Part shown: positions 1-44,680 of the stretch, one piece after another
How the letters are laid out: every line of letters starts with the position of its first letter
Numbering within the stretch: the first letter of the stretch is position 1
DNA from: a virus
Direction: 5' to 3' (one strand)
Length of the DNA stretch: 44,680 nucleotides
UHGV virus genome: UHGV-0024713
Translations under genes and position numbers: made by a program
The notes under the pieces: model-generated
Database searches by the model: none
The model's input: the letters and a program-made list of their open reading frames with translations, nothing else
What the model was told of the DNA's origin: nothing

Positions 1-9
1 AAAAAAAAA

Positions 10-34
10 GCGCCGAAGCAAAATGCGACGGCGC
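10..34 (-). terminator. Terminator-like hairpin (GCGCCG-N13-CGGCGC) with A9 on its 5' side on the + strand, so it is hairpin plus U-run only when read on the minus strand
   Basis: Perfect 6-bp inverted repeat preceded by aaaaaaaaa at 1-9; no T-run follows on + strand. Confidence 0.25.
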
Positions 35-105
35 TAACCAATAAGAGACAATGAGACGGGGGTATTATTACACGCGTGCGCGCCCGTTTCAATATTCCAA
101 AGGAG

Positions 106-134
106 TTGACACCCTGCGGTTTTAGGTGTAGTTT
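106..134 (+). promoter_or_regulatory. sigma70-like promoter candidate upstream of 166..495
   Basis: TTGACA at 106-111, 17-nt spacer, TAGTTT at 129-134; GGAGA RBS at about 154-158. Confidence 0.35.
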
Positions 135-165
135 CGTTGGTCATTAACCAACCGGAGACAGAACA

Positions 166-495
166 ATGAATATCGACGACGCAATCGAAATGTTAACTAA
201 GACTGTTTGCAGTGAGACTAGCCGGTCATGGGCGTATACCGATGCCGTGGGTGCGGTGCTATTTGAAATCGAACGTCTGCGACTTACCGAAAAAGAATTG
301 CGCGCGAAGCTGGAATTACTCAACGGTACGGCAGCCAGCAAGCTGCAAAAGCACAATGAAGAAATGGAAGAATACAAAAAACAGGTTATCCGTCTACGTG
401 AGGAAGGTAAATCCTGGGCTATGATCGCCGAGCTAACCGGAATCAACCAGAGCACCGTGCGCTCCTGGGTACGCAATAATAAAACTTCCAAATAA
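166..495 (+). CDS. Small DNA-binding protein with coiled-coil centre and C-terminal helix-turn-helix; putative regulator
   Basis: 109-aa ORF with RBS; C-terminal segment SWAMIAELTGINQSTVRSWV has HTH character; antisense ORF 144..491 is low-complexity. Confidence 0.5.
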   Translation: MNIDDAIEMLTKTVCSETSRSWAYTDAVGAVLFEIERLRLTEKELRAKLELLNGTAASKLQKHNEEMEEYKKQVIRLREEGKSWAMIAELTGINQSTVRSWVRNNKTSK

Positions 496-499
496 GGCT

Positions 500-2770
500 A
501 TGACCATGAGTTTAATTAAATTCGCCGTAACAAGACCCGCTAAAAAAGGCGAAAAAGCCAGGGCGGAAAACTTCCAGATGACCACCGATGAATTTTTCGA
601 ATTTATCAATGACGCGAAAGAAATCTCCTCGGTGCATATCAACAAGACCGAGGATAAAGCCGAGTATGCGCGCCGCAAGCGTAAGGCCGATGGCATCGTA
701 GCGTATACCAGTGATGGCTTACGCCGCAAGACCAGCGCGGTGGACCGCTCGATCCTGTTCTTTGATATTGACCGCACCGACACTCGCACCTTGCGCCGCT
801 GCCGTAAGGCTTTCATCGACGCGGGTCTGGAACACGTATTTCACACCACTACCGGCGACCGCCACCCGCTGAAAGGAGGCACGCGTTGCGCTCGCTTCCT
901 GGTACTCACTGACAAGCCTGTACCGGCTGAAGACCTGGGCCGCGTCCAGTATGCACTATTACACCAACTGGGGCTGTCAGATGTGGACTTCGACGATTGC
1001 ACGAAAGACACAAACCGCCTTATGTACCTGCCTCACCAGCAATCGGTTGTTAAGTGTCACTATGGCAAGCGCGCCCGCGTCCGTCGTCTGCTCCGCCTGG
1101 CTGACAAGCTGGGGGTTGAGAAAGAGGAAGTTCGCCGCGAACTGACCCAGGGCGACGACGCAGTGGCAGACGGCATTCTGGACTGGTGCTTCCAGGCAGG
1201 ATTCGAGGAGTTATCTTCCGGTCGCGGTTATGAAGTGCCATGCCCTAACGAACACCTGCACAGCGGCGAAGGGTCGACGGCTATCATGGTCAAGGATGGC
1301 GAGATCCGTTTCAAGTGTATGCACACCGGCAACGAGTGTTGCTCGGAGCTAAATAGACACCAGCACCTGGCGCTACGTCTCATCGGGATACCGGACCACC
1401 TGAACGTCGAGCCACACAATATGTCCCGTAAGCAAATCGCCGCCATCCTGCCAGGTCTGGACGACGAGGAAGTCGAATCCTTATATGATCACATTGTTGA
1501 TGCGGTTGGCGACGGCGAAGAATACGGCGTGTGCACCGATGCGGATCTGGATAACGAGCCGGTCGCACTATTCAGTAAGCACGACCCGATTATCGAGGGG
1601 TTGATTAACTTTAAATCGACCTGGTACATGGCGGGTGAGTCGAATATCGGTAAATCGTTCTACGTGCTGGGCCAAATGGGCGCTGTTGCCGCCGGTATTC
1701 CGTTCGGCGGTGCGAAGGTTGTCCAGTCGCATTGCTTCTATTTCGATGCGGAAGGTGGCGAAGCCTCCCACCAGCGTAAGGAAGCATTGCAGATCAAATA
1801 TGAGCACGACCTGGACAAGCTGCACATTATCGACCTGCAATCTCGCGGCTGGGATATCACCAGCAAGTCCGGTTTGCGTGAAGTTATCAGCTTCATCAAC
1901 CGCACCGCTAACGGCGAACCGGTTGGCCTGGTGGCGTTCGACTCCCTCAACCAGACTGTTGCGCTGCGGTCTGCCGATGCTAAACCGTTTGACGAGAACA
2001 ACGCCAGCGATATGGGTGAAGTGGTCAAAGCGCTGAAGGCCATCGCGGAAAATACAGGTGGCAGTGCGGGCGTCATCCACCACCCGGCTAAAGGTGCAAA
2101 CGGCAGCAGAACCCCACGCGGGTCCGGCGCGCTGCATGGTGCTGTCGATTCTGCGTTCTTCCTGGAACAGCCGGACGACAACCAGCCCGGACAATTGAAC
2201 CTGTATCATGAGAAGTCACGTAACGGCATCAAGCAAGCGCCACGCGGCTTCGTCCTGCTCAAGTGCAAGGTTAAGGTGGATCTCCGCAAGTCCGAGGCGT
2301 TCGAGGCGCACCAGTCCACCAGCACCGGGCCAGACTTCGGCGACGTGGTCGCCGGATGGGACGTCAAGCCGATTGCCTCCACGCCACGCGACGAGACTCT
2401 CTATCTCGTACCGGTTGCCCTGGCACCGTTCGCTATTGAACAGGCGAAGGCAGCGGGCAAAGCAGCAGTTAAGGAAGAGAACACCGCCGGACCGCGCAAC
2501 GAAAAAGAGAAAGTGCTTTATGCGGCCCTGGAAAAACTGATGGAAGATAACCCGGACCATACCGGATTCAGTAAATCGGCAATTGTCCGCCAGGCGGGAT
2601 TGGCAAAAGGTGGCACATCGACGAAGGCAATCGACGATATGGTCGAGCGCGGCGTACTCGGTTTTTATACAGACCCACACACCGGGGCCATCTATGGGTC
2701 GTCTAATATCGTCATAAAAACGAATATACCCATCACGCTTTCAGCGACCGATGACGACCTGAGTGATTAG
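500..2770 (+). CDS. Primase-polymerase / helicase fusion (PrimPol-like N-domain, Zn-ribbon, P-loop helicase core, C-terminal extension)
   Basis: N-terminal ILFFDIDR acidic motif; Cys/His cluster CPNEHLHSGE...KCMHTGNECC; Walker A GESNIGKS, Walker B-like LVAFDSL, VIHHPAKG...GSGALHGAVD typical of RepA/DnaB-like P-loop helicases. Confidence 0.7.
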   Translation: MTMSLIKFAVTRPAKKGEKARAENFQMTTDEFFEFINDAKEISSVHINKTEDKAEYARRKRKADGIVAYTSDGLRRKTSAVDRSILFFDIDRTDTRTLRRCRKAFIDAGLEHVFHTTTGDRHPLKGGTRCARFLVLTDKPVPAEDLGRVQYALLHQLGLSDVDFDDCTKDTNRLMYLPHQQSVVKCHYGKRARVRRLLRLADKLGVEKEEVRRELTQGDDAVADGILDWCFQAGFEELSSGRGYEVPCPNEHLHSGEGSTAIMVKDGEIRFKCMHTGNECCSELNRHQHLALRLIGIPDHLNVEPHNMSRKQIAAILPGLDDEEVESLYDHIVDAVGDGEEYGVCTDADLDNEPVALFSKHDPIIEGLINFKSTWYMAGESNIGKSFYVLGQMGAVAAGIPFGGAKVVQSHCFYFDAEGGEASHQRKEALQIKYEHDLDKLHIIDLQSRGWDITSKSGLREVISFINRTANGEPVGLVAFDSLNQTVALRSADAKPFDENNASDMGEVVKALKAIAENTGGSAGVIHHPAKGANGSRTPRGSGALHGAVDSAFFLEQPDDNQPGQLNLYHEKSRNGIKQAPRGFVLLKCKVKVDLRKSEAFEAHQSTSTGPDFGDVVAGWDVKPIASTPRDETLYLVPVALAPFAIEQAKAAGKAAVKEENTAGPRNEKEKVLYAALEKLMEDNPDHTGFSKSAIVRQAGLAKGGTSTKAIDDMVERGVLGFYTDPHTGAIYGSSNIVIKTNIPITLSATDDDLSD

Positions 2771-2781
2771 TTTTTGCGCGC

Positions 2782-2826
2782 ATTGGTTGCCATTTTGAGT
2801 GTTTTTATCTGGCCGTATTGGTTGCC
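2782..2826 (+). promoter_or_regulatory. Direct-repeat pair of ATTGGTTGCC motif (copies at 2782-2791 and 2817-2826)
   Basis: Two identical 10-mers 35 bp apart directly after the primase-helicase stop; same motif recurs at about 10 other intergenic loci. Confidence 0.4.
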
Positions 2827-2876
2827 GTGTAGTGTGAGTATAGTGAATAGTTATGCAATAAATCTGCATAAACTAA

Positions 2877-2978
2877 GCGGGACAAAAAGCGGGACGGACC
2901 AGGGGCGGGACAAAGCGGGACAGCACCCCTGTCCCGCCCCGGATGACGCGGCCTGGCGGGGAGCGGGACAGCGGGACA
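2877..2978. repeat. Iteron array A: six direct GCGGGACA octamers plus one inverted copy, including palindrome GCGGGACAGCACCCCTGTCCCGC (2915-2937)
   Basis: Octamers at about 2877, 2889, 2905, 2915, 2963, 2971; inverted TGTCCCGC at 2930-2937; no credible ORF. Confidence 0.7.
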
Positions 2979-2984
2979 GCACCC

Positions 2985-3034
2985 CAGTCTTTCAGACTAG
3001 ACGGGGGGTCTGGCACCCCCCTCGTCTGAGACTG
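2985..3034. other. Long G/C-cored stem-loop A (CAGTCTTTCAGACTAGACGGGGGG-loop-CCCCCCTCGTCTGAGACTG), near-identical copy at 20035-20083
   Basis: Imperfect extended inverted repeat with G6/C6 core; partner differs mainly in the loop. Confidence 0.6.
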
Positions 3035-3097
3035 CATAAAATCCTGGACTGCATAACACACGGCAACATGATGCAAAGTGCGGTCGTCGATGAACTA

Positions 3098-3107
3098 GGC
3101 AACCAAT
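3098..3107 (-). promoter_or_regulatory. Single reverse-oriented copy of the recurring motif (GGCAACCAAT on + strand)
   Basis: Matches reverse complement of ATTGGTTGCC within the non-coding hub. Confidence 0.3.
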
Positions 3108-3188
3108 GCGAGTTGCAGAATGGTGGGTGAAAAATGCAGTTTGCAGTTACAGCAGATAGCGATCAACTTTTTCATACGCATGATTAAT

Positions 3189-3229
3189 ATTGGTTGCGTC
3201 CGCCCTGGCACCTTGCTATATTGGTTGCA
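3189..3229 (+). promoter_or_regulatory. sigma70-like promoter with embedded motif pair upstream of 3248..3556
   Basis: -35 TTGCGT (3194-3199) inside motif copy 1, 17-nt spacer, -10 TATATT (3217-3222) overlapping motif copy 2 ATTGGTTGCA (3220-3229). Confidence 0.5.
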
Positions 3230-3247
3230 CACCAACATGAGGACTGA

Positions 3248-3556
3248 ATGATGAAAGCGATTATCTGGAATTACTCCCTAGCCGTGGCAAAGTTGGACGA
3301 AGCGAAAGCACTGAACGGCAACATCGACCAGGCGCTTCAGGTTGCGATACTGGCCCACCAATCAATCCGTGATGCGCTCTACCGCATGGGCGCCAGCATG
3401 GACGAACTGAGGCCGTTGCGTATGGCAATCCACGAATACGCGCGGGCATTCTCCCGTGAGCGCCTGGCGTATCGCTTCGGTATTGGCGATAGGGCAGTGA
3501 CAAACGTCGCCAGGATTAAAGCCCAGCGCGAACTATTCGACCAGCTTGCGAAATAA
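3248..3556 (+). CDS. Hypothetical early protein (102 aa)
   Basis: ORF directly downstream of the promoter candidate; no recognisable motif. Confidence 0.5.
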   Translation: MMKAIIWNYSLAVAKLDEAKALNGNIDQALQVAILAHQSIRDALYRMGASMDELRPLRMAIHEYARAFSRERLAYRFGIGDRAVTNVARIKAQRELFDQLAK

Positions 3557-3565
3557 GGGGCCAAA

Positions 3566-3835
3566 ATGGGCCGCAGACGCGCTAAACAGCTTTCGTGGAG
3601 CATCCCACTGCATTGCATACGAATATGGGCTAAGAATGCGACTGAGGGCGATTCTGTATTCTGGTGCTATCGCGACGACGTGAAGCCACTGACGCAGACT
3701 CGCTACTTGCACCAGTTCGCGGCACAACACGATTTCAGGGTGCGGACTTCCTTGCAACCAATGGGAATACGTATTACATTACGCCGGAAGCCCGCCGTTG
3801 AGCGGGTAGGAAAACACTGGAGACTGAGCAAATGA
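3566..3835 (+). CDS. Hypothetical protein (89 aa)
   Basis: ORF in the same-strand early block, 10 nt after the preceding gene. Confidence 0.45.
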   Translation: MGRRRAKQLSWSIPLHCIRIWAKNATEGDSVFWCYRDDVKPLTQTRYLHQFAAQHDFRVRTSLQPMGIRITLRRKPAVERVGKHWRLSK

Positions 3836-3966
3836 TGATAGGCGGATTCTCGCAGGAGTTTATCTACCTGCATATGTGCGAACTTGACTACAAACAAAAC
3901 GGCATCGCTACGGTATGCGATGGCGACACGAAGACTATCGAAGAGATTGAGGAGACAGAGCAATGA
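3832..3966 (+). CDS. Small acidic hypothetical protein (44 aa), translationally coupled
   Basis: ATGA overlap with upstream stop and with downstream start at 3963; not in ORF track because under 60 aa. Confidence 0.35.
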   Translation: MMIGGFSQEFIYLHMCELDYKQNGIATVCDGDTKTIEEIEETEQ

Positions 3967-4580
3967 AATTACTATTCCGCCGTAAGCACGATGGTCGCAT
4001 CCTGAAGCCGATCCAGACCCTGGATTCCTACGTCCGCTTACAAAACGCGGCAGGCAATCGGGTCTGGTGGGCAGTGAAAAACAAGTTGCCGGAAAACTTT
4101 GAGGTACTCACTCACGATATTGAGCGCGGCGATGTGTTGCGTGATATTCGCGACGGTAGTATGTGGGTCGTCGAGTATGTCGGGCGTCATGGCCTGCGTA
4201 TGCAGAACCGCAAGGATGGCGTAGCGGGTATGACGTACTTCGGGCTAATCCACTACGAGCGCGTGGGGCGCAAATACAGCCTGCGTGCCCGCCAGCCGCA
4301 TGAGCGCGCGAACACCGAAGCGGATGCAGTTAACCGAGTAACGCGTGAGGTCGCACAGAAGACGCGCGTAGAGTTCCGCAAGTCACAGCCAGCCTATGCA
4401 ACCTACGACGCGAGCAAAGTGATGGAGCCGATCCGCCAGGCAACGCGTGAAATCATCAATCGCTTTGATGCCGTGACGAATGCACAGCGCCATGCGCAGG
4501 AATACGGCGTTGGATTCATCCGGGTAGAACGTGACGGCAGCATGAAAGCCATCGACCCGCGCTCGGTGATTCTGAAATGA
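3963..4580 (+). CDS. Hypothetical protein (205 aa)
   Basis: Long ORF, coupled to neighbours; no recognisable motif. Confidence 0.55.
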   Translation: MKLLFRRKHDGRILKPIQTLDSYVRLQNAAGNRVWWAVKNKLPENFEVLTHDIERGDVLRDIRDGSMWVVEYVGRHGLRMQNRKDGVAGMTYFGLIHYERVGRKYSLRARQPHERANTEADAVNRVTREVAQKTRVEFRKSQPAYATYDASKVMEPIRQATREIINRFDAVTNAQRHAQEYGVGFIRVERDGSMKAIDPRSVILK

Positions 4581-4714
4581 GTGCGACGATCCGTGATATG
4601 CTTCAGCATAACCGCTTTGAGATAGGCGGTCGGGTATTTCGCAATTACTTCGTGGCGCGTGCCTGGGCGCGCCATATTGGCAAACCAGAGGGGGCAATAC
4701 GATGCTACACGATG
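4577..4714 (+). CDS. Small hypothetical protein (about 45 aa)
   Basis: ATG overlaps stop of 3963..4580 (ATGA); ends overlapping start of 4702..4989. Confidence 0.3.
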
Positions 4715-4989
4715 TGATTTATTGGTTTGGCTTGGCCTGTGGGCTATCCCTGATCACGGCAGTGCTGGGCGCGATATGGGTATTCCTGATTTGGCCCGCG
4801 GGGGAAGCCGCCAGCATTACCCGCATGACGTTTCAGATGTACAAGCGCCGTGGCATCACGGAGCACCCGACCAGGTTGCGCATGTGGTGGCTGTGGTATC
4901 GCGATATGATAGGCGGGCGAACATTCGAAGCCGTCCGGTCGAGTGGATGGGAGTGGAAAGGCGTCGGCAAGTGGTCCATTTTCGATTAA
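4702..4989 (+). CDS. Small membrane protein (95 aa, N-terminal transmembrane helix)
   Basis: Hydrophobic segment FGLACGLSLITAVLGAIWVFLIW. Confidence 0.45.
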   Translation: MLHDVIYWFGLACGLSLITAVLGAIWVFLIWPAGEAASITRMTFQMYKRRGITEHPTRLRMWWLWYRDMIGGRTFEAVRSSGWEWKGVGKWSIFD

Positions 4990-5006
4990 TTATGCAAGCG
5001 TGATAT

Positions 5007-5042
5007 AGTCCCAGTGAGATAAAACTTACTGGGACTTTTTTT
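5007..5042 (+). terminator. Intrinsic terminator
   Basis: Perfect 9-bp stem AGTCCCAGT/ACTGGGACT followed by T7, ending one base before ATG at 5043. Confidence 0.7.
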
Positions 5043-5333
5043 ATGGATAAGCTAAACGAGTGGTTATTCGCCCTTGCGTGTCTTGCTGGTGGATTCGTGG
5101 GCGCACGCATTCATGGCGAGGCAACGAAAGGGCCGTTGAACTTCGTTTTATATGTAGTAGTTGGCTTCCTGTGTGCCATATTTGGTGCGCCAGCTATTGC
5201 CGAGTGGTCTGGCTTATCGGGCGAGCGCACTGTCGCCGGTTTGGGCTTCGTAACCGCAATCTTCTGGATGCCAATCGCCGACCGGATCAGGGAGACTATT
5301 GCGTCGTTCCGACTTCCGGGGGGTGCAAAATGA
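5043..5333 (+). CDS. Holin-like membrane protein (96 aa, about 3 transmembrane segments)
   Basis: Three hydrophobic helices; sits two genes upstream of the endolysin. Confidence 0.5.
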   Translation: MDKLNEWLFALACLAGGFVGARIHGEATKGPLNFVLYVVVGFLCAIFGAPAIAEWSGLSGERTVAGLGFVTAIFWMPIADRIRETIASFRLPGGAK

Positions 5334-5575
5334 TTATCTCCGTCCTGTTGTTTGTTATCATCGGGGCTTCGTCCCTGTTTAACGTGTATGCGCCGTCCGT
5401 CCGGGATGGCTTTTTCGGTCGGGTGCTGTATCTGTTAACGGCAATGGTCTGTTTTATCGGATTGTTGCAAACCGGAGACGTATCTGATACCACCTGGACC
5501 GCGTTAATCTGGCTGTTTGCATTGCGCACGCTGCGTAATGCTGTTTTGAATGGGGTAAAACATGCGATTCAGTGA
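5330..5575 (+). CDS. Second holin/antiholin-like membrane protein (81 aa)
   Basis: Internal ATG of track ORF 5060..5575 overlapping upstream stop (ATGA); 2-3 hydrophobic helices. Confidence 0.45.
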   Translation: MIISVLLFVIIGASSLFNVYAPSVRDGFFGRVLYLLTAMVCFIGLLQTGDVSDTTWTALIWLFALRTLRNAVLNGVKHAIQ

Positions 5576-6053
5576 CAACGGTCTACGATTTACGGCAGCA
5601 TGGGAGCAATTCAGCCCAGTGCCGTATTTTGCGACTAAGAAGGAGCAGGCACGCGGCCTGTACACCTGGGGTTATGGGCATACTGGCACAAATCCGCCGC
5701 GGAGCATTACCCGTGCGGAAGCACTGGAGCTACTCAAGCGCGATGTGGCGTATGCTGAGGACTGGGTGAATAAATACGCGCATAAGAGCATTAACCAGGC
5801 GCAATTCGACGCGCTGGTGGACCTGGTTATCAATGCCGGTCCTGGCCCGATCGTACCGGACCATATCGCCAATGACTTCGATGATGCGGTGCGCCTGGGT
5901 GACTGGGCGAAGGTCCGTGCTACTCTGCCGCAGTTCCGCAAGCAAGGCGGGGAAGTGCTGAAGGGATTAGTCCGTCGAGCAATCGGCAGGCAAGCGCTAT
6001 TCGATGGTAAGCAGTGGGACGTTGCCGAGAAGATCGGACGTAACGCGGCATAA
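5562..6053 (+). CDS. Endolysin, phage lysozyme (GH24-like muramidase)
   Basis: E...Y...GxxTxGYGHTG catalytic-region pattern (AAWEQFSPVPYF...GLYTWGYGHTG) comparable to T4/P22-type lysozymes. Confidence 0.8.
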   Translation: MRFSDNGLRFTAAWEQFSPVPYFATKKEQARGLYTWGYGHTGTNPPRSITRAEALELLKRDVAYAEDWVNKYAHKSINQAQFDALVDLVINAGPGPIVPDHIANDFDDAVRLGDWAKVRATLPQFRKQGGEVLKGLVRRAIGRQALFDGKQWDVAEKIGRNAA

Positions 6054-6069
6054 TACGAGGAGACACAAT

Positions 6070-6231
6070 ATGTTAAAAAGCATTCTTGATCATAACGCCG
6101 ACGCGCTCGCCGCGCTGGCTAAAACCGAAGACCCAGGCGCACGCGCCATTATCGCGGACACAATCAGTCATGCGGGTGTCTTTGATGCGAAGCTGCCGAG
6201 TCCGCCACCGCCCGCAGAGCCAGGGGAGTAA
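6070..6231 (+). CDS. Small proline-tailed hypothetical protein (53 aa)
   Basis: Internal ATG with GAGGAG RBS; C-terminal PSPPPPAEP; no lipobox Cys, so not called an o-spanin. Confidence 0.35.
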   Translation: MLKSILDHNADALAALAKTEDPGARAIIADTISHAGVFDAKLPSPPPPAEPGE

Positions 6232-6237
6232 ACCACA

Positions 6238-6262
6238 AGCCCGGTTAATTCCGGGCTTTTTA
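6238..6262 (+). terminator. Intrinsic terminator after the lysis cassette
   Basis: AGCCCGG-ttaatt-CCGGGCT followed by T5. Confidence 0.65.
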
Positions 6263-6266
6263 TTGC

Positions 6267-6305
6267 TTGACATGCAACCAACTATCAGACCATACTGCGA
6301 CCAAT
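6267..6305 (+). promoter_or_regulatory. sigma70-like promoter (TTGACA-18-CATACT) overlapped by two reverse-oriented motif copies
   Basis: TTGACA 6267-6272; TGCAACCAAC 6273-6282; CATACT 6291-6296; TGCGACCAAT 6296-6305. Confidence 0.45.
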
Positions 6306-6326
6306 CAACAAGAGGAGTATTACACT

Positions 6327-6419
6327 ATGGCACGTAATGATATTTGGGTATTGGCAATCTGGTCCGCCGCGGCATTTATTGGAATGGTAATTTGTGAGGT
6401 GACTTATGGCATTTAAACC
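6327..6419 (+). CDS. Tiny hydrophobic peptide (30 aa), speculative
   Basis: AGGAG RBS 9 nt upstream; hydrophobic core. Confidence 0.2.
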
Positions 6420-6579
6420 GCAACGCGATTCCCGCCCTATGGCGGCACGACCGCGGGCCTCCCAAATGGAGGCGTCATTCTTCCGGGGTCTTTCGTTCCT
6501 GACAAAGAAAGAGCAAGGAAAAGTTATGGGTGAGTTCCGTCGCATGATGGCGGAATTTAAACAGCAAGACAACTCATAG
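6406..6579 (+). CDS. Small basic protein (57 aa), speculative
   Basis: GAGGTG RBS; overlaps preceding tiny ORF. Confidence 0.25.
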   Translation: MAFKPQRDSRPMAARPRASQMEASFFRGLSFLTKKEQGKVMGEFRRMMAEFKQQDNS

Positions 6580-6639
6580 CGCACCGCAGTGTGGGCCGTG
6601 GTATATTGTCCCCGGTCCTCTCAATCAGGAAGATATACA

Positions 6640-7782
6640 ATGCACCCGCAAACTAAAATCACCGACGAGCAATTGATCGCCGAGTTGCAATACGGCACTA
6701 CCGCGAAAGAGATTGCGAAGAAGTACGGCCTTTCCCTACGAAACGTCTACATGCGCAAAGCCCGCCTGTCGAAGAAAGGTATTGGTCACGGTAACGATGC
6801 CGTAATCCGTAAGCGCGTTGCCGATGGCTTCGGCGTTAAGCGCGTATCCGCCCTGGTGCGCGGCAATGGCGAAGAGGTCATGTCGTGGGTTATCACTGAG
6901 CAGGACAAGGAGCGCCAGCTTGAAGCAATGCGCGCCGTTGTCGAAGGTATGAACAGCGAAATCACCCCGGCAGCACCAGTAAGCGCCCCGCCAGTCCCGA
7001 TCCAGGCACTTGACCTACTCAACCTGTACACCGTGTCAGACTTCCACCTGGGCATGTTGGCATGGGGTGAGGAGACTGGCGAGGACTGGGATATGGCAAT
7101 CGCTGAAGACCTGTTTTACCGCTGGTTTGTCGAAGCCTTCGCCCGCGCACCGGACGCAGGCACTGCCGTAATCAATATCCTCGGTGATATGGCGCATTTT
7201 GATAGCCTCGATGCCGTCACCCCAGCTAGTGGTCACATCCTGGACGCAGATACCCGATACCAGAAGTTGGTCCGCTACATGATTCGCATGGTGCGCAACG
7301 TGGTAGACCTGGCGCTGCAAAAACACCACAAAATCAAACTTCTAATCGTCCAGGGGAATCATGACGAGTCGGGCATGATTTGGCTGGCTGAAATGTTCAA
7401 TACTCTGTATGAGAACGAGCCGCGCGTCGATGTGGATACGTCGCCGGATGTCTACAAAATGGTGCAACACGGCAAGACCACGCTATTCTTCCACCACGGG
7501 CACAAAGCGCGCTTCGATGCTATCGAAACAGTCATGATTTCTAAATTCAGACAGGCTTTCGGGTCCAGCGAATACAGCTACGCGCATGTAGGCCACTTGC
7601 ACCACCAGAAGATTGTAGAATCCCGCAACATGATTGTTGAACAGCACAGGACGCTAGCAGCGAAAGACGCCTACGCCAGTCGTGGCGGTTGGATGTCCGG
7701 TCGCAGCGCCAACGTCATTACCTACAGCGCCAACTACGGCGAAGTAGCGCGCTTAACCATTAGCCCGGAAATGTTGAAGTAA
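6640..7782 (+). CDS. Metallophosphoesterase (calcineurin-like) with N-terminal helix-turn-helix
   Basis: Start chosen at internal ATG with AGGAAG RBS; HTH-like TAKEIAKKYGLSLRNVYMRK; phosphoesterase motifs SDFHLG, GDMAHFD, QGNHDE. Confidence 0.55.
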   Translation: MHPQTKITDEQLIAELQYGTTAKEIAKKYGLSLRNVYMRKARLSKKGIGHGNDAVIRKRVADGFGVKRVSALVRGNGEEVMSWVITEQDKERQLEAMRAVVEGMNSEITPAAPVSAPPVPIQALDLLNLYTVSDFHLGMLAWGEETGEDWDMAIAEDLFYRWFVEAFARAPDAGTAVINILGDMAHFDSLDAVTPASGHILDADTRYQKLVRYMIRMVRNVVDLALQKHHKIKLLIVQGNHDESGMIWLAEMFNTLYENEPRVDVDTSPDVYKMVQHGKTTLFFHHGHKARFDAIETVMISKFRQAFGSSEYSYAHVGHLHHQKIVESRNMIVEQHRTLAAKDAYASRGGWMSGRSANVITYSANYGEVARLTISPEMLK

Positions 7783-7803
7783 CGGCAGCCAGTAAGCCAC
7801 CCA

Positions 7804-7828
7804 GCCCGCCGATTTGGTGGGCTTTTTT
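7804..7828 (+). terminator. Intrinsic terminator; TATAAT hexamer just downstream at 7837-7842
   Basis: GCCCGCC-gattt-GGTGGGC (one G-U pair in RNA) followed by T6. Confidence 0.5.
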
Positions 7829-7912
7829 GTGCCTGTTATAATCCACCTTAGATGGCAGGGCCGTCTCCTATGTTGCCGATGGTCGGCGCATATGCACAAA
7901 AGGGCTTATATC

Positions 7913-8464
7913 ATGGCAGAAATCAAAGTTAAGGGCCGACGCGCCAAACTGGACGGACGAGTAGCAGTAACCCCGCGCCGTAAACCAGGCGAGCAAACCG
8001 AGCATACCAATCTCGGACCTGAAATCGAGTACGGAAAGCGCCGTAAAGGCGGCAAATGTGGACGCCCTACTGACTACCGATCCGTTTACTGCGACCAGCT
8101 TCGCCGCTATTTTGCCGACGCAGACGCCTGGCAGGTAAACTACTCCGATAAAGGCGCTGCACAAGTAATCCCCCGCAACAAAATGCCAACCTTCGGTCGA
8201 TTTGCCGCGGAAATCGGCGTGGGCGTAGCTTGCCTGTATCGCTGGGCGCGTGCGCATGAGGAGTTCGCCGAGGCGATGGCGGACGCTATGGAATTGCAGA
8301 AAACTTTCCTGATGGAAGCTGGCGGCGTGACCATCGCGGCAGGCTTCGCCACCTTCCTGCTTAAAGCCAACCACGGCGTCCGGGACGATGTTCCACTGGA
8401 TGACGACGAAGATGATAACGGCGACGTCGTTGTCGAACCTACCGGCAAAGGTCAGGGTGATTAA
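7913..8464 (+). CDS. Terminase small subunit (putative)
   Basis: 183-aa basic protein with HTH-like FGRFAAEIGVGVACLYRWARAHEEF and acidic C-terminus; stop overlaps the large-subunit start (TAATG). Confidence 0.5.
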   Translation: MAEIKVKGRRAKLDGRVAVTPRRKPGEQTEHTNLGPEIEYGKRRKGGKCGRPTDYRSVYCDQLRRYFADADAWQVNYSDKGAAQVIPRNKMPTFGRFAAEIGVGVACLYRWARAHEEFAEAMADAMELQKTFLMEAGGVTIAAGFATFLLKANHGVRDDVPLDDDEDDNGDVVVEPTGKGQGD

Positions 8465-9849
8465 TGCGTAACTATGCGGCAGAACATCGCGCCCTTGAAC
8501 GTGCGATCGCAAAGCGCAACCGACCACCACGCCCGACACGCGTTGCGCAGGCGGTGCGTCTTTACCAGCCTGATTGCCTACCGCACCAGGTCGAACTACT
8601 GCGGGACACGAAGACTAAAATCCTCGGCCTGTGTTCCGGCTTCGGCGGCGGCAAGTCATGGGTCGCAGCCCGTAAGGTAATCCAGCTTTTAACCCTGAAC
8701 CCGGGTCATGATGGCATCGTTACAGAACCGACTATTCCCCTCCTGGTTAAAATCATGTATCCGGAATTGGAAAAGGCATTCGACGAGGCTGGCTTCCGGT
8801 GGAAGTTCAATAAGCAGGACAAGATTTATAGCGTGCTGGTGAAAGGCAAATGGACCCGAGTTATCTGTGAGTCAATGGAGAACTACACACGCCTTATCGG
8901 GGTTAACGCCGCATGGATTGTTGCCGACGAATTTGACACCACGAAGCAAGACGTCGCGATGGCGGCATATCACAAATTGCTTGGTCGTCTGCGTGCTGGC
9001 TTGGTACGACAGTTCGTCATCGTGTCCACGCCTGAAGGCTACCGGGCGATGTATCAGATTTTCGAGGTGGAGAAGGATAGCCAGAAACGTTTGATCCGGG
9101 CGAAGACCACGGACAACCACCATTTACCGGCAGACTTTATCGACACGCTGCGCAGTCAGTACCCGGCGAACCTGATCGACGCGTACCTGAACGGCCTGTT
9201 TGTTAACCTTACGTCGGGCGCGGTGTACAAGATGTTTAACCGGGATGAGAACGCCAGCACCGAAGAAGTGCAGCCGGAAGACACACTGATTATCGGTATG
9301 GACTTTAACGTCACGAAAATGGCGGCGGTCGTGTACGTCAGACGGCAGCGCACTACCGAGAACAAGGAGTTCCGCGACGAGATTCACGCCGTGGATGAAT
9401 TCGTGGACTTGTTTGATACCCCGGCGATGATTGAGGCGATCGAGGAGCGCTACCCCGATCATTGTGCTGCCGGTCGGGTCGTCGTTTACCCGGATAGCAG
9501 CGGCAAGTCTCGCAAGACGGTCAACGCATCGTCGTCAGATATCGCGCAACTGGAAGACGCGGGCTTCGAGGTGGAATACGACAGCGTTAACCCACCTGTG
9601 AAAGACAGATTGATCGCGATGAATACGATGATGTGCAACTCGAAGGGTGTGCGCCAGTATTTTGTCAACCTGGATAAATGCCCTACACTAGCGAAATGTC
9701 TGGAACAGCAGGTTTACGACCTGAAGAAAGGCGAGCCGGATAAAACCGCCGGTGTGGACCACATGAACGATGCCGCGGGCTACCCTATTGCGCACTTGTT
9801 CCCTGTGATTCGTCCAATCGCCGTTGTTCCTACCGTAGATTTCTACTAA
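8464..9849 (+). CDS. Terminase large subunit
   Basis: Walker A CSGFGGGKS, Walker B WIVADEFD, C-terminal nuclease region (IIGMDFN...); canonical position before portal. Confidence 0.9.
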   Translation: MRNYAAEHRALERAIAKRNRPPRPTRVAQAVRLYQPDCLPHQVELLRDTKTKILGLCSGFGGGKSWVAARKVIQLLTLNPGHDGIVTEPTIPLLVKIMYPELEKAFDEAGFRWKFNKQDKIYSVLVKGKWTRVICESMENYTRLIGVNAAWIVADEFDTTKQDVAMAAYHKLLGRLRAGLVRQFVIVSTPEGYRAMYQIFEVEKDSQKRLIRAKTTDNHHLPADFIDTLRSQYPANLIDAYLNGLFVNLTSGAVYKMFNRDENASTEEVQPEDTLIIGMDFNVTKMAAVVYVRRQRTTENKEFRDEIHAVDEFVDLFDTPAMIEAIEERYPDHCAAGRVVVYPDSSGKSRKTVNASSSDIAQLEDAGFEVEYDSVNPPVKDRLIAMNTMMCNSKGVRQYFVNLDKCPTLAKCLEQQVYDLKKGEPDKTAGVDHMNDAAGYPIAHLFPVIRPIAVVPTVDFY

Positions 9850-9860
9850 GGAAACAGACC

Positions 9861-11381
9861 ATGACCGTTAACGTTGACAACCAGCACCCGCTCTATGCGC
9901 GCATCGCGCCAGAGTGGAAAATGATCCGTGACTGCGTAGCAGGGGAGCGCGCCGTGAAGGCGTGCGGGCCATTGTACCTGCCACACCCAGCCAGTGGCGA
10001 CACTACCGACCCGAAATCCCGGGCACGGTATAAGGCGTATAAGCAACGTGCTGTCTTCCTGAACGCCACCGCCCGCACACTGAATGCGCTGTTAGGCGTC
10101 GCCTTTGCGAAACCGGTAAGTCTGGACCTTTCCGGGGCTATGGCTGACCTGATTGACGACGTAGACGGTAGCGGTATGCCATTGCCGCAACTTCTGCGCG
10201 GTGCTATGTCGGAAGTGCTGCAATCGGGCCGCGCGGGCTTTATGGTGGACTACGACCGCCAGGCTAACTTTGATGAACTGGGTAACGTAGTGCCGCAGAC
10301 CGCCGCCGAGATGGCGTCACACCGCCCGCTTATCCGCCTGTATACGGCAGAGCAGATCATCAACTGGCGGCAGACCCACGGCGTCGACACGCTAATCGTG
10401 CTGAAGGAGACGGACGAAATCAGCACCGAAGACCCGGACGACTTCGCAAACCACGAAGTTACGATCTGGACCGAGCTTCGCATGATTAACGGTGCGGCAC
10501 ACGCCCGCCGCTGGTTTTACAACGCGGACACGTCCGAGGTGCAAATGGACTTGCCGCGGGGATTCACCCGCACCGACCTTGTACCACTGGTGGATGCCGC
10601 CGGTAACGCGCTTACGCAACTGCCTTTCTGTTGGTGTGGCGCGGTGGATAACAATGCAACACCAGATGCCGCACCGCTGGCGGATATCGCGTCAATCAAC
10701 ATTAAGCACTACAACGCCGAAGCAGACGTCGCCGAGATTGCGCACATTGTGGGTCAACCTACCCTCATTGCGACTGGTCTGACCCAATCATGGGCGGACA
10801 AGAACCTGAAGGGCGGCATTGCCCTCGGTGCGACTAAGGGCGTTATCCTTGGCCAGAACATGGACGCTAAACTGATTCAGGCCGAGGAGCGCAACTTGTC
10901 TGTAGCACTGTGTGAACGCCGAGAATTGCAAATGGCTAAACTGGGCGCGGCCCTGGTCGAGAAGGGGACCGCACCCAAGACGGCAACCGAGGCGGCCTAC
11001 GATGCGCAGACAGATAACAGTATCCTGTCACTGATTGCCGGTAACGTTGAGAAGGCTTTCAACCGTGCGCTGCAAATCGTTAAGCTGTTCACCGGCGACA
11101 CCGCCGACCAGCGCGTAACGCTGAACAAGTTCTACACTGAAATCACGGTTGATGCGCAGCTTATGACCGCGATGATGGCAGGTGTGCAGACCGGTACTGT
11201 CCGACTGGCTGACTTTATCAAGTGGATGATGGCCCAGGGCGTTATTGATGACTCGCAAACCGTCGAGCAGGTGGAAGACGAATTGCGAAATCAGAATCCA
11301 TTGCCTCAAATGTCCCCCGATGCGGTAGAATCTACCGAAGAAGACCCGGGCAAGGTAGCGGACAATGGCGAAGACAATTAA
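9861..11381 (+). CDS. Portal protein (putative)
   Basis: 506-aa ORF immediately after the terminase large subunit; call by synteny and size. Confidence 0.6.
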   Translation: MTVNVDNQHPLYARIAPEWKMIRDCVAGERAVKACGPLYLPHPASGDTTDPKSRARYKAYKQRAVFLNATARTLNALLGVAFAKPVSLDLSGAMADLIDDVDGSGMPLPQLLRGAMSEVLQSGRAGFMVDYDRQANFDELGNVVPQTAAEMASHRPLIRLYTAEQIINWRQTHGVDTLIVLKETDEISTEDPDDFANHEVTIWTELRMINGAAHARRWFYNADTSEVQMDLPRGFTRTDLVPLVDAAGNALTQLPFCWCGAVDNNATPDAAPLADIASINIKHYNAEADVAEIAHIVGQPTLIATGLTQSWADKNLKGGIALGATKGVILGQNMDAKLIQAEERNLSVALCERRELQMAKLGAALVEKGTAPKTATEAAYDAQTDNSILSLIAGNVEKAFNRALQIVKLFTGDTADQRVTLNKFYTEITVDAQLMTAMMAGVQTGTVRLADFIKWMMAQGVIDDSQTVEQVEDELRNQNPLPQMSPDAVESTEEDPGKVADNGEDN

Positions 11382-12468
11382 TCAATATATGGCGGATCGA
11401 ATGATTCGCCGTCACATCTTCACCCAGCGCCTGAGCAATGATCAGGCGCGGAGGGTGCTGGCTATGTGGGAGAAGTTCCGGCCCACTTTACTGGGTAAGC
11501 TGACCGAGTTACTTGATGGCAAAAAGTCCATGAACAACAAGGCACTTACCACTCTGTTAACGCAACTAGACAAGACCGTCAAAACGGAACTGCGCGCCGA
11601 GTTTAAGGCGCTGGCGGAGAACCTTCAGGAGTTCGCCGACACCGAGGCTGATTATCTCGCTGACACACTAACGGCAGCGATCCGGCCCGCTGTCGCCGTA
11701 CCGGCTGTTGAAGTAGTTGGCGTTGTTACCGGCGCGCAGATTGCAGCGACGGCAATGAAAAACCCGTTCCAGGGTAATACGATGATGCAATGGCCTGACT
11801 CACTCTCTGAGTGGACCAGGACGCAGATCGGTAATCAGGTGCGCGCTGGATTCATCCAGGGCAAGCCGACTATGGAAATTATTGCGGACGTGAGGCGCGC
11901 GCTAGGTGGTCGCAGTGCGCAAGCCATCTCGAGCGTTGTTAAATCCGCAGTCAACCACTATGCGGCTACAGCCCGCGAACTAATGGTAAAAGCAAATGAC
12001 GATATTCTCGAAGGTCGCCAGTGGTTATCTACATTGGACACGCATACTTCTCCCATGTGCCAGCTACGCGATCGCCTGTTTTATCCGGTTGATGTTACTC
12101 CCGACACCAAAGGAAAGCGCGGCGGTAAAGTGGTGGCGGGGTCACAATATGGCGCTGGTCCGGGCAAGTTGCATTATTGTTGCCGGTCGACGGAGACGTG
12201 GAAGGTTAAAGGCATGGAGGATTGGCCCAGTGGTAAGCGTCCAGCACTGAAGGCTGACGCAGGCCGATTGCTGAGTGAGCAGGTCGACGCGCAGACTGAT
12301 TTCTTCTCATGGGTGCAGCGCCAGCCGCGCCATATCCTGGAAGAATTATACGGAGTGCAACGCGCCGACCAGATTATGCGCGGCGTGAAAGTGCCGAAGA
12401 TGTTTACCGATTCTGGCGAACTGATGACTATCGCACAGCTTAAAAACCGGGGGTTATGGCGTGATTAA
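11365..12468 (+). CDS. Head morphogenesis / minor head protein (Mu F / SPP1 gp7-like position)
   Basis: 367-aa ORF overlapping the portal 3' end; call by position. Confidence 0.5.
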   Translation: MAKTINQYMADRMIRRHIFTQRLSNDQARRVLAMWEKFRPTLLGKLTELLDGKKSMNNKALTTLLTQLDKTVKTELRAEFKALAENLQEFADTEADYLADTLTAAIRPAVAVPAVEVVGVVTGAQIAATAMKNPFQGNTMMQWPDSLSEWTRTQIGNQVRAGFIQGKPTMEIIADVRRALGGRSAQAISSVVKSAVNHYAATARELMVKANDDILEGRQWLSTLDTHTSPMCQLRDRLFYPVDVTPDTKGKRGGKVVAGSQYGAGPGKLHYCCRSTETWKVKGMEDWPSGKRPALKADAGRLLSEQVDAQTDFFSWVQRQPRHILEELYGVQRADQIMRGVKVPKMFTDSGELMTIAQLKNRGLWRD

Positions 12469-12790
12469 ATATGCAGCGATAGGACTGGTTATCGGTCTGG
12501 TGGTAGGCTTCTGGCTGGGTGATTCCCACCGCGCTGCCGTTGTGGCGAAAGCGGCGCAACAAGCGCAAGCAAAAGCCCAGCGGCAGCAAACTAAGGTTGT
12601 CGAGCGATCCGTGCAGGCCGAACAGGCCCGCGACGTGGAATACCGGACTATCACGAAAGAGGTTGTTAAATATGTTACGCGTCCTAACCGCCCTGATTGT
12701 AGTTTTGATGCTGAGCGCGTGCGGATCAAGCAACGTGCCGTTGATGCCGCTAACGGAGTCGGCACTGCGACCGCCGTGCAAGTTCGATAA
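12461..12790 (+). CDS. i-spanin (Rz-like inner-membrane spanin)
   Basis: N-terminal signal-anchor helix AAIGLVIGLVVGFWLG followed by Ala/Gln-rich helical periplasmic domain. Confidence 0.6.
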   Translation: MIKYAAIGLVIGLVVGFWLGDSHRAAVVAKAAQQAQAKAQRQQTKVVERSVQAEQARDVEYRTITKEVVKYVTRPNRPDCSFDAERVRIKQRAVDAANGVGTATAVQVR

Positions 12791-12902
12791 CCCGTCCGCA
12801 GACCCCGACGAGGATTTGATGATTGACGTGAAAAATATGGAATGCGGGGCGAAGCTGAGGGCGCAGGTGTTGGAGTTGCAGCAAATAATTAAGGGGCCGT
12901 AA
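12672..12902 (+). CDS. o-spanin (Rz1-like outer-membrane lipoprotein), overlapping the i-spanin in another frame
   Basis: Internal ATG of track ORF 12519..12902; signal peptide plus lipobox LSAC; proline-rich mature part with Cys. Confidence 0.6.
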   Translation: MLRVLTALIVVLMLSACGSSNVPLMPLTESALRPPCKFDNPSADPDEDLMIDVKNMECGAKLRAQVLELQQIIKGP

Positions 12903-12916
12903 TGGCCCATTTTCCG

Positions 12917-13681
12917 TTATCGCGGAATACCGCAAATCTCGTTGAGAGTTTTCACGTCCAGCGCCACCGCCGTGGATTTTGGCTTGTCCGGGTATGGGAT
13001 GAATTGCTCAACTTCAGGCCACGCCTTAACCAGCTTCTTGTCAGTATTGTGCAGGTCCAGCACACCGGTAACGGTGAGTTTGAACGCATCATACTTCGCG
13101 CGCAACTCGCGACGGGCCTTGTCGTTACGGTCAAGGCGCTTACAGAAGTCATGGTCCGCCGGGTAGTCTACGCGACCGCGAGGGAGATATATCGGCAGCG
13201 CTTTCCCGTCCGCGTCAACTTCACATACTGACGCAAGCATAACCTCCTCGAACCCAGGTACGATATCGCCGAGATCGGGGGATAGCTTATTCATGTATTT
13301 ATATTCCCAGTATCCGCGATGTACGCGGTATTGGCGACCATCACCGCTCAAGGACAAGGTGCGAACATTTCCGCCTGCGTTGATTTCGAAAGTGGCGTCA
13401 TAAACGCGGCCTATACCCTTCGGGAGGCCTATGTCATAGCGATATGTTGCCTTGTTGGTGTAGACGCAGACGCAGTATATTGGCGACTTGGCACCTTCTA
13501 GTGCTTCGATGTGTGCGCGTAACTCGGCGAAAGTGCGAATGCCCTCCGGCATACAGTCCAGCGTGATTGCGTACGCCAGGTCGCGAGAGTCCATCATGAT
13601 TGATTTGGCTTCGGTAGCGATTTCATGGTCGCGCAGGATGTTAGCCAGAATCTGGTTTTTAATGTCTTTTGTCAGTCTCAT
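12917..13681 (-). CDS. Hypothetical protein (254 aa), antisense moron
   Basis: Start at internal ATG with GAGGA RBS; opposite strand to flanking structural genes; no recognisable motif. Confidence 0.6.
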   Translation of the reverse strand: MRLTKDIKNQILANILRDHEIATEAKSIMMDSRDLAYAITLDCMPEGIRTFAELRAHIEALEGAKSPIYCVCVYTNKATYRYDIGLPKGIGRVYDATFEINAGGNVRTLSLSGDGRQYRVHRGYWEYKYMNKLSPDLGDIVPGFEEVMLASVCEVDADGKALPIYLPRGRVDYPADHDFCKRLDRNDKARRELRAKYDAFKLTVTGVLDLHNTDKKLVKAWPEVEQFIPYPDKPKSTAVALDVKTLNEICGIPR

Positions 13682-13723
13682 TTTTGTGTCCTCGTGTTGG
13701 GGCTTTCGCCCCATTTGGCTTAG

Positions 13724-14131
13724 TTAAAGTGCTTCTAGAATCTCGTAAAACTTATTCGCCAGCGCCTGGCGGCGTTCGAATTTTTCAGTGATAACCAATT
13801 CCGGGCGGTTAAATAGCTTTGCGTGGGTGTTCCAATTGAGGATTTCCGTTTCCATTATTTTCTTCCGGTTGTAGTCGGTGTTTTTGATGCTAAATTCCTT
13901 GATAGCGTCATTAAGAAAATCAGTCATACACTCAACGTCTGTTCTCTTAACTTCGAACGAACGGGCCTCGATTGGGCTATTTGTGCGAAGTACGACGACT
14001 CCGCCGTGGTAGGTGTCGACTACCATATACTTATAAGTCACCCCATCCCACTCCGGATCGAAAGGGCGCCCAAATACGTCGTCGGCTTTCCACACTTTCT
14101 GGTACGGTGTTTCTTTGATTAATGTTGGCAT
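13724..14131 (-). CDS. Hypothetical protein (135 aa), antisense moron, AT-richer than surroundings
   Basis: AAGGA RBS; preceded on the minus strand by TTGCAA-18-TATATT with motif copies; visibly lower GC by eye. Confidence 0.6.
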   Translation of the reverse strand: MPTLIKETPYQKVWKADDVFGRPFDPEWDGVTYKYMVVDTYHGGVVVLRTNSPIEARSFEVKRTDVECMTDFLNDAIKEFSIKNTDYNRKKIMETEILNWNTHAKLFNRPELVITEKFERRQALANKFYEILEAL

Positions 14132-14160
14132 TTTGTTTTTCCTTCACGTCTCTGTTGGTG

Positions 14161-14184
14161 TGCGACCAATATATTGCAACCAAT
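14161..14184 (-). promoter_or_regulatory. Promoter candidate for the antisense cassette, with motif pair
   Basis: + strand TGCGACCAAT (14161-14170) and TGCAACCAAT (14175-14184); on minus strand TTGCAA-18-TATATT. Confidence 0.45.
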
Positions 14185-14287
14185 ACCAGGATTGCAAGCG
14201 AATTTTGCGATTATTTTTATCGCTGATAATATTAAAGGCGTGAAGTCGAGCGGGTGGCCCGCTCTGCCACAATCCCAGGGGGATAGC

Positions 14288-14992
14288 ATGAAACTTACTA
14301 AAGCTGAATATGACGCGTTGCCGGAAGGTATGAAGGCGCTTTTTGTTGCCGATGGTGACGGGTATAAATCAACGTTCATGACCGCCGAAGAAGTACAGGC
14401 GGAGATCAAGGGTCTGAAAGACAACAACGCGAAGCTGGTTAGCGAGAAGAAAGCAGAAGCCGAACGCCGCGCCGAAGCCGAGCGCCTTGCGAAAGAGAAA
14501 GAGGAAGCCGCCGCGCGCAAAAATGGCGACCTCGAAGCGATCGACAAGTCCTGGAAAGATAAGTTTGCGAAACACGAAGCAGACACATCGGGAAAAATCG
14601 AAGCCTACCGCAAGCAGATCCACGATCTAACCATCGGCAGCGCTGCCAAAGACCTGGCGTCGAAGCTGTTCGGTAAGAATGCCGGAATCATGCAACGCCA
14701 CGTTATGGACCGCCTAACGCTGGAAGACGGCGAAGACGGCAGCTTGAAAGTGCGTGTCTTGCAGGATGGCAAACCGTCCGCGCTGACAATGGAAGAGCTT
14801 GAAAAAGAGTTCCGTAATAACGCCGATTTTGCATCCGTCCTGGCTGGCACGCCAGCCGGTGGCGCGCCTAGCAAACCGACGCAGGTTGTCGAAGATGTGA
14901 AGTCGAAAATCACGATGGGCCACAGCTTCGGTATCACTGACCTTACGAAACAGGCGGGGGATATCATCGCGAAGATGGGCGACGACGAGTAA
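14288..14992 (+). CDS. Scaffolding protein (putative)
   Basis: Internal ATG with RBS; Ala/Glu/Lys-rich coiled-coil sequence immediately upstream of the major capsid gene. Confidence 0.55.
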   Translation: MKLTKAEYDALPEGMKALFVADGDGYKSTFMTAEEVQAEIKGLKDNNAKLVSEKKAEAERRAEAERLAKEKEEAAARKNGDLEAIDKSWKDKFAKHEADTSGKIEAYRKQIHDLTIGSAAKDLASKLFGKNAGIMQRHVMDRLTLEDGEDGSLKVRVLQDGKPSALTMEELEKEFRNNADFASVLAGTPAGGAPSKPTQVVEDVKSKITMGHSFGITDLTKQAGDIIAKMGDDE

Positions 14993-14996
14993 GCAG

Positions 14997-15022
14997 ATCG
15001 CCCGCGAAAGCGGGCGATTTTG
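14997..15022 (+). terminator. Hairpin with GAAA tetraloop and short T-tract (attenuator-like) between scaffold and capsid genes
   Basis: ATCGCCCGC-gaaa-GCGGGCGAT then TTTG. Confidence 0.4.
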
Positions 15023-15089
15023 CTAGTGCGGAAATCTAAGGTAACATTAACGTCACTGGGCGAATGCTCACAACTCAAAGGATTTCGAT

Positions 15090-16190
15090 ATGTCTTTAAC
15101 AGTGTTCCAGCGTAAACTCGTTACCGCGGTTACGCAAATGATCCCCGACAACCTGAACGTTTTCAACGCTGCCGCCAATGGCGCTGTTGTTCTCGGTACT
15201 GGTGAAGTGCTGAAGGATGTTGTAGAAAAAATGTCCGTAGGCTTGATCGCCAACCTCGTTACCGACCGTAATGCCTACGCCCCTGTCGGCACTCCGGCAA
15301 CCGCTAAAGTGCTGGCGCGTATGCTGACCAACTCGGTCAACCTTTCCGCGAAAGTGGGTCCGGTAGCAATCACTAAGGCTATGATGGCTAAGATCGAAAC
15401 CAACGTTAACAGCGTTGCGGCTGAGATTGCGGCACAGGCTACTCAAGCGATTATGCTGCACTACCTGAAAGCGGGTATCGGTGCGGGTAAAGCGGCGATC
15501 GAAAGCAACGCAGCGGCAAAATACACCCAACCGGCGCGCGTTGACGGCGTTGGCGGTCGTACCTTCCCGACCCTGGCAGACTTCCCGCTGGCGGCTTCTA
15601 AGTTCGGCGATCAGGCGTCTTTGATTAAGTCCTGGTTTATGGACGGCGTTACCTGGGCAAACTTCATTGCATACCAGGCGCTACCGTCTGCCGAGCAGGT
15701 ATTCGCAATCGGCGATCTGCAGGTAATGGGTGATGGCCTGGGCCGTCGTTTCATTATCTCCGATGCCGCTGCCGATGCTATGGGTACGGGTAACATGCTG
15801 GGTCTGGTCCCCGGCGCTGTTGCGGTTACCACCAACGGCCTCGATATGCTGGCGCAGGAAAAAGGCGGTAACGAGAACATCGAACGCTGGTGGCAGGGTG
15901 AGTTCGACTTCAACGTGGCTGTTAAAGGCTACCGTCTGAAGGCGTCCGCTCGTACCCCGATCGAAGGCGTCCGCTCGTTCAAGCTGTCAGATATCACCAC
16001 TAAGGATAACTGGGAGCTTGACCAGGGCCAGGTAGACAACGCACCGGCAACCGTGCAGGACGTTGGCGCTGTGGGCGATGGCGATACTAAAGGTCGCCGT
16101 AAAACCCAGGCCGCACAGGAAGTGCCTACCCGTCACATCAAGGAAACCGCTGGCGTACTGGTTACGCTGACGGCTACCACAGCGTCTTAA
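15090..16190 (+). CDS. Major capsid protein (putative)
   Basis: 366-aa ORF after scaffold, followed by a strong terminator; call by synteny. Confidence 0.6.
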   Translation: MSLTVFQRKLVTAVTQMIPDNLNVFNAAANGAVVLGTGEVLKDVVEKMSVGLIANLVTDRNAYAPVGTPATAKVLARMLTNSVNLSAKVGPVAITKAMMAKIETNVNSVAAEIAAQATQAIMLHYLKAGIGAGKAAIESNAAAKYTQPARVDGVGGRTFPTLADFPLAASKFGDQASLIKSWFMDGVTWANFIAYQALPSAEQVFAIGDLQVMGDGLGRRFIISDAAADAMGTGNMLGLVPGAVAVTTNGLDMLAQEKGGNENIERWWQGEFDFNVAVKGYRLKASARTPIEGVRSFKLSDITTKDNWELDQGQVDNAPATVQDVGAVGDGDTKGRRKTQAAQEVPTRHIKETAGVLVTLTATTAS

Positions 16191-16209
16191 TCGACGCACA
16201 TCCCAAATG

Positions 16210-16233
16210 GGCGGGCTTATGCCCGCCTTTTTT
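16210..16233 (+). terminator. Strong intrinsic terminator after the capsid gene
   Basis: GGCGGGC-ttat-GCCCGCC followed by T6. Confidence 0.75.
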
Positions 16234-16248
16234 ATAGGAGTGAATCTA

Positions 16249-16749
16249 ATGTATGGCGACCCGCAAACCTTTGTCGATTATGCCGCGGCGCGAGGCGTTG
16301 AAATTACGATAGGCGATGCAACGCGACACCTTACCATCGTCAATGACTTCCTTAACGGCATCAACTGGATCGGAGAACCAGCGGACCAGACAGGCATCGA
16401 CGCATGGCCCCGCATCAACTACCCATCAGACGGTAAGCCGGTACTGAACACGCTTACTGAAGATTTGGTAGTAGTCCCCGCTGGTCAGATTGTAGACTTT
16501 GCATCAATCCCCGTCGCCGTTGATCAAGCCGTTTACCGGCTGGCGCTGTTGGTGGCTGACGATGTTGATATTTCTCCGATCGGCGATGGTAAGGAGACTA
16601 TCCGCGAAACGGTTGGCCCGGTCACGATGGAGTATGACCCGGCGTCGATTGGTAGCGGGGTATCGTTCCCGTGGTGGGATGGCTTGTTAGGGCACTGGGT
16701 TGATTCTGGCGGTAACGCCGCAGGCAATTTCGACGTATTCAGGGGGTAA
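16249..16749 (+). CDS. Head-associated protein (lambda FI-like position), function unknown
   Basis: Internal ATG with AGGAG RBS; 166 aa. Confidence 0.45.
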   Translation: MYGDPQTFVDYAAARGVEITIGDATRHLTIVNDFLNGINWIGEPADQTGIDAWPRINYPSDGKPVLNTLTEDLVVVPAGQIVDFASIPVAVDQAVYRLALLVADDVDISPIGDGKETIRETVGPVTMEYDPASIGSGVSFPWWDGLLGHWVDSGGNAAGNFDVFRG

Positions 16750-16750
16750 T

Positions 16751-16876
16751 ATGAATCCTGCATTACTCGCGGCTATTATTGCTGCAAATACTAAACAGCC
16801 GCCGGAACAAGAACCGGAACCAGAACCAGAACCAGTACCACCGGCACAGGAGAGTGAAGAAGATGGCGGGCTTTAA
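16751..16876 (+). CDS. Small Pro/Glu-repeat ORF (about 41 aa), speculative
   Basis: ATG 2 nt after upstream stop; contains (GAACCA)n tandem repeat; overlaps the next gene start. Confidence 0.25.
   Translation: MNPALLAAIIAANTKQPPEQEPEPEPEPVPPAQESEEDGGL
16811..16840 (+). repeat. Tandem hexanucleotide repeat GAACCR x5
   Basis: gaaccg gaacca gaacca gaacca gtacca. Confidence 0.7.
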
Positions 16877-17216
16877 TTACGCAGGATTAAAGCGGAAAGT
16901 GAATCCGCTGATTAAAAAATTCGGCATGACGGCTACGGTGACGCGTCCGGGGTCGGTTGACCGCGTAGACGGCGACGAAGTGATAATCCCGCCAACGTCG
17001 TTCGACGTCATCGGTCTTCGAGAGGAGTACAAGCCGAGCGAGATCGACGGGACGCGTATCGTTGCCGGTGATGTGAAGTTTTTGTGTCAGGCCGTCAAGC
17101 AGGTAAAGGTCGGGGATTTGGTTAGCCTGAACAATACAGACTACCGGGTTATCAATCCCAACCCCCTGCAACCGGCGGGCCAGACCATGCTGTTTCAACT
17201 ACAGCTAAGGGGCTAA
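16863..17216 (+). CDS. Head-tail joining protein (lambda FII-like position)
   Basis: 117-aa ORF, internal ATG with RBS; call by synteny. Confidence 0.45.
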   Translation: MAGFNYAGLKRKVNPLIKKFGMTATVTRPGSVDRVDGDEVIIPPTSFDVIGLREEYKPSEIDGTRIVAGDVKFLCQAVKQVKVGDLVSLNNTDYRVINPNPLQPAGQTMLFQLQLRG

Positions 17217-17217
17217 C

Positions 17218-17811
17218 GTGGCTGAAGTCTACTCATTCGCCGCCACTATTGCTACATGGGTGGATAAGACGAAGGAGAACAACGATAAGGCGGTGCGGGC
17301 GTACGGGATGCAAATACTCGGACGCCTTATTGAGATCTCCCCGGTGGGCGACCCTCGCCGGTGGAAGATTAACAAGGCTTATGCAATGGCCCTCCAGCAC
17401 GCGAACAAGGTGAACGCCGCACAGCGTCGCAAGAATGGCGGCAAACTGAAGCGCGGGCAGAAGAAGCACGCCAGTGCGCTGGTATCATTCAAGACTAAAA
17501 ACGGCAACGTCACGTTCCGACAGCGTGGCTGGGCTGCGAAGAATTACACCGGAGGGCGCTTCCGCGGTAACTGGCAGGTTACGTTCGACCGCCCGGCTGT
17601 TGGCGCTATTGACCGCGTTGACAAGGCCGGAACGGCAACATTAGCCGCGGGACGTGAAGTGCTGGCGCATTACGATTCAAGTGAATACGGGTCGATCTGG
17701 TTTACTAACAATGTGCCGTATGCGAAACGACTTGAGTATGGCTGGAGTCTACAAGCGCCTGCGGGGGTTGTTCGCGTCGTAGCGGCAGAAATTAATTCGA
17801 AGGTGAAATAA
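17218..17811 (+). CDS. Tail completion protein (lambda Z-like position), GTG start
   Basis: 197-aa ORF starting 2 nt after the upstream stop; call by synteny. Confidence 0.45.
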   Translation: MAEVYSFAATIATWVDKTKENNDKAVRAYGMQILGRLIEISPVGDPRRWKINKAYAMALQHANKVNAAQRRKNGGKLKRGQKKHASALVSFKTKNGNVTFRQRGWAAKNYTGGRFRGNWQVTFDRPAVGAIDRVDKAGTATLAAGREVLAHYDSSEYGSIWFTNNVPYAKRLEYGWSLQAPAGVVRVVAAEINSKVK

Positions 17812-18233
17812 TGAGCAATACTCTAATCCGCAAGGCGCTTAACAGCGTAGTAGAAGAATTATCGGTTAGCCTGAGCACTAGCACGCGCCAGGTAAAGGTA
17901 AACTGGGAGAACGTGAGCGGCGACCACGCAAACGGCAGCGGTGTCTACTTGGAACCGTATCTGCTTCCGGCCCCGACCCAGTTTGTGGGATTCCAGCAGA
18001 AGGGCCGGATCTATGCAGGCGTGTATCAGGTTGCTGTGGTATTTCCTGCGGGCACTGGCACACAGTATGCGAGCGAACTGGCGGACGCCATCGCGACGTC
18101 TGACAAGTGGCAGGCCGTAAGGCTTACAGGCGCTGCATTCCAGCTTCAGGACGCGCCATACACCAGTTCCGTGATTGAGGATGTTGATCGCGCCCGCATC
18201 GTGGTTACAGTCCCCTACACCTGTTGCGCCTGA
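17811..18233 (+). CDS. Tail terminator protein (lambda U-like position)
   Basis: 140-aa ORF overlapping the upstream stop; call by synteny. Confidence 0.45.
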   Translation: MSNTLIRKALNSVVEELSVSLSTSTRQVKVNWENVSGDHANGSGVYLEPYLLPAPTQFVGFQQKGRIYAGVYQVAVVFPAGTGTQYASELADAIATSDKWQAVRLTGAAFQLQDAPYTSSVIEDVDRARIVVTVPYTCCA

Positions 18234-18294
18234 TTTGGCGCATTTCTGCGCGTGCTGTATCATTAATTCGTATATCTAAACAGGAGCGTTCATT

Positions 18295-19020
18295 ATGGGT
18301 TATCAACTTCCTAACGGGTCCAGCGTCCAGATTGGGTCCGTACTGGGCACCGGCATCGCTGTTACGGCAGCTTCCAACGCCACCGCGTCGATCTCCGACC
18401 TTACGCAAGGTTGCGTTATTACCTGTGCGGCTTCGCATGGTCTGGCTGTTGGCGACGTTGTTATGTTCACTAAAACCCCGTGGGTCCGAGCGCTTAACCG
18501 TGCCTTCATTGTGGGTAAAGTAGCCGAGAACGACGTGACGCTGGCGCGCTTCGACTCCTCTGACGTGACCAAATATCCTACCGGCGCGTTTGGTGTAGGC
18601 ACTCCGGGCGAAGTGGTGAAGGTGTCGAGCTTTATCGACTTCCCTTTCATTACTAACGTTGCCATATCTGGTGGTGATCAGCAGACGACCACCTTCCAGC
18701 CGTTGCAGGTGAACACCGCAATCAGCCTTAACACCACGAAAAACCCGTTGGTCCAGACTTACACCTTCACCCACGACGATGAAGACCCGATCCGCCCAAT
18801 CCTGGAAGAACTGGACGACACACAGAAAACCACTGTGATTAAGTTCACTAACCCAGCGGCAGCAAGCGGCAAGGGCGAGATCCGTATTTACCCAGCTAAG
18901 GTATCTTTCCAGAAGATTCCGTCCTCTGAAGTAAACAACGTGGAAACTGTGCAATCAACTCTGACCATGCAGTCTGATATGGTTATATACCGTAAGGATC
19001 TGGTCGAGGCATTGTCTTGA
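18295..19020 (+). CDS. Major tail protein
   Basis: 241-aa ORF with RBS, followed by a strong terminator and then the tail chaperone and tape-measure genes. Confidence 0.6.
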   Translation: MGYQLPNGSSVQIGSVLGTGIAVTAASNATASISDLTQGCVITCAASHGLAVGDVVMFTKTPWVRALNRAFIVGKVAENDVTLARFDSSDVTKYPTGAFGVGTPGEVVKVSSFIDFPFITNVAISGGDQQTTTFQPLQVNTAISLNTTKNPLVQTYTFTHDDEDPIRPILEELDDTQKTTVIKFTNPAAASGKGEIRIYPAKVSFQKIPSSEVNNVETVQSTLTMQSDMVIYRKDLVEALS

Positions 19021-19050
19021 TTTGGTCGCTTAAATAGCGAGTGATAATAT

Positions 19051-19073
19051 GGGGCCAGCACGGCCCCTTTTTT
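19051..19073 (+). terminator. Intrinsic terminator after the major tail gene
   Basis: GGGGCC-agca-CGGCCCC followed by T6. Confidence 0.7.
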
Positions 19074-19089
19074 ATTGGAGAATACTACA

Positions 19090-19452
19090 ATGGCTAAAGC
19101 ACCACTCTTTACACTTGACCCTAAGCCGACCTTTAAGCTGCCGATTGAGATCCCGCGCCCTGGCGAGAACGAACCAGGCAAGATGACGTTTACCGTACGC
19201 CACCGCCCGATCGATGAATTTTCGCAAACCATGCAGGACACCGAACGGAAGTTGTCGGAATATGACGACAATGACCCGGACGGCTTTAACGTTATGGTCG
19301 AGGCCATCATGCACGTCGCTGAAGGCTGGAATCTGCCGGACGAATTTAACGCGGAGAACGTCCGCCGCCTGGTGGTCAACTATCCTCGCGCGTTCGGTGT
19401 GTTCCACACGTCGTACTATCTCGAACTGATGGGATTGCGTGAAAAAAACTAA
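19090..19452 (+). CDS. Tail assembly chaperone (lambda G-like)
   Basis: 120-aa acidic protein between major tail and tape-measure genes; ends EKN* over slippery heptamer. Confidence 0.7.
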   Translation: MAKAPLFTLDPKPTFKLPIEIPRPGENEPGKMTFTVRHRPIDEFSQTMQDTERKLSEYDDNDPDGFNVMVEAIMHVAEGWNLPDEFNAENVRRLVVNYPRAFGVFHTSYYLELMGLREKN

Positions 19453-19766
19453 TTGAGGCGGCGCGGCGCTTTTATGGCCCGCCGCCACCCTCTGAAGATT
19501 TAGCCGCAAGTTTATGGGGTGCGTCCCCCGAAGATGTTTGTCCGCCTGTTGCGCTATGGCCCGACAACGCGAAGATAGTCGCAGTCTTCACAGATTGCTC
19601 CACGCAATGGCGCACCGGATTTGGTGGCGCATACGGCATAGACTACGGCGTGTTGGAGTGGTTATTTAAGATGCACGGTATCGAAAACGAGCAGCGCGCG
19701 TTTAAAGATATCAAGCTAATGGAACGAATCGCGCTTGATGAAATGGCGCAGCAGAACCCCGCATAA
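19090..19766 (+). CDS. Tail assembly chaperone frameshift fusion product (lambda G-T-like)
   Basis: -1 frame extension of about 105 codons (KKLIEAARRFYGPPPP...DEMAQQNPA) with no own start codon or RBS. Confidence 0.55.
19443..19449 (+). other. Programmed -1 ribosomal frameshift slippery heptamer A_AAA_AAC
   Basis: X_XXY_YYZ heptamer in the last codons of the chaperone gene; the -1 frame is open from here to a stop at 19764-19766. Confidence 0.6.
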
Positions 19767-19770
19767 TGAA

Positions 19771-20029
19771 GCGGGACAAAACGGGACGTCCCGTTTTGTC
19801 CCGCCCCTGCAAAACTGCATATACAATCACTTCAATTGCATAAACTCAAAGCGGGACAGGCGGGACACCCCGTTTTGTCCCGCCCTGTAAATGTGCATAC
19901 CTATGCAGATCTCGTGCATAAAGTAAGCGGGACAGAAAGCGGGACAAACAAGGGGCGGGACAGAGCGGGACAGCACCCCGTCCCCGCCAGTGCTGCCGCG
20001 GTTTTTAGTCGATCGGGACAGGCGGGACA
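19771..20029. repeat. Iteron array B: about 10 GCGGGACA-type octamers in both orientations, including a perfect 34-bp palindrome (19771-19804)
   Basis: GCGGGACAAAACGGGAC/GTCCCGTTTTGTCCCGC; octamers at about 19851, 19860, 19927, 19939, 19955, 19965, 20013, 20022; 19915-19988 is near-identical to 2865-2940. Confidence 0.7.
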
Positions 20030-20034
20030 AACCA

Positions 20035-20083
20035 CAGTCTTTCAGACTAGACGGGGGTCAACGGCCCCCCTCGTCTGAGACTG
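20035..20083. other. Stem-loop B, second copy of the 2985-3034 element
   Basis: CAGTCTTTCAGACTAGACGGGGG-tcaacgg-CCCCCCTCGTCTGAGACTG; stems conserved, loop differs. Confidence 0.6.
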
Positions 20084-20151
20084 AATAAGGTTTGTTTTAA
20101 AATCGCTGATACAATGTCAATCGGCAACTGCATAAAAAAGGGGACTGCATA

Positions 20152-22794
20152 ATGGCAGATCAAGCGGCAGGCATCACGCTCAAGGTCGATGCCTCACAAG
20201 TAAAAACGGCGAATACCGCGCTGGACTCGTTCGCGCAGAAGTCTGAGAACACCGAACGGAAAGTTAAGAAATTAAACGACACCCTCGGCAACTCGAAAAA
20301 GGTAACGAGTGACGCCGCTGGCGGGATGGAAAAGTTAGCGACTGAATCGCAGCGCGCCGCCGACGGCATGACGAAACAGGAGCGACTTGCCAACCGGTTA
20401 GGAATGTCGACCAAAAACCTGGGCTTTGCCTCACGCAACGCCGCATTCCAGTTACAGGATATCGCGGTTACGCTTGAGATGGGTATGCCGGTGCACCGCG
20501 TTATGCTTCAGCAGTTACCACAGCTTACTGGGGCGTTCGGTGGATTGGGTAACACGCTGCGTTATGTTGCTGGCTTCCTCGGTCCGGTAGGGATCGGCAT
20601 CGCAGCACTAACGGCAACGTTAGGCGTAGGAGTGGCGGTTACGTCCCGTGCCGAAAACCAGGTCGCAGCGCTTAACAAGACGCTGGCGCTGTCGGGTAAT
20701 ATCTCCGGCCTCACTGCAAACCAGATCCTGGTGCTATCCGAGAACGCCGAGCGCATGGGCGGGTCCTTCCGTAAGACGCGTGACACAATCCAGGCGCTGG
20801 CGGCGGCGGGTGTGAAAGCGGGTGCGGACTTCGGCACGCTGGCGAAAGTGGTGAATGACTTTGCGAAGGCGTCTAATCAGCCGATCTCTGACGTGGTTGA
20901 ATCCATCTCTAAATTGTCAAACGACCCAGTGGGCGGACTGCGTGCGCTGGCGGATAAGTATCATGTCGTAACCGAAGCGCAGATCCAGCAGGTGCAATCG
21001 CTTGTAGATATGGGGCGTGAAACGGACGCGGTTGCTCTGGCTAACAAAACCGCCGCCGCGTCGTTCGCCAGCATGACCAACGATGTCAAGGCCAACATGG
21101 GTACGCTTGAGCGGTCGATGAACGTCGTTACATCAGCAGCGAAATCTATGTGGGATGCCATCCTGGATGTGGGCCGCGCGCAGTCATCTAATGAGTCCGA
21201 GATGAAAGCGCGTGAGTCCTTGCAGCGCATGACCACGGCTTACTATGCCGAGATGAAAGCGGTAAACGCTGCCGGTGGGGTGGTGACCGAAGCGCAAAAA
21301 GCGCGTATTAACATGCTTTACAGCGAACTGGTCGCCCAGGAAAAGGTGGTGGCGACACTTACCCTGCGCAACCGTGCCGAGCGAGACAACGCCAGCGCCG
21401 CTGACGAAGCAGCAAAGGCGAACGAGGAGGCAAACCGCACCGCCCGCGACCGCGCCGCGTTTGAGAAGGAGTTCGCAACCAACGCGAAGAGGCGCGCCGA
21501 CGAGATCGCCCGCCTCAATTTGCTGAATAAGCGGGGCGTGATTAGCGAAAAAGAACTCGCCGAGGCGGTGAAGCAGGTAAACGAGCGCTACAAAGACCCG
21601 GCCCCGAAAAAGGCCGCGGCTGTTCGCGTGGATTCCGGTATGAAAATGCTGGAGGTTGCACGTAGCGAACTGGCACAGCTTCGAGAATCAGGCAAGCAGA
21701 TCGAAGCCAACGCGTCGACGCAGACCCGAGCGCAACGCGCTCAATCAGCACTTAACAAGCTGATCGCAGATCATGAACAGTTAATCGCAGCAAGCAAAGA
21801 AAGAGCACTAACGGCAGCGGAAAAGCAGCAAATTGCGGGTTTCGAGGCGGTTAAATCGGTACGCGAGCAGATCGTCGAAGAAGCCAAATTGCTGGACGCG
21901 AAAGAGAAGCAGATCAAGGCACATGCCCAGGTCGAGGCATTCATCAAGAACCAGAACGCCGAGCTAAAAGCCACCGCGGCGGGCTATGCGCTTTCTACTC
22001 GCGAAGCGGCTAACCTGCGCGAAGAATTGCAGCTAATTGACCGCCTTCAGCGTGTTGGTGCTAACGATACCGATATCGACAAGGCGGTGTCTAAGCTGCG
22101 TGAAGTTCAGGACGCACAGACCGGTGCTAACGCCTCGCTATGGGATGGATTCAGTCGCGGGCTTCGCGATAGTGTGGATGAAATGGGTAACGGCTATACG
22201 CAGATGACGTCACTCACAAAATTCACGTTCGGCGCTATGCAGGACACGATGAACGAGTTTTTCGAGACTGGCAAGCTGAACGCAAAGGATATGGTTAAGT
22301 CCATCCTGAGCGAATTAATCAAGCTGGCTACATCGCAGGCGTTCAAGTCCATCGTTAGCGCTTTCGGTGGCGACGGCGGCAAAAACGGATTGTTCGGCGC
22401 TATCTTTTCCGGCCTGACTAAGAACGCAGACGGCGGAGCGTACGCAGGGGGCAACCTCGCGGCCTATTCGGGGCAAGTGGTAAGCCAGCCCACCTTTTTC
22501 AGTTATGGCGTCCAGGCGTTCGCTAAGGGCGCAGGATTGATGGGTGAGGCCGGACCTGAAGCCATCATGCCACTGAAGCGCGGCCCGGACGGCAAACTTG
22601 GAGTTGCCGCTGCCGGAGGTGTCGGGGGAATGATTGTAACGACCAACGTTAACATGGGGACCGGTAAGACGGATACCAGTGTTAGCGGACCAGACCCGCG
22701 CACCGCGCAGGCGTTCGGAAAGCAAATCACCGAGTCTGTCAAGGCCGAGATCGTGAAGGCGACGAAACCGGGTGGTGTACTTTACAAACGATGA
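20152..22794 (+). CDS. Tail tape measure protein
   Basis: 880-aa Ala/Gln/Lys-rich helical protein after the G/T chaperone; Gly-rich C-terminal region. Confidence 0.9.
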   Translation: MADQAAGITLKVDASQVKTANTALDSFAQKSENTERKVKKLNDTLGNSKKVTSDAAGGMEKLATESQRAADGMTKQERLANRLGMSTKNLGFASRNAAFQLQDIAVTLEMGMPVHRVMLQQLPQLTGAFGGLGNTLRYVAGFLGPVGIGIAALTATLGVGVAVTSRAENQVAALNKTLALSGNISGLTANQILVLSENAERMGGSFRKTRDTIQALAAAGVKAGADFGTLAKVVNDFAKASNQPISDVVESISKLSNDPVGGLRALADKYHVVTEAQIQQVQSLVDMGRETDAVALANKTAAASFASMTNDVKANMGTLERSMNVVTSAAKSMWDAILDVGRAQSSNESEMKARESLQRMTTAYYAEMKAVNAAGGVVTEAQKARINMLYSELVAQEKVVATLTLRNRAERDNASAADEAAKANEEANRTARDRAAFEKEFATNAKRRADEIARLNLLNKRGVISEKELAEAVKQVNERYKDPAPKKAAAVRVDSGMKMLEVARSELAQLRESGKQIEANASTQTRAQRAQSALNKLIADHEQLIAASKERALTAAEKQQIAGFEAVKSVREQIVEEAKLLDAKEKQIKAHAQVEAFIKNQNAELKATAAGYALSTREAANLREELQLIDRLQRVGANDTDIDKAVSKLREVQDAQTGANASLWDGFSRGLRDSVDEMGNGYTQMTSLTKFTFGAMQDTMNEFFETGKLNAKDMVKSILSELIKLATSQAFKSIVSAFGGDGGKNGLFGAIFSGLTKNADGGAYAGGNLAAYSGQVVSQPTFFSYGVQAFAKGAGLMGEAGPEAIMPLKRGPDGKLGVAAAGGVGGMIVTTNVNMGTGKTDTSVSGPDPRTAQAFGKQITESVKAEIVKATKPGGVLYKR

Positions 22795-22830
22795 TAAAAT
22801 GGCCCTCACAAACAACGTGGGGGCTTTTTC

Positions 22831-23430
22831 ATGGCGCAAGGTACAATCACACTAACTAAAGGAAGTAAGACCGTCACGGGTGTGGGGACGGCGTTCCTGA
22901 GCGAGATCGGGAAGGTCCGCGTATTTACCCGCATCGACGGCAACGACTACACCGGAAAAATTGCAGCATTCAACTCTAACACCGTCATCACCCTGGCGGA
23001 TAACTGGGCAGGTCCGACAAAAGCCGGTGCGGCTTATGAGCTAATCGAAGCGCACGACCCGCGGTCAAACGAATGGCCTTATTACTGGCACATGCAATTG
23101 CAAGGCGGCGGAGACGTGCAGTTGGCTTTCCGGTCCGAGGAATTGCAGTTTGGTAACGGTTACGGTCAGAACATCGCGGACGGCCCGAACGCCGAAACGA
23201 AACAGTTCCCCGTGCAATTCATCGGGCTGACTACTGACAAGTGGTGCAACCCCAAACTGGTTTACAACTTCCTTCGCGGGCACTTCGTCAAGCCGTTTGT
23301 CGTCACCGCGCCGGATGGCGAAACAGGTTTATTCGTGGTCGAGCGTTCGAGCTTGTCGTACACCGACAACGGGCATAACACGGCAACGGTGTCCGCCACC
23401 CTTAAGACTGCTATTGGATTCGTAAGATGA
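22831..23430 (+). CDS. Minor tail protein M-like, with an extra N-terminal domain
   Basis: C-terminal part carries FGNGYGQ...G.NA..K pattern like lambda gpM (FGDGYSQ...); N-terminal 75 aa resemble the tail-fibre N-terminus at 30308. Confidence 0.65.
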   Translation: MAQGTITLTKGSKTVTGVGTAFLSEIGKVRVFTRIDGNDYTGKIAAFNSNTVITLADNWAGPTKAGAAYELIEAHDPRSNEWPYYWHMQLQGGGDVQLAFRSEELQFGNGYGQNIADGPNAETKQFPVQFIGLTTDKWCNPKLVYNFLRGHFVKPFVVTAPDGETGLFVVERSSLSYTDNGHNTATVSATLKTAIGFVR

Positions 23431-24215
23431 ATAAACTCTATCGTGAAGCGACGCGCTTTGACCCATCAGGACGCGTTCGCCTGATTCACATTGACGCTCA
23501 GGACGTGGAACCAGGCGACGGCGCGATCGGAGCGGGGCATCACTATTTTCACTACTGCTTTATTCCGCACACTGCCGAGGATATTGCTGCCGCCGGTGGT
23601 GACGAGGATAAGCTAAAACCTAAATCAATCTTCTTCGGCGGGCAGGAGTTCGAATTTTGGCCCTTCGATTTGTCCGGCCTTAACTTCTCCACATCTACGG
23701 CGGCAGAACCGCAACTAACAATCGTCGATATTGGCGGCATAATAACCCGGCTGTCGCTGAACCACGACCAGCTACTTGGCGCGAAGGTTGAGATCATTGA
23801 TACGTTCGCGAAGTTCCTGGATAACGGGACAGATCCAGACCCGACGCAGAAACGAGTTCAGGAGTATTACATCGACTCCCAGGTGGGCCGAAATCCGGGC
23901 AAGCAAATTACCTTCGCACTATCCTCGCCTGCGGATATGGAAGGGCAGGTCGTTCCCCGTCGCCAAATCATGAATATGTGCGAATGGGCGCTCAACGGGA
24001 AGTACGCCAGCGGGGACGGGTGCACCTGGAACCTTGCGAAGCCCGGTATCAAGTATTACGACGAGCGAGGTAATGAAGTCATTGCGATGGATATGGACCG
24101 ATGCGGCGGCTGTTTGTCCGACTGTTATCTTCGATTTGGGCAAGGGCTTGCGGACCCGAAAGCGGCGGTGCTGGACTTCGGCGGCTTTCCTGGGTCCAGA
24201 TTAATTAAGGGGTAG
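23427..24215 (+). CDS. Minor tail protein L-like
   Basis: Position after M; C-terminal Cys cluster CTWN...CGGCLSDC like the gpL Fe-S motif. Confidence 0.75.
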   Translation: MNKLYREATRFDPSGRVRLIHIDAQDVEPGDGAIGAGHHYFHYCFIPHTAEDIAAAGGDEDKLKPKSIFFGGQEFEFWPFDLSGLNFSTSTAAEPQLTIVDIGGIITRLSLNHDQLLGAKVEIIDTFAKFLDNGTDPDPTQKRVQEYYIDSQVGRNPGKQITFALSSPADMEGQVVPRRQIMNMCEWALNGKYASGDGCTWNLAKPGIKYYDERGNEVIAMDMDRCGGCLSDCYLRFGQGLADPKAAVLDFGGFPGSRLIKG

Positions 24216-24217
24216 CC

Positions 24218-24958
24218 ATGTTAACGAAAAAGGTTAAAAGCGATATCGCCGCGCACGTTGCGGCATGTCTGCCGGAAGAAGCCTGTGGGTTGGTAGTCAT
24301 GGTGGGTCGCAAGCAAGTATTCGTACCATGTCAGAACGTCTTCGAAGACCCGACCGGCGTGCGCTCGCGCAAAGACGCGTTTACAATTAGCGATATGGCC
24401 TGGATGGATGCCGAGGATATGGGCGACGTTGTGCGCGTAGTCCACTCGCACCCGGGTCAGCGCGAGCTAACCCCGTCATTGGGCGACGTTAACGGATGCA
24501 ACGGCAGCGGCGTCGTCTGGACAATTACCAATGAGTATGGCGACTTTATCGAGATCGACCCGGAAGACCCGCCACTGGTAGGTCGCCGATTTGTTCTCGG
24601 AATTACGGATTGCTACGGCCTCGTCATGGACTGGCACAAAAAGCAGGGCGTAAACCTGCCAGACTTCCGCGTACCATACAACTGGTGGGAGACAGGCGAA
24701 AACCTGTATATGGACAATTGGTATGGCGCGGGCTTCCGGGAGTGTGAGGAGAATACACCCGGGGCGATGGTCATCATGCAGATTAGCGCGCCAGTGCCTA
24801 ACCATGCCGGAATCTACCTTCCGGGCAACCAACTACTACACCATATCTACGGCAGCCTGTCGAGCGTCATCCCCTTCCGGGCAGGATTTTTCCGCGACAA
24901 TGTGGTTAAATGGGTACGTCATAAAGACCTACCGGGGAATATCACAGAATGGCAATGA
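24218..24958 (+). CDS. Tail assembly protein K-like (MPN/JAB plus NlpC/P60 domains)
   Basis: HSHP metal-site motif; Cys/His pattern (GITDCYGLV...WHKKQG, ...PNHAGIYL) typical of NlpC/P60. Confidence 0.8.
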   Translation: MLTKKVKSDIAAHVAACLPEEACGLVVMVGRKQVFVPCQNVFEDPTGVRSRKDAFTISDMAWMDAEDMGDVVRVVHSHPGQRELTPSLGDVNGCNGSGVVWTITNEYGDFIEIDPEDPPLVGRRFVLGITDCYGLVMDWHKKQGVNLPDFRVPYNWWETGENLYMDNWYGAGFRECEENTPGAMVIMQISAPVPNHAGIYLPGNQLLHHIYGSLSSVIPFRAGFFRDNVVKWVRHKDLPGNITEWQ

Positions 24959-25566
24959 CCACCTTTAAACTATACGGCGTCTTAGGACGTCGTTTCGGTA
25001 AAGTGCATAAGCTGGACTGCTTCACACCGGGCGAGGGAATCACCGGCCTGTGTGTGAAGTTACCAGGCTTACAGGACTTTCTAATGTCGGCCCACCTGGA
25101 CAACATGATGTTCAAGGTGCGCAAGGGTAATCACACAATGACCGGTTACGACGAGTTGGGCGAGTTCCACGGCAACCGCGTCGTGACCATCGCACCGGTT
25201 ATGACCGGCGCAAAACGCGGACTAGGCCAATTACTGGCGGGCGTAGCCATCGTGGTGGCGTCGTTCTACACCGGCGGCCTTGCGACTGCCGCCTTTGGTG
25301 CTTCCGCCGCTACCGCTGCCGCTATTGGTACGGCGACGTTCTCGTTCGGGATGTCGATGGCGCTGGGCGGTGCTATGCAATTGCTGTCGCCACAGCCGAA
25401 AGGATTGCAGACACGGCAGGACGTGGATAACAAAGCGTCGTATGCGTTCGGCGGACCGGTAAACACGACCGCACAAGGTACGGCACTTGGTGTATTATGG
25501 GGCGAGCGTGAGATCGGCGGCGCTATTATTTCAGCCGGAATCGTAACCGAGGACTTGAACGAATGA
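24949..25566 (+). CDS. Tail assembly protein I-like
   Basis: 205-aa protein between K and J with Gly/Ala-rich hydrophobic C-terminal half. Confidence 0.7.
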   Translation: MAMTTFKLYGVLGRRFGKVHKLDCFTPGEGITGLCVKLPGLQDFLMSAHLDNMMFKVRKGNHTMTGYDELGEFHGNRVVTIAPVMTGAKRGLGQLLAGVAIVVASFYTGGLATAAFGASAATAAAIGTATFSFGMSMALGGAMQLLSPQPKGLQTRQDVDNKASYAFGGPVNTTAQGTALGVLWGEREIGGAIISAGIVTEDLNE

Positions 25567-28500
25567 CGATTGTATACGACGTCACAGGCCATAAAGGCGG
25601 CGGAGGCAAACAGCACACCCCACAAGAGACGCCAGATAGCCTGCATTCGCTGGCTAAAATCCGCATCTTGCTCGCACTGGGTGAAGGTGAGTTCGAAGGC
25701 ATTCCCGACCCCAACGAATTACGGCAGCGCGTTTATTTGGACGGCACACCGATCCAGAACGCCGACAGATCCGAAAACTTCCCCGGCGCGCGCGTGGAGT
25801 TCCGCCCCGGCACACAGCACCAGGACGTGATTCACGGATTTTCCGCGGTGGAAAGTGAGCAAACCGTAGGCGTAAAACTGGAATACGGCACGCCGTGGGT
25901 GCGCCAGATTAACGACATCAGTCTTGACGCCGTGCGCATTCGAATCGGCATTCCGGCCCTGTACACCAACGAAGACAACGGCGACCTGGTGGGCGGGCGC
26001 ATCGACTACAAAATAGTTGTGTATACGGACAACGCTGATCCGCGAGAGTTTACCTTCGCTGCCGTTGGTAAAACAATGTCGCTGTACGAGCGCGATCACC
26101 GCATCGAGTTACCGCCGAACGTGAACGCCGGCTGGCGCGTGGAAGTGCACCGCACAACGGCAGATTCCACATCGGCGAAAGTGGTCAATGATATCCGGGT
26201 GCAATCCATTACGGAGATTATCGACGCCCGCCTGCGATATCCGCTAACCGCGCTGTTGTTCGTGGAGTTCGACGCTAAGGCGTTCCAGAATATCCCGCGC
26301 GTATCCATTAAGTGTAAAGGCCGCAAAGTGCTGGTTCCGAACAACTACGACCCGATTAATCATACCTATTCGGGCGACTGGGATGGCACGTTCAAACGCG
26401 CATGGACGGATAACCCCGCGTGGCACTGGTACGATATTTGTATTACTGAGCGCTTCGGCCTCGGTCGGCGTATCAAACCGCAAATGTTAAACCGGTACGC
26501 GCTCTACCAGATTGCGCAGCGCTGCGATCAACTGGTCAGCGACGGCAACGGCGGGCAGGAAATCCGATTTAAGAATGATATGTACATCCAGTCGCAGACA
26601 GACGCCTGGACCGTGCTTAAGGATTTAGCTGCCATCTTCGCCGGGATGACCTGGTGGGGAAACCAAATGTTGAATATCGTCAGTGACCAACCGGTCGCAG
26701 CAGTGTCGCACACTATCACCAACGCCTCGGTGATTGATGGTCGATTCGACTACGCATCTGGCAGCCAGAAAACGCGGTACTCCACTTTCGCGGTAGCATA
26801 CGGCAACCCGAAAAACCACTATGATGACGCTATCGCAACGGGCCAGCGCGTCGAACTGGTACGCCGCCATAAGATTAACCGTCTGGATATCACGGCGATC
26901 GGCTGTACGCGTGAATCAGAAGCGCAACGCCGGGGGCACTGGGCGCTAATCTCCAACCAGCTTGACCAGCAAGTTAGCTTTAAGGTTGGCATGGAAGGAC
27001 TATTCTTTATTCCGGGTAGTGTAGTCGCGATCGCCGATACAAACATTTCTGGCGGCTTCGAGACACGCGGCGGTCGCCTGTTGCCAGATCCTGGCACGCG
27101 GACGGTGCTGAACACAGACAGCGAAATCACGTTCCGCCCTGGCGATAAATTCCTGGTACGCACCGATAGCGGTAATGTGGAGACTCGCGAGATCGCCAGC
27201 GTCAACGGCAACAAGGTTACGCTAAAAACCGCACTGGATGCCGACCCGATTCCGGACCAGCCGTTTTGCGTTGATGGCGACGATATCCAGTTGCAGAAGT
27301 TCCGCATCACCGACCTGGAATATGACGACTCTACCAGCACTTTTTCAGTGCGCGGGATCGAGTACAACGATAGCAAATATGATGCCGTTGATAATGGCGC
27401 TCGCCTTGACCCTGGCATCTTCACGCAAGTGCCTGACGGCGTAATGAAGGGGCCGGAATCCGTGACCATCACCCCGTCGCAGATTTCATCGCAAGGCCAG
27501 CTAATCACCAACGTGGATATTGTCTTCCCGCCGGTGAAGGATGCCGTTGTGTATGAAATCCAGTGGCGACGTACCAGCTTGCAGAATATGGCGATCCAAT
27601 GGGGTAACGACTGGGTGAACATCCCCCGCACGGCATCGAACGGTGCGCACATCCCGAACGTGTTTTCCGGCAACTATCAGGCACGCGTCCGCGCGATCGG
27701 TATGGGCGAGATTTCATCCCCGTGGGTGTCGTCTGCCATCACGCCGATCGAAGGTCGTCTCGGCGGGCTTAACGCGCCTATCATCACCAACGCGATTTCG
27801 GGCCTCCACCAAATTTTGTGGAAGTGGAACCACAACAACGCCGCGACGGATATCTCTTACACCGAGCTTGAAGTGCGCAAGACTGGTGAAACGGAATGGA
27901 AGTTCTTAACCAACGTCCCATATCCGGGGGCGGAGTACGCCCAAACGTCGCTGGAGTTCGGCATCTACCAGCAGTTGCGCGCCCGTGTAGCGGATAAAAT
28001 CGGAAACCTGTCGGACTGGTCAGATCCGTTTGAAGGCCAGGTGAGTGACAAAGTTGACGAATACATGAAGGGGCTTGATGACGAGTTCTTGACTTCCGAG
28101 GATGGTAAACACTTCCAGGAAGCAATAGACACCATGCCGCAGGGTATTTACGAGGCCATGCTCACCGACGCACAGCAAATGTTTAACGCCCGCGCCGAAT
28201 ATCAAGGGATCTACGCAGAAATCAAGGTGGCGTATAACGTGGCGGTGGATGCTAACGAGGCCGTGGCGCAACTGGAGACGTTGATCGGCACGCGCCTTGA
28301 CGATGCGGAAGCGTCAATCCACACGTTGCAGACCGCGCAAAGCACGCACGAACAAGCGTTCGCCCAGTACCAGCAGACTGTTGCCGCTAAATTCGGGGAA
28401 CAGGAAGCTGCCATCCAGCAGGTACAAACGGCAACGGCAGACGTAGCTGGCGCACTGGCTGAGTATAAGACCCATGTAGCGGCGCAGTTCGGTCAGCAGT

Positions 28501-29009
28501 CCGCAGCTATTGAGCAGAAGATGACGTCTTCGTTTAACCATGCTGGGGGTAGCGCTACGTATAGCCTTAAGGCTGGCGTGACGTATAACGGGACTTACTA
28601 TGACGCCGGTATGCAGCTTTCGGTTGTAGCGGAAGGGGGCGCGGTTAAATCGCGTATTGCGTTCAAGGCTGACCAGTTCTACATCATGCACCCGTCAAAT
28701 GGGTCGCTTTCGTCCGCGTTTATCGTTGACGGGGGTCAGGTGTACATCGACACGGCACGCATCAAGAACGCGTCAATCAACTTTGCGCAGATCACAGACA
28801 CGCTCCAATCCAACAACTGGATTCCGGGGGCCAGGGGCTGGCGTATTGCGAAAGATGGCGGTGCTGAATTTAACGAGGTAACCGTACGCGGCAACTTGTT
28901 CGCGACTACTGGTAACTTCGGATTCTCTGGCGGGTCTGTGCAGATCGACGCTACAGGCGTAAACGTCCCATTACCTGGAGGGGGTCGGGTTAAAGTCGGT
29001 ACGTGGTAA
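25563..29009 (+). CDS. Tail tip / host specificity protein J-like (central tail fibre)
   Basis: 1148-aa protein following M-L-K-I, same order and size class as lambda J. Confidence 0.9.
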   Translation: MTIVYDVTGHKGGGGKQHTPQETPDSLHSLAKIRILLALGEGEFEGIPDPNELRQRVYLDGTPIQNADRSENFPGARVEFRPGTQHQDVIHGFSAVESEQTVGVKLEYGTPWVRQINDISLDAVRIRIGIPALYTNEDNGDLVGGRIDYKIVVYTDNADPREFTFAAVGKTMSLYERDHRIELPPNVNAGWRVEVHRTTADSTSAKVVNDIRVQSITEIIDARLRYPLTALLFVEFDAKAFQNIPRVSIKCKGRKVLVPNNYDPINHTYSGDWDGTFKRAWTDNPAWHWYDICITERFGLGRRIKPQMLNRYALYQIAQRCDQLVSDGNGGQEIRFKNDMYIQSQTDAWTVLKDLAAIFAGMTWWGNQMLNIVSDQPVAAVSHTITNASVIDGRFDYASGSQKTRYSTFAVAYGNPKNHYDDAIATGQRVELVRRHKINRLDITAIGCTRESEAQRRGHWALISNQLDQQVSFKVGMEGLFFIPGSVVAIADTNISGGFETRGGRLLPDPGTRTVLNTDSEITFRPGDKFLVRTDSGNVETREIASVNGNKVTLKTALDADPIPDQPFCVDGDDIQLQKFRITDLEYDDSTSTFSVRGIEYNDSKYDAVDNGARLDPGIFTQVPDGVMKGPESVTITPSQISSQGQLITNVDIVFPPVKDAVVYEIQWRRTSLQNMAIQWGNDWVNIPRTASNGAHIPNVFSGNYQARVRAIGMGEISSPWVSSAITPIEGRLGGLNAPIITNAISGLHQILWKWNHNNAATDISYTELEVRKTGETEWKFLTNVPYPGAEYAQTSLEFGIYQQLRARVADKIGNLSDWSDPFEGQVSDKVDEYMKGLDDEFLTSEDGKHFQEAIDTMPQGIYEAMLTDAQQMFNARAEYQGIYAEIKVAYNVAVDANEAVAQLETLIGTRLDDAEASIHTLQTAQSTHEQAFAQYQQTVAAKFGEQEAAIQQVQTATADVAGALAEYKTHVAAQFGQQSAAIEQKMTSSFNHAGGSATYSLKAGVTYNGTYYDAGMQLSVVAEGGAVKSRIAFKADQFYIMHPSNGSLSSAFIVDGGQVYIDTARIKNASINFAQITDTLQSNNWIPGARGWRIAKDGGAEFNEVTVRGNLFATTGNFGFSGGSVQIDATGVNVPLPGGGRVKVGTW

Positions 29010-29015
29010 TGCTAA

Positions 29016-29039
29016 GGGGCCATCCGGCCCTTTTTTTTT
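29016..29039. terminator. Bidirectional intrinsic terminator between J (+) and the convergent minus-strand gene
   Basis: GGGGCC-atcc-GGCCC followed by T9; the T-run overlaps the minus-gene stop. Confidence 0.7.
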
Positions 29040-30003
29040 AATACATGTTAGGGATGACTAGTAGCGGGGTTGGTACGGCAATATTTTTACTTGGCATCTG
29101 GAATTGCTGCCGTGAGTAGTTGCCAATGACGCGGTTTTTTGCTATGCGCACATTATTGCCCGCCATTCGTATCCCGTTCATGCGAACGTGGTTATAGCCG
29201 CCGTTGTTCTCAATGAGCGCGCCGGTGTATGAGAGCTGGATCAGACTATTACCGATGTACTGGTCACCACCACCGATAGTAATCGTGCGGTCGTAGACAA
29301 ACGGCTTGTTTACCGTCGAGAACGTGACCTGACCCTGGTTGTTTGTCATGGTGATACCGGCCCCCGGTGAAGGCGGCGTATTGTTGAATATTACAAGGTC
29401 CATATCCACCGCAGCCGCCACATCGTCAATGCCACCATAGGACGCGTTGCGGACTATAATACTGCCGCCGTCGAAGCCGACGGATACGTTGCCGTCATCC
29501 CAGCGTGCAAACGGGACACCGCTAACAGGCAAGGGCATACTACCGTTGACGCGCACGCGCTGTGCGTATCGGCAGGTCATTAGCTTAGCTACGTTGGATA
29601 TTGCGGTGAAGTCCGTCGAGTTAGCCACCAGTAAGCCCGCGTTGCGTGAACCAACCGGCAGCACTTCCATTATGACGCCCGCCCATTGTGGTAAACCAGA
29701 GTACGCGCCATACGCATCCTCCCCGCGCAGGGTGATACCACTATTACCGTTGCGAGTAACCGACGTAATGTAAAACGGGTCGGGTATTACCAGGGTCTGG
29801 TCGAATACCTCAATCACGTCAACCGGATTAGTGAGGGCAACGACCAGTTCGGACCCAGGCGTTAGCTGGGTGTTAATGGTCAGCGTCTTGTCAGACTGAC
29901 AGCGCTGATTAAAGGTAGTGCAAAACGACGGCGCGCGTAGCCCGGCGGTTATCTCCATAACCGGACGCCCGTCGTTGTAGTCGATAAGTATTCCAGCACC
30001 CAT
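29038..30003 (-). CDS. Gly/Asn-rich beta-helix-like protein, candidate receptor-binding protein or tail spike
   Basis: Start at internal ATG with GGGAG RBS; repetitive VGFDGGS / IGGGDQY / NNGGYNH segments; co-oriented with the upstream lipoprotein. Confidence 0.4.
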   Translation of the reverse strand: MGAGILIDYNDGRPVMEITAGLRAPSFCTTFNQRCQSDKTLTINTQLTPGSELVVALTNPVDVIEVFDQTLVIPDPFYITSVTRNGNSGITLRGEDAYGAYSGLPQWAGVIMEVLPVGSRNAGLLVANSTDFTAISNVAKLMTCRYAQRVRVNGSMPLPVSGVPFARWDDGNVSVGFDGGSIIVRNASYGGIDDVAAAVDMDLVIFNNTPPSPGAGITMTNNQGQVTFSTVNKPFVYDRTITIGGGDQYIGNSLIQLSYTGALIENNGGYNHVRMNGIRMAGNNVRIAKNRVIGNYSRQQFQMPSKNIAVPTPLLVIPNMY

Positions 30004-30005
30004 TA

Positions 30006-30227
30006 TTACCACTCCCGTGATTTAACTGAAACAGTGCCGGAAAAATTGCCGTCACTATCGGCAGACAGACCAGTGAAACGCATGTCCACATTTCCGGAAG
30101 GGACTTTTTGCCCGTCAACGTAGCGCAACATGCAGCTACCGTAAGCCGTCGTAACGCAATCGCCGTTGTTGCGCTCCACAGCACAACCGGATAAAAGAAC
30201 CGCACAAATCATAATTAAAGTTTTCAT
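30006..30227 (-). CDS. Small outer-membrane lipoprotein (73 aa), candidate superinfection-exclusion protein
   Basis: Signal peptide MKTLIMICAVLLSGC with lipobox LSGC; two further Cys in the mature part; GGAGA RBS; motif-bearing promoter region upstream. Confidence 0.6.
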   Translation of the reverse strand: MKTLIMICAVLLSGCAVERNNGDCVTTAYGSCMLRYVDGQKVPSGNVDMRFTGLSADSDGNFSGTVSVKSREW

Positions 30228-30281
30228 GGTATCATCTCCTATATTTGGTTGAGTTTTAGTATTACACCGCTCGATCAAGAA

Positions 30282-30291
30282 TGCAACCAAT
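30282..30291 (-). promoter_or_regulatory. Motif copy in the divergent region between lipoprotein and tail-fibre genes
   Basis: + strand TGCAACCAAT, reading ATTGGTTGCA about 55 nt upstream of the lipoprotein start on the minus strand. Confidence 0.4.
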
Positions 30292-30307
30292 TTATGAGGA
30301 TTCAGCT

Positions 30308-31903
30308 ATGGCAGCGGGTACACTATCCGTAACGAATAACAGCAAGGCGGTTGTAGGGGTGGGCACAACGTTTACCTCGTTTAACGCCGGCGACTTCTTA
30401 ACGCTGGTGGTAGGACAAGTCCCCTACACCGTAGCAATCGCGTCCATTGAAAGCGACACCGCGCTTACGCTGGTGTTACCGTTCGACGGCCCATCGGCAA
30501 CCGGCCTTGCGTGGGATGGAGTTAAGCGCGATACCATGTCACTGGCAACGATGGGCGTTACCGTACAGGCGCAGAAAGCACTACGCTTTATGATCGCGGA
30601 CGAAAACAACTGGCGCGCAATCTTCGGCGATGCGGAAGAAATCACGGTGACGCTGCCAAACGGGCAAGTAATGCAAGGCATGTCATGGGGATATCTGTCC
30701 TCCTTGCTCAAGGAAGTAGACCCGATTGAGATGCGCGACCTCGCAGCGCAAGCCGAAGCCTCAAAATCGGCAGCGCAAGGATTTCGTAATGAGGCCGAAG
30801 GCTTCAAGACCGAGACGGCTGGCATTCGCGACGCCACCAATCAGATTAAGGCGGATACGCAGGCGATCCACGACGCCACTAATACCATCAAGACGCAGAC
30901 TGACCAGATTAAGACTGATACGCAGGTCATCAAAGACCAGACGAACCAGATCAAGACCGACACCGGCGTTATGAGGGACGAGGCCAACATCGCGAAGACG
31001 GACGCGCAAGCTGCCAGCGCTGCCGCGCGGGGATTCCGTGACCAGGCCGAGGAGTGGGCGCAAAGCGTTAACGCGGATAACCTGCTAACCAAATCAGGCA
31101 ACCTGGCAGGTCTTGCGGATAAAACTGCGTCGTGGGCAAACCTTATGCCTACCGGCCCGCTTCGCGTTGGGGCAGACCCTATTGCCGATCTTGACGCTAC
31201 GACAAAGCGCTGGGTTGCCCTTAACACCAGAATGGACGAGCACATTGCAGGCCTTAATGTTGACGTGACAAGTACAAATATAAAAGTGTATCCGGGGGAA
31301 TGCTATCTTCCATCTGAAGATAAAATATTGCGCCTGGAGGCGCCGAAGACTATCGCGCACAGTGGCTTAACAGCGGCAACGAAGTATTATATTTACGCAT
31401 ATAATGAAAGCGGATCGTTGGGGATTGAAGTCTCAACAACCGAAAATGTCAAATACGGATATAAAGCCAGCACTAAAAAAGACGACCCAAGTCGACGCTT
31501 CATTGGAATGTTTTACTTCACTGGAGGGTCCGAGGTTGCTATTTGCAAATTAATTGACGGTGAGTGTGTGCATTTATTTCCCTGGGGAAGTATTGGGCGA
31601 GTATTAAACAATGGAAAAGCCACTACTGATGCACCTGTAGATTATGAAAAATTTGTCCCTTCGGCATCCTTTACTAGTGTTAAAGTTGCAGTGACTAACA
31701 CCGCAACTACGATTGTTGCCGCTGATATAGGACCGATTGGGTTTGACTATGTAACTAACGTTCAACCGTATTACTGTAAGTTTTTAATAGACATACTTCC
31801 TAATATTGCTGGTGGCGGCTCTCTTAAGTACAAGTATACTTCCGCCCCACAAGACGCAGGAGGTTTTTTCATAGATGTTGCGGGGTATAAATATGACCGG
31901 TGA
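30308..31903 (+). CDS. Tail fibre protein with repeat-rich shaft and AT-richer C-terminal domain
   Basis: Internal ATG with GAGGA RBS; IKxDTQ-type periodic repeats; 3' third visibly lower GC by eye. Confidence 0.7.
   Translation: MAAGTLSVTNNSKAVVGVGTTFTSFNAGDFLTLVVGQVPYTVAIASIESDTALTLVLPFDGPSATGLAWDGVKRDTMSLATMGVTVQAQKALRFMIADENNWRAIFGDAEEITVTLPNGQVMQGMSWGYLSSLLKEVDPIEMRDLAAQAEASKSAAQGFRNEAEGFKTETAGIRDATNQIKADTQAIHDATNTIKTQTDQIKTDTQVIKDQTNQIKTDTGVMRDEANIAKTDAQAASAAARGFRDQAEEWAQSVNADNLLTKSGNLAGLADKTASWANLMPTGPLRVGADPIADLDATTKRWVALNTRMDEHIAGLNVDVTSTNIKVYPGECYLPSEDKILRLEAPKTIAHSGLTAATKYYIYAYNESGSLGIEVSTTENVKYGYKASTKKDDPSRRFIGMFYFTGGSEVAICKLIDGECVHLFPWGSIGRVLNNGKATTDAPVDYEKFVPSASFTSVKVAVTNTATTIVAADIGPIGFDYVTNVQPYYCKFLIDILPNIAGGGSLKYKYTSAPQDAGGFFIDVAGYKYDR
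30760..31060 (+). repeat. Periodic in-frame repeats in the fibre shaft (ATNQIKADTQAI / TNTIKTQTDQIKTDTQVIKDQTNQIKTDT)
   Basis: Recurring cagattaag / cagatcaag / accgacacc units. Confidence 0.6.
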
Positions 31904-32015
31904 ATATTACGCGATTAAAGAGGATGGTAGTTGGAGAGCGATCGGGGACCCTAGTGAAATCATGGAAGACGAAACGCTATCTACGGTAATGCCCCCGAGC
32001 ACGGATGGCAGCTAA
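31893..32015 (+). CDS. Small acidic ORF (about 40 aa) overlapping the fibre 3' end, speculative
   Basis: ATG 9 nt before the fibre stop; ends just before the terminator. Confidence 0.2.
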   Translation: MTGEYYAIKEDGSWRAIGDPSEIMEDETLSTVMPPSTDGS

Positions 32016-32031
32016 TATAAGAGATAAGAGA

Positions 32032-32054
32032 AGGGCCATACGGCCCTTTTTTTT
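32032..32054. terminator. Bidirectional intrinsic terminator between the tail fibre and the end of the minus-strand operon
   Basis: AGGGCC-atac-GGCCCT followed by T8 overlapping the minus-gene stop. Confidence 0.7.
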
Positions 32055-32628
32055 AGTTTGAGTTTTCCCAGTCCATTTTGCGCCGCACCAGTGGGCTTTC
32101 GTAATATTCCTTTCCTTCCACTTCCACCAAAGGCCAGTCGTTCACAATCACGTACGGTTCTGCGATATCCTCAATCACGCCGTGCGCGCTATGTTGCCCG
32201 AACGACACACCAACCAGGATAACACCGGCAACGCGACGGGTCAGATATTCGCGAGCGCAACGGGCCTCAACCAGTCCGCGACGGATGCCGCTGGTGGCTT
32301 TCACCTCGTAGGTCCAAACGGCATCGATCATATGCTCGCGGTAGTCTGGGCCGGACTTAACCTTGCGTTTACCGACCATGATAATATCGCCGCGGTCAAT
32401 GGTATTGGCGCTAAACAGGCCGGTACGCATGAGTAAGCCTTGCGGTATGCAACTACGCCCGCCCGCCTGCCCCTCAAGGTACATGCCCGCAAACATCTCG
32501 CCCAGCACACCGACAAGACGGCTTTGCTTGCACGCGTCAGACTTTAAACGCCACTGGTCAAACTCGATGCTCGCTATCATTGCCGCCAGGTGGAATTGTT
32601 TACCAGATATTTCATATTCGCCGTACAT
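32053..32628 (-). CDS. Hypothetical protein with PD-(D/E)XK-like signature
   Basis: GPDYREHMIDAVWTYEVK (PD, 14 residues, EVK); last gene of the minus operon. Confidence 0.4.
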   Translation of the reverse strand: MYGEYEISGKQFHLAAMIASIEFDQWRLKSDACKQSRLVGVLGEMFAGMYLEGQAGGRSCIPQGLLMRTGLFSANTIDRGDIIMVGKRKVKSGPDYREHMIDAVWTYEVKATSGIRRGLVEARCAREYLTRRVAGVILVGVSFGQHSAHGVIEDIAEPYVIVNDWPLVEVEGKEYYESPLVRRKMDWENSN

Positions 32629-32670
32629 CGTGTGGCCCTCATTGATGCGGGCCGAAGCCCGCGATTAGAA

Positions 32671-33192
32671 TTATTTCAGTGCGCTACGTACCAGTGTTTT
32701 TTCCATGTTGCGGAAGTCTTCCGGCGTCATGAGGATTTTGGACCCATCTTCACCGGTGAGCACGACCATAGGCTGGACGTCTTGGGCTACAACTCCGAAA
32801 TTGGCGGCTTTAACCATCTTTCCCGCAGATGCCGAAGGATGCCACGCCACAGCGGTGGAGATGGGCCAACCTTTAAGGCTGTCGTATTGCGCTGCCGTTG
32901 TATCGATCTGAATCTCGTCATGCACGGTCATGTAAGACTCGCCCAGCAGGGCGGCATACGCTACCAGGTCGACGATATTGTCTTCCTGGTGCTTACGGTG
33001 CTGGCGCACCAGCTTCAGGCAGATCAAGAAGGTCCAGGCTTCTTGCTCGGTCAGGTCGCGACCGGTAAGCGCGTTAAACACGGCGGCGATTTGTTTAGCG
33101 ATGCGTTCTTCTTTCGCGTTGCCATAGCCGTTTTCTTTTCCGCGCTGTTCCATAGTGGTGGCGGCGTTTTTGCAGTATTCGTATGCTTTCAT
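32671..33192 (-). CDS. Hypothetical protein (173 aa)
   Basis: RBS-preceded ORF; no recognisable motif. Confidence 0.5.
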   Translation of the reverse strand: MKAYEYCKNAATTMEQRGKENGYGNAKEERIAKQIAAVFNALTGRDLTEQEAWTFLICLKLVRQHRKHQEDNIVDLVAYAALLGESYMTVHDEIQIDTTAAQYDSLKGWPISTAVAWHPSASAGKMVKAANFGVVAQDVQPMVVLTGEDGSKILMTPEDFRNMEKTLVRSALK

Positions 33193-33245
33193 TATGTGGT
33201 CCTTTTTATGGGGGGCCGTATTGCCTCCCGACGCGTTAACTATAA

Positions 33246-33267
33246 TGCAACCAACCTATTGGTTGCA
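33246..33267. promoter_or_regulatory. Inverted pair of the motif (TGCAACCAA-cct-ATTGGTTGCA) with adjacent TATAAT
   Basis: Palindromic arrangement between two minus-strand genes; minus strand reads TTGCAA-18-TATAGT. Confidence 0.45.
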
Positions 33268-33726
33268 AGTGAATTTTGCAACGTTTATTGCGTAAATTTT
33301 CGGGACCAAATCGCCGCACGCCCGACGAATTGCCGCGATGTTCTTCTCGCAGTCCTCAATGATGACCAGTTCAGACACGTCTGCATAGCAGACCATTTTG
33401 AACACAGCGCACGCCTTAAACTCTGGCGGCGGGGTGTCGTCCAGCATGTGGCGCATAAACAACCGGCCTGTCGGGAATACTTCCAGTTGCCCGGCGGTAG
33501 TCTCCCAGCATTCTCGCTGCCTGTTTGTCAGATACGCGATCTCGAAGCCTTGCTCTTTGTACATGCGCAACAGCGGCAGCATATCCATGTTCAGGTCTTC
33601 GCGAACGTGCGCTTTGTGCCACTTTGCCCAAAAGGTTGATTTCGTTTTTATTCCCGGCACCAGGTCGGCCCTCGCATCGCTTGAACCATTAATAACGCCA
33701 TCAAGATCACAAATCAGTAGTTTCAT
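33256..33726 (-). CDS. HAD-superfamily phosphatase (nucleotidase or polynucleotide 3'-phosphatase-like)
   Basis: N-terminal DLDGV HAD motif I, later Thr and IIED motifs. Confidence 0.65.
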   Translation of the reverse strand: MKLLICDLDGVINGSSDARADLVPGIKTKSTFWAKWHKAHVREDLNMDMLPLLRMYKEQGFEIAYLTNRQRECWETTAGQLEVFPTGRLFMRHMLDDTPPPEFKACAVFKMVCYADVSELVIIEDCEKNIAAIRRACGDLVPKIYAINVAKFTCNQ

Positions 33727-33947
33727 TTTAAGCTCTCAATAAGGGTATGTCGGGCGCTTCGCGCAGTAAAGGAGTTGCACACGAAATGGCAACGCTGAGT
33801 CATGACAAGCCAACCGGTGAGGTCAAGGCCCATGATGCGTCCGGGATGAGACGCGCGCACCACATGATTGCGCCGCGGGTCAATGCCGTAGTCTTTTTGC
33901 ATTCGGTCTACGACCGCAGGGTCGCGGTCAACGATTAAGATATTCAA
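33723..33947 (-). CDS. Hypothetical protein (74 aa)
   Basis: Coupled ORF between the methyltransferase and phosphatase genes, overlapping both. Confidence 0.35.
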   Translation of the reverse strand: MNILIVDRDPAVVDRMQKDYGIDPRRNHVVRASHPGRIMGLDLTGWLVMTQRCHFVCNSFTARSARHTLIESLK

Positions 33948-34413
33948 GGAGTTCTCCTTCGCTCATTATTTCAATTTGTGCGCTGCCGAGGGGCGGCGCT
34001 TCGTCAAATATTATCAATTGCTGGCACTTGTTGTTACTCGGCCCGACCTTACCGGTGACGGCGTGAATGAATCTCACCCGCCAGTCCAGAAGAATTATCA
34101 GGTTTGCAGTCTTCCTGGCCAACTTCGCCCACTTCGTCGACGTGTCCTGATTCAGTAACATGACAGTCCGGCGACCGTGCGCTGCGCATTCCACCCACGG
34201 CAGCGGGTCGGAATACGGCGGATTACACCACTTCCACCCTTTCAACTCTGCCCAGTCCACATCAAGCGCGCTTCGCTCCGCCGTGAAGTAACGTGGTAGC
34301 AGATGATTGGCGTCGCTCGCCGCCATATCGTAACGGAATCGGAACTTACGGCGCAGCGGTTTAAATAAAGCTGGCGGTGTGCGCCAGCTATCTTTCTGCT
34401 CACTCTTCTGCAT
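33928..34413 (-). CDS. DNA N6-adenine methyltransferase (phage Dam-like)
   Basis: NPPY catalytic tetrapeptide in WKWCNPPYSD; size and layout of small phage adenine methyltransferases. Confidence 0.8.
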   Translation of the reverse strand: MQKSEQKDSWRTPPALFKPLRRKFRFRYDMAASDANHLLPRYFTAERSALDVDWAELKGWKWCNPPYSDPLPWVECAAHGRRTVMLLNQDTSTKWAKLARKTANLIILLDWRVRFIHAVTGKVGPSNNKCQQLIIFDEAPPLGSAQIEIMSEGELLEYLNR

Positions 34414-34855
34414 GGTCTTGATCTATCGCGTACAGGGCAATTTTCTTACCACTGTTTAGAACGCGTTGCAGGCGCTTTGCACCCTCGATGCTAAGCGGTC
34501 GGCAATCGGAGTAGCCACCGTTTGTGCGCCACGCCATAAGCACCAAGTCTTTACGGTCGATCTTAGACTGGCGACCTTTAGGTCGTACGTACTCCTCGGC
34601 GCGTTTGCAATGCTCGCGCAGACCTTCGGCAGTGATGCGGTTTAGCGCCACGCTGGTGGTGTATCCTGTGCGCTGCATAATCCCCATCAGTTCGAAGAGA
34701 AGTCCGAAGCGTTCCGCTAACTCCTGGCGCACTTTCTTCTCTCCTTCATATAGCGCCTGGTTGGTGTCCGCTAGCGCGTTCGCGCGTTCGGCTTGTTCGC
34801 GGGCTTCGAGACACTGCGCGGCCCAGTATGCTTTTTCTTCTTGTAAGATTTTCAT
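34400..34855 (-). CDS. Hypothetical protein (151 aa), coiled-coil N-terminus
   Basis: ORF overlapping the methyltransferase start; no recognisable motif. Confidence 0.5.
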   Translation of the reverse strand: MKILQEEKAYWAAQCLEAREQAERANALADTNQALYEGEKKVRQELAERFGLLFELMGIMQRTGYTTSVALNRITAEGLREHCKRAEEYVRPKGRQSKIDRKDLVLMAWRTNGGYSDCRPLSIEGAKRLQRVLNSGKKIALYAIDQDHAEE

Positions 34856-35107
34856 TTATTTAATCTCCGTAGTGCGGATTTCATCGCGTGGGATAAATTT
34901 GCCGTCCATCTCCACCCAGCATACGCCGTAGCGCCATTGGGTGTTACGACCCGTTTGCTCTGTGTACACAGTCTCGCATTTGTAGCGGTCCGCGTAGTAA
35001 ACGCCCACGACACCCGCGATAGGTACGAAAACACAAACGGCAAGCATGAGGGTAAGAATTACCCAAAATCTAAGTTCGCCATAAATGTCGAAAAATAGGG
35101 ATTTCAT
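34856..35107 (-). CDS. Small membrane protein (83 aa)
   Basis: Internal ATG with GGAGA RBS; one hydrophobic helix. Confidence 0.45.
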   Translation of the reverse strand: MKSLFFDIYGELRFWVILTLMLAVCVFVPIAGVVGVYYADRYKCETVYTEQTGRNTQWRYGVCWVEMDGKFIPRDEIRTTEIK

Positions 35108-35155
35108 CGTGTCGTCTCCAGGTATTAAAAAGGGCGTCCAACCGGACACCCTCAA

Positions 35156-35187
35156 TATAATGCAACCAATATGATTAAGCAACCAAT
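35156..35187 (-). promoter_or_regulatory. Promoter candidate with motif pair upstream of 34856..35107
   Basis: + strand TATAAT-TGCAACCAAT...AGCAACCAAT; minus strand TTGCTT-17-TATATT. Confidence 0.45.
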
Positions 35188-35505
35188 TTACGCATAAAAA
35201 TTCGGGTCGCGCGATACGTCTACCAGGTAAAGGTTACTCATGCGGTTGCCGTAGTGCCCTGGTGTGCGCTGGCGACACACAACGGCGTAGCCCGGAGGGA
35301 TTGTATTGCCAGTCTCGATAATCCACGCCACGCGTGCGCCTGACAGCGTTTTGCCGTTGTATTCGATACGTGTGCCACCATCGGCGGTGTTGAGGTTGCC
35401 AATTTTGCAGCCAGTGGACTTCAGACGGATGACACCGGTCTTACTGTCGTAAGTGAAAAGCTGGTTAGTCATTGCAACCGAAAAATCGATGGCTTCGAAT
35501 GTCAT
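35188..35505 (-). CDS. Hypothetical protein (105 aa)
   Basis: ORF overlapping the methyltransferase-like gene stop. Confidence 0.45.
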   Translation of the reverse strand: MTFEAIDFSVAMTNQLFTYDSKTGVIRLKSTGCKIGNLNTADGGTRIEYNGKTLSGARVAWIIETGNTIPPGYAVVCRQRTPGHYGNRMSNLYLVDVSRDPNFYA

Positions 35506-36212
35506 TTTAAATTTTCCTCATTGACCGCTATTGCAAAGCCGCGCGGAGTGAGCGACCGGATTAATTTGGTGCGTGCTGATTTGCCTCCGAGGCGACTATA
35601 CTGCTTCGAGTACCCTTTTTCAACGAATACAGGCTTTTTCTCCGGCATACGGAAGCCGTTGCCGGTCCATAAGCAGGTCAGCTTCGGATACGAATCGCGA
35701 GCGTTGATATATTCCGGGAACAACGGGTGTACGTCATCCTCCGGTAGATAGCCGCCATACTCCCACGGGTCAAACGAGTGGTCTGGCTTACGCCACTGTG
35801 TGGAAAGCACACTGCGCGGATTCTCAATCATATACGGCACCTCAAAGAAGTCACCCAGAAAAGCGGCGATCTTCGCGGTGCGCACTGCCTTAAGCTGAAA
35901 GGCCGGATCTTTTGCACGCTTGCGCGGGAATGCTTGCGCACCGCTAACTGCCAGATCCGTACACGGCGGGAAAGCGTATATGATATCCGGCGTACCGAAA
36001 TCCCCATTCATCGCGCGGTCCACGAAATCCAGATCGATAAACTCATTACGGTATCGGATACCGCGACCATAAATACGGTAGTCCAGGTACGACCCATGAT
36101 CGGCTTCGGAGTAGTTGAAACAGTAGCATTTGTGCCCCATTTCGGCAGCACGCTCTATCATCAAGCCGCTGCCGTCAAACAACGACCAGATAGTCATTTT
36201 TGCAATAGTCAC
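35502..36212 (-). CDS. C5-cytosine DNA methyltransferase-like protein, unusually short (236 aa)
   Basis: Motif I-like LFDGSG, PC-motif FPPCTDLAVSG, ENV-like YMIENPRSV in canonical order. Confidence 0.55.
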   Translation of the reverse strand: MTIAKMTIWSLFDGSGLMIERAAEMGHKCYCFNYSEADHGSYLDYRIYGRGIRYRNEFIDLDFVDRAMNGDFGTPDIIYAFPPCTDLAVSGAQAFPRKRAKDPAFQLKAVRTAKIAAFLGDFFEVPYMIENPRSVLSTQWRKPDHSFDPWEYGGYLPEDDVHPLFPEYINARDSYPKLTCLWTGNGFRMPEKKPVFVEKGYSKQYSRLGGKSARTKLIRSLTPRGFAIAVNEENLK

Positions 36213-37633
36213 CTGCGCCCCTTCTTAGCTTTCATGTATTCCATCAAGTCGTCCTGAATATCTCGCTTACTGTCGCGACGCTCGGCGACCAATTCATCCA
36301 GTGTCCCGCGCGCCTGGATAATGTAGACGAATACCGGACGGGGGTGTCCTGCTTGCATCTGGCGAACCGGCCCTATACGCTCCACAATCTGCGAAAAGTG
36401 CTCATAGTTCCAGGTGTCTGAGAAGATAGCAAGGTGGTGTCCGCCGTCCTGCAGGTTAAGTCCGTGACCCGCCGATGCCGGGTGTGCAAACATGATGGGG
36501 ATCTCGCCCCTGTTCCACGCTTCCATATCCTTATTCCCTTGCTTACCCTTACCCATCGCTACGCCGTGCGGGAATTTCTTCTTGAGACGCGCCAGATCAT
36601 GCTTGTACTGGTATGCGACGAGCAACGGCGCGCCGTTCAACTCCTCCACGATACTTTCCAGCGCGTCCAGTTTGGCGTCGTGAATTTTCACCCATTCATC
36701 AGTGCGCTCGCCGTCTTCGTCGACTTTATACACGGCACCCGAAGCAAGCTGAAGGCACTTAATAGTCTTCGACGCAGCGTTCGCGGCCTCCACAGTTCCG
36801 CTTTCCAGTTCAGCAAATAGCTCCGCTTCGAACTGGTCGTATATTTTGCGGGCTTTCTTAGGCAGGTCCACAACAACAGGCGTATAGATTGGCTTGTCAC
36901 ATCCGAAGTATTCAGCCGCGTCAACGGTAAGGGATACGTCGGACAGACGTTGTTGTATTTCTTTCTCGGAGTTTTTTAGCGGGGCGTGCTGCATAGTGAA
37001 GCTGCCAGGCTTAACCGGCTTGCTAATAAACCAGCGGTCTGTGAATGCCTCATAACTACTGCCGAGGCGTTCGCCACCATCGACAAACCACGTCTGACCC
37101 CATAAGTCCTTCAGCCCGTTTGGTGCGGGTGTGCCGGTTAGGTTAATCCAGCGTTTGACGTGCTTATGCGCAATAGCCGCCAGGGCGCGGGCGCGCTTAC
37201 TGCCCTGCTTGCTGCGGTAGCCTTTCAGCTTAGTGGATTCATCGGCAACAACGACCGTAAAGGGCCACTCGTCGCCGCAATACTCGACAAGCCACTCAAC
37301 CACATCATAGTTAACACAAACCACGTTAGCGTCGCTCTCAAGCGCAGCTATGCGGTCCTTCTCTGGTCCGGTGCCGTCTACTACCAGCAGGGCAGGGAAG
37401 CGCCATTTTTCTTGCTCCGGGGGCCATGTACCGGACGCAACGCGCAGCGGGGCCAGCACCAGTACGCGGTCCTCCTGGTTGGATAGGATGCCGGTCTGGA
37501 ACATTTTATTCAGCGCCCACATAGTCGCGCCGGTTTTACCCGACCCCATTGTCGCCCATATATTGCATCGCTTATGCTTGAGGATGAACGCGGTTATCAA
37601 CTTCTGATATTCGCGACGTCGGAAACGTGCCAT
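36209..37633 (-). CDS. SNF2/DEAD-like superfamily-2 helicase
   Basis: Motif I MGSGKTGA, motif II VVVADESTK, motif III LTGTP; start at internal ATG. Confidence 0.8.
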   Translation of the reverse strand: MARFRRREYQKLITAFILKHKRCNIWATMGSGKTGATMWALNKMFQTGILSNQEDRVLVLAPLRVASGTWPPEQEKWRFPALLVVDGTGPEKDRIAALESDANVVCVNYDVVEWLVEYCGDEWPFTVVVADESTKLKGYRSKQGSKRARALAAIAHKHVKRWINLTGTPAPNGLKDLWGQTWFVDGGERLGSSYEAFTDRWFISKPVKPGSFTMQHAPLKNSEKEIQQRLSDVSLTVDAAEYFGCDKPIYTPVVVDLPKKARKIYDQFEAELFAELESGTVEAANAASKTIKCLQLASGAVYKVDEDGERTDEWVKIHDAKLDALESIVEELNGAPLLVAYQYKHDLARLKKKFPHGVAMGKGKQGNKDMEAWNRGEIPIMFAHPASAGHGLNLQDGGHHLAIFSDTWNYEHFSQIVERIGPVRQMQAGHPRPVFVYIIQARGTLDELVAERRDSKRDIQDDLMEYMKAKKGRR

Positions 37634-37637
37634 ATCT

Positions 37638-37871
37638 TTATTCCGCCTTTTTCCAGACTTCGGTTTCACTGTTCCAATTCCTTTTTGTGGCGTCGTAGTT
37701 GGTGCGGTGCCCGATGTGCACACCCGTCGCCCGGAAGCTCTTAAATTTTTGCCAGCATACCGTCAACGGCAGCGGGTCATTCATGCCCGCGATAAACCAT
37801 ACGCGATCGCCCGGTTTACATTCGCCCAGCTTGGTGAGTCGGTAATGATCTTTCATCGTCATGTCTCCCAA
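37638..37871 (-). CDS. Hypothetical protein (77 aa)
   Basis: Small ORF between the helicase and zinc-ribbon genes. Confidence 0.4.
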   Translation of the reverse strand: MGDMTMKDHYRLTKLGECKPGDRVWFIAGMNDPLPLTVCWQKFKSFRATGVHIGHRTNYDATKRNWNSETEVWKKAE

Positions 37872-37899
37872 AAATGGCGGGACAAGCCCGCCGTATTAG

Positions 37900-38073
37900 T
37901 TATTTTTGTTCCGCACGGTAGCGGCGCTGCCGTTCGCGCTCTTTCTTATTGCGGCACGATTTGCACTCGGCCCGATACCCGTCTGGACTGCGCGCAGTTT
38001 TACCGGTGTATTTGTGGAACTGGGATAGCGGCTTGACGCAGCCGCAGTTACTACAACGTTTTTCTTCAATCAT
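37900..38073 (-). CDS. Small zinc-ribbon protein (57 aa)
   Basis: CSNCGC...CKSC four-Cys pattern; start at internal ATG. Confidence 0.4.
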   Translation of the reverse strand: MIEEKRCSNCGCVKPLSQFHKYTGKTARSPDGYRAECKSCRNKKERERQRRYRAEQK

Positions 38074-38113
38074 CTCTAAAATCCTCGATATGGCTAACCG
38101 GCACACTATACCG

Positions 38114-38392
38114 CTACGCGACCAATTCAGCAACCAATAAATCACAGTCGGCTATGCTGTCGATGACGCGAACGTCAGCGCCTCGGCGGGCCATTCGCTC
38201 ATGTTCACGTACCTGGTGCGGCTTCGGTTTTCCTCCTGGGCGCTTCACTTCGACGAACACTATTTTGCCGTTGATGATGATAATCAGGTCGGGCGCACCT
38301 ACGCGCCCCTCCCAGGCCATTTTGCGGCAGAATCCGCCTACCTCTTTCACCCGTCGCATCAGGTGTCTTTGGATCTTGCCCTCGGGTGTCAT
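38114..38392 (-). CDS. VRR-NUC domain nuclease
   Basis: PDLIIIINGKIVFVEVKRPGGKPKPHQ (PD...EVK) and size typical of VRR-NUC; start overlaps the polymerase stop. Confidence 0.7.
   Translation of the reverse strand: MTPEGKIQRHLMRRVKEVGGFCRKMAWEGRVGAPDLIIIINGKIVFVEVKRPGGKPKPHQVREHERMARRGADVRVIDSIADCDLLVAELVA
38118..38138 (-). promoter_or_regulatory. Promoter candidate with motif pair inside the 3' end of the VRR-NUC gene
   Basis: Minus strand ATTGGTTGCTGAATTGGTCGCG then TATAGT; -35 TTGCTG, 17-nt spacer. Confidence 0.4.
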
Positions 38393-40683
38393 TATTTCCT
38401 GTACCTGTACATGATGTCGCCTTCCGCGGCAAGCGGGAAGCCTTTCGCCCAAACCGGCAGGTCGCACATCAGCGCGCACAACTCCTCGGTTGTGTAGTCG
38501 TCAGTGTCCGGAACTTCGGTGATCAGTTCATCGTGTACCGACAGTACGATCTCATAGCCAGCGGCCTCAACACCCGGCATGGACCATGCGAGAATATCGC
38601 GGCACAGCGCCTGCACTATGTTTTCCGTCAGTTTGCCGCCGTAGGTATACTGGAAGCCCCACTGGCGCGTAGTCTGATTCTCGCCCTGGTATTTGATGCG
38701 GGTACTGGTGCGCTTCTTGCCGGTGTCTTCGGCAATCTCGGTCGTGACAGACAGCGCAATGCCTGGATAACTCATAATACGCCCCGACGGCAACTCAATT
38801 TTAAGCCACCACCCCGCTGCGTTCGGGTCGTCGCGCTCCTCGTCGAAGGTTGGGTCATGCTTCGCCTTCGTGCGAACAATCTTGAGCGCTTTCTTGCCAT
38901 CAGGGCGAACGTGCGCGCCAGCCCAGTATGCCTTGCCAGGGTTGCGAATTGCGCATAACACCGCATACTCAAGCTCGGCCCAAAATGCTACGGTCTTCGG
39001 GTGGGCCTCACGCCACATGCGTTTGATCGCGTCGCATGTCAGCCACACGTTTTTAGGCAGTATGTAGGTTGGACGCTCGTCTTTCTTGCCAGGCTTCGGC
39101 GGGCGCTTCGCTTCGTTAATGCGAGCGTACTCATAACCACGCTTCGCCGCCGCCCAAATGTGATCCGGGAATGTGCCCTTCATGACGTCTGCCATCGCGT
39201 ACAGGTCCAGGCCCAGGTTTTTAGCGAACTGCAAGAACGCCGCGACGCCGCCACCGTAGCCCAGGCCAAGCTCGCAAGCCTTCCCGATCTGACGTAAATC
39301 CTTGCGGTTGGCTTTAATGTATTCCGGATCGAGGCCGAACATCTTACCGGCAGTCTCACAATAAATATCGCGACCGGCCCTAAACACCATTAGCGCGGTT
39401 TTCTCGCCAGCGATCCAGGCAAGCCCGCGCCCTTCCACGTTGGAGTAATCCGCTACGACAAACTTCTTACCCTTAGCAGGGATAATGCACCCGCGAACGG
39501 TTGAGGCGGTTAACTTCGATATGTCATACGCCCAGTGCGCGGTGCCGCGTAACAGGGAGTTGATACCGTTGGTGAGCATGTGCGACCGGACCCAAAACGA
39601 GACGTCGCTTTCTCCTTCGCGGCGTTTAATCTTCCCTTCGTGGTCGTCACTATAATCGCCGCGCGCCAGGTTTTGAGGCTGAAAGCCTTTACCAGCCCAG
39701 CGCAGCGTGCGCTTTGCTCCTCCATACTGAAGACAACCACGGCGGCGACCGTCGGCAGACAGACCATTTACGAGCGGATTGTACTTAGTCGATGCCGTTG
39801 ATGACGCACCGAGACGCATCTCAATCAGCGCTTTGCCCTCGTCGGGGAAGTCCGGGTCTTCAAGCAAATCGTTCAGCGTGGATTTCTGCGCGTTATGGAT
39901 CGTGAACGCCGGGGCGATATCACGCAGGATTGGCAGGAAGTCGTTGCCTGTTAGCTTACCGCCGAACCGCTCCCATGCCTCCTCCTTCAATTCTTCCTTA
40001 TGCGCCTGCACCGCCTTGATCGCGGCGTTCGCCAGGTCAACGTCCACATGGAAGCCGCGGTCATTAATCAACTGGTCGATGAGCAGGATTTCGTCTTCTT
40101 TCGGAGAGTTGCCCCAGTCCGGTATGCGCCAGTAGACTTCGCGCATTGCCACAATATCCAGCGCGGCGTAGCGCAGGAATTTGGCCCACTCTTCAGGGTG
40201 TGTCTCGCGCGTGTAACGGCGGATTTTGTAGGTTTTAGGGGTAGGCTTACAGAACCGTTTGATCAGCGCCTTGCCGGCCTTATCCTTTGCGTGTTCCGCG
40301 TCAACGCCCAGTACCTGACACTGCATATCGAGGCTACCCGGCAGCGCGTGGCGGAATGCCATAATCATGGTATCCTCGATCTGGCTTACCGGCAGGTCGA
40401 TGCCCCACTTCTCACGGATAACCAGGCGGTCGAACAGGAGGCCGTTAGCCATCACTATTTTAGCCTTCTTGCGCGATACCCGGCGCAGCGCCTTGCGTAG
40501 TTCGCGCGGCATTGTGGGGGACTCAGTGGCATCCCATGTCTGCACGCGGCCCTCGTCGATGGCGTAGGTGCAAATCATAATCTCGGTTGATGGGTGTTCT
40601 GCGTAGGCGTACGCGCCTACTTTCTTCAGGTCCACACCGCTAAATGTCTCGGTGTCGAGAAACAGGCGTTCGAAGTCTTTCAT
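38392..40683 (-). CDS. Family A DNA polymerase with 3'-5' exonuclease domain
   Basis: Exo I FLDTETFS; motif A DYSNVEGR; motif B RQIGKACELGLGYGGG; motif C VLSVHDEL. Confidence 0.9.
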   Translation of the reverse strand: MKDFERLFLDTETFSGVDLKKVGAYAYAEHPSTEIMICTYAIDEGRVQTWDATESPTMPRELRKALRRVSRKKAKIVMANGLLFDRLVIREKWGIDLPVSQIEDTMIMAFRHALPGSLDMQCQVLGVDAEHAKDKAGKALIKRFCKPTPKTYKIRRYTRETHPEEWAKFLRYAALDIVAMREVYWRIPDWGNSPKEDEILLIDQLINDRGFHVDVDLANAAIKAVQAHKEELKEEAWERFGGKLTGNDFLPILRDIAPAFTIHNAQKSTLNDLLEDPDFPDEGKALIEMRLGASSTASTKYNPLVNGLSADGRRRGCLQYGGAKRTLRWAGKGFQPQNLARGDYSDDHEGKIKRREGESDVSFWVRSHMLTNGINSLLRGTAHWAYDISKLTASTVRGCIIPAKGKKFVVADYSNVEGRGLAWIAGEKTALMVFRAGRDIYCETAGKMFGLDPEYIKANRKDLRQIGKACELGLGYGGGVAAFLQFAKNLGLDLYAMADVMKGTFPDHIWAAAKRGYEYARINEAKRPPKPGKKDERPTYILPKNVWLTCDAIKRMWREAHPKTVAFWAELEYAVLCAIRNPGKAYWAGAHVRPDGKKALKIVRTKAKHDPTFDEERDDPNAAGWWLKIELPSGRIMSYPGIALSVTTEIAEDTGKKRTSTRIKYQGENQTTRQWGFQYTYGGKLTENIVQALCRDILAWSMPGVEAAGYEIVLSVHDELITEVPDTDDYTTEELCALMCDLPVWAKGFPLAAEGDIMYRYRK

Positions 40684-40850
40684 TGCTTTATCCTCACTAC
40701 GGCGTCAGCGTTGCCGATCATGGAGAAGATGCCGTCGGAAAGGGTTATCTCCTCGCCGTTGTTGCGAATCTCGGCAACGGTGAAATATTCGCCCAGCAAT
40801 TTGGACCACACCTGCATTCCGACTTTTACTTCGCTGGCTTTAATACGCAT
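40680..40850 (-). CDS. Small hypothetical protein (56 aa), coupled to the polymerase gene
   Basis: Stop overlaps the polymerase ATG (ATGA); under 60 aa so absent from the ORF track. Confidence 0.4.
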   Translation of the reverse strand: MRIKASEVKVGMQVWSKLLGEYFTVAEIRNNGEEITLSDGIFSMIGNADAVVRIKQ

Positions 40851-40862
40851 TTTTCATTGTCC

Positions 40863-40889
40863 TATTAAAAAGCCCGCATTAAGCGGGCT
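40863..40889 (-). terminator. Intrinsic terminator (minus strand) after the SSB-like gene
   Basis: Minus strand AGCCCGC-ttaa-TGCGGGCT followed by TTTT. Confidence 0.6.
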
Positions 40890-40908
40890 TGAATAGAGGG
40901 CTTTGCCC

Positions 40909-41691
40909 TTAACGGCGGCGACGTTTACGTGGTGCTTCGTCGTCGTCTTCGTCCTCATCTTCGTCATCGCGGGGCTTACGACGCTTGCGAGGTTTTGCAT
41001 CTTCCTCATCGTCATCGTCATCGCGGCGCTTTGATTTTTTGGACTTGCGCGGCTTGTCATCTTCGTCATCGTCATCACGACGTTTTGACTTCTTAGACTT
41101 GCGCGGTGCTTCGTCTTCGTCGTCGTTGTCCAGGTCTTCATCAGAGCAAGAAGACCCGCCACCCCCGAAGGCTTCCCCGTCTTCACGGAAGCGCAGCCCC
41201 AGCAATCCCGCACCGAGTCCCTTGCCGTTGGTGTTGTTCCACGCCCAAATATCGAGTGACACGTTGCAATAGCAACCGGAATAGATTTCCTGGCCTTCGA
41301 TCTCGTCGCCTTCAACCGTCAGACCTTGTTCAGTCTGCTTCTCGCCAAGTGACGTTTGGATGTTCGGCTGTTTGAACGATTTGGCGTTGATGTACAACAT
41401 GCCTTCAAACTCTTCGGTTACTTCGTCGCGCTCGTCACCGTCGCGAACTGCGCATTCCTTAGAGTCCTGTGCGTAATGGCGGTCCATCCACTTATCGGCA
41501 TTCTTCTCGGATTTCAGCTTGTCGGTGAGCACTGCGCGCGCTGCCGCTTCCACTTTGTCCACCTGCGGATCTTCTTTATCCAGAAGAATCACGGCACGGT
41601 ATGCCGGTTTTTGTCCATCCTGTTTAGGGGTGTCACGTTCCCAAATTTTCAGGAAACATACGCGCACATTTTTCAGGTTGACTTTAGCCAT
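40909..41691 (-). CDS. ssDNA-binding-like protein (DUF2815-type by recollection) with long alternating acidic/basic C-terminal tail
   Basis: Start at internal ATG with GAGGA RBS; N-terminus MAKVNLKNVRVCF; C-terminal 85 aa made of PRKSKKSKRR / DDDDEDD repeats; position beside the polymerase. Confidence 0.45.
   Translation of the reverse strand: MAKVNLKNVRVCFLKIWERDTPKQDGQKPAYRAVILLDKEDPQVDKVEAAARAVLTDKLKSEKNADKWMDRHYAQDSKECAVRDGDERDEVTEEFEGMLYINAKSFKQPNIQTSLGEKQTEQGLTVEGDEIEGQEIYSGCYCNVSLDIWAWNNTNGKGLGAGLLGLRFREDGEAFGGGGSSCSDEDLDNDDEDEAPRKSKKSKRRDDDDEDDKPRKSKKSKRRDDDDDEEDAKPRKRRKPRDDEDEDEDDDEAPRKRRRR
41005..41120 (-). repeat. Tandem DNA repeats (about 55-57 bp units) encoding the charged C-terminal tail
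   Basis: tcatcgtcatcgtcatcgcggcgctttgatttttt... repeated with variation. Confidence 0.6.
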
Positions 41692-41746
41692 TTTCCAATT
41701 CCTCATTTTCACATGTATCGGGGTTATTGTGAGCCACCCCGTTCGG

Positions 41747-41772
41747 CTTGGTTGCCAATCTACTTGGTTGCG
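41747..41772 (+). promoter_or_regulatory. Direct pair of CTTGGTTGC(C/G) motif variants upstream of the SSB-like gene
   Basis: CTTGGTTGCC (41747-41756) and CTTGGTTGCG (41763-41772). Confidence 0.35.
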
Positions 41773-41781
41773 CCTAAGCGG

Positions 41782-42024
41782 TCAAGCATTTTCATTAAAA
41801 AGATTTCGGGTCACGTAGTTGGTGGCGTTCTCGATCCAGCTTAGCGGCGGGCGTTCGATGTTCTTTTCCACCCAGGCGACGGCAACTTCGCTATAGCCGT
41901 CATCCAGCCAGCGGGTCGGATGGCGAATCATCCACGCCACCATTAACACGCCTTGCACGCAATGCAGGATAAAGCCCAGCGCGCCGAGCAAAAACATCAA
42001 TAAGATTGCGAATACTTTATTCAT
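41782..42024 (-). CDS. Small membrane protein (80 aa)
   Basis: N-terminal hydrophobic helix; overlaps the upstream gene stop. Confidence 0.45.
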   Translation of the reverse strand: MNKVFAILLMFLLGALGFILHCVQGVLMVAWMIRHPTRWLDDGYSEVAVAWVEKNIERPPLSWIENATNYVTRNLFNENA

Positions 42025-43447
42025 TGCTTAAGTCCTCGTCAGTAGCTTCCGACCACGCAGGGCGAGGGTCGTCGATTGGTGCTAATACCGGTTTGGCGGG
42101 TGCGCGCGTGATTTTATCACACAGCTTCGCCCACACTTTTGGTTTTTCGTCCTTCAATACCTTCTCTGCATCCGTAGGGCTGAGCAATGTTTCTTTGTAC
42201 ATCACATCGCGCTTGATCCGTGCCTTCGTGAAGATTTCAATCACTTCGCTCTCGTCCGCCCACTTGCGGATTCCTTCCTTACCGGCAACCATCTTGAGGC
42301 CAAGCGATTCGCCATCACCCGCCATTACAGCCTTAAACACCGCGGACTCGATAGCCTTGATGTGCTGGCGCATTGCGTCCAGGCCTTCATAAGCCTTGCG
42401 CAGTTCCGCGGCGGTCATAGCGCCTGGTGTGGCTTCCTTCTTGCCACGCTTCGCACGTCGTGCCGCCTTCCTGGCTTCGCGGGCCATATTGCGGTCATGG
42501 TTGGCGCATTCTTCCTCTGTCGCAATACTCACGTCGTCGCCCAGGTCTTCGTCGGTTGCCGTTGGGGGTGTCATAGTGTCGATTGCGGCCTTAGCGCGGG
42601 CACTACACTGATCCGCAAATCGGCACCACTGGCACGCATCAACGCTGGGACGGAAGTCGGCACGGGTAAGTCCCCTCTTGCCTCGGGAATACGCCTCCAG
42701 TGAGGCAATAGCGCGCTTGGATGCAAACTTCGCGAATATCTCCAGCGCTTCTACCGAAATATCCCACTCCGACGCCCCGCCGCAATACGGCTGGAAGATA
42801 ACCAGGCGAACGGTCGTAATGTCGTACATAGTTTGCAGCTTGCGCAGCAGTCCGAGCGCGTACAACATAAGCTGTTTGTTCTCTTTCGCCTCGACCTTAT
42901 GCCGCCCGGTCTTCAGGTCGCCAACAATCAGCATGTACGTCCCATCGGTCTTTTTCATGACCATGACCATATCGGCAGTACCGAACGTTTTAATCCTGTT
43001 GCCGTCGATCTCGTAGCCTGAGTGAAGGACGCGGGTCAGATCGGCGCGCATCTCAAGCTGGACAAACTCCGCCACTTCGAGGAGCGGTCGCCAGTGGTCG
43101 ATGTACGCGTCGCACTGTTTCACCATGTCGTCGTTGACCAGTACGCCGCCTTTCGGTGCTTTCGGGTGTGCCTTTACCGGCCCCTTTCCTTCGTTCTCGA
43201 CGTAGCACCCTTTATACGTCTTCGCGGTTATCAGCTTCTCACCGGCGATAATGCGGTTTAGCACCACTTCAGATACGGTGTGCATACTCGTACCGTTAAT
43301 CGCGGCTTGCCCGGATTCGTTCGGGATATCTTTTTCCACCACCAGGGCCGCAGGGCAACCCATCCACTTTTTAGCACCGGATGGCCCAAGTAATGAGTGT
43401 TCTGTATTGCTACCGGATTGCGTTTTACGTTTTGGTTTAATCGCCAT
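42017..43447 (-). CDS. PD-(D/E)XK nuclease, Cas4/RecB-like (DUF2800-type by recollection) with C-terminal Cys cluster
   Basis: 476 aa; CQWCRFADQC Cys cluster typical of Fe-S Cas4-like nucleases; position in the replication operon. Confidence 0.6.
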   Translation of the reverse strand: MAIKPKRKTQSGSNTEHSLLGPSGAKKWMGCPAALVVEKDIPNESGQAAINGTSMHTVSEVVLNRIIAGEKLITAKTYKGCYVENEGKGPVKAHPKAPKGGVLVNDDMVKQCDAYIDHWRPLLEVAEFVQLEMRADLTRVLHSGYEIDGNRIKTFGTADMVMVMKKTDGTYMLIVGDLKTGRHKVEAKENKQLMLYALGLLRKLQTMYDITTVRLVIFQPYCGGASEWDISVEALEIFAKFASKRAIASLEAYSRGKRGLTRADFRPSVDACQWCRFADQCSARAKAAIDTMTPPTATDEDLGDDVSIATEEECANHDRNMAREARKAARRAKRGKKEATPGAMTAAELRKAYEGLDAMRQHIKAIESAVFKAVMAGDGESLGLKMVAGKEGIRKWADESEVIEIFTKARIKRDVMYKETLLSPTDAEKVLKDEKPKVWAKLCDKITRAPAKPVLAPIDDPRPAWSEATDEDLSNE

Positions 43448-43626
43448 TATTCCACCCGTGTAAACTGGACAATTACATATTTCACATTTGCCAGGCCCGC
43501 TTTTTCGACTCGGCGCTTAACTTCATTTTGCGCGTCCACAAAGCAATTGCTTGCGTTGGTGTTTTCAACAATAAAAGAAGTGTGGTCGTTTAATTCGTGG
43601 CATGTTGCCAGCACGAAGAATTTCAT
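43447..43626 (-). CDS. Small hypothetical protein (59 aa), translationally coupled
   Basis: Start overlaps upstream stop and stop overlaps the nuclease ATG (TAATG). Confidence 0.4.
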   Translation of the reverse strand: MKFFVLATCHELNDHTSFIVENTNASNCFVDAQNEVKRRVEKAGLANVKYVIVQFTRVE

Positions 43627-43877
43627 TATTTCGTCTCCCAGCGGTCAATCGTTCTTGCTTCGGATGCAACCGCAAAGCGAACATATTCCAGATTGGAGTC
43701 CGCCCAAATATAAAAGTCGGGGTTAGTAAAGGTGGTGCGCTTAATTTGCGCGGGGGTGTTACGGCGTTTATCTATTACGGCAACTCGTGACTGAAAGCTG
43801 CCGATGCGTTCGAATAGCCAATAGTACGGGCGCTGGTCGCGGGAGTCCACCGCCTCAATTAGCGTGAAGCGTGCCAT
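43626..43877 (-). CDS. Hypothetical protein (83 aa)
   Basis: GAGGA RBS; first gene after the upstream terminator. Confidence 0.5.
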   Translation of the reverse strand: MARFTLIEAVDSRDQRPYYWLFERIGSFQSRVAVIDKRRNTPAQIKRTTFTNPDFYIWADSNLEYVRFAVASEARTIDRWETK

Positions 43878-43890
43878 TGTCTCGTCCTCT

Positions 43891-43917
43891 AAAAATAGGC
43901 CCGCAGATTAGCGGGCC
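43891..43917 (-). terminator. Intrinsic terminator (minus strand) after the charged-repeat protein gene
   Basis: Minus strand GGCCCGC-taatct-GCGGGCC followed by TATTTTT. Confidence 0.6.
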
Positions 43918-43925
43918 GGATAATA

Positions 43926-44441
43926 TTAATCTTCCAGTTCGAAATAAGTTTCGACGATTTCTTTAAGATCTTTGTGGAAGTCTTCGACGTCTTCATCTTC
44001 CAGCTTGGCGATTGATTTGATCTCGAACGATTCCAGCAGGTCGTCAAATTCGTCGTTCGCGTCGTCGTCGTCACCACCGGCAATAATAGCGGCATATTGT
44101 TTGATTTCGTCGCGCATCTCCGCCAGCGGATCGGCATCTTTCTTGCCTTTGCCTTTCGCCGGGGCTTTTTTAGATTTAGCCGGTTTTTCGTCTTCGGCAT
44201 CATCGTCGTCATCTTCTACGACTTCTTTTTTGGCCTTACCTTTCGCAGGGGCTTTTTTAGATTTAGCCGGTTTTTCGTCTTCGGCGTCATCGTCGTCATC
44301 TTCTACGACTTCTTTCTTGGCCTTAGACGGCTTCTTGTCTTCCTGCTTACCAACGGCAGCGCCAACGGTTTCATAATGCTTAGCGATGGTTTCCAGTGCT
44401 ACTACGCCGCGAGTAATCAGGTTTACGATTTGTTCAAACAT
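43926..44441 (-). CDS. Highly charged tandem-repeat protein (171 aa) with alternating poly-Asp/Glu and Lys/Ala-rich blocks
   Basis: Two near-perfect 28-aa repeats KKEVVEDDDDDAEDEKPAKSKKAPAKGK; GGAGA RBS; own terminator. Confidence 0.65.
   Translation of the reverse strand: MFEQIVNLITRGVVALETIAKHYETVGAAVGKQEDKKPSKAKKEVVEDDDDDAEDEKPAKSKKAPAKGKAKKEVVEDDDDDAEDEKPAKSKKAPAKGKGKKDADPLAEMRDEIKQYAAIIAGGDDDDANDEFDDLLESFEIKSIAKLEDEDVEDFHKDLKEIVETYFELED
44150..44320 (-). repeat. 84-bp tandem duplication (2 copies) inside the charged-repeat gene
   Basis: ...cgccggggcttttttagatttagccggtttttcgtcttcggcatcatcgtcgtcatcttctacgacttc... repeated with 2-3 substitutions. Confidence 0.7.
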
Positions 44442-44646
44442 GTTTTATATCTCCGATTGGTTAAGTTTAGGTGTCGGCAGTTAACTTCGTCGGTGGCCTT
44501 AACATATTGCCAGGTTACGCGTTCTCCCGTTCGGGTAGTGGACCTGGTTATATAATCACGGTTGGGAATCCTGACACTTCGATCCGGCCCCTGCGTTGCC
44601 CCTCTCCAGTTTGCGTCCTGCATCCTGTCGACGAGGTGCATATTAG

Positions 44647-44656
44647 ATTGGTTGCA
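44647..44656 (+). promoter_or_regulatory. Motif copy ATTGGTTGCA near the window end
   Basis: Exact 10-mer; a variant GATTGGTTAAG also at about 44454-44464. Confidence 0.35.
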
Positions 44657-44680
44657 TGAGGGAGTCAACAACTAATTTCA

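Follow-up and report, generated by a model that had tools for sequence, protein, structure and literature searches.

Lineage-restricted small genes in the early/replication operon of a Dhillonvirus genome

In the T7 replisome, thioredoxin is the processivity factor of the polymerase, and small class II genes lie around gene 5 of the T7 genome. [quoted passage not shown] Small proteins that interact with host immunity are known from Dhillonvirus itself: Ksap1, of 74 aa, is encoded between the methyltransferase and phosphatase genes and is dispensable, because deletion mutants are viable (PMC11564622), and anti-Tmn, ORF35 of phiSMS22, combines a helical rod with a beta-sheet (PMC11846954).

The DNA analysed here (the window, 44,680 nt, UHGV-0024713) is a near-complete, circularly permuted Dhillonvirus genome. 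Its best relative is Shigella phage StarDew, with 94.1% nucleotide identity over 100% of the query; 161 related phage records were found, 148 of them at 90–95% nucleotide identity across the region, which places the genome within Dhillonvirus. The minus-strand region 36209–43877 is the standard early/replication operon of this genus (HK578/SO-1-like siphophages of E. coli) and has already been sequenced: its gene order is identical in the annotated relatives StarDew, KarlBarth and NHEP3, and Dhillonvirus genomes more widely (HK578, SSL-2009a, JL1, StarDew and the BASEL phages Bas14–18, for example KarlBarth) share 91–94% identity and the same order. The differences from other Dhillonvirus are only allelic, the present genome carrying the 59-aa and not the 62-aa allele of a small gene, m59, described below. 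The intein found in the polymerase of EP23 and Pubbukkers is missing here.

The module is of the Enc34 type, with a primase-helicase, a DUF2800 nuclease, a gp2.5-type SSB, a family-A polymerase (PolA), a VRR-NUC nuclease and an SNF2 helicase (Table 1), and its SSB matches the Pfam family named after Enc34. The order DUF2800 nuclease, family-A polymerase, VRR-NUC and SNF2 helicase on one strand recurs in ∼80 related loci, the most distant of them with PolA at 35% identity. A sequence-only reading of the window had described a self-contained replication module interleaved with a zinc-ribbon protein, a membrane protein and two micro-ORFs that might be accessory replisome subunits. All five of its replication genes lie on the minus strand where it had located them, interleaved with the zinc-ribbon protein and a protein with a hydrophobic N terminus, and the families assigned by Pfam and PHROG searches bear out the term replication module. 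Self-contained it is not, since the primase-helicase, which belongs to the replication machinery, lies outside the region and is divergently transcribed, an arrangement shared with StarDew (gp48/gp49).

Table 1 Features of the replication operon, and the distant primase-helicase gene, in the window
Feature	Position	Strand	Evidence or remark
Replicative primase-helicase	500..2770	+	phrog_3228, E 0
SNF2-family DNA helicase, 474 aa from ATG	36209..37633	-	PF00176, E 7.9e-11; phrog_62, E 1.9e-156
77-aa protein	37638..37871	-	PHROG match, phrog_9291
Terminator-like hairpin between zinc-ribbon gene and 77-aa gene	37876..37892	-	-12 kcal/mol, z -2.8
57-aa zinc-ribbon protein (CxxC...CxxC)	37900..38073	-	phrog_5558 'Lar-like restriction alleviation', E 6.5e-17
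VRR-NUC nuclease, 92 aa	38114..38392	-	PF08774, E 5e-6; phrog_93
Family-A DNA polymerase (PolA), 763 aa	38392..40683	-	PF00476; phrog_17, E 2.5e-131
Micro-ORF 1, m56, 56 aa	40680..40850	-	phrog_10102; stop overlaps polA start as ATGA
Conserved intrinsic-terminator-like hairpin between ssb and m56	40865..40890	-	GCCCGC-UUAAU-GCGGGC plus U run
Enc34/T7 gp2.5-type SSB	40909..41712	-	PF10991, E 6.2e-32 (above Pfam cut-off); phrog_112
80-aa protein, hydrophobic N terminus	41782..42024	-	PHROG match, phrog_11211, and translation
DUF2800 PD-(D/E)XK Cas4-like nuclease, 476 aa	42017..43447	-	PF10926, E 3e-66; PF12705, E 4.4e-8; phrog_69 'exonuclease'
Micro-ORF 2, m59, 59 aa	43447..43626	-	phrog_9934; 1-nt stop/start overlap on each side, TAATG with nuclease gene
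83-aa protein	43626..43877	-	phrog_4965; first gene after terminator-like hairpin
Terminator-like hairpin upstream of 83-aa gene	43898..43917	-	-17.2 kcal/mol, z -2.7

The helicase is annotated as an identical 1,425-nt CDS in KarlBarth and NHEP3, and its stop shares 4 nt with the start of the methyltransferase gene that follows; a 504-aa extension from a GTG start is less likely than the ATG start and would overlap the upstream gene. The polA gene (pN/pS 0.044) overlaps the VRR-NUC start by 1 nt. The DUF2800 protein fits the Cas4-like pattern, with a PD-(D/E)XK core (PF12705) and, as read from its translation, an N-terminal cysteine (C31) and a C-terminal C-x2-C-x5-C cluster (CQWCRFADQC), and is a putative Fe–S protein. 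The combination of a family-A polymerase with a gp2.5-type SSB bearing a charged C-terminal tail, here repetitive and of mixed charge, recalls T7, where the acidic tail of gp2.5 binds the polymerase.

Three terminator-like hairpins divide the operon into the units [83-aa gene, m59, nuclease, 80-aa gene, ssb], [m56, polA, VRR-NUC, zinc ribbon] and [77-aa gene, helicase, methyltransferase and onwards]. The whole 62-nt stretch between ssb and m56 folds to -25.3 kcal/mol (z -4.5), and the hairpin after ssb is present in relatives both with and without m56. Within the units most genes are packed by stop/start overlaps of 1–8 nt. Judged from the coordinates, stop and start overlap at 7 of the 13 operon junctions, so that this is a general packing style and nothing peculiar to the micro-ORFs.

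Both micro-ORFs were recovered with exactly the boundaries and overlapping stops that had been proposed. Each fills a gap that the coding strand would otherwise leave empty and has a Shine–Dalgarno sequence, and both gave full-length profile matches: residues 1–56 of m56 aligned to positions 1–56 of its PHROG (E 7e-42), and m59 matched its own at E 2.2e-38, as did the 62-aa allele (E 1.4e-35). In-frame pN/pS was 0.083 for m56, whose two alternative frames gave 3.3 and 1.8, and 0.273 for m59; over both micro-ORFs, off-frame values ranged from 1.2 to 3.3. Purifying selection confined to the annotated frame, together with the filled gaps and the Shine–Dalgarno sequences, makes them more than chance ORFs, and by these measures both are real genes whose proteins are under purifying selection. 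They are conserved in frame in relatives and evolve as proteins, so the loss of frame that would have spoken against the earlier proposal was not found. It had also called them invisible to the list of open reading frames, which is true only through the 60-aa cut-off of that list; both are annotated CDSs in StarDew, KarlBarth and NHEP3, labelled hypothetical proteins in Dhillonvirus genomes. The module itself is known, and its accessory small genes are real. The Enc34 paper names no small genes corresponding to either (PMC5686142), and neither is among the only four phage proteins, the SSB and the acidic protein included, detected in the one Dhillonvirus infected-cell proteome found (PMC10673088).

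Of the 161 related records, 155 contain m56, and within the genus it evolves slowly, at a rate comparable to that of the SSB. An exhaustive HMMER search returned only stand-alone homologues of 45–69 aa and no fusions to other proteins, all in Dhillonvirus-related enterobacterial lineages. In each of the seven remote contexts the order is ssb, hairpin, m56-like gene, polA; the stop of the m56-like gene overlaps the polA start in six, and a 58-aa ORF lies between the two in the seventh (L092). The family is retained beside polA at an m56 identity of only 36–50%, with a residue pattern conserved in homologues of 36–49% identity and the overlap kept in varied forms of 1 to 14 nt. Phage Ioannina carries a 48-nt (16-codon) in-frame deletion inside m56 that preserves both ends and the ATGA overlap. 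The gene does not accompany the polymerase wherever the latter is found: it is missing from L014 (PolA 81% identical) and L046, from the entire Jerseyvirus/Kagunavirus clade (PolA 61–66%) and from the outgroup (PolA 35–41%). The PolA tree was a quick neighbour-joining one, and the number of independent m56 losses is therefore uncertain. Relatives without m56 keep the ssb–terminator–polA layout, polA following directly after the hairpin and a Shine–Dalgarno sequence in a 48–97-nt gap, while in other lineages the slot holds an unrelated 51-aa Cys-rich ORF, a 92-aa ORF or a 165-aa HNH gene. Jerseyvirus/Kagunavirus phages such as Salmonella phage SETP13, which share the order DUF2800–SSB–hairpin–PolA–VRR-NUC–helicase, likewise have polA straight after the hairpin or a different small gene or HNH endonuclease in its place. 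No insertion or deletion in PolA tracks the presence of m56. The m56 sequence had no match in Pfam, NCBIfam or PDB, including clamps, thioredoxin-like and other known replisome factors, and its AlphaFold model is unreliable (pLDDT 54).

The second micro-ORF is dimorphic in the genus, with allele A (59 aa) in 54 records and allele B (62 aa) in 100. The alleles are ∼35% identical, whereas their flanks are otherwise 96–98% identical and the nuclease 96–99%; the loss of similarity is confined to the ORF, with sharp mosaic boundaries. Such dimorphism and fast evolution would be atypical for a core machine part. The AlphaFold model of m59 (pLDDT 92) is a beta-beta-alpha-beta fold, which the two alleles are predicted to share (TM 0.75); a fold search against the PDB gave no significant match, the nearest neighbours (E above 1) including T7 Gp2 and the phage UDG inhibitor p56. 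Neither small protein resembled a known replisome factor. Remote homologues of m59, recognised by hhalign at a probability of 91%, have kept this position directly ahead of the nuclease gene; tblastn detected none in Jerseyvirus/Kagunavirus modules.

Taken together, we consider this an ordinary Dhillonvirus replication operon in which m56 and m59 are lineage-restricted accessory genes in insertion-prone slots between core genes (probability about 0.7). The best explanation of their position and evolution is that neither would be an obligatory part of the replisome. The hairpin after ssb may attenuate transcription and so yield abundant SSB and little polymerase. In transcripts that read through, m56 would then come first, and ribosomes ending at its UGA could restart on the overlapping polA AUG, so that m56 might be made roughly in step with PolA. 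Were translation all that matters, for delivering ribosomes to polA or countering the upstream terminator, m56 could be a mere leader ORF; its place as the first ORF after the hairpin, the overlap and the intact ends of the Ioannina variant would agree with this. We regard it as very improbable, since a pN/pS of 0.083 signals selection on the amino-acid sequence, residues are conserved in distant homologues, polA has its own GAGGA Shine–Dalgarno and no significant structure around its start (z ∼0), and in relatives lacking m56, polA is expressed from a position right after the hairpin.

The proposal of accessory replisome subunits would make m56 a polymerase-bound processivity or bridging factor held at 1:1 with PolA by translational coupling and might assign m59 to the DUF2800 nuclease as its subunit or regulator. 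The occurrence of m56-family genes only beside polA, in the genus and in all seven remote homologues, the overlap preserved in different forms and in Ioannina, the strong purifying selection and the constant slot of m59 homologues all argue for it. It is unlikely even so: m56 is missing from many lineages whose module is the same and whose PolA is 61–81% identical, no indel in PolA follows its presence or absence, it resembles neither thioredoxin nor any known polymerase cofactor, unrelated genes fill its slot elsewhere, and the dimorphism of m59 beside a near-invariant nuclease is hard to square with a tightly co-evolving subunit. The step from conserved coding genes to accessory replisome subunits is not supported, and an essential role has become less likely. 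Somewhat less doubtful, though still below even odds by a wide distance, is that both are host-directed early proteins, serving host takeover or counter-defence from insertion-tolerant slots as around T7 gene 5. Their small size, narrow lineage range and want of known domains, the unrelated small genes and HNH endonuclease in the slot of sister lineages, the mosaic boundaries of m59 and the phage inhibitors among its fold neighbours point that way, as do Ksap1 and anti-Tmn, which are likewise small and genus-restricted but are different genes, corresponding to neither m56 nor m59. Against it, m56 is slow-evolving and never found away from polA, the fold matches are non-significant, and the literature found reports no anti-defence activity for either protein. 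For a host-directed 'moron', however, the very low pN/pS of m56 would be unusual, as would its persistence beside polA in lineages whose m56 is only 36–50% identical; both would better fit a true polymerase partner.

Under the preferred reading of accessory genes, our best guess for m56, a tentative one, is a dispensable small beta-protein that works on the polymerase or together with it; the alternative of a host-directed early protein ranks next and seems a little less probable. For m59, a rapidly evolving beta-beta-alpha-beta protein in contact with a partner that varies, for example a host factor or defence system, falls just short of an even chance, and a modulator of the adjacent nuclease is a weaker candidate. 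Improbable is the proposal that m56 is an unrecognised small PolA cofactor, produced alongside PolA from an overlapping cistron and bound to it, for example linking PolA to the charged SSB tail or raising processivity, and that, separately, the m59 dimorphism may reflect a specificity switch in a conflict between host and phage. If m56 were such a cofactor, its loss in some lineages would have had to be made good by other means.

Among the other small proteins of the operon, the 57-aa zinc ribbon also hits endonuclease VII/HNH PHROGs over their N-terminal zinc part. The first 8 nt of the 80-aa gene are at the same time the last 8 of the nuclease gene, and pN/pS is 0.21 for this gene of 80 aa, 0.13 for the 77-aa gene and 0.05 for the 83-aa gene, whose product has a conserved counterpart of ∼30% identity ahead of the DUF2800 gene in loci of the Jerseyvirus/Kagunavirus type.

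The replication operon of the window (36209-43877, minus strand) was compared by megablast with 50,697 phage records, which yielded 161 related records. For 148 of them the identity is 90-95%, and with few exceptions they come from Dhillonvirus phages of Escherichia or Shigella; the closest match, Shigella phage StarDew, covers the entire query at 94.1% identity. Both the length of 44,680 bp and the gene content match this genus, and the window is a whole, circularly permuted Dhillonvirus genome. The primase-helicase gene and a small HTH/'transposase'-like gene are divergent from the minus-strand operon, and the intervening intergenic region spans the window ends. Every gene named in the sequence-only reading is present on the minus strand and was confirmed by family searches (see table). 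Its interpretation as a replication module is correct, and the module was already known, the same composition having been described in the Enc34 paper in which the SSB structure was solved (PMC5686142). For the SNF2 helicase, the ATG start was chosen because a 504-aa GTG form would overrun the gene upstream of it and the annotations of relatives give 474 aa. The operon is common to more than 150 genomes of this well-sampled coliphage genus, and the 56-aa (m56) and 59-aa (m59) micro-ORFs are already annotated as CDS in StarDew, KarlBarth, NHEP3 and EE09, so that finding them is routine annotation. Between KarlBarth (Bas17) and the window, m59 is identical and m56 is 96% identical.

Features of the replication region and of the ssb/polA slot in related loci
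Genome or locus	Feature	Position	Strand	Remark
Window	small HTH/'transposase'-like gene	166-495	+	StarDew gp48 homologue
Window	primase-helicase	500-2770	+	StarDew gp49 homologue
Window	HNH (homing) endonuclease gene	35188-35505	-	3' of methyltransferase gene, 4-nt overlap
Window	Dcm-like C5 cytosine methyltransferase gene	35502-36212	-	3' of helicase gene, 4-nt overlap
Window	SNF2 helicase	36209-37633	-	474-aa ATG form
Window	77-aa protein		-	phrog_9291
Window	57-aa CxxC...CxxC zinc ribbon		-	phrog_5558; likeness also to endonuclease VII zinc part
Window	VRR-NUC		-	PF08774
Window	family-A polymerase (PolA)		-	PF00476, phrog_17
Window	m56, 56-aa ORF	40680-40850	-	phrog_10102
Window	Enc34/gp2.5-type SSB		-	PF10991
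Window	SSB C-terminal tail	40909-41110	-	mixed-charge repeats
Window	80-aa protein		-	hydrophobic N-terminus
Window	DUF2800/PDDEXK_1 nuclease		-	Cas4-style cysteines in translation (C31 and CQWCRFADQC)
Window	m59, 59-aa ORF	43447-43626	-	phrog_9934
Window	83-aa protein		-	phrog_4965
Window	171-aa acidic protein	43926-44441	-	StarDew gp47 homologue; mixed-charge repeats
Window	terminator-like hairpin	43917-43898		
Window	terminator-like hairpin	~40890-40865		between ssb and m56
Window	terminator-like hairpin	37892-37876		
L017, L018, L036, L038, L040, L050	51-aa Cys-rich ORF in ssb/polA slot	5855-6010 (L018: 1753-1908)		
L033, L042, L053, L056	92-aa Cys/His-rich ORF in ssb/polA slot	5714-5992		
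L025, L028	165-aa HNH homing endonuclease in ssb/polA slot	2093-2590 in L025		
Ioannina (L004)	m56 with internal deletion	5001-5123		40 aa left
Zumzum (L005)	m56 truncated	1501-1669		48 aa

Tandem mixed-charge repeats, for example DDDDEDDKPRKSKKSKRR; KPAKSKKAPAKGK.KKEVVEDDDDDAEDE, occur in the SSB tail as well as in the 171-aa acidic protein, and their length varies between relatives.

Judged by sequence comparison, both micro-ORFs are genuine small genes. They match PHROG families end to end (m56, E 7e-42; m59, E 2e-38), neither family having an assigned function. Nei-Gojobori-type pN/pS was calculated on ungapped alignments of the fetched Dhillonvirus loci, with 17 distinct sequences for m56 and 7 sequences for m59. 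The values were 0.083 for m56 and 0.273 for m59, versus 0.044 for polA, 0.076 for SSB and 0.057 for the nuclease. As the two other reading frames gave 1.2-3.3, selection on m56 and m59 acts at the protein level in the annotated frame, and the micro-ORFs proposed in the sequence-only reading are conserved in frame. In the infected-cell proteome of one Dhillonvirus, EE09, four phage proteins were detected in total, including SSB (CDS61) and CDS56, the homologue of the acidic protein, and neither micro-ORF was among them (PMC10673088). A search of the literature turned up no relevant ribosome-profiling study of Dhillonvirus.

The stop/start overlaps attributed to the micro-ORFs are real, as the junction sequences of m56/polA (AAGCAATGAAAG), m59/nuclease (GGAATAATGGCG) and 83-aa gene/m59 (GAAATAATGAAA) demonstrate. 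Such overlap is not peculiar to them: by coordinates, 7 of the 13 successive junctions between 44441 and 35188 share 1-8 nt, among them polA/VRR-NUC, nuclease/80-aa gene, helicase/methyltransferase and methyltransferase/HNH. Within units, overlapping stops and starts would link the translation of adjoining cistrons. Coupling of m56 to polA is possible, not demonstrably required, since polA has a GAGGA of its own at the start, and no significant structure (z ~0) was found in the mRNA around that start when it was tested for burial that would impose coupling.

The three terminator-like hairpins lie in the sole sizeable intergenic gaps of the coding strand. The one between ssb and m56 is strong (GCCCGC-UUAAU-GCGGGC, then a U run; -25.3 kcal/mol for the 62-nt intergenic stretch, z -4.5), with an AGGA Shine-Dalgarno sequence 3' of it. 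The hairpin after ssb is kept, with or without m56, in all relatives examined, whether Dhillonvirus, Jerseyvirus/Kagunavirus-type or uncultivated (junctions in loci L014, L024, L058 and L090-L097). It has the look of a conserved attenuator, placed between abundant SSB and a polymerase unit that would be expressed by read-through. We infer attenuation from the sequence; SSB is needed in bulk and is one of the small number of phage proteins that mass spectrometry detected.

Of the 161 related records, 155 contain m56 by tblastn. Word-indexed protein searches returned close relatives only for both micro-ORFs (near-identical proteins for m56), and when IMG/VR was scanned with an alignment of the m56 family, Dhillonviruses alone were recovered. 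An exhaustive HMMER profile search of 1.84 billion representatives gave 11 matches, from which two long repeat proteins (P0023, P0024) and an 86-aa repeat-containing protein regarded as spurious (P0028) were put aside. The eight additional homologues are small (45-69 aa), 36-49% identical to m56, and share the motif GM(R/Q)VWS.LL.EYFTV...L.DGI(F/Y). The same search revealed no larger protein with an m56 domain and no polymerase fusion. For this reason the label 'putative DNA polymerase (1)', given to m56 in the GenBank records of StarDew (gp41), YD-2008.s, ZCEC10 and Henu5_1, looks like an annotation artefact, apparently from adjacency alone; m56 showed homology to no polymerase. Searches of Pfam, NCBIfam and PDB sequences gave no match for m56 or m59. 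An AlphaFold model of m56 from a shallow alignment, mostly beta, was too poor (pLDDT 54) and was left out of the fold comparison.

Seven of these eight homologues were examined in their contigs. Each is preceded directly by an Enc34-type ssb with a hairpin of the same type, and each has polA downstream. The stop of the m56 homologue and the polA start overlap by 4 to 14 nt in six of them; in L092, the seventh, an additional 58-aa ORF stands between the m56 homologue and polA. The phages concerned have PolA proteins only 65-84% identical to that of the window, and the contexts show that the positional link between the m56 family and polA is real and old. Over lineages whose family members have diverged to 36-50% identity, the place of the gene between ssb and polA is fixed, yet the family appears to have been lost repeatedly.

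PolA was used to fetch about 80 loci, which were examined for m56. The gene is missing from L014 (PolA 81% identical), from L046, from the whole clade with 61-66% PolA identity (by megablast Jerseyvirus and Kagunavirus, for example SETP13) and from the 35-41% outgroup. There the conserved hairpin and Shine-Dalgarno sequence are followed directly by polA, at a gap of 48-97 nt, or the slot holds an unrelated gene. In Jerseyvirus/Kagunavirus-type relatives these slot genes (see table) overlap the polA start, and the slot looks like a hot spot for insertions. Lineages bearing m56 are scattered over several deep branches of a rough neighbour-joining tree of PolA, including the basal L092; the simplest reading of this pattern is a single old gain and several later losses. 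In phage Ioannina, m56 has a clean 48-nt in-frame internal deletion, with both of its ends and its ATGA overlap to polA intact. In Zumzum, a 1-nt insertion in a G run truncates the product; this insertion may be a sequencing error.

The window's form of m59 was found by tblastn in 54 records only. The remaining genomes have a 62-aa ORF (MAIFFVLFRC...YIAQFSRVE) at exactly the same position, found in 100 records and also matching phrog_9934 (E 1.4e-35), so that one form or the other is present in about 154 of the 161 records. Treating m59 as an accessory gene of only a third of the genus is therefore wrong, the rest having another, divergent allele from this family. Identity between the two forms is 34-38%, and they share a predicted fold (BFVD match to the 62-aa form, TM 0.75, E 5e-4). 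Between L052 and the window, the flanks are 98.2% and 96.4% identical and the m59 ORF is not alignable: the dimorphism has sharp boundaries and is not a case of gradual divergence. Three more distant phages (L091, L095 and L097) have 53-59-aa ORFs in the m59 slot, between the 83-aa-family gene and DUF2800, that are related to m59 at profile level (hhalign probability 91%, E 1e-6). The AlphaFold model of m59 is confident (pLDDT 92) and comprises a beta-hairpin, a helix and a strand. Foldseek gave no significant match in the PDB (best E-values 0.6-1.7); its chance-level neighbours, a lead and not evidence, include the small phage inhibitors T7 Gp2 and the UDG inhibitor p56. Fold matches in BFVD were uncharacterised small phage proteins only.

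The suggestion that the micro-ORFs may be accessory replisome subunits can draw, for m56, on positional fidelity and slow evolution. It is weakened by the apparent repeated loss of the gene from lineages whose polymerases are very similar, by the unrelated genes in the same slot elsewhere and by PolA itself, in which no insertion or deletion tracking m56 presence was found. For m59, the dimorphism makes a co-evolving enzyme subunit less likely and points to interaction with something variable. Small, dispensable, host-interacting proteins are known in Dhillonvirus: Ksap1, a 74-aa activator of KpAvs2 reportedly encoded just beyond the methyltransferase in SECphi18 (PMC11564622), and the anti-Tmn protein ORF35 (PMC11846954). 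These are different genes, and neither m56 nor m59 is one of them. Either micro-ORF could turn out to be a polymerase helper or a host-interaction factor, and the positional lock of m56 and the dimorphism of m59 are two small points useful to workers on these phages, including those of the BASEL collection.

The window's PolA lacks an in-frame insertion of ~300 aa, presumably an intein, that is present in some relatives, EP23-like phages (L044, L045 and L058-L065; polA match ~3.1 kb versus 2.3 kb); the PolA of Pubbukkers is annotated as 'intein-containing DNA polymerase'.

Follow-up and report, generated by a model that had tools for sequence, protein, structure and literature searches.

[quoted passage not shown] It carries a C-terminal tail striped with alternating acidic and basic blocks, and this tail refines the existing knowledge of the family.

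Identification of the SSB and its core

The gene and the folded part of its product were located as follows.

40909..41712, minus strand: SSB gene, longest ORF, from the GTG at 41712; stop codon at 40909..40911
41167..41691, minus strand: gp2.5/Enc34-type OB-fold core, residues 1-175 of the 260-residue form (AF2, Foldseek and BLASTP against Enc34 ORF6)
41146..41166, minus strand: Gly-rich hinge GGGGSSC, joining core to tail; the AF2 pLDDT drops here from 97 to about 70

The ATG at 41691 is probably the real start of the gene, giving a protein of 260 residues. A GAGGA sequence was found at 41700..41704, 8 nt 5' of this ATG, and 260 residues is also the SSB length in the SECphi18 annotation. The ORF matched Pfam PF10991 (Enc34_ssDNA-bd, DUF2815) with 111.1 bits, the gathering cut-off being 26, and the match covered residues 10-200 and profile positions 2-173 of 176. 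It also matched PHROG 112, 'Gp2.5-like ssDNA binding/annealing protein', and the sequences of the PDB entries 4KLK, 4JG2 and 5ODJ (E ~1e-11). On sequence grounds the ORF is the gp2.5/Enc34-type SSB of a Dhillonvirus-like coliphage; the window region is about 93.5% identical in nucleotide sequence to SECphi18.

The identification as an SSB with an OB-fold core, made in the first-pass annotation, was upheld by the predicted structure. The core was modelled by AF2 at a pLDDT of 94-98, and Foldseek searches with the model gave 4KLK (2e-12), 5ODL (3e-12), 4JG2 (6e-11) and T7 gp2.5, 1JE5 (2e-6), with 5ODJ also matched. In the BLASTP alignment with Enc34 ORF6, W149 (260-residue numbering) aligns with Enc34 Trp150, the T7 counterpart of which is Tyr158, and N153 is found opposite Enc34 Asn154. 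The aromatic residue Trp150/Tyr158 lies at the start of strand beta4 and stacks on the 5' bases (PMC5686142). The second stacking residue of Enc34, Tyr156, faces an Asn in the SSB of the window. A preference for ssDNA is predicted by analogy to Enc34 ORF6, for which it is known from biochemistry; the SECphi4 orthologue is known from genetics as an SSB-type retron trigger. Strand annealing is a putative activity, suggested by one indication, the PHROG 112 label.

Two other types of SSB were considered and rejected. For a bacterial-type SSB, no match to PF00436 was obtained in the Pfam profile search at E <= 0.01, E. coli SSB (1QVC) was matched by Foldseek with an E of only 0.84, and the end of the protein is PRKRRRR. 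For a T4 gp32-type SSB, no match to gp32 was found in Pfam, among PDB sequences or by Foldseek, and PRKSKKSKRR resembles the gp32 motif KRKST in composition alone. No NCBIfam model matched the SSB, the exonuclease or the primase-helicase of the window.

Architecture and charge of the tail

The tail spans 78 residues up to the C-terminus, S190-R267 in the 267-residue ORF (nt 40912..41145), and is built from four units, each an acidic block followed by a PRKSKKSKRR-type basic block. The blocks, all on the minus strand, make up the whole tail when joined in the following order.

41107..41145: acidic block 1, SDEDLDNDDEDEA, holding the proximal motif [ST]D[DE]DL (SDEDL)
41077..41106: basic block 1, PRKSKKSKRR
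41053..41076: acidic block 2, DDDDEDDK
41023..41052: basic block 2, PRKSKKSKRR, the same peptide as basic block 1
40993..41022: acidic block 3, DDDDDEEDAK
40969..40992: basic block 3, PRKRRKPR
40933..40968: acidic block 4, DDEDEDEDDDEA
40912..40932: terminal Arg cluster, PRKRRRR

Charged residues make up a fraction of 0.81 of the tail, whose net charge is -7; the two internal modules carry +1 and -1. The charges are strongly segregated, with a kappa-like index of 0.61 compared to a shuffle mean of about 0.12 (z = +9.9; 0 of 5000 shuffles reached the value), calculated with our own implementation at a blob size of 5, which differs from the published CIDER code. The tail is predicted to be disordered. 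Its AF2 pLDDT was 48-60, and a one-turn helix on DEDL was the only secondary structure modelled.

The alternation had been ascribed to the last 85 residues, which is correct once the GGGGSSC linker is counted with the tail. The interval assigned to it, 40909..41125, holds the stop codon and the last 71 codons, but the tail really starts at about 41145. The description as zwitterionic needs correcting: the net charge stays acidic like that of canonical tails, the basic blocks being part of near-neutral inserted modules.

A long, unstructured, net-acidic C-terminal tail is a feature of PF10991-type proteins and is present in the SSB of the window. Its end, which reads ...DDDEAPRKRRRR, lacks the acidic run closed by a hydrophobic residue; such a tip is the usual state in PF10991 and no Pfam requirement, the model stopping short of the tail.

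The DNA repeat and a terminator-like hairpin

41001..41126, no strand assigned: DNA tandem repeat, period 54 bp (18 codons), 2.3 copies (Tandem Repeats Finder, 77% matches, score 154)
40866..40890, minus strand: intrinsic-terminator-like hairpin, then a U run (RNA fold dG -25.3 kcal/mol, z = -4.4)

Tandem repeats of about 55 bp had been reported to encode the blocks. A period of 54 bp was indeed found, with the DNA repeat recognisable in no more than the two middle units. The PRKSKKSKRR sequences of units 1 and 2 differ at 6 of 30 nt, every change being synonymous, and the two 18-codon units differ at 9 synonymous versus 3 non-synonymous codons. The modules evidently originated when 54-bp units were duplicated in tandem and in frame, and close relatives have gained and lost them.

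The hairpin lies directly after the SSB stop codon, ahead of a 56-aa ORF and the DNA polymerase gene, and a terminator is annotated at the matching place after the SSB gene of phage Ent1. A consensus terminator scan gave no call for this hairpin, which was revealed by folding the strand.

Conservation of the tail among relatives and in the family

None of the 28 related phage genomes lacked the charge-striped tail; four basic blocks were present in 18, three in 7 and two in 3. Every indel in the tails of the 28 orthologues is in frame, the length differences being multiples of three, and the EAPRKRRRR end is invariant in these Dhillonvirus-type proteins. The four-block form is the commonest, and is further represented by a 537-member protein cluster. 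The pooled pN/pS was 0.11 for the tail (pS 0.31) versus 0.06 for the core, as calculated from an alignment of low-complexity sequence with multiple hits uncorrected. Taken together, the aligned sequences indicate a genuine tail that is subject to selection; the possibility of an artefact, raised in the first-pass annotation, is answered by the same in-frame tail in all 28 genomes, and the comparison of tail lengths proposed there gave the 2-4 basic blocks and in-frame indels described here.

The variation between two and four blocks occurs among phages with cores at least 93% identical, with several distinct deletion junctions, and Guernseyvirinae SSBs have a single acidic block and an Arg cluster. 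Since phages with 2-4 blocks are viable and the Guernseyvirinae manage with one acidic block and an Arg cluster, phages can do without the full number, at least, of internal modules.

Part of the family sample is biased, as its query included the tail. In the core-only sample, 131 of 146 representative tails (~90%) are short, acidic and hydrophobic at the end, and basic blocks occur in only 6-11% of tails. Tails with at least two basic blocks (n=106, 40-169 aa) have a median net charge of -8 and canonical tails one of -7. With its net charge of -7 the window's tail matches this family norm, since the modules inserted in it carry almost no net charge. One large clade has tails with basic blocks and without the hydrophobic tip. 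This clade comprises enterobacterial siphophages, including Dhillonvirus, Jerseyvirus and Kagunavirus, and the tail architecture is universal in it. Roughly twelve more cases occur here and there among neighbours with canonical tails and keep a DDDLV/DDDIPF-type tip after the repeats. The charge-striped tail is a minority variant that apparently evolved repeatedly outside the clade as well, the repeated origin being read from a neighbour-joining ordering of low resolution. The architecture had been called rare, which holds for the family as a whole but not for the large enterobacterial siphophage clade. No description of alternating-charge tails in DUF2815/gp2.5-type SSBs was found in the literature, which is weak evidence given that subscription journals were little covered.

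Comparison with known SSBs

An acidic C-terminal segment is considered a trait of all prokaryotic and phage SSBs (PMC5686142). The Enc34 ORF6 SSB (5ODJ, 5ODK and 5ODL; Enterobacter/Hafnia phage) belongs to the same Pfam family, PF10991, and has the same predicted fold as the SSB of the window. Both proteins have a disordered net-acidic tail, the conserved Trp stacking at the 5' side and the same gene neighbourhood. The core identity is 26%, and Enc34 Tyr156 is opposite Asn. The Enc34 tail is purely acidic, about 29 residues long and ends in ...WDEDEV, whereas the 78-residue tail of the window has four basic blocks and a PRKRRRR end.

T7 gp2.5 has the same type of OB fold (Foldseek E 2e-6) at 13-14% identity in the structural alignment, so that the likeness is one of predicted structure. 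Its acidic tail serves in partner docking and in competition with ssDNA, and the tail of the T7 helicase-primase shares the docking site on the polymerase, a parallel to the [ST]D[DE]DL motif shared in the window. T7 gp2.5 differs in ending with an acidic run and Phe (...EADEDGDF), without basic blocks.

The SSBs of SECphi4, SECphi6 and SECphi18 (Escherichia Dhillonvirus) are orthologues of the window's SSB, and the tails of SECphi18 (four blocks) and SECphi4 (three blocks) have the same architecture. The SECphi4 and SECphi18 SSBs have been found experimentally to trigger Retron-Eco8, the 'flexible C-terminal residues' being left out of the SECphi4 model figure.

T4 gp32 combines a short motif of Lys, Arg and Ser with an acidic region, and PRKSKKSKRR is like its LAST motif in composition. 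It differs in its unrelated fold and in having a single N-terminal basic motif and a C-terminal acidic domain, whereas the blocks of the window alternate within one tail. The likeness to gp32 is one of functional analogy only. In E. coli SSB, a disordered linker of variable length separates the OB core from the docking peptide and is thought to tune cooperativity and condensation. The alternating repeats of distant PF10991 members lie likewise between core and canonical tip. The E. coli linker is rich in Gly, Gln and Pro, nearly uncharged and followed by a DDDIPF tip; the SSB of the window ends without such a tip.

A shared acidic-hydrophobic motif and the neighbouring genes

500..2770, plus strand: primase-helicase (AAA_25 domain)
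2744..2767, plus strand: primase-helicase C-terminus, ...SATDDDLSD and stop
38392..40683, minus strand: family A DNA polymerase, candidate common docking partner by analogy
42017..43447, minus strand: DUF2800 PD-(D/E)XK exonuclease (profile matches)
42020..42046, minus strand: exonuclease C-terminus, ...EATDEDLSNE and stop
42542..42553, minus strand: DEDL of the internal exonuclease sequence TATDEDLGDD
43926..44441, minus strand: 171-aa protein, PHROG 3127; helix at the N-terminus, centre with a disordered charge repeat, acidic C-terminal domain of three helices
44130..44351, minus strand: alternating Lys-rich/acidic centre of the 171-aa protein, residues 31-104
44137..44325: 87-bp x 2.2 tandem repeat in the 171-aa protein gene (Tandem Repeats Finder)

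The first motif of the SSB tail, SDEDL, has counterparts at the C-termini of both the primase-helicase and the exonuclease. Among the 337 six-frame ORFs of the window, [ST]D[DE]DL followed by 0-4 C-terminal residues was found in these two proteins only, with patterns that were defined post hoc on sequences already seen. The same pairing of the motif in primase-helicase and exonuclease was seen in Ent1 and K1G, a DE-rich + EV sequence ends five proteins of Enc34, and a shared DDL end was found in two further lineages. From this recurrence, SDEDL is probably the docking peptide of the tail.

The exonuclease gene is on the same strand as the SSB gene, with one small ORF between them, and this gene order is the same in Ent1, K1G, Enc34, L020 and L022. 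The order small acidic protein, exonuclease, SSB and polymerase is also found in Enc34. The adjacency of SSB and exonuclease in one operon fits a phage exonuclease/single-strand-annealing-protein pair.

The 171-aa protein had been proposed as a mirror of the SSB tail, with a shared interaction or condensation mechanism. Its charge repeat is indeed segregated (kappa-like 0.46, z = 5.7, no shuffle being as high), and its gene is in one early operon with the SSB gene, an arrangement that is syntenic in Jerseyvirus, Kagunavirus, Enc34 and two distant lineages. The two proteins are non-homologous, however, and their repeat lengths do not co-vary (Spearman 0.21, p = 0.37, 21 genomes, relatedness ignored); a co-variation obtained with 14 genomes (Spearman 0.57, p = 0.03, relatedness again ignored) was gone at 21 genomes and was rejected. 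A shared interaction is plausible by way of the common acidic-hydrophobic peptide, but the repeats as its medium do not fit these lengths. Homologues of the 171-aa protein range from 115 to 181 aa through gain and loss of units, and the charge repeat is nearly gone in the 115-124 aa homologues of some Dhillonvirus relatives. The acidic C-terminal domain contains NDEFDDLL. Nothing was matched by this protein in Pfam or NCBIfam, its PHROG matches were limited to families without an assigned function, and a Foldseek search against the PDB with its confidently predicted C-terminal domain (AF2) gave nothing significant (best E 0.5).

Possible function of the tail

The explanation preferred here, to which we give about an even chance, combines docking by SDEDL with a disordered, multivalent electrostatic tether formed by the alternating modules and the Arg tip, the tail as a whole being kept net acidic. 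Three elements are found in the tail: the proximal acidic-hydrophobic peptide SDEDL, one to three near-neutral modules with about 8 acidic and 8-10 basic residues each, and the invariant end, in which an acidic run and PRKRRRR take the place of the canonical acidic-hydrophobic tip. SDEDL would dock on a common hub, which by analogy to T7 would be the DNA polymerase; in T7, the gp2.5 tail and the gp4 tail peptide bind the same front basic patch of gp5 (PMC12339929). If crystal packing in Enc34 is taken as the guide, SDEDL would instead dock in the DNA-binding groove of the SSB itself. The Enc34 tail enters the groove of a neighbouring molecule, and its deletion permits binding of dsDNA (PMC5686142). 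The modules and the Arg tip would form a salt-sensitive tether, the basic blocks touching the phosphates of DNA or acidic blocks in adjoining tails. This would resemble the cooperativity of T4 gp32 through its basic KRKST 'LAST' motif and acidic region, which interact within and between molecules in cooperativity and autoregulation (PMC12893549). The outcome could be cooperative coating or annealing of ssDNA, and the tail would keep the net charge by which it competes with DNA for the OB groove.

A possible, though rather unlikely, alternative is that the modules are a tolerated low-complexity expansion. Slippage or unequal recombination would duplicate the 54-bp units, selection would act on reading frame, disorder and net charge only, and the internal modules would have no role in themselves, the parts that matter being the proximal motif and possibly also the Arg end; purely acidic growth would be harmful, so that self-compensating units survive. 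The variable block number between nearly identical cores, its several deletion junctions, the single acidic block of the Guernseyvirinae, a net charge conserved whatever the tail length and the similar gain and loss of units in the 171-aa neighbour all agree with this. The pN/pS of the aligned modules speaks against it, as do the PRKSKKSKRR units, identical as peptides despite 20% synonymous divergence, the predominance of the four-block form and the distant lineages that apparently reached the same architecture independently. We consider it improbable that the SSB tail and the centre of the 171-aa protein form a coacervate scaffold concentrating replication and recombination proteins on phage DNA. 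Blocky charge patterning favours phase separation, and E. coli SSB makes condensates; both regions in the window are highly charged, segregated and predicted to be disordered, and their genes share a syntenic early operon. Against this stand the missing co-variation of repeat lengths, the homologues almost devoid of the charge repeat and the lack of homology between the two proteins. Distinctly unlikely, too, is a broader joint reading, in which the DUF2800-DUF2815 phage module would run on a 'currency' tip (DDL/DEDEV) of primase-helicase, exonuclease, small acidic protein and SSB, while the SSB of the large enterobacterial clade would have turned its tail into an Arg-tipped, blocky polyampholyte that would both present and mask this peptide and would zip SSB molecules, together with the 171-aa protein, into a coacervate on ssDNA.

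The remaining explanations are weaker still. Loss of the acidic-hydrophobic tip and gain of basic blocks could serve in counter-defence, evading host sensors or host proteins that recognise SSB tails. SSBs recurrently trigger defence systems, and Retron-Eco8 senses those of Dhillonvirus and T7. This is nevertheless very unlikely: the SECphi4 SSB is still sensed by Retron-Eco8, and activation by the T7 SSB requires the OB fold and not the C-tail, deletion of which has no effect. The Dhillonvirus escapers considered from Table S2 carry T56P in the core or a change upstream of the gene, in the promoter region, and among these none lies in the tail. That the repeat works as DNA, as origin iterons or a protein-binding array within the gene, with the peptide as a by-product, was rejected as extremely unlikely. 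The 54-bp repeat does lie inside a replication gene, and the ori of phage lambda sits inside gene O; the units, however, diverge mainly synonymously with the peptide kept, copy number varies among relatives, and distant homologues keep the charge pattern with other residues and codons. Moreover, the GC skew tracks the direction of transcription without a switch near 41 kb, and AGCGGGAC clusters elsewhere are better iteron candidates. An assembly, sequencing or frameshift artefact, or a true product in another frame, was likewise rejected, its probability being practically negligible. Across the tail, a second frame of the same strand is also open (ORF 40854..41315), simply because GAT/GAC/AAG-rich sequence has no stop codons in that phase, and the database proteins P0005 and P0008 read it. 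To judge from their sequences, both look like frameshifted entries with indel errors, P0008 diverging from the window at the G run encoding GGGG, the apparent break point. The annotated frame is favoured by the selection analysis, by length differences in multiples of three, and by the recurrence of one frame and one ending throughout 28 genomes, each assembled independently, and throughout clusters that number hundreds of sequences.

Implications

The whole clade of well-studied coliphage and Salmonella-phage SSBs, including the SECphi4/SECphi18 protein used in the Retron-Eco8 work, ends in an Arg cluster with basic blocks, with the charge of the tail unchanged. The variants with two, three and four modules are a natural series for the effects of charge patterning on SSB tails, open to studies of cooperativity, discrimination between single- and double-stranded DNA, annealing, partner recruitment and possibly condensation. 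If the joint coacervate reading were true, the phage would make a salt-sensitive replication compartment by complex coacervation. The C-terminal peptide common to primase-helicase, exonuclease and SSB suggests a simple wiring rule for a very common phage replication module.

Identity and fold of the SSB

The ORF at 40909..41712 (-) matched Pfam family PF10991 (Enc34_ssDNA-bd, formerly DUF2815) with 111 bits against a cut-off of 26, and PHROG 112, 'Gp2.5-like ssDNA binding protein and ssDNA annealing protein'. Three solved family structures, 4KLK, 4JG2 and Enc34 ORF6 (5ODJ), were matched by sequence at E about 1e-11. The AlphaFold2 model (123 homologues) had a pLDDT of 94-98 over residues 1-170, and Foldseek returned 4KLK, 5ODL, 5ODJ and 4JG2 (E 2e-12 to 6e-11) and T7 gp2.5 (1JE5, E 2e-6). 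The family match and the model agree with the first-pass annotation of an SSB-like protein: it is an SSB, and its core is an OB fold. Translation probably begins at ATG 41691, eight bases past GAGGA, the upstream GTG being disfavoured; the resulting 260 residues equal the annotation in the Dhillonvirus coliphage SECphi18.

Genomic setting

The 6.7 kb around the SSB gene showed 92-94% nucleotide identity to over 140 Dhillonvirus siphophages of Escherichia and Shigella, including StarDew, ZCEC10, SECphi18, EP23 and slur05. At 44,680 bp, the window is as long as a complete genome of such a phage. The right-end operon is on the minus strand; its transcription order starts with a 171-residue protein and ends beyond the DNA polymerase.

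Genes of the right-end operon, in transcription order, and the primase-helicase gene
43926..44441 (-): 171-residue protein, operon gene 1; followed by two small ORFs
42017..43447 (-): DUF2800 PD-(D/E)XK exonuclease; followed by an 80-residue ORF
40909..41712 (-): SSB ORF; followed by the candidate terminator and a 56-residue ORF
38392..40683 (-): family A DNA polymerase
beyond the polymerase (-): VRR-NUC protein, SNF2 helicase and others
500..2770 (+): primase-helicase, AAA_25 domain

A hairpin with a U run at 40866..40890 (-) lies directly past the SSB stop codon (predicted dG -25.3 kcal/mol, z = -4.4). It was not flagged by a consensus terminator scan; in the Jerseyvirus Ent1 a terminator is annotated at the equivalent position. 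This candidate terminator would permit SSB expression above that of the downstream polymerase.

The 56-residue ORF (40680..40850, -) corresponds to the '56aa protein of unknown function' of SECphi18/SECphi6, for which Table S2 of bioRxiv 10.1101/2022.08.27.505566 lists the frameshift E21fs among defence-escape mutants. Elsewhere in the window there are 10 copies of the octamer AGCGGGAC, all on the plus strand, against a mean of 1.6 and a maximum of 7 in shuffles. The copies form two clusters of five, one (2876..2977) immediately downstream of the primase-helicase gene and the other (19770..19971) in a gene-poor stretch before an 880-residue gene, within a 79-bp tandem repeat with GCGGGACA...TGTCCCGC hairpins. 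These clusters are candidate iterons or operator sites.

Composition of the tail

A GGGGSSC hinge precedes a tail of 78 residues, which reads SDEDLDNDDEDEA / PRKSKKSKRR / DDDDEDDK / PRKSKKSKRR / DDDDDEEDAK / PRKRRKPR / DDEDEDEDDDEA / PRKRRRR. Charged residues make up 81% of it. The kappa-like charge-segregation index was 0.61, which is 9.9 SD above 5000 shuffles of the same residues, none of which reached 0.61. Tandem Repeats Finder reported a period of 54 bp at 41001..41126 (2.3 copies, 77% matches). The blocks, the index and the DNA repeat bear out the alternating acidic/basic tandem-repeat tail seen at first pass; the region assigned to it, 40909-41125, was right, but the true tail start lies about 20 nt past the upper coordinate.

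The first-pass description as zwitterionic did not hold for the tail as a whole, because its net charge of -7 equals the median of canonical family tails, and its two internal modules, each an acidic block plus a basic block, have net charges of +1 and -1. Tails with at least two basic blocks (n = 106, lengths 40-169) had a median net charge of -8 (interquartile range -10 to -6). In the SSB, a canonical net-acidic tail has been extended by modules whose charges compensate each other.

Conservation and selection

Orthologues with cores at least 93% identical (28, from viral and metagenome contigs plus SECphi18) all shared one reading frame and an identical nine-residue end, EAPRKRRRR. Four basic blocks were present in 18, three in 7 and two in 3; SECphi4 has three. 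The tails differ by whole-module indels with several distinct junctions, so module gain and loss are repeated events. Pooled Nei-Gojobori-type counts on 16 of the 28 sequences gave a pN/pS of 0.06 for the core and 0.11 for the tail (pS = 0.31), the tail value coming from a low-complexity alignment with counts uncorrected for multiple hits. The two PRKSKKSKRR units of the window encode the same peptide with 6 of 30 nucleotides different, all synonymous, and the full 18-codon units have 9 synonymous and 3 non-synonymous codon differences.

The frame and end kept in 28 of 28 orthologues, the low pN/pS in the tail and the synonymous divergence of the units rule out an assembly artefact, and they show that selection acts on the tail peptide, not on the repeat as DNA. 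What the feature is, and that it is real, are hardly in doubt.

An alternative frame on the coding strand, 40854..41315 (-), is open across the entire tail simply because stop codons are absent from this phase of the GAT/GAC/AAG-rich sequence. Two database proteins, P0005 and P0008, are annotated in this frame (...MTKMKHRARLRS...), one of them from GenBank phage vB_EcoS-22664B1. Both are most likely indel errors, and P0008 apparently breaks at the G run encoding GGGG. In one contig (IMGVR_UViG_3300045988_003101) the SSB frame runs into ...AVSYTHLRAHET at the contig end, which resembles a translated Nextera adapter, presumably remaining in the assembly.

Distribution in the family

A full-protein search returned 106 homologues, nearly all with alternating tails, but this word-seeded sample is biased, as the tail was inside the query. 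An unbiased sample came from a phmmer search with the core alone against 1.84 billion cluster representatives, which yielded 2,234 members of the family. In the best 147 usable sequences, the median tail was 26 residues, at least one basic block was present in 16, at least two in 9, and a basic end in only 4; an acidic tail with a hydrophobic end (...DDDDLI, ...DDDIPF) was found in 131 of 146. From the 16 and 9 tails with basic blocks, the alternating architecture is a minority variant carried by roughly 6-11% of PF10991 representatives, in line with its first-pass description as rare.

When the cores were ordered by neighbour joining, basic blocks were present throughout one large clade, from which the hydrophobic tip has been lost. 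This clade includes the SSBs of the window, Jerseyvirus and Kagunavirus, together with Hafnia phage TS33 and numerous metagenomic phages. Roughly a dozen further cases are scattered among canonical neighbours and keep the canonical tip after the repeats, such as the homologue P0096 (six DDDEDEAPRKRRASR units, then DDDDDLV) and an SSB-family protein of a Labrenzia prophage (eight DDRSSRRSRRSR units, then DDDL). On this low-resolution tree, the scatter suggests repeated, independent tail expansion.

A shared acidic-hydrophobic peptide

The first acidic block of the SSB opens with SDEDL (41131..41145, -), exactly where AlphaFold2 places the only helix of the tail. The primase-helicase ends in ...SATDDDLSD (motif 2744..2767, +) and the exonuclease in ...EATDEDLSNE (42020..42046, -), with an internal TATDEDLGDD (DEDL at 42542..42553, -); the exonuclease motifs are kept in 12 Dhillonvirus loci. 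In Ent1 and the Kagunavirus K1G, both Guernseyvirinae, the C-termini of the primase-helicase and exonuclease read ...TEGDLE/...TEEDL and ...TEEDLE/...SEEDLE, and the SSB tails, ...SVDDLEDDEDETPRRERRRNR and ...SVNDLEDDEEDEAPRRERRRR, have the minimal form of one acidic block plus an Arg cluster. In Enc34, with a canonical SSB tail, the primase, ORF3, exonuclease, SSB and small terminase end DE-rich plus EV. Two distant lineages have ...DDL ends common to the SSB, the DUF2800 protein and a small upstream protein.

[ST]D[DE]DL followed by 0-4 residues at the C-terminus was found only in the primase-helicase and exonuclease (2 of 337 six-frame ORFs of at least 60 residues) and the DE-rich plus EV end in only 5 of 272 Enc34 ORFs, counts that illustrate rather than test, the patterns having been written after the sequences were seen. 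The recurrence of a shared tip across six genomes is striking. By analogy with T7 gp4 and gp2.5, the peptide looks like a common docking motif of replication proteins. In T7 the polymerase receives the acidic gp2.5 tail on its front basic patch, at the site where a peptide that mimics the tail of the helicase-primase also sits (PMC12339929). Within the Enc34 crystal, the SSB tail lodges in the groove of a neighbouring molecule, and the SSB without its tail binds dsDNA (PMC5686142).

The Enc34 small terminase (L019 10318..10893) carries the tip as ...EADDDEV, which hints that packaging in Enc34 may use the same docking site as the replication proteins.

The 171-residue protein

The protein belongs to PHROG 3127, whose function label is unknown. 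It has no family annotation, and Foldseek gave no significant structural relative.

Regions of the 171-residue protein in the structure model
residues 2-24: N-terminal helix
residues 25-104: disordered centre, pLDDT 40-47
residues 105-167: acidic three-helix C-terminal domain, pLDDT above 90

Within the centre lie two units of 29 residues, KKEVVEDDDDDAEDEKPAKSKKAPAKGKA, whose coding DNA is an 87-bp repeat (93% matches), and the charges of the region are significantly segregated (kappa-like 0.46, z = 5.7). In Dhillonvirus relatives the centre ranges from almost nothing to three units, in proteins of 115-181 residues. Similar N- and C-terminal sequences occur at the same position in Ent1 (gp41), K1G (gp42) and two loci of distant lineages (L020, L022), and an ORF of comparable size, ORF3, fills the slot in Enc34. 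Several counterparts end with the shared tip of the module, e.g. ...EEEEEAPKARRRSNDDL in the Labrenzia prophage. The protein is apparently conserved as part of the DUF2800-DUF2815 replication module. It had been taken to mirror the SSB tail; the parallel stands in architecture and genomic context, but the two proteins are non-homologous and show no co-variation in repeat length (n = 21, Spearman 0.21, p = 0.37). The condensation mechanism suggested at first pass is a speculative possibility.

Retron-Eco8 and proposed function of the tail

Retron-Eco8 has been shown to be triggered by the orthologous SSBs of SECphi4, SECphi6 and SECphi18. That study left the 'flexible C-terminal residues' of the SSB undisplayed, and the escape mutations covered here were T56P in the core or lay upstream of the gene. 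In T7 the SSB tail is dispensable for retron activation. No description of alternating-charge or Arg-tipped tails in the PF10991 family was found in the literature, coverage of which was incomplete.

The results show a T7-type SSB whose tail is disordered and under selection. Module number in the tail varies at constant net charge; a motif common to partner proteins opens the tail, and an invariant Arg cluster closes it. The main rival to the functional mechanism described below takes the internal modules to be no more than slippage products that are tolerated within the limits set by charge balance. The variable copy number and the minimal Guernseyvirinae tail fit such slippage, whereas the low pN/pS of the tail, the peptides kept identical despite synonymous divergence and the recurrence of the architecture in other lineages speak against it.

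For a functional tail, the leading proposal, put forward tentatively, is a two-part mechanism. SDEDL would serve as a docking or auto-inhibitory peptide, and the alternating modules with the Arg tip would form a multivalent, salt-sensitive electrostatic tether. A comparable case is T4 gp32, in which a basic KRKST motif and an acidic region yield cooperativity (PMC12893549). In the SSB, the partners bound by the basic blocks would be DNA phosphates or acidic blocks on neighbouring tails, and the expected outcome would be cooperative coating or annealing.

What the first reader, a model, noticed from the sequence alone, without database searches (positions are those of the whole stretch)
43926..44441. 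Stand-alone highly charged protein with a perfect 28-aa tandem duplication
A 171-aa protein with its own RBS and terminator consists of blocks of five or more consecutive Asp/Glu alternating with histone-H1-like KPAKSKKAPAKGK segments, encoded by an 84-bp tandem repeat. Candidate roles include DNA mimic or anti-restriction, nucleoid remodelling, or a DNA-condensing virion component. No obvious named family fits.
Basis: partly seen in the sequence, partly recalled or inferred. Interest (0 to 1): 0.6.

Follow-up and report, generated by a model that had tools for sequence, protein, structure and literature searches.

The report
Conserved acidic partner of phage nuclease
The repeat-bearing charged protein is real, and it belongs to a widespread, unnamed family of small phage proteins whose gene always sits just upstream of the phage's recombination nuclease, single-strand-binding protein and DNA polymerase, so it is most likely a helper of DNA replication and recombination rather than a virion or anti-restriction protein.

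Summary
The window is a Dhillonvirus (HK578-like coliphage) genome. The ORF is real: 43926-44441, minus strand, 171 aa, with a GGAG ribosome-binding site and its own intrinsic terminator. The tandem repeat has a period of 87 bp (29 aa), not 84. 81 of 87 bases and 28 of 29 residues match between the two copies.

The protein is not just charged blocks. It has a conserved N-terminal helix, a disordered, charge-balanced linker that holds the repeat, and a confidently folded three-helix C-terminal domain with net charge about -20.

The linker varies from 14 to 78 aa among 98 relatives. The two end domains are under strong purifying selection (pN/pS 0-0.17).

Relatives occur in phages of Gamma- and Betaproteobacteria, Firmicutes and Actinobacteria (hhalign 94.6%). 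The gene always sits between the divergent primase-helicase gene and the DUF2800 nuclease, gp2.5-like SSB and PolA genes. In Gram-positive phages its stop overlaps the nuclease start.

No database names the family, and I found no paper that describes it.

Best reading: an unrecognised fourth component of the published duf2800-gp2.5-polA module, acting as a non-catalytic adaptor or regulator. Main rival: a Gam-like inhibitor of a host nuclease. Anti-restriction and virion roles are disfavoured. Function remains untested.

The parts
43926..44441 (-). CDS of the 171-aa protein (stop codon at 43926-43928)
   Evidence: ORF list and sequence; phrog_3127 E 4.6e-54; 106 homologues; purifying selection on both end domains
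44349..44441 (-). Conserved N-terminal helix segment, aa 1-31 (MFEQIVNLITRGVVALETIAKHYETVGAAVG)
   Evidence: Nearly invariant across 98 Dhillonvirus-type clusters. AF2 helix 2-27 at pLDDT 79-91 with the deep alignment. pN/pS 0-0.17.
44139..44348 (-). Disordered, charge-balanced linker, aa 32-101, made of alternating acidic and Lys/Ala/Pro-rich basic blocks
   Evidence: AF2 pLDDT 51-59 with no secondary structure. Net charge about 0. Charge segregation z = 6.0 against shuffles, and length 14-78 aa among relatives.
44232..44318 (-). Tandem repeat unit 1 (aa 42-70, KKEVVEDDDDDAEDEKPAKSKKAPAKGKA)
   Evidence: Tandem Repeats Finder period 87; in-register comparison
44145..44231 (-). Tandem repeat unit 2 (aa 71-99, KKEVVEDDDDDAEDEKPAKSKKAPAKGKG)
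   Evidence: 6 of 87 nt differ from unit 1, five of them synonymous
43929..44138 (-). Folded acidic C-terminal three-helix domain, aa 102-171, net charge about -21
   Evidence: AF2 helices 105-122, 126-138 and 149-167 at pLDDT 96-98. pN/pS 0.03-0.16. Profile A4 is homologous to the Gram-positive phage proteins in A5, hhalign 94.6%.
44451..44454 (-). Shine-Dalgarno GGAG, 9 nt upstream of the ATG
   Evidence: Read directly from the sequence. The spacer is 2 nt shorter in StarDew, which alone puts the upstream ORF in frame there.
43888..43917 (-). Intrinsic-terminator-like hairpin (7 G-C pairs) plus T tract, directly after the stop and just before the next gene (ATG at 43877)
   Evidence: Terminator scan
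44640..44668 (-). Sigma-70-like promoter (TTGACT-17-TAATAT), about 190 nt upstream of the ATG
   Evidence: Promoter scan. It matches the promoter annotated in HK578. The leader is not unusually structured (z = +1.07).
42017..43447 (-). DUF2800 PD-(D/E)XK nuclease, the conserved downstream partner gene
   Evidence: Pfam DUF2800 3.2e-66 and PDDEXK_1; synteny
40909..41712 (-). gp2.5-like SSB/annealing protein (Enc34_ssDNA-bd) with its own repeat-expanded tail of alternating acidic and basic blocks
   Evidence: Pfam 6.2e-32; tail sequence; 54-bp tandem repeat at 41001-41126; charge segregation z = 10.1

Best explanation
The 171-aa protein is the Dhillonvirus member of a widespread, unnamed family. 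This family is a fourth, so far unrecognised, component of the phage 'duf2800 nuclease - gp2.5-like SSB/annealase - PolA' replication/recombination module.

It has no catalytic motifs. It consists of a partner-binding or oligomerising N-terminal helix and a small three-helix C-terminal head, very acidic in proteobacterial phages, joined by a flexible linker of free length.

The inferred mechanism is as follows. The protein is made first and probably in excess over the downstream genes, because its own terminator follows it. It then acts as a non-enzymatic adaptor or regulator. Its head docks on a basic, DNA-binding surface or tail of a module protein, most likely the DUF2800 nuclease it is translationally coupled to in Gram-positive phages, and/or the gp2.5-like SSB. 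This would control how these proteins are loaded on DNA ends and single-stranded DNA.

The 87-bp duplication simply lengthens the spacer by one acid/base unit. It is one state of a copy-number polymorphism (0-3 units) and is not the functional core.

Shown here: the anatomy, the conservation, the homology across phyla and the fixed gene position. Inferred: the binding partners and the regulatory role.
For: Genomic identity: the window is a Dhillonvirus, 98.5% identical to Shigella phage StarDew.

Anatomy:
- The N-helix and C-domain are nearly invariant, while the linker runs from 14 to 78 aa with 0, 1, 2 or 3 acidic blocks in 6, 38, 49 and 5 of 98 cluster representatives.
- AF2 gives the C-domain pLDDT 96-98, the N-helix 79-91 and the linker 51-59.
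- Purifying selection is strong: pN/pS 0-0.17 with pS up to 0.6.

Family breadth: a profile search of 1.84 billion representative proteins found 72 clusters, all small (52-241 aa), and all 46 sequences inspected share the three-part architecture.

Synteny. The order 'primase-helicase <- small HTH gene <- divergent promoter -> this gene -> 0-15 small genes -> DUF2800 -> Enc34_ssDNA-bd -> PolA' holds in:
- Dhillonvirus;
- Cornellvirus;
- Eiauvirus;
- Serratia phage Tsm2;
- Achromobacter phage AchV4;
- distant metagenomic relatives at 20-30% identity.

Gram-positive branch:
- Gardnerella vB_Gva_AB1 ORF5, Corynebacterium SamW gp39 and Streptococcus Javan38_0034 have the same architecture.
- Each stop codon overlaps the start of the DUF2800-type nuclease, which is followed by the gp2.5-like SSB and PolA.
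- hhalign of C-domain profile A4 against these three gives probability 94.6%, E 6.7e-8, and 85% with subgroup alignment A3.
- tblastn finds this branch in 87 phage records.

Published context: the three-gene duf2800-gp2.5-polA module is described in PMC8093625. Acidic tails docking on replication partners are established for T7 gp2.5 and for Enc34 ORF6 (PMC5686142).

The SSB of this same operon carries a matching tail of alternating acidic and basic blocks.
Against: - No interaction was tested and none could be modelled.
- hhalign against lambda Bet gives 0.05%, and against the C-terminal fragment of the Sak3 annealase 8qe9 gives 2.5%.
- In Dhillonvirus two small genes and a terminator separate the gene from the nuclease, so coupling is looser than in Gram-positive phages.
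- Repeat copy number in this protein does not co-vary with repeat copy number in the SSB tail (n = 8, rho 0.50, p 0.20).
- Being the first gene upstream of an exonuclease/annealase pair is also where lambda gam and T7 5.9 sit, which fits the rival equally well.
Confidence: 0.45

Rival explanations
1. Functional analogue of Gam or T7 gp5.9. The acidic helical head mimics DNA and blocks the host end-processing nuclease (RecBCD in enterobacteria). This would protect the linear phage DNA and hand recombination over to the phage's own nuclease and annealase.
For: - It is the first early gene, sits directly upstream of the phage exonuclease and annealase genes, and has a strong RBS and its own terminator. 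From established knowledge, gam-bet-exo in lambda and 5.9-6 in T7 have this layout; the lambda order was also seen.
- The C-domain has net charge about -21 in 70 aa, and acidity is conserved in the proteobacterial branch (mean -13).
- P2 Old, which fires when RecBCD is inhibited by Gam or gp5.9, restricts dhillonviruses (bioRxiv 10.64898/2026.07.10.737580).
- The one gene that some records call 'nuclease inhibitor gamma' (window 166-495) is in fact an HTH_23/Sigma70_r4 regulator. So the one gene annotated as Gam is not Gam (I did not scan the rest of the genome for a RecBCD inhibitor).
Against: - The family follows the nuclease-SSB-PolA module into Firmicutes and Actinobacteria phages. Their hosts have different end-processing enzymes (from general knowledge). 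Acidity is not conserved there: +2 in Gardnerella, -6 in Streptococcus.
- The end domains show very strong purifying selection and near identity across phages of E. coli, Shigella, Salmonella and Sodalis. This looks more like a conserved internal partner than an arms-race gene.
- The Old trigger in dhillonviruses was not identified in that paper.
Confidence: 0.25
2. DNA-binding architectural or nucleoid protein. The Lys/Ala/Pro-rich blocks (KPAKSKKAPAKGK), which resemble histone H1 tails or AT-hooks, bind DNA, for example at the nearby origin and promoter region. The N-helix oligomerises the protein, and the acidic head recruits or autoinhibits.
For: - The basic blocks resemble H1/SPKK-type tails.
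- Distant relatives often carry K/R-x-R-G-R/K motifs just before the C-domain.
- One relative (P0153) has an N-terminal region I judge by eye to resemble a winged helix.
- The gene abuts the long divergent control region.
Against: - Each basic block is matched by an acidic block. The linker is net about 0 (median +2 over 98 relatives) and the whole protein is -22.
- Some relatives have almost no linker (P0098, 115 aa), so the basic blocks are dispensable for the conserved function.
- The window protein has no canonical GRP AT-hook core.
Confidence: 0.1
3. Ocr- or ArdA-like anti-restriction DNA mimic that blocks type I restriction-modification enzymes.
For: It is a highly acidic early protein and the first gene after an early promoter.
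Against: - The gene occurs in about 150 Dhillonvirus-type records. Yet dhillonviruses are described as sensitive to type I and II restriction-modification systems relative to Nonagvirus and Seuratvirus (BASEL paper).
- There is no sequence or fold match to Ocr or ArdA.
- The fixed position in a replication module across phyla is not typical of accessory anti-restriction genes.
Confidence: 0.04
4. Virion-internal, DNA-condensing or ejected protein.
For: Only the alternating charged composition. One relative carries the legacy name '13.88 kDa late protein' (Salmonella phage MB78).
Against: - The gene lies in the early replication/recombination string, far from the structural genes, and that position is conserved in every lineage examined.
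- A net charge of -22 is the wrong sign for condensing DNA.
Confidence: 0.02

Closest known systems
The duf2800 - gp2.5 (DUF2815) - polA phage module (Steczkiewicz et al. 2021, PMC8093625)
   Same: The gene is physically part of this module in every lineage examined. It sits upstream of the DUF2800 nuclease, and in Gram-positive phages its stop overlaps the nuclease start.
   Different: In the passages read, the published description lists three genes, and this small protein is not part of it. No database annotates it.
Lambda Red-beta C-terminal domain and lambda Orf (NinB): the small helical adaptor that binds lambda Exo and the SSB tail
Lambda Gam and T7 gp5.9 (RecBCD-inhibiting DNA mimics)
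   Same: Both are small, helical, acidic early proteins encoded directly upstream of the phage's own exonuclease and annealase genes.
   Different: No sequence or fold match was found. The family extends to phages of Gram-positive hosts, where acidity is variable.
Acidic C-terminal tails of T7 gp2.5, Enc34 ORF6 and bacterial SSBs
   Same: Each is an acidic element of the replication machinery that docks on basic surfaces of partner proteins and competes with DNA (PMC5686142).
   Different: Here the acidic element is a folded domain on its own polypeptide, tethered by a charge-balanced linker. The dhillonvirus SSB tail itself is unusual, with alternating acidic and basic blocks that end in RKRRRR.
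phrog_3127 and related PHROGs 18562, 5053, 7721, 408 and 18196; the '13.88 kDa late protein' of Salmonella phage MB78
   Same: Direct sequence membership: E 4.6e-54 to phrog_3127. The MB78 protein is a structural and sequence match.
   Different: These entries carry no function, so membership says nothing about mechanism.

Membership tests
Unnamed family (phrog_3127 and relatives) | Full-length sequence match to the family profile | tested here: met
   phrog_3127 E 4.6e-54 over residues 1-171; 106 homologues; 72 representative clusters
Unnamed family (phrog_3127 and relatives) | Three-part architecture: N-terminal helix, disordered charged linker, three-helix C-terminal domain | tested here: met
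   AF2 models; alignments
duf2800-gp2.5-polA replication/recombination module | Co-located in one transcription direction with a DUF2800 nuclease, a DUF2815/Enc34-type SSB and a family A DNA polymerase | tested here: met
   In the window: DUF2800 at 42017-43447, Enc34_ssDNA-bd at 40909-41712, DNA_pol_A at 38392-40683. The same order holds in more than 10 lineages.
duf2800-gp2.5-polA replication/recombination module | Physical or functional interaction with the module's proteins | not testable with these tools
   No complex prediction or experiment is available. The overlapping stop/start with the nuclease gene in Gram-positive phages is suggestive only.
DNA-mimic proteins (Ocr, ArdA, Gam, gp5.9, Arn) | Sequence or fold similarity to a solved mimic | tested here: not met
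DNA-mimic proteins (Ocr, ArdA, Gam, gp5.9, Arn) | Dense negative charge on a folded domain | tested here: met
   The C-domain has net charge -20/-21 in ~70 aa and pI 4.05. The proteobacterial branch averages -13. The spatial charge pattern was not analysed.
DNA-mimic proteins (Ocr, ArdA, Gam, gp5.9, Arn) | Binds and inhibits a DNA-binding enzyme | not testable with these tools
   This needs biochemistry or genetics.
Ocr/ArdA anti-restriction | The carrier phage resists type I restriction | tested here: not met
   From literature only: dhillonviruses are described as sensitive to type I/II restriction compared with Nonagvirus and Seuratvirus.
Histone H1-like / AT-hook DNA-binding proteins | A net-basic tail or a GRP-core AT-hook | tested here: not met
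   Linker net charge is about 0 and the protein is -22. The window protein has no RGRP core. RGR-like motifs occur only in some distant relatives.
Red-beta C-terminal domain / lambda Orf fold | Detectable sequence homology | tested here: not met
   hhalign of A4 against lambda Bet gave probability 0.05%.
Red-beta C-terminal domain / lambda Orf fold | Specific structural similarity | tested here: inconclusive
Virion structural proteins | Encoded in the structural/late module | tested here: not met
   The gene lies in the early replication operon. Virion proteomics was not available.

The most novel reading that the evidence does not exclude
The family is a universal, non-catalytic hub of the duf2800-gp2.5-PolA machinery. 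Its linker of alternating acidic and basic blocks, together with the similarly patterned, repeat-expanded tail of the phage SSB, would drive multivalent electrostatic assembly of nuclease, SSB and polymerase on phage DNA as a condensate-like replication/recombination factory. Tandem-repeat copy number would tune the valency.
Probability: 0.12. Interest if true: 0.7.

Novelty: new variant of a known kind. Interest (0 to 1): 0.45.

Why it matters
The duf2800-gp2.5-polA module is one of the commonest replication/recombination cassettes in tailed phages and prophages of both Gram-negative and Gram-positive bacteria. Its SSB and polymerase are the triggers of several defence systems: Retron-Eco8, Borvo and Hachiman.

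If a fourth, position-fixed and strongly conserved protein belongs to the module, three things follow:
- current models of how these phages process DNA ends and load their annealase are incomplete;
- attempts to use gp2.5-type annealases with DUF2800 nucleases for recombineering may need this partner;
- a large set of 'hypothetical proteins' across many phage genera gains a testable context.

If instead it is a new RecBCD-type inhibitor, it would explain why P2 Old restricts dhillonviruses.

Tried and rejected
**Database and structure searches that gave no functional lead**
- Pfam, NCBIfam and PDB sequence searches, with the single sequence and with a profile, gave only compositional or sub-threshold hits.
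- A search with the C-domain profile for fusions to other domains found none.

**Literature leads that point to other genes**
- Ksap1, the KpAvs2 trigger, is 74 aa and lies elsewhere in the genome.
- The RAZR trigger is the portal protein.
- The Retron-Eco8, Borvo and Hachiman triggers are the SSB and the polymerase.
- Anti-Tmn is ORF35 and has a beta-sheet domain.
- The Evangelion paper only lists Dhillonvirus as a target.
- The Retron-Eco7 trigger of Dhillonvirus 'phage98' could not be identified because no supplement is held.
- A search for the MB78 'late protein' paper found nothing.

**Other tests that led nowhere**
- Copy number of repeats in this protein does not co-vary with that in the SSB tail.
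- The 190-nt leader is not unusually structured (z = +1.07) and has no Rfam match.
- The N-terminally extended reading frame used in some public records is rejected. It is out of frame in the window and depends on a 2-nt spacer difference.
- The search for related loci failed with the broad alignments, and tblastn of the most distant subgroup found no cultured phages.

Full report
**What the window is.** The region around the finding is 98.5% identical to Shigella phage StarDew and 89-95% identical to the other listed Dhillonvirus genomes, the HK578-like siphoviruses of E. coli, Shigella and Salmonella. The window is a complete, circularly permuted genome. Its two ends fall inside the long intergenic region between the finding's gene and the divergently transcribed HTH-regulator and helicase-primase genes.

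**Checking the observation.** The ORF is real: 43926..44441 on the minus strand, ATG start, 171 aa.
- GGAG lies 9 nt upstream of the ATG.
- A hairpin of seven G-C pairs followed by TATTTTT lies immediately after the stop.
- Tandem Repeats Finder reports a period of 87 bp, 2.2 copies and 93% matches.
- In register, the two 29-aa units (aa 42-70 and 71-99) differ at 6 of 87 bases. Five of these are synonymous, so 28 consecutive residues are identical.

The protein has net charge -22 and pI 4.5. The central linker is almost exactly neutral, and the last 70 residues carry -21.

**Anatomy.** Alignment of 106 homologues shows three parts:
- a nearly invariant N-terminal segment (aa 1-31);
- a hypervariable Lys/Glu/Asp/Ala/Pro linker;
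- a nearly invariant C-terminal 70 residues.

Among 98 Dhillonvirus-type cluster representatives the linker is 14-78 aa, with a bimodal length distribution. It holds 0, 1, 2 or 3 acidic blocks in 6, 38, 49 and 5 cases, and it stays close to neutral (median +2). The window's duplication is therefore one state of a common copy-number polymorphism. The linker's charge segregation exceeds all 5000 shuffles (z = 6.0).

AlphaFold2 with a 50-sequence alignment gives:
- helix 2-27 at pLDDT 79-91;
- no structure in residues 28-104 (pLDDT 51-59);
- three helices (105-122, 126-138, 149-167) at pLDDT 96-98.

Pairwise comparison of five dhillonviruses gives pN/pS of 0-0.17 for the N segment and 0.03-0.16 for the C-domain, with synonymous divergence up to 0.6. 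This is an expressed, strongly constrained protein.

The long N-terminal extensions annotated in some public records are artefacts. The upstream ORF is out of frame in the window, and it is in frame in StarDew only because the RBS-ATG spacer is 2 nt shorter there.

**Family.**
- PHROGs places the protein in phrog_3127, function unknown (E 4.6e-54).
- Pfam, NCBIfam and PDB sequence searches give nothing significant.
- A profile search of 1.84 billion representative proteins finds 72 clusters, all small (52-241 aa); all 46 sequences inspected share the architecture. A few have two C-domains, and one has an extra N-terminal region that by eye resembles a winged helix.
- Across 50 diverse members the mean net charge is -15, the C-domain averages -13 and the linker about 0.
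- None of the related PHROGs has a function, and no Pfam family is shared.

**Genomic context, the decisive evidence.** In the window the gene is the first of the leftward early string: this gene, an 83-aa gene, a 59-aa gene, the DUF2800 PD-(D/E)XK nuclease, an 80-aa gene, the gp2.5-like SSB (Enc34_ssDNA-bd), a 56-aa gene and PolA. Opposite it lie an HTH regulator and the AAA_25 helicase-primase.

The same arrangement holds in:
- Cornellvirus;
- Eiauvirus;
- Serratia phage Tsm2;
- Achromobacter phage AchV4;
- metagenomic relatives only 20-30% identical.

It also holds in Gram-positive phages. Gardnerella vB_Gva_AB1 ORF5, Corynebacterium SamW gp39 and Streptococcus Javan38_0034 each have an N-helix, a Glu/Pro/Lys/Thr-rich linker and a matching C-domain. 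Each stop codon overlaps the start codon of the DUF2800-type nuclease, which is followed by the gp2.5-like SSB and the DNA polymerase.

Profile-profile comparison of the proteobacterial C-domain alignment with these three sequences gives probability 94.6%, E 6.7e-8. The 'MSLE' subgroup alignment gives 85%. tblastn finds this branch in 87 phage records, all annotated as hypothetical.

A 'duf2800-gp2.5-polA module' is described in the literature as a three-gene unit (PMC8093625). The present family is a fourth member that is conserved in position and has gone unrecognised.

**Literature.** None of the Dhillonvirus papers I could read assigns a function to this gene.
- Ksap1 is a different 74-aa protein.
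- The RAZR trigger is the portal protein.
- The Retron-Eco8, Borvo and Hachiman triggers are the SSB and polymerase.
- Anti-Tmn is ORF35.

Two statements bear on the rivals. Dhillonviruses are sensitive to type I and II restriction relative to Nonagvirus and Seuratvirus. P2 Old, which is activated by RecBCD inhibitors such as Gam and gp5.9, restricts dhillonviruses, although the trigger was not identified. The gene that some records call 'nuclease inhibitor gamma' (window 166-495) is an HTH_23/Sigma70_r4 regulator.

**Interpretation.** The position is conserved across bacterial phyla. The gene is translationally coupled to the nuclease in Gram-positive phages. Selection on the two end domains is strongly purifying, and acidity is variable in the Gram-positive branch. 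Together these favour a partner inside the phage module over a host-specific target.

I therefore read the protein as a non-catalytic adaptor or regulator of the nuclease/SSB machinery, with the repeat-bearing linker as a spacer of free length (confidence 0.45). That the family is a fourth module component is much better supported than the mechanism.

The main rival is a Gam/gp5.9-like inhibitor of the host end-processing nuclease (0.25). It fits the gene's position, its earliness, its charge and the Old phenotype.

The remaining readings are weaker:
- A DNA-binding architectural role is weak because charges are balanced and the linker is dispensable in some relatives (0.10).
- An Ocr-like anti-restriction role conflicts with the restriction sensitivity of the genus (0.04).
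- A virion role conflicts with the gene's location and with the sign of its charge (0.02).

**A related observation.** The gp2.5-like SSB of the same operon ends in a tail of alternating acidic and basic blocks:

...DDDDEDDKPRKSKKSKRRDDDDDEEDAKPRKRRKPRDDEDEDEDDDEAPRKRRRR

This tail is encoded by a 54-bp tandem repeat, and its charge segregation is z = 10.1. Similar tails occur in Cornellvirus, Eiauvirus and Tsm2 SSBs. Two of the three distant metagenomic relatives examined, and the Gram-positive phage SSBs, end in the classical acidic tail with an aromatic residue near the end. Block number varies among dhillonviruses (2, 3 or 4) but does not co-vary with the copy number in the 171-aa protein (n = 8, rho 0.50, p 0.20). 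This keeps a multivalent electrostatic or condensate reading possible, but nothing here supports it directly.

**Verdict.** The tandem duplication itself is an ordinary length polymorphism of a disordered spacer. The interesting result is that the protein belongs to a widespread, unnamed family tied to a major phage replication/recombination module. Its function is untested. I score interest at 0.45 and classify it as a new variant of a known kind (small accessory proteins of phage recombination modules).

Noticed in passing
window 40909-41712 (minus strand); repeat at 41001-41126: The gp2.5-like SSB has a C-terminal tail of alternating acidic and Arg/Lys blocks that ends in RKRRRR, instead of the classical acidic tail with a terminal aromatic residue. 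The tail is encoded by a 54-bp tandem repeat. Block number varies among dhillonviruses: EP23 has 2, HK578 has 3 and most have 4.
   Followed up: partly
window 1-100 and 44640-44680 (minus strand; the intergenic region spans the window ends): A second promoter-like site (TTGAAA-16-TAATAA, about 95-62) is followed by a hairpin GCGCCG...CGGCGC plus a run of nine T (40-1), and then by the promoter-like site at 44668-44640. This could give a ~55-nt RNA, or act as an attenuator in front of the 171-aa gene. The arrangement is conserved in StarDew with a changed loop.
   Followed up: no
window 166-495 (plus strand): This 109-aa gene is called 'transposase' or 'DNA recombination nuclease inhibitor gamma' in public records. 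Pfam shows an HTH_23 / Sigma70_r4_2 helix-turn-helix, so it is probably the early regulator. The Gam annotation is unsupported.
   Followed up: yes
window 44423-44671 (minus strand); L002 3527-4270: Public records extend the protein N-terminally by 60-76 residues (StarDew gp47 at 247 aa, Opt212 at 231 aa). That upstream ORF is out of frame in the window. Its frame depends on a 2-nt difference in the RBS-ATG spacer, so the extensions are annotation artefacts.
   Followed up: yes
L026 3726-3839 and L027 3727-3852 (slur06, EP23): Some dhillonviruses carry about 130 extra bases with a 37-41 aa ORF between this gene and the next one. This accounts for the longer locus in those genomes.
   Followed up: no
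Proteins P0111, P0112, P0149, P0153: Some family members have two tandem C-terminal domains. One (P0153) has an N-terminal extension of about 100 aa that looks like a winged helix-turn-helix by eye; this was not tested.
   Followed up: no
Literature: PMC12640716: Escape mutants of Dhillonvirus 'phage98' against Retron-Eco7 map to an unnamed gene of unknown function whose product activates Retron-Eco7 when expressed in E. coli MG1655. The gene's identity could not be retrieved here and might or might not be this family.
   Followed up: partly
L021 1456, L023 4162, L024 4170: In Gardnerella, Corynebacterium and Streptococcus phages the family gene's stop overlaps the start of the DUF2800-type nuclease (for example ATGA). 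This implies translational coupling.
   Followed up: yes
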